A stretch of DNA of 26,249 bases from Gammaproteobacteria bacterium (GCA_029268325.1 JAJUGC010000001.1:1-26249), one strand, 5' to 3'; shown: positions 1-26,249, counted from the first letter of the stretch. The notes: generated by a model from the letters alone, not told the origin. Made by a program: numbers and translations.

Positions 1-585
1 AAGGCGCCGACCGTCGGATTTCACAAAGGGTTTGCGTTTGAAAAAACTGGTGGCCGGCTGCAGGGGGACGGAAGAGGTGGTGCGGTGGGTGTCGGGAATC
101 AACTCCACCAGGGCATGGCAGACCGCAGCATAGTCGCTACTGATGGTGTCCAGCTTGTAAGCGAGCTTCATCAGGTTGGGTTGGAGCTCGCACAGCAGGC
201 GATAGGCATCGGTTTCATCCATTTGCGCCAGGGCCTCGCACACCAGAGGCAGATAATCCGGCAACTCGTAATCGTTCAGTTCCAGATCGGACTGACGATA
301 GATTTCGTTCAGGGCCAGCCGGGCGTCGGTACGTTCCTGGGTGTCCTGGTGGTTTTGTTCGAACAGGTACAGGGAAAAACGGGTGTTGAAACAATACTTG
401 TAATGTTTCTGCGCCGCGATCAGGTCGTGCCTGGACAGTCGCCGACACAGGTTATCCAGGGCCCGCCGTCGCTTTGCAGAAAGATGGGGATCTCCTGCCA
501 GCCGGTTGCGGATGGGTGCCATGGCGTCACGAAGCTGTTCCGATGGTCGTAGCAGGAGTCGCCCAAGAGCACAGAAGGTTTGCAT
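1..585 (-). CDS. narJ: NarJ/TorD-family molybdoenzyme maturation chaperone, divergent NarJ-like; 3' end runs off the window
   Basis: Hand translation from ATG at 585, with RBS GAGGAG at 594-599, stays open to base 1: MQTFCALGRLLLRPSEQL...FNTRFSLYLFEQNHQDTQERTDARLALNEIYRQSDLELNDYELPDYLPLVCEALAQM. This matches the NarJ pattern SLxLFEH..G.SRDRGQA..DL..Y...GL......ELPD.LPL..E.L. It is absent from the ORF track because there is no stop inside the window. Confidence 0.7.
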   Translation of the reverse strand, partial: MQTFCALGRLLLRPSEQLRDAMAPIRNRLAGDPHLSAKRRRALDNLCRRLSRHDLIAAQKHYKYCFNTRFSLYLFEQNHQDTQERTDARLALNEIYRQSDLELNDYELPDYLPLVCEALAQMDETDAYRLLCELQPNLMKLAYKLDTISSDYAAVCHALVELIPDTHRTTSSVPLQPATSFFKRKPFVKSDGRRL

Positions 586-836
586 GAAGTTATCTCCTCA
601 GCGCAAAGCATCAACTTGCGTTGGTGGTTGTGCTATCACACCCCGGCTGGGCGGGAAGATCCGGGACAGGCTGTGACACGACAGCAGCACAGTTGAAAAC
701 AATATACAGTTGCCGCGAAACCGGAAAAAACACAGCTCCGGGGCTTTACTACTATCGGTGGCCTGCGTCACTGGTTACAATTTCGCCGCGAATCGCTCTG
801 GTTTTACGTTCCAGACCGCCATTAGGAATCAGATTT

Positions 837-1814
837 ATGCCTCACGCTGTTGTTTGCGCTTTGTACAAATTCGTGACCCTGGATGACTACGAGTCGTTGC
901 GGGAGCCGCTCCTGAATCTCATGCAGGAGCAGGGGGTCAAGGGAACCCTGCTGTTGGCCCGGGAAGGGATCAACGGCACCGTGGCCGGCAGTCGCGAGGG
1001 CATCGACCGGCTGAAAGCCTGGCTGGAGTCCGATGCGCGCTTCAGCGGGATTGCCTACAAGGAGTCCTTTCACGAGACCATGCCCTTTAACCGCACCAAG
1101 GTGAAGCTCAAGAAAGAAATCGTCACCATGGGCGTGGAGGATATCGACCCCCGTCGGATCGTGGGCACCTATGTGAAACCGAAAGATTGGAATGCGCTGA
1201 TTTCCGATCCGGAGGTCGTGCTGATCGATACCCGGAACGACTATGAAGTGCAGATCGGCACCTTTAAGAATGCGGTCAATCCCGGCACCGACTCGTTCCG
1301 CCAGTTCCCACAATACGTGAAGGAAAACCTGGATCCGGGCAAGCACCGCAAGGTGGCCATGTTCTGTACCGGCGGCATCCGTTGCGAGAAGTCCACCGCC
1401 TATCTGAAGCAGCAGGGATTTGAGGAGGTCTACCACCTGGAGGGCGGCATTCTCAAATACCTGGAAGAAGTGCCGGAGCAGGAGTCTCTGTGGCAGGGAG
1501 AGTGCTTTGTGTTCGACGAGCGGGTGGCGGTCAACCATCGTCTGGAAAAAGGGCAACATGATTTGTGTCACGCCTGCCGCCTCCCCATTTCCGAGGAGGA
1601 CAAAGCCAGTGAGCTCTATCAGGAAGGCGTGAGTTGCCCCCATTGCCATGACAAGCTGACGCCAGAGCAAAGGGCCCGGTTCCAGGAGCGGGAGCGTCAG
1701 ATCAAGCTGGCCCGCCAGCGTGGTGAGGAACATATTGGCGAAGAGGCGGCCCGGCTGATCGAACTGCGTCGCCACGCCAAGCGACAAAGATCACCCGAGC
1801 AGGAACAGCCCTAA
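837..1814 (+). CDS. trhO: Oxygen-dependent tRNA uridine(34) hydroxylase TrhO (YceA, rhodanese domain)
   Basis: Motifs [52 protein letters not shown] and C-terminal CHAC/CPHC. Start moved to ATG 837 (AGGAA at 824-828). Confidence 0.92.
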
Positions 1815-1870
1815 CCTCTTTCAGACCCAGGGATGCCGGCCAGTACCTTGGAGGGAGCTGTCCGCCTGCT

Positions 1871-2563
1871 TTAGTGGGGCGGCTCCAGATGGTTTTCGTC
1901 CATGGAGCAGGAGCAAATGCGGCTGAGCTGGCAATAGGGCAGGCCGGTTTCCCGGTGCCACTGGTTAAAGGTTTCCTGGATCAGGCGTAGCTCCCGCTTG
2001 GTGGTGCCTTTATTGATATCCAGCCCGGCGTCCTTGAGGCAGTCGAGCACGTCCTGGCTGAGTACAAAGGTGTCTTTGCCCAGATTACGCAGGACACGCA
2101 TGCCCGTATTGCCTCCCAGGCGTTCACCCCGTTTACGCAGGAGATCGAGCAGGCCGATCAGGTTGTCCGAGGGCCATTGGGCGACAAAACGGCCAAAGCT
2201 ACCGTACTCCTGGGCAATGTCCAGAATGAACTGGGCATTGCGGGGCACCGTCATGATCTTTTGCATGTTGCGGATAATACGGCTGTCTTGCCCGATGGAC
2301 TCCCAGAGATCCGGCGGAACCAGCACCATTTTTTCCGGTACAAAGCCGAAGAAAACCTTCTCGAAGTCAGACCATTTCTGATCCACGACCCGCCACACAA
2401 ACCCCGCTTGGAAAATGCAGCGAGTCATTTCCGACAGCCAACGGTCGTCAGGCACAGACTCCAGTTGCTGTGGGGTGCGGGGACTGGGTAGCCAGCCGGC
2501 CAGGCCGGCGGTGCCGCCTTTGCGACGCAGGGCCCGCTCATGGATCCGGGTGAAAGATGTCAT
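1871..2563 (-). CDS. DNA-3-methyladenine glycosylase I (Tag) family protein
   Basis: DDRWLSEMTRCIFQAGFVWRVVDQKWSDFEKVFFGF, DSRIIRNMQKI, YGSFGRF and LRNLGKDTF match the Tag-like HhH family seen in Pseudomonas and relatives. Confidence 0.8.
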   Translation of the reverse strand: MTSFTRIHERALRRKGGTAGLAGWLPSPRTPQQLESVPDDRWLSEMTRCIFQAGFVWRVVDQKWSDFEKVFFGFVPEKMVLVPPDLWESIGQDSRIIRNMQKIMTVPRNAQFILDIAQEYGSFGRFVAQWPSDNLIGLLDLLRKRGERLGGNTGMRVLRNLGKDTFVLSQDVLDCLKDAGLDINKGTTKRELRLIQETFNQWHRETGLPYCQLSRICSCSMDENHLEPPH

Positions 2564-2618
2564 CGTACTGCTCCAAGAAAGGAATGCCGGAACTTGGTGA
2601 ATCGTTCCGGCCCGTCTC

Positions 2619-3374
2619 CTACTTCAGCTTCTTGATGGTCGTTTCGATATTTTTACTCCGAGCCTCATTGGAGGGGTGCGAACTGAGGAAACCGCCCCCG
2701 GCGCCGGCCTTTTGCTGCAGGGTTTGGATGGCCCGCTTCATGGCGGCAGGATCTTCGCCCATTCTGTGCAGGGCCTTCACGGCAAAGGCATCGGACTCCA
2801 ACTCGTCGGATTGGGAGAAGCGGGAGTTGATAAAGGCGTAGGCAATCTGGCCCAATTGGGACGAGGTCAGGTCACCGATTGTGCCTCCAACGGAAGCCAC
2901 CGCATTGAAGGCTGAACTGGTCAGCAGTTGCTTGCGCATTTGGTCGTAGCTGTGGTTCAGGCGCACATGGCCGATTTCATGTTGCAGCACCGCCCGGACC
3001 TGGTCGTCGGGCATGGCATCCATCAGGCCGGAAAAGACCCGTACCGTACCATCGGGCATGGCAAAGGCATTCAGCTCATCGGACTTGTAGACCTTGAAGT
3101 TAAAGTCGATATCGCCGCTGGTATCCAGGCCCGCCACGATCTTGTCCAGCCGGCGTCCGTATTCGGTGTTGGGGCCCAGGATCTCGTTTTGGGCATCCAT
3201 TTCTTGGGCCGCTTCGCTGGCGGCTTGCTGGACACTGCCCTTGTCGAGCAAGGCGGCCTGGGCCAAGCCCGCCCCCACAGTCAGCGCCTGTTCCGTATTG
3301 AAACCGCCCTCAGTCGCACAAGCGGCCAGGACACAGGGCAACGCCAGCACGAAAAACATTTTCCTTAATTGCAT
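2619..3374 (-). CDS. loiP: M48-family zinc metallopeptidase lipoprotein (LoiP/YggG-like)
   Basis: Lipobox LAAC after a hydrophobic N-terminus; NAFAMPDG, zinc motif HEIGH, ELESD and C-terminal SSHPS. Confidence 0.82.
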   Translation of the reverse strand: MQLRKMFFVLALPCVLAACATEGGFNTEQALTVGAGLAQAALLDKGSVQQAASEAAQEMDAQNEILGPNTEYGRRLDKIVAGLDTSGDIDFNFKVYKSDELNAFAMPDGTVRVFSGLMDAMPDDQVRAVLQHEIGHVRLNHSYDQMRKQLLTSSAFNAVASVGGTIGDLTSSQLGQIAYAFINSRFSQSDELESDAFAVKALHRMGEDPAAMKRAIQTLQQKAGAGGGFLSSHPSNEARSKNIETTIKKLK

Positions 3375-3667
3375 GCAACAACTCCTTGGAGATCTGGATG
3401 GGCATAAAAAGGTCTCCGGCCCGCCTGTGGCAAACCAGTGCGTCGCCGAAACATACCATTAAAAAGCAGGGCCTGGGAGAGGGTTAGGGCCCGGATTGGG
3501 AGGAAGTCGGCAATCGTCGGCCGTTGCCGGAATGAGTATGCTAAATGGACAGGCAGTCACACATTCACTTCAAACTGAATCCAACAGGCAGAGGAGGACA
3601 GAGGCCTCGGGCGCAACCCGATCTGAAAACCCAAGGGGACACAAATCTGGGCAGGGAGGAACGAGAG

Positions 3668-4201
3668 ATGGCAAACTTTTTGATGCTCATTGTCATCGGG
3701 CTGCTGGGTAGTGGGCTCGTGGGCGCCGGGGTGTTTCTCGGAATCTTCTGGTGGCGTCAGCAAGCCAGCGAGCACCGGAACCGGCGCCTGGAGGATGATC
3801 TGACCGAAAGCTCCGAGCTGGACTCTCTCAAACAGGAACTGGCGCAGCTGGTTCCCCGCCTGTACCGGGGCGACCGTCGTTCCCAGCAAGCGGTGGGGGC
3901 CAGCCTTAATCTGGCCATGGCCTATTTCCGCTCCCGCTATTCCCGGGCCGCAACCTTCGCTGCCGTATCCCGGAGGGAACAACAGGAGTTCCTCCGCCGG
4001 CTGACGGAGGCGGAGCTGCGCTTCTACGAACAAAACCGCCAGGAGGAAGGGGCAGCGACCACCTTATTCAAGTGCTGGCTGACCGCAATCACGGCCAAGG
4101 ATGTGACCATGGCCCGGGAAATCCGCTCCCATGTGGATTATTTCTGTCGCCTGCCCCTGGAGGAGGCCTCTGAAGCCAGCGCATCCCGTTGTACGGTCTG
4201 A
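3668..4201 (+). CDS. Hypothetical protein with a single N-terminal transmembrane anchor
   Basis: ATG 3668 follows GGGAGGA. MANFLMLIVIGLLGSGLVGAGVFLGIFWW is a hydrophobic helix followed by a charged helical domain. No family recognised. Confidence 0.65.
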   Translation: MANFLMLIVIGLLGSGLVGAGVFLGIFWWRQQASEHRNRRLEDDLTESSELDSLKQELAQLVPRLYRGDRRSQQAVGASLNLAMAYFRSRYSRAATFAAVSRREQQEFLRRLTEAELRFYEQNRQEEGAATTLFKCWLTAITAKDVTMAREIRSHVDYFCRLPLEEASEASASRCTV

Positions 4202-4226
4202 AACCCTTGGTCAGAAAGGGCGGAGC

Positions 4227-4841
4227 TTAGCCCTCGGCTGCTTCGGCAAATGGCGGTTTGGATCCTTTCTCCTCGGAGTCAGTCCATTTGGGCGCAGCCG
4301 GGGGGACGTACTCAAGGAGCGCCTTTAGCAGGGCCTCGGGAGACTCGTCCACCAGTAACATGTTCCGGTAGACCGGTTTGAGGAATTCGTCCTCCACCAC
4401 ATGGTCCAGAAAGGACACCAGTCCATCGTAGAACCCGGCGACATTGAGCAACGCGCAAGGCTTGCGATGATAGCCCAGCACACCCCAGGTCCAGACTTCA
4501 AACAGCTCCTCGAAGGTGCCGATTCCCCCGGGCAGTGCCAGAAAGGCGTCGGCCAGCTCTGACATCTTGGCTTTGCGTTCGTGCATGGTCTCGACGATGT
4601 GCAGTTCGCTCAGGCCTGTATGGGCCAACTCCCGGTCCATCAGGGACTGGGGAAGCACCCCAATGACTTCGCCACCGGCTTGCCGGGCAGCGGTTGCGAC
4701 AGCCCCCATCAAACCCACAGAGGCACCGCCATAGACAATGCCGATGCTCTGCTGGGCGAGCAGTTGGCCGAGCACTGTGGCAGCTTGAAGGAACTCGGGG
4801 CGACGTCCGGAGCTGGAGCCGCAAAATACTGCAATGCGCAT
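4227..4841 (-). CDS. LOG-family nucleotide phosphoribohydrolase (TIGR00730-type)
   Basis: IAVFCGSS, VYGG..VGLMG, MHERK and the signature PGGIGTFEELFE. Confidence 0.9.
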   Translation of the reverse strand: MRIAVFCGSSSGRRPEFLQAATVLGQLLAQQSIGIVYGGASVGLMGAVATAARQAGGEVIGVLPQSLMDRELAHTGLSELHIVETMHERKAKMSELADAFLALPGGIGTFEELFEVWTWGVLGYHRKPCALLNVAGFYDGLVSFLDHVVEDEFLKPVYRNMLLVDESPEALLKALLEYVPPAAPKWTDSEEKGSKPPFAEAAEG

Positions 4842-4900
4842 GTTTGGACCTTTTATTTTGGTTGAACAGGAAGTCTGGTAGAACAGGAAAAACGCCAGGC

Positions 4901-6262
4901 TCAGCTACCTTCCGAAATGGCCAGTGAGCAATGCTGGTTCGCCAGGAGCTGCTTCATGCCCTGGCGGTACAAAAGCCATGCCAGGATACCGGCCGCCAGG
5001 TTGCCCAGCAAGGCACCGCTGAACAGGCCTGTCAGATCGGCCAGCCAGGCGCCGAGTCCGAGGAGCGGCAGGTAGCAGAGAAACAGCCGGCAGACGGAAA
5101 TCAGAAGGCCGCGCAGGGGCTGGTTCATGGCATTGCTGACGGAGACCATCAGCATACAGACCCCCAGGGCGCTGTAGCTGAATGGTACCAGGATCAGGTA
5201 GTCCTGCAGAATGCTTCGTACTGTCGGGTCGCGGGTCAGCAGCTGGGTGAGGGGCTCGGACACCAGAAGCCAGAACAGGGCCACGCTGAGTTGCCAGGCG
5301 ATGACGAAACGCACGGCAATCCGGACCAGGTGGCGGATTTGTTCGATTTTTCCCGCCCCCAGAAAATGCCCCACCATGGGCGGCAGGGACATGGTCAGGG
5401 CCAGGACAACGACAATGGAAAAGAACTCAAGCCGGGTGCCCAAGCCCCAGGCGGCAACCGCCGCCGTACCGAACCCGGCGACCAGGCTGGTGGCCAAGAG
5501 GGCCGCCAACGGTGGCATGAGCTGGCTGAGCATGGCCGGTGCCATGATGCCACCCAACTGCTTCAAGGCCGGCCTCAAGGCCAGGCTGCTCAGATTCAGC
5601 CGTAGCCAGCGCCGCTGCAAGAGCCGCGGAAAGATAATCAGGCAGCCTACGGCAAAGGCGGTGCAAGAGGCCCAGGCCGCTCCTGCAATTCCCCAGCCGA
5701 AGGTGAAGATATACAAGGGATCGAGGGCAATATTCAGCAGGCTGATGCCCACCATGGTCAGGCCCGGTAGCTTGGTGTTGCTGTGGGCCCGGCAGAGGCT
5801 GTAGCCGAAGTAAAGCACAGCGCCCAGCCAGGTGCTCAGCAGCCAGGGAGCCCAATAACGGTCCACCAGGGGCAAGAGGGAGGCATCGGCCCCCATGGCG
5901 GTGACGATGGGCTTTCGCAACAGCCAGATCAGCAGGCACAGGGCCAGGATCATCAGCGCGCCGGTCCACATGACCAGGCCCCCCAACTGTCCCGCCCGGA
6001 GCCGGTCGCCCGAGCCCAACGTGCAGGAAATGACGGCGGTGGTGGCAATGCCCAGACCCACCTGGGTGCCTGAAATAAACAGATAAACCGGTACCGTAAA
6101 GCCGGCCACCGCCAACGGGGCAACACCTAACTGGCCGATAAAGGCACTGTCGGCGAGCTGGAAGCTCATCAGGGCCAGGACGCCGAACAGCATTGGCCAG
6201 GTCATTTTGAACAGGGCTTGGCCCAAAGACGAAGACGGGGAATCAGACGGGGCGTTTGCCAT
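4901..6262 (-). CDS. MATE-family efflux transporter
   Basis: About 12 hydrophobic helices; P.L....LMSFQLADSAFIGQLG, NIALDPLYIF.FGWGIAGAAWAS and AAWGLGTRLE are typical MATE segments. Confidence 0.9.
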   Translation of the reverse strand: MANAPSDSPSSSLGQALFKMTWPMLFGVLALMSFQLADSAFIGQLGVAPLAVAGFTVPVYLFISGTQVGLGIATTAVISCTLGSGDRLRAGQLGGLVMWTGALMILALCLLIWLLRKPIVTAMGADASLLPLVDRYWAPWLLSTWLGAVLYFGYSLCRAHSNTKLPGLTMVGISLLNIALDPLYIFTFGWGIAGAAWASCTAFAVGCLIIFPRLLQRRWLRLNLSSLALRPALKQLGGIMAPAMLSQLMPPLAALLATSLVAGFGTAAVAAWGLGTRLEFFSIVVVLALTMSLPPMVGHFLGAGKIEQIRHLVRIAVRFVIAWQLSVALFWLLVSEPLTQLLTRDPTVRSILQDYLILVPFSYSALGVCMLMVSVSNAMNQPLRGLLISVCRLFLCYLPLLGLGAWLADLTGLFSGALLGNLAAGILAWLLYRQGMKQLLANQHCSLAISEGS

Positions 6263-6348
6263 GGACTACTCTCAACTACAGGAGCGTCCAGTTTAGAGGC
6301 TCCTCCGGCCTACATAAAGAGGCTGGGCGGGTTCGGGCCAGGGAGCCT

Positions 6349-6381
6349 GCCCGGTTTGAGGCCTGAAAGGCCAGGCCGGGC
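6349..6381. terminator. GC-rich stem-loop downstream of the EF-hand gene; possible terminator or stabiliser
   Basis: GCCCGG...GGCC-TGAAA-GGCC...CCGGGC nested pairing, about 16 nt past the minus-strand stop at 6397. No U-tract. Confidence 0.3.
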
Positions 6382-6396
6382 GACTAGGGAACAAGG

Positions 6397-6693
6397 CTAA
6401 GGCGTAGCGTCCCTTAAACTGTCCATGGGATCCCACTCGCTGAACTCTTCGGCACTCAGGTGGGCATTGCCGTCACGGTCCAGATCGCCAAACGACTGGT
6501 GCAGCATTTGGTTGCGCTGTGCTTCCATTTCACTGATCTTGCCGTCGTTGTCGATATCAAACTGAAGGAAGGCATCCTGCTGGGCACCTTCCAGTTTCAT
6601 AACCTGTTCCTTTTCCTCTTCAGTCATACTGCCCTGGGCTAGGGCGACACCGGGCAAGGACAGCAGCAAAGCACAAGCAAAGGGATATTTCAT
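6397..6693 (-). CDS. Secreted two-EF-hand calcium-binding protein
   Basis: Signal peptide MKYPFACALLLSLPGVALA; canonical 12-residue loop DIDNDGKISEME and second loop DRDGNAHLSAEE. Confidence 0.85.
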   Translation of the reverse strand: MKYPFACALLLSLPGVALAQGSMTEEEKEQVMKLEGAQQDAFLQFDIDNDGKISEMEAQRNQMLHQSFGDLDRDGNAHLSAEEFSEWDPMDSLRDATP

Positions 6694-6775
6694 AGCGTGT
6701 CTCCGGTCATGTTTGTTGTAAGCCGGCGGCCGTCGGTATCCGGCCCTGGGGGCGGAACCGGCCGAGCGTTCCGTT

Positions 6776-6808
6776 TTGTACTGGCAATTTCTTATCTTGT
6801 ACTTGCAA
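6776..6808. promoter_or_regulatory. Tandem 12-bp direct repeat at 21-bp period; candidate operator
   Basis: TTGTACTGGCAA (6776-6787) and TTGTACTTGCAA (6797-6808), 11/12 identical, in an AT-rich patch 83-115 bp upstream of the EF-hand gene. Confidence 0.45.
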
Positions 6809-6834
6809 GGGCTCGCCCAACAGGCGCACCGGGT

Positions 6835-7377
6835 TCAGCGAAGGTCCAGGCTGGGGCGGGACAGGGCTTCCGTTTTGCCGCCGGTAAGGTTTTCCAGGAT
6901 CGGTTGCAGGGGCCGGTTACGCACCTCCACGCTGACAAAATATTCAGGCTGATACTCATCTGCGATATAGCCCACGGTTTTATCGGGAAACTTGATGATA
7001 TACAGAGTCAGTTTGCCCCGGTTCTCGATCAGTTTCTCCGTCATGTCGCGGGTCTTCCGGTCCCTGAGTACCTGCAGGATGCTGGTGGATGGCTGCTCGT
7101 CGCCGAACAAGTCTTTCAGGTATTCCGCAGCGGGAATGGTGGTGCGCTCTTCAAACTCATCCCGGTGGACGGTGGAGATATGGATTTCGCTTCCATCCTC
7201 ATAGAGGGTGGTCAGGGTTGCGTTATCCAGGCTTTGGCTCTGAATCCCCGAAATAGGCAGTTGCATATTGTAATCTCCCACCCTCAGGGAGATGTGGGCC
7301 GGTTGCTGAGCGTAGAGGGATGTCGAAAGGGCGAGAACTGCTACCGCACACAACAGCCGATGAGAGGGTGTCATCAT
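6835..7377 (-). CDS. Hypothetical exported protein
   Basis: Signal-peptide-like N-terminus (HRLLCAVAVLALSTSLYA|QQ), preceded by GAGGATGG. 180-aa soluble mature part with no recognised family. Confidence 0.65.
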   Translation of the reverse strand: MMTPSHRLLCAVAVLALSTSLYAQQPAHISLRVGDYNMQLPISGIQSQSLDNATLTTLYEDGSEIHISTVHRDEFEERTTIPAAEYLKDLFGDEQPSTSILQVLRDRKTRDMTEKLIENRGKLTLYIIKFPDKTVGYIADEYQPEYFVSVEVRNRPLQPILENLTGGKTEALSRPSLDLR

Positions 7378-7613
7378 GGTGGGTCCATCCTCTTGTTACG
7401 GGTATTTCCCGATGGGTGAAGCCGTATTGTCCACGGGCCAGGCGCTTCCGGGTCAGGCAGGGGCCGGGTCATGAAAGGTTAAAGTATAAAAACCGGAACC
7501 CGCATCCCAAAGCCGGAGCCCAGCCAGGGGGCTCTTTGCCACATAATGGGCTTATAAGGGCTTCCTCGGAAGAAAGCCTGTATTACGTGCCGGTCAGGTA
7601 TTGGCGGGTCGAT

Positions 7614-7643
7614 GAATAAAGTTTTAAGTTCTTACCTTTATTC
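7614..7643. promoter_or_regulatory. Interrupted inverted repeat in an AT-rich divergent intergenic region
   Basis: GAATAAAG (7614-7621) and CTTTATTC (7636-7643) flank an inner TAAG-tt-CTTA. Confidence 0.35.
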
Positions 7644-7850
7644 CGGCCCGGCAATAGTTCATAAATAGTTTTGTTTTGGCGGCCCGCGATGACGCCAAGC
7701 TGTCAGCCCCAGGGTCGGCAGGTCAGGGCGATAGCCTGGGGAGAGGGAAGGCGGAAAAAGGTGTCCGGCCGGGCAGGATGGAACGCTCGAAGGCATAAGA
7801 TTCAGGGACTAAGGGCGCCATAGCCTTTCCCCCGGATCCATTGGAGATGG

Positions 7851-10109
7851 ATGCTCATGAATAAACAGGATTTTGCCGCGGGAGGCAACGAGCAAGGCCC
7901 GGCACAGGGGGCCGTCCCCCCTTGGGAGGTGGACGATGTAGCGGCGAGGCCGGTACTCAACAATACTCCAAGCGTCATTGACCCGGATTGGGATGAAGCT
8001 TGCCGTATCGCGGAGCTGCTGGGCTTTGGGCAGGAGGCGGTGACTGCCCGCAAACGGGCCAGGAAACCCTATCACCCGGCGACGCGGCCGAAGCTTTCAC
8101 CCGAGGAAGCCGAGCGTTGGAACCGTCAAGAGCGGCGCCTATTGGATTTGTTGAACAAGCGTGCCTGGAAGAAACTGGCCACGGCGTTGACGGACATCGC
8201 CCGCCAGTCGCATCCCTTGGACCCCACCACACTGCAGCAACTGCATTATCTGGCCTGTACCCTGGCCGGCGGTGACTGGCCGGCCCTGCCCGAGGAACTT
8301 CGCCACGAAGGGGGCACCCTGGTTCAGGCCTTGGCCGATCTGGCGCGGCTGTTGCAATTGGCTCTGGAAGAAGACCTGGAGTGGGCGTTTGACCAGGGGC
8401 TGGCGGACCTTTCCCCCTATCTGATGGGGGATCGTCCCACGGAAATCCAGTTGCTGAACCCGTATCCGGTGGCGGTGGAAGGGCTGGTTGAGTCCGTCCT
8501 GGAGCGGCTGGGCGAACGGTTTGACCTGGAACGACGGGTCGGCCCACGGTTTCAGGCCTCACGCCTGTACTTCCGGCTTCGTCAGCTTCCCGGTCTGCGT
8601 GTGCAGGAGCAGGATTTCCTGCAACTGCGGGAGTCGGCAGGTGGACAGGCCTTTTTTCTCAACTTTCTTGGACGCCAAGGATTGATCCATTGGCGTCATG
8701 ATCCGAACAGCATCCGCGATGCCCTGGAATACCTCTGGCTTGCCTATCGACAGGAGTGCGAGTACGCCGAAGAGCCTTTGGTGGACCTGGGTCTGACGGA
8801 CTTGCAGCCGGTGGCAGAAACCGAGGTCGAAGCCTTCCGGGAGGCCTTGTCCCGTGGTGTGGCCTACCTAAACAACCAAGTCGGGGAAACTCTGGCTGGC
8901 CAGCGCTTTCTCCGGCACCTGTGGCGCAAGTATCTGAGGCATTACCAGGGCGTGCTGGCGCGTATTGAGCAGCCGGACTGCCTGGGGGCGCTGGTTCGGA
9001 TTCGGGGGGCTTTGGCGGATGAAATCGAACCTGAACTGGAGTTTACCCTTGCCGGCCTGGCGACCAGGTTGAGACATTGGCGCCTGGTGGAAGAAAGCTA
9101 TATGCGTGGTCTGGCCCTGGACCCGGATAATCTGGAAGAGACTTTGAACCTGGCCGCTTTCTATAAAAGCCGGAGTCGCTATGTGGAAGCGCGGGGGCTT
9201 TTGTCCAAGGCGTTGCGGCTCAGGCCGGGCGATCCTTTCCTGCAACGGCGACTGCGGGCTGTGGCTGACCGGCAGGATTTGCAAAGCCAACAATCCCCCT
9301 ATCTCACGCCCCTGCCGAATGGCAAGGCCGCCCCGGCCAAGGAGCTGGAGCAATTGGGTAACCTGGAGCTCTTATCCCTGGCGGCGATGGCAACTGGCCT
9401 GCAGTTTGATGGGAGCGGGCACTTGCGGGCGTTTAGCGAGGCAGAGCAGCTGATCTTTCCCCATGAAGGCATTCGCGACCGGATGGTGCGTGAGCTGCTC
9501 ACCAGCCATGGGCTGCTGGTCTATCGCTATTCCCAGGAGCAGAGTTACCGGGTGCAGGGGCTGCTCTTCGACTTTGACACGGACCGGGTGGAGTGGGTAT
9601 TGAATGCCCAGTCTGCGACCTATCCGGATCTGGCGCCGGAGGTCGCGGCCCTGCGCCTGTTGAGGGACCGTTTGACAGCGGACCCTGCGGTCATTACCGG
9701 GCTCTGGCGGCAGGTGGCCGGCCATGACCTGCTGTGCTACGCCCAGCATTGCTTCAAGCAGCTGGGTTGGTATCTGGATTCGTCGGATTATGTGTGGGAG
9801 ATGCTGGATTCCCTGCTTCAGCACCTGCCCTTTAAGCAAGCCATGGCTTTGGTTGACCTGGCCATTGCCGAAACTCAGGGGGATTTGGCGGCGCAGCGGT
9901 TAAGCCTGCGTCAGGCCGGCAAAGCAGCTGTCCGCTATATCCAGAGCAGCTATGAAAAAGCCATTCTTCGGGAGGTGGAGTTGGCGGAGGAGGTTCGAGT
10001 GCTGGAATCGGAATCGCTCTGGGTTCGCCTGTTCCGGATGGACCTGACCCAACTCGGCTCCTTGTATTATCAGATGGTGCCGGGGGAGGTGACGTTCGCC
10101 AGCAGCTAG
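7851..10109 (+). CDS. Large hypothetical protein with a central TPR pair
   Basis: 752-aa ORF with GGAG upstream (start may be ATG 7857). TPR-like helices WRLVEESYMRGLALDPDN and LNLAAFYKSRSRYVEARGLLSKALRLRPGD. Confidence 0.75.
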   Translation: MLMNKQDFAAGGNEQGPAQGAVPPWEVDDVAARPVLNNTPSVIDPDWDEACRIAELLGFGQEAVTARKRARKPYHPATRPKLSPEEAERWNRQERRLLDLLNKRAWKKLATALTDIARQSHPLDPTTLQQLHYLACTLAGGDWPALPEELRHEGGTLVQALADLARLLQLALEEDLEWAFDQGLADLSPYLMGDRPTEIQLLNPYPVAVEGLVESVLERLGERFDLERRVGPRFQASRLYFRLRQLPGLRVQEQDFLQLRESAGGQAFFLNFLGRQGLIHWRHDPNSIRDALEYLWLAYRQECEYAEEPLVDLGLTDLQPVAETEVEAFREALSRGVAYLNNQVGETLAGQRFLRHLWRKYLRHYQGVLARIEQPDCLGALVRIRGALADEIEPELEFTLAGLATRLRHWRLVEESYMRGLALDPDNLEETLNLAAFYKSRSRYVEARGLLSKALRLRPGDPFLQRRLRAVADRQDLQSQQSPYLTPLPNGKAAPAKELEQLGNLELLSLAAMATGLQFDGSGHLRAFSEAEQLIFPHEGIRDRMVRELLTSHGLLVYRYSQEQSYRVQGLLFDFDTDRVEWVLNAQSATYPDLAPEVAALRLLRDRLTADPAVITGLWRQVAGHDLLCYAQHCFKQLGWYLDSSDYVWEMLDSLLQHLPFKQAMALVDLAIAETQGDLAAQRLSLRQAGKAAVRYIQSSYEKAILREVELAEEVRVLESESLWVRLFRMDLTQLGSLYYQMVPGEVTFASS

Positions 10110-10113
10110 AGGA

Positions 10114-10147
10114 CTGTCACGCTGCCACCTCAGCGGCGGCGTGACAG
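10114..10147. terminator. Strong hairpin between convergent genes; candidate bidirectional terminator
   Basis: CTGTCACGCTGCC pairs with GGCGGCGTGACAG (13 bp including one G-U). It lies between the stops at 10109 (+) and 10169 (-). No long U-tract. Confidence 0.5.
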
Positions 10148-10168
10148 AACTGCACGACGTGAGGTTTC

Positions 10169-10600
10169 TTAGAAGAAGAGCCAGCGCCGGCCTTCGGATT
10201 TTTCCTGGTTGGTTTCGCTGGTATCGGGTTGGGTAGCAGGGGCGTCGGTGTCGGTGGTGGCCGCTGCAGCTGTGGAAGCCGTCTTTTCTGGCTGGGCCTG
10301 AGAGTTGGCATTGGGTGTCATGATTCCCAAGGCCATGAGGGTTGCATCATCAACTTTGCCTGTGGGCACCAAACCTGGATGGGAGCTTTGGTAGTCCCGT
10401 AGGGCTTCTTCGGTGACAGGGTCCATGACTCCGTCGACAGGATTCAACTGATAGCCAACCCCGATGAGGGCATGCTCCAGGGCGAAGATGGTATGGTCCC
10501 GGGTCTGCTCCGCCACCGCCGGTAAGCTCTGGGCTGCCACCATGGCTAGCACAGCCGCTCGTGCCCAAGGGCGTACCAGGGATTTATTGTGCAAGTACAT
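10169..10600 (-). CDS. Exported peptidoglycan-binding-domain (PG_binding_1-type) protein
   Basis: ATG 10600 after AGGAG; signal peptide ending AVA; ALEHALIGVGY..PVDGVMDPVTEEALRDYQ..GLVPTGKVDDATLMALG; A/T/P-rich tail ending RRWLFF. Confidence 0.8.
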   Translation of the reverse strand: MYLHNKSLVRPWARAAVLAMVAAQSLPAVAEQTRDHTIFALEHALIGVGYQLNPVDGVMDPVTEEALRDYQSSHPGLVPTGKVDDATLMALGIMTPNANSQAQPEKTASTAAAATTDTDAPATQPDTSETNQEKSEGRRWLFF

Positions 10601-10964
10601 CGCTTTCTCCTTTTGGTCACTTAACCCAACTGTAGGCCTGGGCGACGGGTGTCCGCCGGTGACTTCGGCGTATCGGAGGGCACAGGGCCTGACGGGCCAA
10701 AACCATGGCCTTGGCAAAGGCCGTCTCCGAATTTCCCAGCTACTGTTGATTCATGTGGCTGATGGCCACGGCTTATCATTGTTTGATGAATCATTGACCA
10801 GTTTAGAACACTATATCCCCTCATGAAACCCCAAACCCGGACTCAGGTTGAAACCGCCGGGCCCATTCACCAGAACTAAGGGGATACCCATCCGCAGTCA
10901 AACGCCGTGTCTGGCCTTGCCGGCGGCTTTGCCACTGCTCCGCTTCCCAGGACAGGAGGTGCCT

Positions 10965-12038
10965 ATGCAACTGCCTCTCAAAAACCGGCGTGAGGCGGGT
11001 CGCGCCCTGGCCGCACTACTGGACGATTTTCGTGATCGGGACGATGTGCAGGTTTTGGCGCTGCCCCGGGGTGGGGTGCCCGTGGCCTATGAAATCGCCA
11101 TGGCGCAGGATGTGGATCTGGATGTGTTGATCGTGCGCAAACTGGGCGTTCCCGGCCATGAAGAGTTGGCCATGGGGGCGATTGCCAGCGGTGGCGAACG
11201 GGTGATGAACCAGGAAATCGTGCTGTTTCATCAGATTGACCAGGCGACGGTCGATGCCGTGGTGGCGCGGGAAACCCAGGAACTGGAGCGGCGGGAGCAG
11301 GAGTATCGCGCGGACCGGCCACCACCGGAGTTGCAGGGCAAGACAGTGATCATTGTAGATGACGGCCTGGCCACCGGAGCGACCATGCGTGCCGCTATCG
11401 AGGCGGTGAGTCGTCAGAAACCGGCGTGGGTGGTCATAGCGGTACCGGTGGCGGCCTCTGTTACCATCAACCTGCTCCGGACTGTTGTCAACGAGTGCAT
11501 TGCCTTGGCGACCCCGGAACCCCTGTTTGCGATCGGACAGTGGTATCAGGACTTTGCCCAGACCACCGATGAGGAGGTCAAGCGTCTGCTGGCGGATGCC
11601 TGGAGTCGCCAAGGGGCGGCCAGGGTTGACGTCTTGGATGACGACATCCAGCTCACCAAAGTGGTTCCGGAGCAGTGGACAGGGTTTTGCCAATCCTTTG
11701 CTGAGGATCACCGGGGCTGGCTGGTGACCCTGGGAGAGGTGGATACCCGGCAGCTGCAGGAACAGCCAGACAGAGCCCGCCATGCCATGCGCAAACGGGC
11801 TGATGGCGTGCCCCTGTGCAAGGTGGCGTATGACCCCGGCCAGAATGCCGTGTTGGTCGAGGTCAGTGAAGACCAGCAGGCCCGCCAGCTGTATGTGGAC
11901 CACCCGGTCAGCCTGTACCGGGAACGGGTGCAGGATGCCGACAAGGGGCTGCGGATTGATACGGAATCCGGCACCTCCATGCTGGTGGAGTTTCATCCCG
12001 TCCCCTCTCCGGCGGAGCGAGCGGGAGTTCAGCGCTGA
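10965..12038 (+). CDS. Type I phosphoribosyltransferase (COG1926-like) fused to a C-terminal DUF5335-like domain
   Basis: ATG 10965 after AGGAGGT; NRREAGRALA, LALPRGGVPVA, RKLGVPGHEELAMGAIA and PRPP motif VIIVDDGLATGATM (11358-11384). Extra C-terminal domain PEQWTGFCQSFAEDHRGWLVTL...GLRIDTESGTSMLVEF. Confidence 0.82.
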   Translation: MQLPLKNRREAGRALAALLDDFRDRDDVQVLALPRGGVPVAYEIAMAQDVDLDVLIVRKLGVPGHEELAMGAIASGGERVMNQEIVLFHQIDQATVDAVVARETQELERREQEYRADRPPPELQGKTVIIVDDGLATGATMRAAIEAVSRQKPAWVVIAVPVAASVTINLLRTVVNECIALATPEPLFAIGQWYQDFAQTTDEEVKRLLADAWSRQGAARVDVLDDDIQLTKVVPEQWTGFCQSFAEDHRGWLVTLGEVDTRQLQEQPDRARHAMRKRADGVPLCKVAYDPGQNAVLVEVSEDQQARQLYVDHPVSLYRERVQDADKGLRIDTESGTSMLVEFHPVPSPAERAGVQR

Positions 12039-12607
12039 TCCGGCTGCATGCCATTGCGGACCTCCACCGGTAGCTGGGCGACCCGCTCGTGATGGCGAGC
12101 CTGGTTCAGATGAGGCCACCACTCATACAGAAAAGTCTCGATGGGGCGCCACATGGCCACCCAGCCCATGATCAGAAGGCCCTCCCTTAAAATGTGACTG
12201 CCAAAACTGTTCGCATCGCTGAGGGCCTGGCTGAGCAGGAAACAAACCGTCAGGAAGGAGAGACCAACGGCGAGGTTGATGCGGCCCCGCTGGAGTTCTT
12301 TGCGCAGCCGTTGGCGGTGTACCCTGGCCCGGTACAGGAAATAGCTCTCCAGGCTGGTACTAACCAGGGCCTGCGCTTCCGCGAGATGCTCCGTGGGTAA
12401 ATAGACCAGGATCCGGACCGGAGCGCCCGCCGGGAGCTCCTTCACACTTTCCAGAATATAGGCGGCCGCCTCTTCGTCCAGATCCCGACGCCAGAAAGGG
12501 GCGGGGTCCAGGTTATCGAAAAGTTGTTCGAGCTGATCGATCCGAATTTCCACCAGCCAAGTGTCACCCTCTTGTCGATAAACGGGGCGGGATTTGTTAC
12601 GCAACAT
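12029..12607 (-). CDS. Conserved hypothetical membrane protein with two C-terminal helices
   Basis: EIRIDQLEQLFDNLDPAPFWRRDLDEEAAAYI, then two hydrophobic segments and GWVAMWRPIETFLYEWWP. Its 3' end overlaps the PRTase gene by 10 bp. Confidence 0.72.
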   Translation of the reverse strand: MLRNKSRPVYRQEGDTWLVEIRIDQLEQLFDNLDPAPFWRRDLDEEAAAYILESVKELPAGAPVRILVYLPTEHLAEAQALVSTSLESYFLYRARVHRQRLRKELQRGRINLAVGLSFLTVCFLLSQALSDANSFGSHILREGLLIMGWVAMWRPIETFLYEWWPHLNQARHHERVAQLPVEVRNGMQPDQR

Positions 12608-12853
12608 GCAGGACTCCGCTCATTGAAACTGCTGGCCGGCCCCGGGTGCGCCCATTGTGGGAGGTTAGGCCGGCTGGTGACATGATCGCATGGAAAGCGG
12701 AATCAGGTGAATGGGGTTGGAAAACTTGCTGGGCAGTTAGCCGAGTCCATCGTGCAAACCTTTGGTTCGTCTGCCAAAATAAGAGCTTCCGAATTCCCGC
12801 TGCCAGGGGGGATGGCCTGCATGAACACGCTACATGTTTAGGATACAACAGCC

Positions 12854-14500
12854 GTGATTTTTTTGACTCTGTCGCTGGCCCTGGGTGGTCTGGGCATGTT
12901 GTTTCTGGGCATGAACATGATGACCGACGGGCTGCGCCTGGCGGCTGGAGACTCCCTGCGTAACTGGCTGGCCCACTCTACTGCAACCCGGCCCCGGGCG
13001 GCGGGAAGCGGATTTCTGCTCACCGCCCTGGTGCAGTCTTCAGGCGTGGTGAGTGTGGCAGCCCTGGGGTTTACCAACGCAGGGATCCTGGGCATGCGGC
13101 AGGCGGCCTGGGTGATTTTCGGAAGCAACGTGGGAACCACCCTCACGGCCTGGATTGTTGCCCTGATTGGCTTGAACCTGAAAGTGGATGTCCTGGCGCT
13201 GCCATTCATCGGTATCGGCATCATCCTGCAACTGGCGGCAGGATCCAGAAGGATAGGGCACATCGGCTCGGCGCTGGCCGGCTTTGGCCTGCTCTTTCTG
13301 GGCCTGGATTTCATGAAAAATGCCTTTGCCGATACCGCGTCCCTGTTTCCGGTCGCCAAGTTGGGGGCCGGCACGATTCTGGATCTTATTCTTGCGGTTT
13401 TCGCCGGTGCGGTCTTGACGGCGTTAATGCAGTCATCAACTGCCTCGCTTGCCGTGGTGTTGACCGCCTCCGCCCAGGGGCTAGTCACGCCCATGCTGGG
13501 GGCGGCCCTGGTGATCGGAGCCAATGTGGGCTCGACGTTTATGGTGGTGCTCGCTTCTCTGGGGGCAACGGCGGCTGCCAAGCGGCTGGCCATGGTGCAT
13601 GTCTGCTTCAACGTCCTCACCGCCTGTGTCGCCTTCTTGCTGCTGTCGCCCCTGTGGTGGATCACATCCACCCTGGCCGGCACCCTGCAGCAAAACACTC
13701 TGGCCGCCCAACTGGCCGTGTTCCATACCCTGTTCAATGTGTTGGGATTGCTGTTGATGTGGCCGCTGGCGGACTATCTGCTGAAGTGGGTAGAGGGGCT
13801 GTTTCACGAGCGGGAGGTGGCAACCGCCAAGCTGCAGTATCTGGATGAGACTGTGATGGCGGTACCGGAGATGGGGGTGGCGGCATTAACCTCGGAGTTG
13901 CAACGGGTCTTCATGAAGCTGGTCGGGCAAGCCCGGGGTTGCCTGCGGGGCGAGACGATATCCCCAAGCGGGGAAGCCATGGTGCAGGATCTGCTTGGCG
14001 CCATCAACAAATACAGCAGCCGCCTGAGTCAGCAGAGCTTGGCCAGTCTTGGCGTGTCCGACCGGCTGCTGGATTTATTGCAGGCCCAGTTTGCCTGCGG
14101 AAAGTTACAGGAGTTGCTCAAGGAACTGACCGTTGAAACTTCAGGTGTAGAGCAGGCCGGGCATCCCCGGTCACAGTTGGCATCTGCGTTGGAAACCCTG
14201 CTGGCCCGTTTGGAGATGGAACCCCACGATGCTGCCGGGCTGGCGGATGACCGGCTACGGATCAAGGCCAGCCGACAAATGCTGCGAGCCCACTTGCTGC
14301 ATGAGCTGCAAGCCCAAGGGGGAGGCTCTCCGGTTGAGGTTGCTCAGCGCCTGGCTTCCTACGATGTCTGGGAGCGGGTCGCCCGGCAGATGACGGAGAT
14401 TGCCGGTCTCCTCTGGAAGCCGCAGGAAGAGGCGGATGAGTCTATGAGCGATGGTGGGGTGAGCGTGCCGGCGGAAGTCTCCGGCACGTCTTCTGCTTGA
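12854..14500 (+). CDS. Na+/Pi cotransporter family protein (NptA/YjbB-like) with a PhoU-like helical C-terminus
   Basis: GLGMLFLGM..MTDGL, two QSS repeats, two GxNVG(T/S)T motifs, HVCFNV and HTLFNV; GTG start after AGGA. Confidence 0.85.
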   Translation: MIFLTLSLALGGLGMLFLGMNMMTDGLRLAAGDSLRNWLAHSTATRPRAAGSGFLLTALVQSSGVVSVAALGFTNAGILGMRQAAWVIFGSNVGTTLTAWIVALIGLNLKVDVLALPFIGIGIILQLAAGSRRIGHIGSALAGFGLLFLGLDFMKNAFADTASLFPVAKLGAGTILDLILAVFAGAVLTALMQSSTASLAVVLTASAQGLVTPMLGAALVIGANVGSTFMVVLASLGATAAAKRLAMVHVCFNVLTACVAFLLLSPLWWITSTLAGTLQQNTLAAQLAVFHTLFNVLGLLLMWPLADYLLKWVEGLFHEREVATAKLQYLDETVMAVPEMGVAALTSELQRVFMKLVGQARGCLRGETISPSGEAMVQDLLGAINKYSSRLSQQSLASLGVSDRLLDLLQAQFACGKLQELLKELTVETSGVEQAGHPRSQLASALETLLARLEMEPHDAAGLADDRLRIKASRQMLRAHLLHELQAQGGGSPVEVAQRLASYDVWERVARQMTEIAGLLWKPQEEADESMSDGGVSVPAEVSGTSSA

Positions 14501-14509
14501 GCCGGGGCG

Positions 14510-14938
14510 TCAGTCGATTTCCTTGAAGCGGTAAACCAACCCCTGACGTCCGCTGATCATGTAGTGCTGAAGATGGCGCTGGCCTTCGTCGTAACTGCGG
14601 GCTTCCGCCCGGTCGTAGGCCACACAGCGATCCAGAAGGGCGTCGCTCCAGAAAAACACTTCATGGCGGCTGCCTTCGTCTTTAAAGCAGTACAGATCGG
14701 TCTCGTTGCCTGTCATGTAGGTATAGACCGTCAGCCGGTAGAGATCATCCCTGGCCTTTTCAATTTCCAGTACCTTGACCCGCAACCGAAAGCCCGACGC
14801 CAGCAGCGTGCGGACTTGTTTCTGGTTGAAGTCGTTGTCGTCCAGAGTACGAAGCTCTGGTGGTGTGATCGCACCCTGCGCTTTCAGTGTGTTCCCTCTC
14901 TCGGTTACTTGAGGTAGTTCAAAGACTTCAAAAGCCAT
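14510..14938 (-). CDS. Hypothetical cytoplasmic protein
   Basis: 142-aa ORF filling the gap between two large plus-strand genes, with ATG after AGGTAC. No family recognised. Confidence 0.6.
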   Translation of the reverse strand: MAFEVFELPQVTERGNTLKAQGAITPPELRTLDDNDFNQKQVRTLLASGFRLRVKVLEIEKARDDLYRLTVYTYMTGNETDLYCFKDEGSRHEVFFWSDALLDRCVAYDRAEARSYDEGQRHLQHYMISGRQGLVYRFKEID

Positions 14939-15001
14939 GGGGTGTACCTGTGTTGTCTTGGGTATGAAAGGAGACTAGTCGTGCATTGGATGTGCGTCAA
15001 A

Positions 15002-15015
15002 GACAAGATCTTGTC
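15002..15015. promoter_or_regulatory. Perfect 14-bp palindrome; candidate operator
   Basis: GACAAGATCTTGTC is its own reverse complement. It sits in the divergent intergenic region between the hypothetical gene and the P-type ATPase. Confidence 0.45.
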
Positions 15016-15240
15016 GCTTCAGGCAGGTTAGCGCCGAAGGAGTATAACCCTGGCGCTAGCCGATAAAAAACCACTAACTTTCCGTGCCGGGCCACGGCCT
15101 TTCCTTGTGAGGGGGCAGGGCGTTCTTTATCTTCTGGTGAGCAGGCAGGACAGGTTCAATAACGATCCCACAACCTCACTTCGCCTCCTGGCTGCATCGG
15201 ATTCCCACTCCGAGATTCCTGTTTGCAGAAGGATGAGCGG

Positions 15241-18200
15241 ATGCAACTTTTACCCCGAGTTCGGCAGAGTCTCCGCTATGTGCTGGGTCAGAACCGGCAA
15301 AGCTGGAGCAGTGGCAGCATTCTATATGTGGAGCTGCGTGGTGGCTGTGCCCATGACAATGACTTCCTAGACCGGCTGGAGGCGGCCCTGGAGCAGGCGC
15401 CGCAAGTACTTTGGAGCCGCTATGTGCCGGAACTGGAGCGGCTGGTGATTGCCAAGGCCCACAAGGACCTGCCCGACTCTACCGTGCTGAGGCTGATCCG
15501 GGCCGTAGAGAAGGAGTACGGGCACCAGCGCAAGCTGTTCAAGACCCATACCCGCTTCCCGGGAGAGGGCGCGTTGCTGGCGCAAACCGGATTGCAAATT
15601 GCAGCGGATGTGGCGGGGCTAGCGTTAGGGACGGTGCTGGGCCGCTCCAAGGGGCGTCGCACCAGGATGTTCACGGACTTTAACGCCTTGATCACACTGG
15701 TCGACAACTTCCCGGAGTTGCGTGAGCCCCTGGTGAGCTGGCTGGGGCGGGATAACGTCGACATGCTGCTGAGCCTGTCAGCCACCTTCAGCGAGTCCAT
15801 GACCAAGGGGCGTTCCGGTGGGGTGCTGCGTCTGGCGCTACGCATGCAGGAGTGGAGTGCGATCCAGGCTCGCAAAGCCGTGTGGCTGGATCTGGAATCC
15901 CACTGCCTGAGTTTGTGGGAGCGGGCCAGCCGTCTGCGGGGCAGCTTCCAGCGCCGCATGACACCGTTGCCCAATGGCCCGATCGAAGACTATACCGCCA
16001 CCTCCGAGAAGCTGGCCATGGCAAGCTTTAGTGTGGAGCTGGCCAACACCCATGACCTGACCAATGCCACCGCGGCCTTGTTCGCCGCGGTTCCCAAGCC
16101 GGCCAACTACGGTCGGGAAGCCTTTTGTATCGAACTGGAGCGGCGCTTGGCCAAGGCAGGAGTCTTGGTCGTGGAGCCCCGTTCGCTACGGGCCCTGGAC
16201 CGGGTGTCCCGGGTGCTGGTGGATTCCCGTCTGTTGTCCCAGGTGCGTTGCTCTGTATCCACGGTCAAACCCTTTGCCGAGGTTGAAGATCTTTATGGGC
16301 GCTTGGACCGGATGATTGTCCGCAACCGGGTCACGGAGCAGGATCGGGGTGAGGAGTGGCGGCTCGAGGCACCGAGCAAAGTTGAGGGTTTGCCCGAGGC
16401 GGTGCGGGACTGGTGGCAGGATTATGGCCTGCCCCTGTCGGATCTGAGGCTGCTGTGGCGGGGCCAGCAATTGGTGGCCGCTGCCGTGGTTCAGGAGGTT
16501 CTGGATTCCACCGTGGAAACGGTTCTGGCAAGGGTGCGGCGTACTGGAGCCAACCTGGTTCTGGTCGGTGAGGAGCAGGATATTCCCCCCAGTTGCCGGG
16601 TTTATCAGCACATGAGCTATCGCCAGGCCCGGCGCTCCATGAAGCTTTGGCAGGCCAGTGGGGAGGTGATTCTCGCGGTCGGCTGGAGCGAGGTGCTGAT
16701 GGGGGCGGACATCGGCATCGGAGCCCTGGTGGGAGATGGGCCCTGGCCCCGCCATGCCCATGTGCTCACCCGCGACCCCATGGACACCCTCTGGCGCTTT
16801 GCCATTGCCCGGGATCAGGGGCGAAAGACCGCGGAGCAAAGTGTCATCCTGTCCCAAATCGAAGCCTTCAGTGCCCTGGTCCTGTCCCTTAACAAGCTGA
16901 ACATGGCCACGGTGCGGCGTATTCGTCAGAGCGCCAATATTGCCAGTGCGATTGCCATGATCAATGGCATTCGCCTGGCGCGCCAGGTGGACGCGTTGCC
17001 AGAGGAGCTGCGTCTGGATCCGGCTCCCTGGCATGCCATGGATGTAGAAACGGCCTTGCTGCGGCTGGACTCCAGCACTGAGGGGCTGACCTGGCAGCAG
17101 GCCCGGGCTCGCTTGCCAGAGCCGGTGCCTGAACCCGGAGCGATGTTGCACTTCCTGGATGCGGTCATGGCGGAGCTGGGCGGGCCTTTGGTGCCCGTGC
17201 TCCTGGCGGGAGCGGGGCTGTCGGCCCTGACCGGAGCCTTGTTGGATGCCGGACTGATCGGCGCGGTGGTGGCCATCAACGGTATGGTGGGCGGCATTCA
17301 GCGCTATCGTACGGAGCAGCAGCTGCGTTCCCTGGATCATCAGGAGCGGCGCAAAGTGCGCTGCCTGCGGGATCGGCAAGAGGTGGCCCTGGAGCCTGAC
17401 GCCCTGGTGCCGGGAGACGTGATCCTGCTGGAAGCCGGGGAGGTGGTGCCTGCGGACTGCCGTCTGCTGGAGGGCAATCACCTGGAAATGGACGAGTCTT
17501 CTCTCACAGGAGAGTCGTTACCCGTGGCCAAGCGGGTGCGCCCCAGCTATTCGGTGACCTTGGCTGACCGGAGCTCCATGCTGTACGAAGGAACGGTGGT
17601 GGCAGTGGGGGAGGCGAAAGCCCTGGTGGTGGCCCGCAAGGATGTGTCCGAGTCGCGCCGGGCCCACTATCTGCAGCCAACGGCCAGGAGCGGAGTTGAG
17701 TCCCGGCTGGATAGCCTGACTGCACTTACCTTGCCGGTTGCGGCTTTCTCCGGAATTGGCGTCATGATTTCCGGGCTATCCCGTAACCGCCCTGTGTCCG
17801 AGATGGTCGGCGCTGGCGTGAGCCTGGCGGTGGCCGCGGTGCCGGAAGGCTTGCCGTTGCTGTCCACCATGGCCCAGATGGCCGCAGCGGGACGCCTGGC
17901 GGAAACCGGAGCCGTGGTGCGCAATCCGCGGGCCATTGAAGCCTTGGGGCGGATGACGGTGCTGTGTGCTGACAAGACCGGCACCCTGACAGAAGGCGCC
18001 CTGGCCCTGCGGGTGGTGGCGCTGGACGGTGAAGTGCAGGCCATTAACAGCCTGAATGAAGACGGCCGGCAACTGCTGGCGATCAGTATGATGGCCAGCC
18101 CCGAAGACAATAGGGGCAAGGGTCTGGCCCATGTGACCGACGATGCGGTCCTGCAGGCCGCCCGTGAATACAACGAAGATCTGTTTGACGAAACCGGGGC

Positions 18201-19803
18201 CTGGCGGCGGATCAAGGAATTGCCCTTCCGCTCGGAGCGGGGTTATCACGCCACCTTGGCCGAGCGCCATGGCAAGCGCTGGATCTGTGTGAAAGGGGCG
18301 CCCGATGTGCTGGTTCCTTTCTGTGATCGCTGGAAGCGGGGCACCGGGCGTATCACTCGCATCAACCAGAAATCCCGACAAAAGATTCTGGATTTGGCCC
18401 ACGACCTGGCAGCGCGCGGCTATCGGGTCCTGGCGGTCGCCGAGCGGGCCGCGGTGAGCGAAGTGTTGAACGAGGACAAGGTCGAGCGCCTGGTCTTTCG
18501 AGGCTTTCTGGCGTTGGCAGACCCGGTTCGGGCCACGGCCCGGGAGGCCGTGGAAGCGTTAAACCATGCTGGCGTTGGCGTGAAGATTGTCACCGGCGAC
18601 CATCCGGTCACCGCCTTAGCCATTGCCCGGGAGTTGGGTATCAATGCCGAACATGCGGTTCTGACCGGTTCAGAGATCGAAAGCCTGAGTGACCAGGCCC
18701 TGGCGACGCGGGTGGGCAAGGTGCAGGTCTATGCCCGGGTCACGCCCCGGCAGAAGGCGCGGATTGTGGCCGCCTTGCAGCGCTCCGGCGAAGTGGTAGG
18801 CATGACCGGTGATGGAGCGAACGATGCCGCCGCCATGCGTTTGGCGGATGTGGGAATCGCCCTGGGTGAGCGCAGCACCGCGGCGGCTCGGGCTGCCGCG
18901 GATCTGCTCGTGATCGATGGACGGATCGAAACCATTGTGGCGGCCGTCTTGGAAGGGCGGGCTCTGTGGAGTAGCGTCCGGGACGCGGTCGCCCTGCTGG
19001 TCGGTGGAAACCTGGGCGAAATCGGCTTTACCTTGCTGGGTGGGCTGGTGGATGGCCGCTCGCCTTTGAATGCCCGTCAGCTGTTACTGGTCAATCTGCT
19101 CACCGATACCCTGCCGGCGTTGGCGGTAGTCCTGCGTCGCCCCCAAGGGATCACCCCCGAGCAGCTGCTGGGTGAAGGGCCGGATGCTTCCCTGGGCGAA
19201 GCCCTAACCCGTGATATCCAGTGGCGTGCGGGCCTGACCACCGGGGTTACTTCAGCCTCCTGGATGGTTGCCCGCCTTCTCGGCAGCCCCCAGCGGGCTT
19301 CCACGGTCGCCTTGCTGACACTCGTGGGAGGCCAGTTGGGGCAAGCCATCATGGCCGGGCGCGGCAGCCGGGAAGTGGTGCTTGCCGCCGTCGGAACCTG
19401 GGCGGTCTTGGCGGCCATCGTGCAGACGCCGGGGATCAGCAAGTTGTTCGGCTGCCGTCCTTTGGGGCCTTTGGGTTGGACCCAGGCAATCACGGCCATT
19501 GGGGTGTCGGTCTTGGGGGCGCGCTGGATGCCGGAGCTGCAGCGTTGGAGTCAGACGGCTGTGCAGACCCTGACCAGTGGTGTCCAGGACTGGCTGGCGG
19601 ACGAGGAGGATGCGGAACTCATTGCCTTGCCGCCTCCCGAGGGTGAGGAATCAGAAGCCCCATTGACCCAATGGCTGCCGGATCTGGCGGAGTGGTTGCG
19701 TACACCGGAGCGGATGGTGCGGGACATGCAGGCTTGGTTTGTCGGGGAGGAGGCCGAAACTGAGGCACCAGCGCTTGAAGGGGAGTATCGGGTGCTGCAC
19801 TGA
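15241..19803 (+). CDS. Very long cation-translocating P-type ATPase (CtpH/CtpI-like): P2A-type C-terminal half plus degenerate N-terminal ATPase copy
   Basis: TGES, PEGL, DKTGTLT (17971-17991), KGAP, TGDH and GDGAND (18808-18825). ATG 15241 follows AAGGA; 1520 aa. Confidence 0.92.
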   Translation: MQLLPRVRQSLRYVLGQNRQSWSSGSILYVELRGGCAHDNDFLDRLEAALEQAPQVLWSRYVPELERLVIAKAHKDLPDSTVLRLIRAVEKEYGHQRKLFKTHTRFPGEGALLAQTGLQIAADVAGLALGTVLGRSKGRRTRMFTDFNALITLVDNFPELREPLVSWLGRDNVDMLLSLSATFSESMTKGRSGGVLRLALRMQEWSAIQARKAVWLDLESHCLSLWERASRLRGSFQRRMTPLPNGPIEDYTATSEKLAMASFSVELANTHDLTNATAALFAAVPKPANYGREAFCIELERRLAKAGVLVVEPRSLRALDRVSRVLVDSRLLSQVRCSVSTVKPFAEVEDLYGRLDRMIVRNRVTEQDRGEEWRLEAPSKVEGLPEAVRDWWQDYGLPLSDLRLLWRGQQLVAAAVVQEVLDSTVETVLARVRRTGANLVLVGEEQDIPPSCRVYQHMSYRQARRSMKLWQASGEVILAVGWSEVLMGADIGIGALVGDGPWPRHAHVLTRDPMDTLWRFAIARDQGRKTAEQSVILSQIEAFSALVLSLNKLNMATVRRIRQSANIASAIAMINGIRLARQVDALPEELRLDPAPWHAMDVETALLRLDSSTEGLTWQQARARLPEPVPEPGAMLHFLDAVMAELGGPLVPVLLAGAGLSALTGALLDAGLIGAVVAINGMVGGIQRYRTEQQLRSLDHQERRKVRCLRDRQEVALEPDALVPGDVILLEAGEVVPADCRLLEGNHLEMDESSLTGESLPVAKRVRPSYSVTLADRSSMLYEGTVVAVGEAKALVVARKDVSESRRAHYLQPTARSGVESRLDSLTALTLPVAAFSGIGVMISGLSRNRPVSEMVGAGVSLAVAAVPEGLPLLSTMAQMAAAGRLAETGAVVRNPRAIEALGRMTVLCADKTGTLTEGALALRVVALDGEVQAINSLNEDGRQLLAISMMASPEDNRGKGLAHVTDDAVLQAAREYNEDLFDETGAWRRIKELPFRSERGYHATLAERHGKRWICVKGAPDVLVPFCDRWKRGTGRITRINQKSRQKILDLAHDLAARGYRVLAVAERAAVSEVLNEDKVERLVFRGFLALADPVRATAREAVEALNHAGVGVKIVTGDHPVTALAIARELGINAEHAVLTGSEIESLSDQALATRVGKVQVYARVTPRQKARIVAALQRSGEVVGMTGDGANDAAAMRLADVGIALGERSTAAARAAADLLVIDGRIETIVAAVLEGRALWSSVRDAVALLVGGNLGEIGFTLLGGLVDGRSPLNARQLLLVNLLTDTLPALAVVLRRPQGITPEQLLGEGPDASLGEALTRDIQWRAGLTTGVTSASWMVARLLGSPQRASTVALLTLVGGQLGQAIMAGRGSREVVLAAVGTWAVLAAIVQTPGISKLFGCRPLGPLGWTQAITAIGVSVLGARWMPELQRWSQTAVQTLTSGVQDWLADEEDAELIALPPPEGEESEAPLTQWLPDLAEWLRTPERMVRDMQAWFVGEEAETEAPALEGEYRVLH

Positions 19804-19826
19804 GCGGCCAAAGCAGAGGCCGCTCA
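19801..19826. terminator. Hairpin between the convergent ATPase and slyD genes
   Basis: TGAGCGGCC-aaagcaga-GGCCGCTCA, a perfect 9-bp stem overlapping the ATPase stop. No U-tract. Confidence 0.4.
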
Positions 19827-19843
19827 GGAGACGGTCTTAAGTC

Positions 19844-20335
19844 TTAGTGGTGATGGTGTCCATCTGGCCCATGGGCGTGGCCGTGGTCGATTTCCTCTTC
19901 GGTGGCATCACGGATGTCCTTGATGGTGACCGAGAAGGTGAGGGTTTGGCCTGCCAGGGGATGGTTCACATCCACGTCAATCGAGAACTTGCCGACTTTG
20001 ACCACGGTGACGGTCTGCTGGGTGCCATCCTTCATTTGCAGGGTGACCTGACTGCCGGGTTTCAGGCCTTTGACTCCCCCCACATATTTGGCGGGAATCC
20101 GCTGGATGTGCCCTTCGGTCTGGACTTCCCCATAGGCATCGGCCGGTTCCAGGGTCAGTTCGATCTGGTCGCCCACGTCTTTGCCGGTCAAGGCTTCCTC
20201 AATCTTGGGCAGGATGTTTTCTGCACCGTGCAGATAGCTCATGGGAGCGCTTTCATCGGCTTTTTCCACAACTTCGCCTTGAGTGTTCTTGACCTCGTAG
20301 ACGACGGTGACAACTTTGTTAGCTTCAACCGGCAT
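19844..20335 (-). CDS. slyD: FKBP-type peptidyl-prolyl isomerase SlyD with a short His-rich tail
   Basis: VVTVVYEV, YLHGAENILPKIEEALTGK, EPADAYGE, DVNHPLAGQTLTF.V.I.DIRDAT.EEI.HGHAHGPDGHHHH; ATG 20335 after GGAGA. Confidence 0.92.
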   Translation of the reverse strand: MPVEANKVVTVVYEVKNTQGEVVEKADESAPMSYLHGAENILPKIEEALTGKDVGDQIELTLEPADAYGEVQTEGHIQRIPAKYVGGVKGLKPGSQVTLQMKDGTQQTVTVVKVGKFSIDVDVNHPLAGQTLTFSVTIKDIRDATEEEIDHGHAHGPDGHHHH

Positions 20336-20683
20336 GTTTTGATCTCCAAAATTCAAGTGTGTGCATTGTAGTGATTTGCTCCATGCTCGGCCAGCGTCTT
20401 TGGGGACGCTGAGCACTGTAGAAAGCAGCGGTTATGGCGTGGAGGTGAGGGGTAACACCGGAAGCCGCAGGAGAAGGCTTGTAGATGGCAGAAGGGGCAT
20501 GGAGAAACCGGATAAAGCATGCAGAGCTTCTCCAACCTCGCAGTGGATGCTTGGTCTGGCCGGCGTGGCAGGATAAGATTTTGGGAAGGGTTGTGCGCTA
20601 GGAAGGGAAACGAACGCCCAACCCCAATGCCCGGGAAGCGGCGGTTCAAGCAACTGAATAGAAGGGAGGCTTTTCAGACAGTT

Positions 20684-21019
20684 ATGAAATATCCAATTGC
20701 GGAGAAAGAACTGATTGCCTGTCATCCCGATGGCGAGCGCCAGCGGGTCAAGATCCAGGTCGGACGTCCATTTCGACTGGAGCGTTATGAGTGGGCAGTG
20801 TCGGTCCATCTGGAAGGGCTTTACCATAGTCTGCCGGATGTGCACGGCGAGGATTCCTATGAGGCCCTGGCGCTCAGTTTTGCGTTACTGCACCGGTTGC
20901 TGAGGGAGTTCGTGGAGCAGGGGGGCCAGCTGTGGGAGAAGGATGGCAAGACACCTTTTGAAGCGGGCTTCCCCTCGGTCCAGTGGAACACGGAGCAGTT
21001 GACCCGCACCTATTCCTGA
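20684..21019 (+). CDS. Small hypothetical protein (DUF6968-like)
   Basis: IAEKEL...VKIQVGRP...WAVSVHLEGL...HGEDSYEALALS matches my recollection of the DUF6968 pattern; start at ATG 20684. Confidence 0.6.
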   Translation: MKYPIAEKELIACHPDGERQRVKIQVGRPFRLERYEWAVSVHLEGLYHSLPDVHGEDSYEALALSFALLHRLLREFVEQGGQLWEKDGKTPFEAGFPSVQWNTEQLTRTYS

Positions 21020-21079
21020 TAGGTTTTCCGATTCGCCAGTCCTTCCGTTACTGGGGCCTCTGGGTCCATGCCCGGCATG

Positions 21080-21505
21080 TTAATCAGGGCTGGCAATGAT
21101 CAGGGAAGACAGGAGGGCAAACACCACAAACAGGACGCTCACGGTATTGATAAAGGTGAAGGCATAGAACCGGAAGCGTTTCGGTGGGCCCTTGAAGGTG
21201 GAAGTTTCCAGCCAGGGCAGCAGGAAATAGAGCAAATTGGCGGTGACCAGGAGGGCGACGTTGGACCGCAGGCCCAGCCAAATGCGTTGGGACAACTCAT
21301 TCCAGCCGCTATAGGCCTCGCCATAGCCGGCCCCCAGTATCAGAACCTGGCCAAGCAGCAGGCAGCCGATCAGGCGCAGGTTGTATCCCAGGCGGTGCCG
21401 ATTCCACCAGCGCAAGGCTGACAGTTCCATCTGGTCCTGGCGACCAGCGAAAAACCAGCGCGTGAGCTGCAGGAAGCGGTTAGTCTGAGTCATAGAGGGT
21501 TCCAT
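21080..21505 (-). CDS. Hypothetical membrane protein (about 3 TM helices)
   Basis: ATG 21505 lies 9 nt after AGGAG; WWNRHRLGYNLRLIG..., ANLLYFLLPWLE and a C-terminal hydrophobic helix. Confidence 0.65.
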   Translation of the reverse strand: MEPSMTQTNRFLQLTRWFFAGRQDQMELSALRWWNRHRLGYNLRLIGCLLLGQVLILGAGYGEAYSGWNELSQRIWLGLRSNVALLVTANLLYFLLPWLETSTFKGPPKRFRFYAFTFINTVSVLFVVFALLSSLIIASPD

Positions 21506-21607
21506 GGCTCGCATCTCCTAGACGATTTTATCGAGACGGCCAAACTGCAGAAGGGGGCAGGGCGGTTAACCCTATACTGCATGGCTTTTATCTATTCGTC
21601 CAGAGGG

Positions 21608-22936
21608 CTACTCATCCAAGGGCTCGACCAGGCGGCCCTGGAATCCTAGGCGCCGGGCTGTCTGGCGGAAGGCGGGAAAGTGGTTCAGGTCCGCTTCACC
21701 ATGCTCCAGCAGGACCAGGGCTTCGACCAGGCAGCCGGGAATGTCCCGGTTGTTCCAGGCGGGCATGCGCGGCCACATGGAAAACAGGTGGTGGGTCAGG
21801 ACAATCTTCTGGGTTTGGATGCGGTGGCTCTCCAGCAGTTCCCGCACTTCCAGGCTGATGCAGGGATGGGTGTCGTCGGCAATCAGGGCGCCTGGCGGCA
21901 GGGCATCGACCAGATCACGGATCACATCGCCATGGTGGGTGAGGGCGACGAACAGCCGGTGATCCGCTAGGCGTGCCCGGTCGGCAGTACGGATGATGGT
22001 GCCCTGACCCCGATCCAGGCGTTGCTCTTCCTGATAGCGGGGATCGAAGCCATAGACCTTGGGAAACAGGTCCAGCAGATCCTCGCAGACCATGTTACCG
22101 ATCCGCCCCGCTCCTCCCAGGACGGTAATGCCCTGCTCGTGTTGGTAGGGGGTCATTTCCTTCATTTTACGCACCGCTTCCCAAATCATGTACCGGGTGC
22201 CCATGGAGCCATCCACGAGGGGCGGCTCAATGGGAATACCCGCCTTCATGGTGAAGTTGGGCAGGCGTCCCACCAGGGCAATACAGGTGACATCCGGAAA
22301 GTCCCGACGCAAGTGGCCGATGTATTCCCGCACTTTATCGGAGTCCTGGGCCAGTTCACTTTCCAGGTATTTGGAGGCGACCAACAGTCCACGGCGGCCC
22401 CGGTTCCGGATCACGCCTCCGATAATGGTATTGGGCAACAGCTTTTCCATGGTGGGTGTGTAATAGGTCTGCACGTCCCGGGCTGAGCCATAAACCGCAA
22501 CCAGGACGCTGGGCCGGACCCATTTCAGCAGCAAGGGGCGCAGCAGGGTATTGGCTCCCAGCACGCCGGCCCGGCGGCTTCCCTTCCAGGCGGCGCGCCG
22601 GAAATAGACCCGGGCCCGTTGGGAAAGTGGGGCGGCCTGAACGAGATTATCAATATCATTGTCGGTAAGGCGAACCCGATGGAGTTTGAGACCGACATGA
22701 CTCTTGCCCACATGGACGACCCGTGCCGGCACTTTAAAATTGCCGGGTCGATTGAACTGGATATTGAGGGCTTGGCCGGGTTCCAGGGCGATGTCTTCCG
22801 GCTTTGCCAGGCGCAGGCCACTGAACGAGAGGTTGAGCGTACTGGTGCTCAGGCTCTGGTCGGCAACATCGACCGTCACGGGAATCCGGATCCCGGTTCG
22901 GAAGTGTCTCCGATATTCTCCATGAGAGGTTTTCAT
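21608..22936 (-). CDS. PilZ domain fused to an acyl-ACP-reductase-like (AAR/COG5322-like) NAD(P)-binding oxidoreductase
   Basis: PilZ motifs RRHFR (22898-22912) and NLSFSG (22817-22834); Rossmann VLGGAGRIG (22097-22123); AAR-like blocks LVDGSMGTRYMI, LIADDTHP, IPGCLVEALVL and ARRLGFQ. Confidence 0.8.
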   Translation of the reverse strand: MKTSHGEYRRHFRTGIRIPVTVDVADQSLSTSTLNLSFSGLRLAKPEDIALEPGQALNIQFNRPGNFKVPARVVHVGKSHVGLKLHRVRLTDNDIDNLVQAAPLSQRARVYFRRAAWKGSRRAGVLGANTLLRPLLLKWVRPSVLVAVYGSARDVQTYYTPTMEKLLPNTIIGGVIRNRGRRGLLVASKYLESELAQDSDKVREYIGHLRRDFPDVTCIALVGRLPNFTMKAGIPIEPPLVDGSMGTRYMIWEAVRKMKEMTPYQHEQGITVLGGAGRIGNMVCEDLLDLFPKVYGFDPRYQEEQRLDRGQGTIIRTADRARLADHRLFVALTHHGDVIRDLVDALPPGALIADDTHPCISLEVRELLESHRIQTQKIVLTHHLFSMWPRMPAWNNRDIPGCLVEALVLLEHGEADLNHFPAFRQTARRLGFQGRLVEPLDE

Positions 22937-23021
22937 AGGCAACTTGGATATGCTCGACGTTAATGGGTGTCAGTTTTATTGTGGGCTAGAGCGATATAGA
23001 GCCAAAGGAAAGGGGTGATGA

Positions 23022-25610
23022 ATGGAGGCAAGGCCAGATTGCCGAAGCAGGGCGCTAAGATGTCGGTTACTGGTGAGCCTCTTGCTGGCCTTGGGAATAG
23101 TCTTATGGAGCATGCCCGGTTGGAGTCAGGGGCCGGACCGCTACTCCCTGGACGCGCAACTGCAATTCCTGGTCGACCCGTCCGATAGCCTGTCGCTGGC
23201 AGAGGCCCTCCGTAGCGATCAGTGGCAGCAGAACAGGTCCGGCAAGGTCATTAACCGCGGCTTTTCCGACGACACGCTTTGGGTGCGGGCCCGGGTTCCG
23301 GGAACTGTGGAAGGGGCGGAGTCCAGATATCTGGTGATCCCCTATCCCTTGCTGGAGCAGGTCAGGCTGTATGTGCGCGATCCCGCCAGCGGGGCCTTGT
23401 TGAGCCAGTCCGATCAGTCCCAGCTCCGGGCCCAGCAATCCTTGCTGTATCACTTCTACTTCATGATTTTTCCCCTGCCGGAGGACAGCACGGGCACTTT
23501 GGATCTGGTGCTTCAGGTCAAGTCCGCCACTTCATTGCAGGTGCCCCTGGAAGTTTGGTCGGAACAATACCTGGTGCGCTACCAGATCTACGAAACCCTG
23601 TTCTGGGGGCTGTATTTTGGTGTCATCCTGGCTCTGGGAGCCTTTAACCTGTTTGTCGCCTGGTCCGTGCGGGATAAGGCCTACCTGTATTATGTGTTCT
23701 ATCTCGCCTCAATGGCTGGAGTCATGCTGACCTTGTCCGGCCTGGGTTCGGCTTACTTGTGGCCCCAGGATCCCACTTTTCACCGCTATGTGCTGCCCAC
23801 CTGTACGGCCCTGACGGTGATCTGGGCCTTGCTCTTTACCCGTAAGTTCCTGTACCGGCGCGGCTTTCCCGGCAAGCTCGATGCCACTTTGGCGGTTATC
23901 ACCGGCTTTGCCCTGGTGTTGATCCTGTACTCCTGGACTGAACCCTTGCAGGGGCTGAAGTGGTCGGGCGTCTTGGGTGGTCTGGTGGTTGTGTTGGTGA
24001 CAGTGGCCGGCATTCGGGCCTGGTCGGCGGGCGTGGTGATCGCCCGTTACTTTGTCCTGGCCTGGTTGATGTTTGCCGCAGGCGCGGTGGTTTACCTGCT
24101 GGCTATCTTCGGGGTTTTGCCAGTCTCCCGTTTTTCCAACCATGCCTTTCAGATCGGCTCGGCCCTGGAAGCGGTGTTCCTGTGCTTTGCCCTGGCCCAT
24201 CGCATCAAGGAAGAGCGCCAGGAAAAGCTCGATGCCCTCCAGCAGCGCCACCAGGCCGAGCAGCAGGTGCGGGCGCTGGAACGAGAGACCCTGGAATACG
24301 CCACCCGGGATCCGGTGACCCGCATGCCCAACGAGGCCCTGTTGCTGGCCCGGCTCCAGGAACTGATCCACGCCGCCTCCCCGGGCCAGTCCTGGGCCCT
24401 GGTGATCCTGCACTTTCCCCAGATGAAGGAGCTGTTGTCGTCCCTTGGGCGGGGGCTGTCGGAATCCCTGTTTCGCACCCTGACCCGCCAGCTCAACCTC
24501 ATCCTGGCGGACAGCCCTTCGGCCACCTTTATCGAGGAGAAACATCGGGCCTATCTGGCCGTTCTGGATTTTGGCTCCCTGGCCCTGATCTGTGAAACCA
24601 GCGGGGAAGAGGGCGTGGCGAGCCGGCTGGTGTCGCGCATTATGCGCCATTTCGAATCTCCCATTGATGTCAGCAGTGTGGCGGTCAGCCTGGACCTGTT
24701 TGCGGGAATCGCCTGTTATCCCAGCCATGGGGATCGGGCCGACTTGCTGCTGCAGTATGCGGGGGCGGCCAAGGACGAAGGACTGCGCCGGGGAGAGCGG
24801 ATCTTTATTTACAGCCCTGAGCTGGATGCCTATGGGCGTCGTCGGCTGGCCTTGATGGGCGCCCTGTCCCGGGCAATTGGCGACAATGAGCTGGAGCTTT
24901 ACCTGCAGCCACAAATGGATTGCAGCGGGCGGGGGCTGGTGGGAGCCGAGATCCTGCTGCGTTGGAATAGCCCTCGCTACGGCCGGGTGTCGCCTGGGGA
25001 GTTTATCGAAATTGCGGAAAGCGCCGGACTGATAGGGCCGCTGACCCGCTATGTGGTTCGCCGTTCCCTGGAGTTGCTGCATTCCCTGAACCAGAACGGC
25101 CTGCATTTGACCTTGAGTATCAACCTGTCGGTGCAGAACCTGATCGAGCCGGATTTCGTCCGTTTTATTACCACCTGTGCGGAGCATTACCAGGTCAGGC
25201 TGTCGGACCTGATCCTGGAAGTAACCGAAACCACCCTGATCGAAAAAGTGGGCACTGTGGTCGACAATCTGGAGCAGTTGAGCGCGGCTGGATGCAGTAT
25301 CGCCTTGGATGACTTCGGCACGGGGTATTCCTCGCTGGCTTACTTGAGCCGGCTGCCCATCCATGAGCTGAAGATTGACCGCAGCTTTATCAGCCAGATG
25401 AAGCAAAACCTGAGCAACCTGCGGATTGTCGAGAACACCATCAAACTGGCCCGGACTCTGCGGATCCAGACTGTCGCCGAGGGCATCGAAGACCGGGAAA
25501 CCCTGGAGGCGGTCACCCGGATGGGCTGTGACCGGGTACAGGGCTATCACATCAGCCGGCCCATGCCCGCCGCCGAGTTCCGGTATTGGGCCATGCAGGT
25601 GGCGGGCTAG
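23022..25610 (+). CDS. 7TM-DISM sensor / degenerate GGDEF / EAL c-di-GMP phosphodiesterase
   Basis: DISMED2-like periplasmic domain (FLVDPSDSLSL, GFSDDTLWVR, YPLLEQVRLY); 7TM (LYFGVILALGAFNLF, YLYYVFY); EAL set EIL (24948-24956), INLS, LEVTE, DDFGTGYSSL (from 25308), LKIDRSF, VAEGIE, QGYH. Confidence 0.92.
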   Translation: MEARPDCRSRALRCRLLVSLLLALGIVLWSMPGWSQGPDRYSLDAQLQFLVDPSDSLSLAEALRSDQWQQNRSGKVINRGFSDDTLWVRARVPGTVEGAESRYLVIPYPLLEQVRLYVRDPASGALLSQSDQSQLRAQQSLLYHFYFMIFPLPEDSTGTLDLVLQVKSATSLQVPLEVWSEQYLVRYQIYETLFWGLYFGVILALGAFNLFVAWSVRDKAYLYYVFYLASMAGVMLTLSGLGSAYLWPQDPTFHRYVLPTCTALTVIWALLFTRKFLYRRGFPGKLDATLAVITGFALVLILYSWTEPLQGLKWSGVLGGLVVVLVTVAGIRAWSAGVVIARYFVLAWLMFAAGAVVYLLAIFGVLPVSRFSNHAFQIGSALEAVFLCFALAHRIKEERQEKLDALQQRHQAEQQVRALERETLEYATRDPVTRMPNEALLLARLQELIHAASPGQSWALVILHFPQMKELLSSLGRGLSESLFRTLTRQLNLILADSPSATFIEEKHRAYLAVLDFGSLALICETSGEEGVASRLVSRIMRHFESPIDVSSVAVSLDLFAGIACYPSHGDRADLLLQYAGAAKDEGLRRGERIFIYSPELDAYGRRRLALMGALSRAIGDNELELYLQPQMDCSGRGLVGAEILLRWNSPRYGRVSPGEFIEIAESAGLIGPLTRYVVRRSLELLHSLNQNGLHLTLSINLSVQNLIEPDFVRFITTCAEHYQVRLSDLILEVTETTLIEKVGTVVDNLEQLSAAGCSIALDDFGTGYSSLAYLSRLPIHELKIDRSFISQMKQNLSNLRIVENTIKLARTLRIQTVAEGIEDRETLEAVTRMGCDRVQGYHISRPMPAAEFRYWAMQVAG

Positions 25611-25645
25611 AAGCAGCGCTTGGAGCCAGGGAAAGAGAGGGCGTT

Positions 25646-26249
25646 ATGGAGGTTCCTTTTACCTTTGTGGTGAATGCAGGGTCCGGCAGCCAGGATGCGG
25701 AGACAGTGCTGGCCGCTATTGAGCGGTTGATTCCCAGGGAGCGCCAGGGCCGCTTCGTGATTATCCGGCCCGGCGATGACCTCCGCCAGTTCCTGGATGA
25801 TGCTGTGGAGGACTGTCGGCAATCGGGTGGAGTGCTGGTGGCGGCGGGAGGCGACGGCACGGTGAATGCCGTGATCAAACGGATCCTGCCCCTGGGGCTG
25901 ACGCTGGGGGTGATTCCTTTGGGAACCTTTAATTATTTCGCACGCCAGCATGGCATTCCCCTGGAACTGGACGAGGCCCTGGCCAACCTGCTAACCGCCG
26001 AGGCGGTCAAGGTGCCGGTGTGCCAGGTCAACGGCGAGCCCTTTATCGTCAACGTCAGTCTGGGCCTGCATGCCCGCATTATTGCGGCCCGGGAGCGACA
26101 CACCAAAATCACCGGACGTAACCGCTTTGTGGCAGTGGTCTCTGGCTTGGTGACCGCCTTACAGGAGCAATACAGCCTGCGCGCCCGGTTGGTGCTGGAC
26201 AAGCGGCCCTTGCACCGTAAGGCGGCCATGGTGCTGGTGGGCAACAATA
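25646..26249 (+). CDS. Diacylglycerol-kinase-family (YegS/DgkB-like) lipid kinase; 3' end runs off the window
   Basis: Hand translation: MEVPFTFVVNAGSGS...VLVAAGGDGTVNAV (GGDGT 25847-25861)...LGVIPLGTFNYFARQHGIP...VNGEPFIVNVSLGL. It is missing from the ORF track because there is no stop in the window. Confidence 0.88.
   Translation, partial: MEVPFTFVVNAGSGSQDAETVLAAIERLIPRERQGRFVIIRPGDDLRQFLDDAVEDCRQSGGVLVAAGGDGTVNAVIKRILPLGLTLGVIPLGTFNYFARQHGIPLELDEALANLLTAEAVKVPVCQVNGEPFIVNVSLGLHARIIAARERHTKITGRNRFVAVVSGLVTALQEQYSLRARLVLDKRPLHRKAAMVLVGNN

Follow-up and report, generated by a model that had tools for sequence, protein, structure and literature searches.

A PilZ domain fused to an AAR/TAD-fold thiol enzyme and paired with a predicted sensor phosphodiesterase: a candidate c-di-GMP-gated acyl-thioester enzyme in Pseudomonadales

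The window, the whole 26,249-nt stretch of gammaproteobacterial DNA analyzed here (GCA_029268325.1 JAJUGC010000001.1:1-26249), contains two neighboring, divergently transcribed genes. One (21608..22936, minus strand) encodes 442 aa plus stop, an N-terminal PilZ domain followed by an enzyme domain of the AAR/TAD fold; we refer to its product as the PilZ-enzyme. The other (23022..25610, plus strand) encodes an 862-aa partner in which Pfam recognizes 7TMR-DISMED2, 7TMR-DISM_7TM, a degenerate GGDEF, and EAL. The PilZ-enzyme ORF is intact on translation and starts with the ATG at 22936; a TTG two codons upstream is a possible alternative start, and the more than 178 homologs found by our search are almost all exactly 442 aa long. 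The gene is single-copy in its own genome, a 71%-complete metagenome-assembled genome (MAG). The nearest relative, at 93% identity, is an uncultured Pseudomonadales MAG.

Pfam places the PilZ domain (PF07238) at residues 9–99 (22640..22912, minus strand), with an E-value of 1e-12 and 48.7 bits against a curated cutoff of 22.5, and finds no significant family in the remaining ~340 residues. NCBIfam models, TIGR04058 included, gave zero matches to the protein at E<=1. The RxxxR motif R9-R-H-F-R13 (22898..22912, minus strand) is the predicted c-di-GMP-binding arm, and the (D/N)xSxxG motif is N35-L-S37-F-S-G40 (22817..22834, minus strand). Among 48 species-level orthologs R9 is kept in 47 and R13 in all, and the D/N, S and G of the second motif are each kept in 47. 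The PilZ part has the six-stranded beta-barrel fold; residues 1–10 fall below pLDDT 50 in the AlphaFold2 model, as expected of an unliganded arm. An initial annotation, made from the sequence alone, had called this an intact PilZ domain with both motifs, and the Pfam score and the motif conservation bear that out. A helical connector follows at residues 92–140 (22517..22663, minus strand), delimited by DSSP of the model and by invariant columns; it includes a long basic helix, 104–129, and the invariant residues R114, R121, N129 and R133.

Residues 143–439 (21620..22510, minus strand) form the enzyme domain, whose two lobes, a macrodomain-like N-lobe and a Rossmann C-lobe, match the AAR/TAD fold across the whole chain. 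The AlphaFold2 model was built on 38 homologs and reached pLDDT 87 and pTM 0.80, with disorder confined to residues 1–10. The Rossmann glycine loop G274-G-A-G-R-I-G280 (GxGxxG; 22097..22117, minus strand) is invariant in 48/48 orthologs and opens helix 277–287 in the model. Right after strand beta-2 (293–297) comes Asp298 (22043..22045, minus strand), found in 48/48 orthologs and in at least 90% of a broad 80-member family alignment. In TAD, Asp2102 confers NAD specificity and excludes NADP (10.1101/2024.10.28.620694), and Asp298 is its putative counterpart; AAR-like proteins have Ala-Arg at the matching position. Because an invariant Asp follows beta-2, as the NAD-specifying Asp does in TAD and unlike the Ala-Arg of the AAR type, the cofactor is predicted to be NAD(H) rather than the NADPH of AAR.

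A candidate nicotinamide loop, D354-D-T-H-P-C359 (21860..21877, minus strand), was recognized from conservation and HMMER alignment, which lays DDTHP (354–358) over TAD DDSGP. DDTHP is present in 48/48 orthologs; in the 80-member alignment D, T and H are each at 90% or more and P is invariant. The loop is probably the counterpart of the TAD Asp-Asp-Ser-Gly-cisPro loop, residue for residue and with a corresponding cis-proline. In TAD the second Asp of this loop stacks on the nicotinamide and is proposed to favor NAD+ over NADH, while AAR has Gly at the second Asp (10.1101/2024.10.28.620694). His357 within the loop is specific to the present enzyme family, replacing a TAD Gly, and is plausible as a candidate general base for the thiol. 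The TAD TTG motif is likewise replaced, by VDG.

The predicted acyl-enzyme nucleophile is Cys402 (IPGCLVEA; 21731..21733, minus strand), invariant in 80/80 family members down to 21% identity. It aligns with the Cys of TAD 'NIMGCAFSAL', of PigE 'NGCMAET' and of 'YACLAET' in an AAR-like protein of the same genome; HMMER lays 'wiPGClveAlv' on TAD 'NIMGCAFSALL'. TAD Cys2238 is the spatial equivalent of AAR Cys294, the acyl-enzyme nucleophile (10.1101/2024.10.28.620694). As elsewhere in the superfamily, Cys402 is placed at the start of the helix predicted to face the nicotinamide, in the cleft between the lobes. The earlier suggestion of a kept catalytic-Cys equivalent therefore holds across the family; Cys402 falls on the corresponding Cys in TAD, in PigE and in the AAR-like family. 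The active-site residues together (GxGxxG, D298, DDTHP, C402, E405) are invariant or almost so in 48 species, and stand-alone homologs retain the same active site.

Structural and profile searches agree on the relatives of the enzyme domain. Foldseek against the PDB ranked the TAD of the carmabin NRPS CarI first (7.5e-13) and cyanobacterial AAR second (9.3e-11), with everything else at 1e-5 or worse; against Swiss-Prot models AAR came first (6.6e-11, residues 144–433), with plant CER1/CER3 C-terminal domains next. In hmmsearch, a profile of 80 family members matched TAD at 1.2e-7 (profile positions 55–178) and AAR at 4.2e-6 (92–248), both matches falling outside the Rossmann loop, and the PilZ-enzyme family profile reached PigE at 2e-4. 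Aligned by hhalign with the profile of the AAR-type protein of its own genome, the family gave Prob 92.8% and E 4e-7 over 271 columns, and here too Cys402 fell on the Cys. A whole-genome search with TIGR04058 left the PilZ-enzyme gene unmatched even at E<=10. The TAD alignment starts at residue 124 and takes in N-terminal elements absent from AAR. PDB searches with the single sequence and with a narrow profile returned the PilZ domain and generic Rossmann loops only; a 'NifU' match (E 0.006) was dropped as a short glycine-loop resemblance.

Judged from sequence and predicted fold, then, the enzyme domain is a member of the AAR/TAD/COG5322 superfamily of thiol-dependent thioester enzymes but not an AAR proper. 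TAD is as near a relative as AAR, if not nearer, the cofactor site looks TAD-like in the DDTHP loop and in the Asp after beta-2, and the family adds a third branch to those of AAR and TAD. The AAR-like reductase of the initial annotation thus stands as to fold and Cys, which Foldseek and the profiles support, with the qualification that it is not AAR proper, given the lack of a TIGR04058 match and the TAD-like cofactor site. The fatty-acyl reduction and the control of wax or aldehyde synthesis also proposed there are plausible.

Its known relatives differ in instructive ways. AAR (Synechococcus elongatus Q54765; PDB 6JZQ, 6JZU; TIGR04058, EC 1.2.1.80) shows 16–19% identity; compared with it, the PilZ-enzyme has extra N-terminal helices and the fused PilZ, and its hosts are heterotrophic gammaproteobacteria. 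No aldehyde-deformylating oxygenase is present in the window or among the conserved neighbors. TAD (PDB 9E4S, 9E4U, 9E4X, 9E50, 9E56) lies at the C-terminus of NRPS modules, behind the PCP (10.1101/2024.10.28.620694), whereas the PilZ-enzyme is free-standing, with an N-terminal PilZ and no biosynthetic cluster; neither the window nor five annotated homologous loci contain NRPS/PKS genes. TAD showed no reductase or release activity and no turnover in vitro, and amidation has been proposed; the same paper reports no homolog of established function and leaves PilZ unmentioned (10.1101/2024.10.28.620694). Nearness to TAD therefore widens, rather than narrows, the possible chemistries, since TAD's own reaction is unproven. 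PigE (PDB 4PPM sequence) and KecF of koreenceine biosynthesis (PMC6498172) carry COG5322-type domains of the same superfamily, fused to aminotransferases and predicted to make aldehydes from a carrier-bound thioester. PigE and the PilZ-enzyme have in common a Cys-x-x-E-A/T motif, but the PigE/KecF domains are inside pigment or alkaloid gene clusters, while the PilZ-enzyme is fused to a second-messenger receptor and has no cluster. The plant CER3/CER1 (WAX2) C-terminal domain (Foldseek 1e-9 to 5e-8, residues 142–436; 10–12% identity) has the fold of a reductase that forms aldehydes from acyl thioesters, and it acts at a membrane; it differs in being eukaryotic and fused to a fatty-acid-hydroxylase-type membrane domain.

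The AAR-type protein of the same genome is a separate gene of 686 aa on contig C374 (L076:417-2474, plus strand). TIGR04058 matches the last ~350 aa of the protein at 6.4e-25, a score below the cutoff, and its family profile matches PigE at 8e-32 and AAR at 4e-17; it has Ala-Arg and D-V-A-R-P where the PilZ-enzyme has Asp298 and DDTHP. Its N-terminal ~330 aa have no Pfam match. The protein is ~80% identical across Marinobacter, Ketobacter, Hahella and Litoribrevibacter, unusually strong conservation for a protein publicly named only 'dehydrogenase' or 'serine carboxypeptidase'.

The enzyme family is small: a profile searched exhaustively against 1.84 billion protein representatives found only 234 clusters at 50% identity. 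Most members are free-standing proteins of 320–360 aa. An N-terminal extension of PilZ size was seen in 9 of the 148 listed representatives scanned, and Pfam confirmed PilZ in all four extensions tested (P0125, P0129, P0169, P0171). About eight members have hydrophobic, TM-like N-termini. One, P0222 (L010:259-2415; 718 aa), begins with a phosphopantetheine-attachment domain (Pfam 2.3e-7, 'GLNSS' site); this carrier fusion, seen on one metagenomic contig of 2.7 kb, hints at carrier-bound thioesters as substrates of the family. The contigs of P0222, P0150 and P0125 are too short for informative gene context. In a maximum-likelihood tree the PilZ fusions occupy at least two separate, well-supported positions, so the receptor was joined to this enzyme family more than once. 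P0171 (L109:7001-9229; 742 aa), a membrane-anchored member in which two PilZ stretches and a hydrophobic segment accompany the enzyme domain, is an independent fusion in that tree.

The PilZ form was limited, in the genomes searched, to Pseudomonadales lineages that are, for the most part, marine degraders of hydrocarbons or lipids: Marinobacter, Ketobacter, strain HdN1, Halospina, Tamilnaduibacter, Saccharospirillum, Allohahella and Oleiphilus. In the window's own taxonomic family it was found in 41 of 201 sampled genomes and 10 of 21 genera, never with more than one copy per genome. Sampling evenly across the phylum gave 1 positive among 400 genomes, and that one belonged to the same taxonomic family. 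Homologs carry only the public names 'PilZ domain-containing protein' or 'predicted amino acid dehydrogenase'.

The one conserved neighbor of the PilZ-enzyme gene is the partner gene. An ortholog of it accompanies the PilZ-enzyme gene in 60 of 61 species loci; 58 are directly adjacent, the other two lie ~0.7 and 3 kb off, and the sole partnerless locus ends at a contig end. The two genes are divergently transcribed in 26 loci (the window, Ketobacter, HdN1, Allohahella, Oleiphilus) and lie in tandem, with the partner downstream, in 34 (Marinobacter and allies). The partner in the window lacks GG[DE]EF and has EILLR, DDFGTG and EGIE; GG[DE]EF was found in 0/60 partners, ExLxR in all full-length ones, and DDFGTG and EGVE in most. 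Because GG[DE]EF is absent and the ExLxR (EAL) motifs are kept, we read the partner as a probable sensor c-di-GMP phosphodiesterase. Complex prediction for the PilZ-enzyme and the partner's cytoplasmic GGDEF-EAL part scored 0.00, which speaks neither for nor against binding.

No other conserved neighbor was found in the 61 species loci, and a comparison of homologous loci found no ACP, fatty-acid, wax-synthase, or deformylase or other aldehyde-consuming gene conserved as a neighbor. A downstream 144-aa membrane ORF, SlyD and a DUF6968 gene were excluded from the module because they are conserved only in the closest relatives. The ORF of a DAGK_cat lipid kinase (Pfam 9.4e-21; 25586..26248, plus strand), truncated where the window stops, shares the final 25 bases of the partner gene and may for that reason be co-transcribed with it; DAGK_cat stands beside the module only in the window lineage and its 93% relative L013, and is not conserved within the PilZ clade.

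Distant members of the family show a comparable pattern. In an order of ~1-Mb genomes (L078, L079, L080, L096-L107) the free-standing homolog is followed by a HisKA_7TM histidine kinase at 16/16 loci; bactofilin and DAGK_cat genes come next in 14 of the 16, and arginyl-tRNA synthetase is usually upstream. This may be either a functional block or inherited synteny; conserved synteny in a small-genome clade may reflect inherited gene order and not functional linkage. At the P0171 locus a MASE8 histidine kinase follows and hybrid kinases precede. A Rhodobacteraceae homolog of ~25% identity (L108:3375-7828) is near a divergent TetR regulator, PspA/IM30, a PlsC-like acyltransferase and CdsA (CDP-diglyceride synthase), a phospholipid or membrane-stress setting that includes no sensor gene. 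Because pairing with polytopic membrane sensors and with lipid genes recurs, the gene context points to a membrane or lipid role for the family, though some of the synteny may be inherited.

We consider the gene best explained, with confidence somewhat above even, as encoding a c-di-GMP receptor enzyme. The parts of this reading differ in strength. That a PilZ domain and a thiol enzyme of the AAR/TAD superfamily are paired with a dedicated phosphodiesterase we regard as close to secure. Gating of catalysis by c-di-GMP is likely. Reductive formation of an aldehyde from a fatty-acyl thioester is tentative, somewhat short of an even bet. The fusion, together with its near-constant place beside its own sensor phosphodiesterase, suggests direct switching of a thioester reaction, probably of lipids, by a second messenger in marine oil-degrading bacteria.

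In the mechanism we propose, an acyl group, most likely a lipid, that is carried as a thioester on ACP, CoA or another carrier would be transferred to Cys402, with His357 as the likely base. The bound nicotinamide cofactor, predicted to be NADH owing to Asp298, would then reduce acyl-Cys402 to the aldehyde, as in AAR, PigE and CER3. Binding of c-di-GMP to the PilZ arm and barrel would move connector helix 104–129 and the N-lobe, and so open or close the cleft. The adjacent 7TMR-DISM EAL phosphodiesterase, responding to an envelope signal, would set the local c-di-GMP level.

The Asp-Asp loop shared with TAD fits oxidation or non-redox use as well as it fits reduction, which weakens the case for reduction and leads to the strongest alternative, one we rate as unlikely on balance and yet the most serious. 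It keeps the fold, the acyl-enzyme on Cys402 and gating by c-di-GMP, and changes the chemistry: either the reverse reaction, in which an NAD+-dependent acylating dehydrogenase would convert fatty aldehydes derived from alkanes into thioesters, or a TAD-like non-reductive off-loading or amidation with NAD as no net reductant. DDTHP matches the TAD Asp-Asp-x-x-Pro loop proposed to favor NAD+, Asp298 predicts NAD and not the biosynthetic NADPH, and TAD is the top Foldseek match against the PDB, with the extra N-terminal elements aligned. Most of the hosts, moreover, degrade hydrocarbons or lipids (Marinobacter, Ketobacter, HdN1, Oleiphilus, Allohahella), and in such bacteria fatty aldehydes occur as intermediates of catabolism. 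On the other side, an NRPS/PKS context is lacking in the window and the five annotated loci, TAD chemistry is itself unproven, and NAD preference alone leaves the direction of reaction unfixed; the characterized superfamily members (AAR; PigE/KecF-type, as predicted; CER3) are all reductive.

A more doubtful possibility gives the enzyme family a role in signaling, as a dedicated partner of polytopic membrane sensors: the enzyme would produce or remove an acyl-derived signal that is soluble in the membrane (an aldehyde, alcohol or amide) and is read by the neighboring sensor. The sensor partner varies by clade: a 7TMR-DISM EAL phosphodiesterase in Pseudomonadales, a HisKA_7TM kinase in the ~1-Mb genomes and a MASE8 kinase for the double-PilZ member. 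If this were true, the PilZ clade would close a feedback loop between a lipid signal and c-di-GMP, a kind of circuit without earlier description.

Quite improbable is a protein whose PilZ is no longer a catalytic c-di-GMP switch but a docking module, or whose enzyme domain is a non-catalytic adaptor, the whole serving as scaffold or effector for the neighboring phosphodiesterase. Some PilZ proteins do work by protein–protein contacts (MapZ-CheR1 and YcgR structures were among the matches), and the sole conserved neighbor is a signaling protein; the c-di-GMP-binding and active-site residues are nevertheless near-invariant across the 48 species, and the active site persists in stand-alone homologs. 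Least credible by far is a dehydrogenase of the amino-acid, shikimate or malic type, the reading given by the automatic name 'predicted amino acid dehydrogenase' of some homologs. The objection that the domain might align better to an unrelated dehydrogenase, raised in the initial annotation itself, fails because TAD and AAR head the Foldseek search of the PDB and AAR that of the Swiss-Prot models.

To our knowledge, the known PilZ-gated enzymes are exopolysaccharide synthases. In BcsA (cellulose synthase) and Alg44 (alginate co-polymerase) a canonical PilZ acts in cis to, or together with, a catalytic machine, and c-di-GMP is the allosteric on-switch; the PilZ of the PilZ-enzyme is 20–26% identical to that of BcsA. 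Those are exopolysaccharide glycosyltransferase systems, whereas here the PilZ is N-terminal and the output is a cytoplasmic thiol/NAD thioester enzyme. Should PilZ gate such an enzyme, c-di-GMP control would extend to acyl or lipid chemistry, in wax-ester-storing bacteria that grow on droplets of oil. The literature searched yielded nothing relevant on PilZ combined with COG5322, acyl-ACP reductase or TAD-type enzymes, or with Marinobacter and wax ester, and a survey of PilZ architectures mentions no dehydrogenase or reductase fusion (10.1101/814665); no earlier description of a PilZ–AAR fusion thus came to light, in line with what the initial annotation had stated. New here are the TAD-like features predicted for the cofactor site and the occurrence of at least two independent PilZ fusions, along with the membrane-anchored and carrier-protein variants, the 7TM or MASE8 kinases that accompany stand-alone members, and the counts of how the gene is distributed in the taxonomic family and the phylum. 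With just two genes, one for a receptor enzyme and one for its dedicated sensor phosphodiesterase, the module offers a compact test case for local c-di-GMP signaling. Once solved, the reaction of the family could help with the chemistry of TAD, and the family could yield an NADH-dependent aldehyde-forming reductase for biotechnology.

Elsewhere in the window, two long plus-strand ORFs, of 752 aa (7851-10109) and 240 aa (6697-7419), matched no Pfam family at E<=1e-3. A very long P-type ATPase of 1526 aa (15223-19803, plus strand) has all its recognizable ATPase domains in the C-terminal half, from residue ~709, and no Pfam match in its N-terminal ~700 aa. Finally, an ORF of 396 aa (10848-12038, plus strand) fuses a phosphoribosyltransferase domain to DUF5335, an uncommon architecture.
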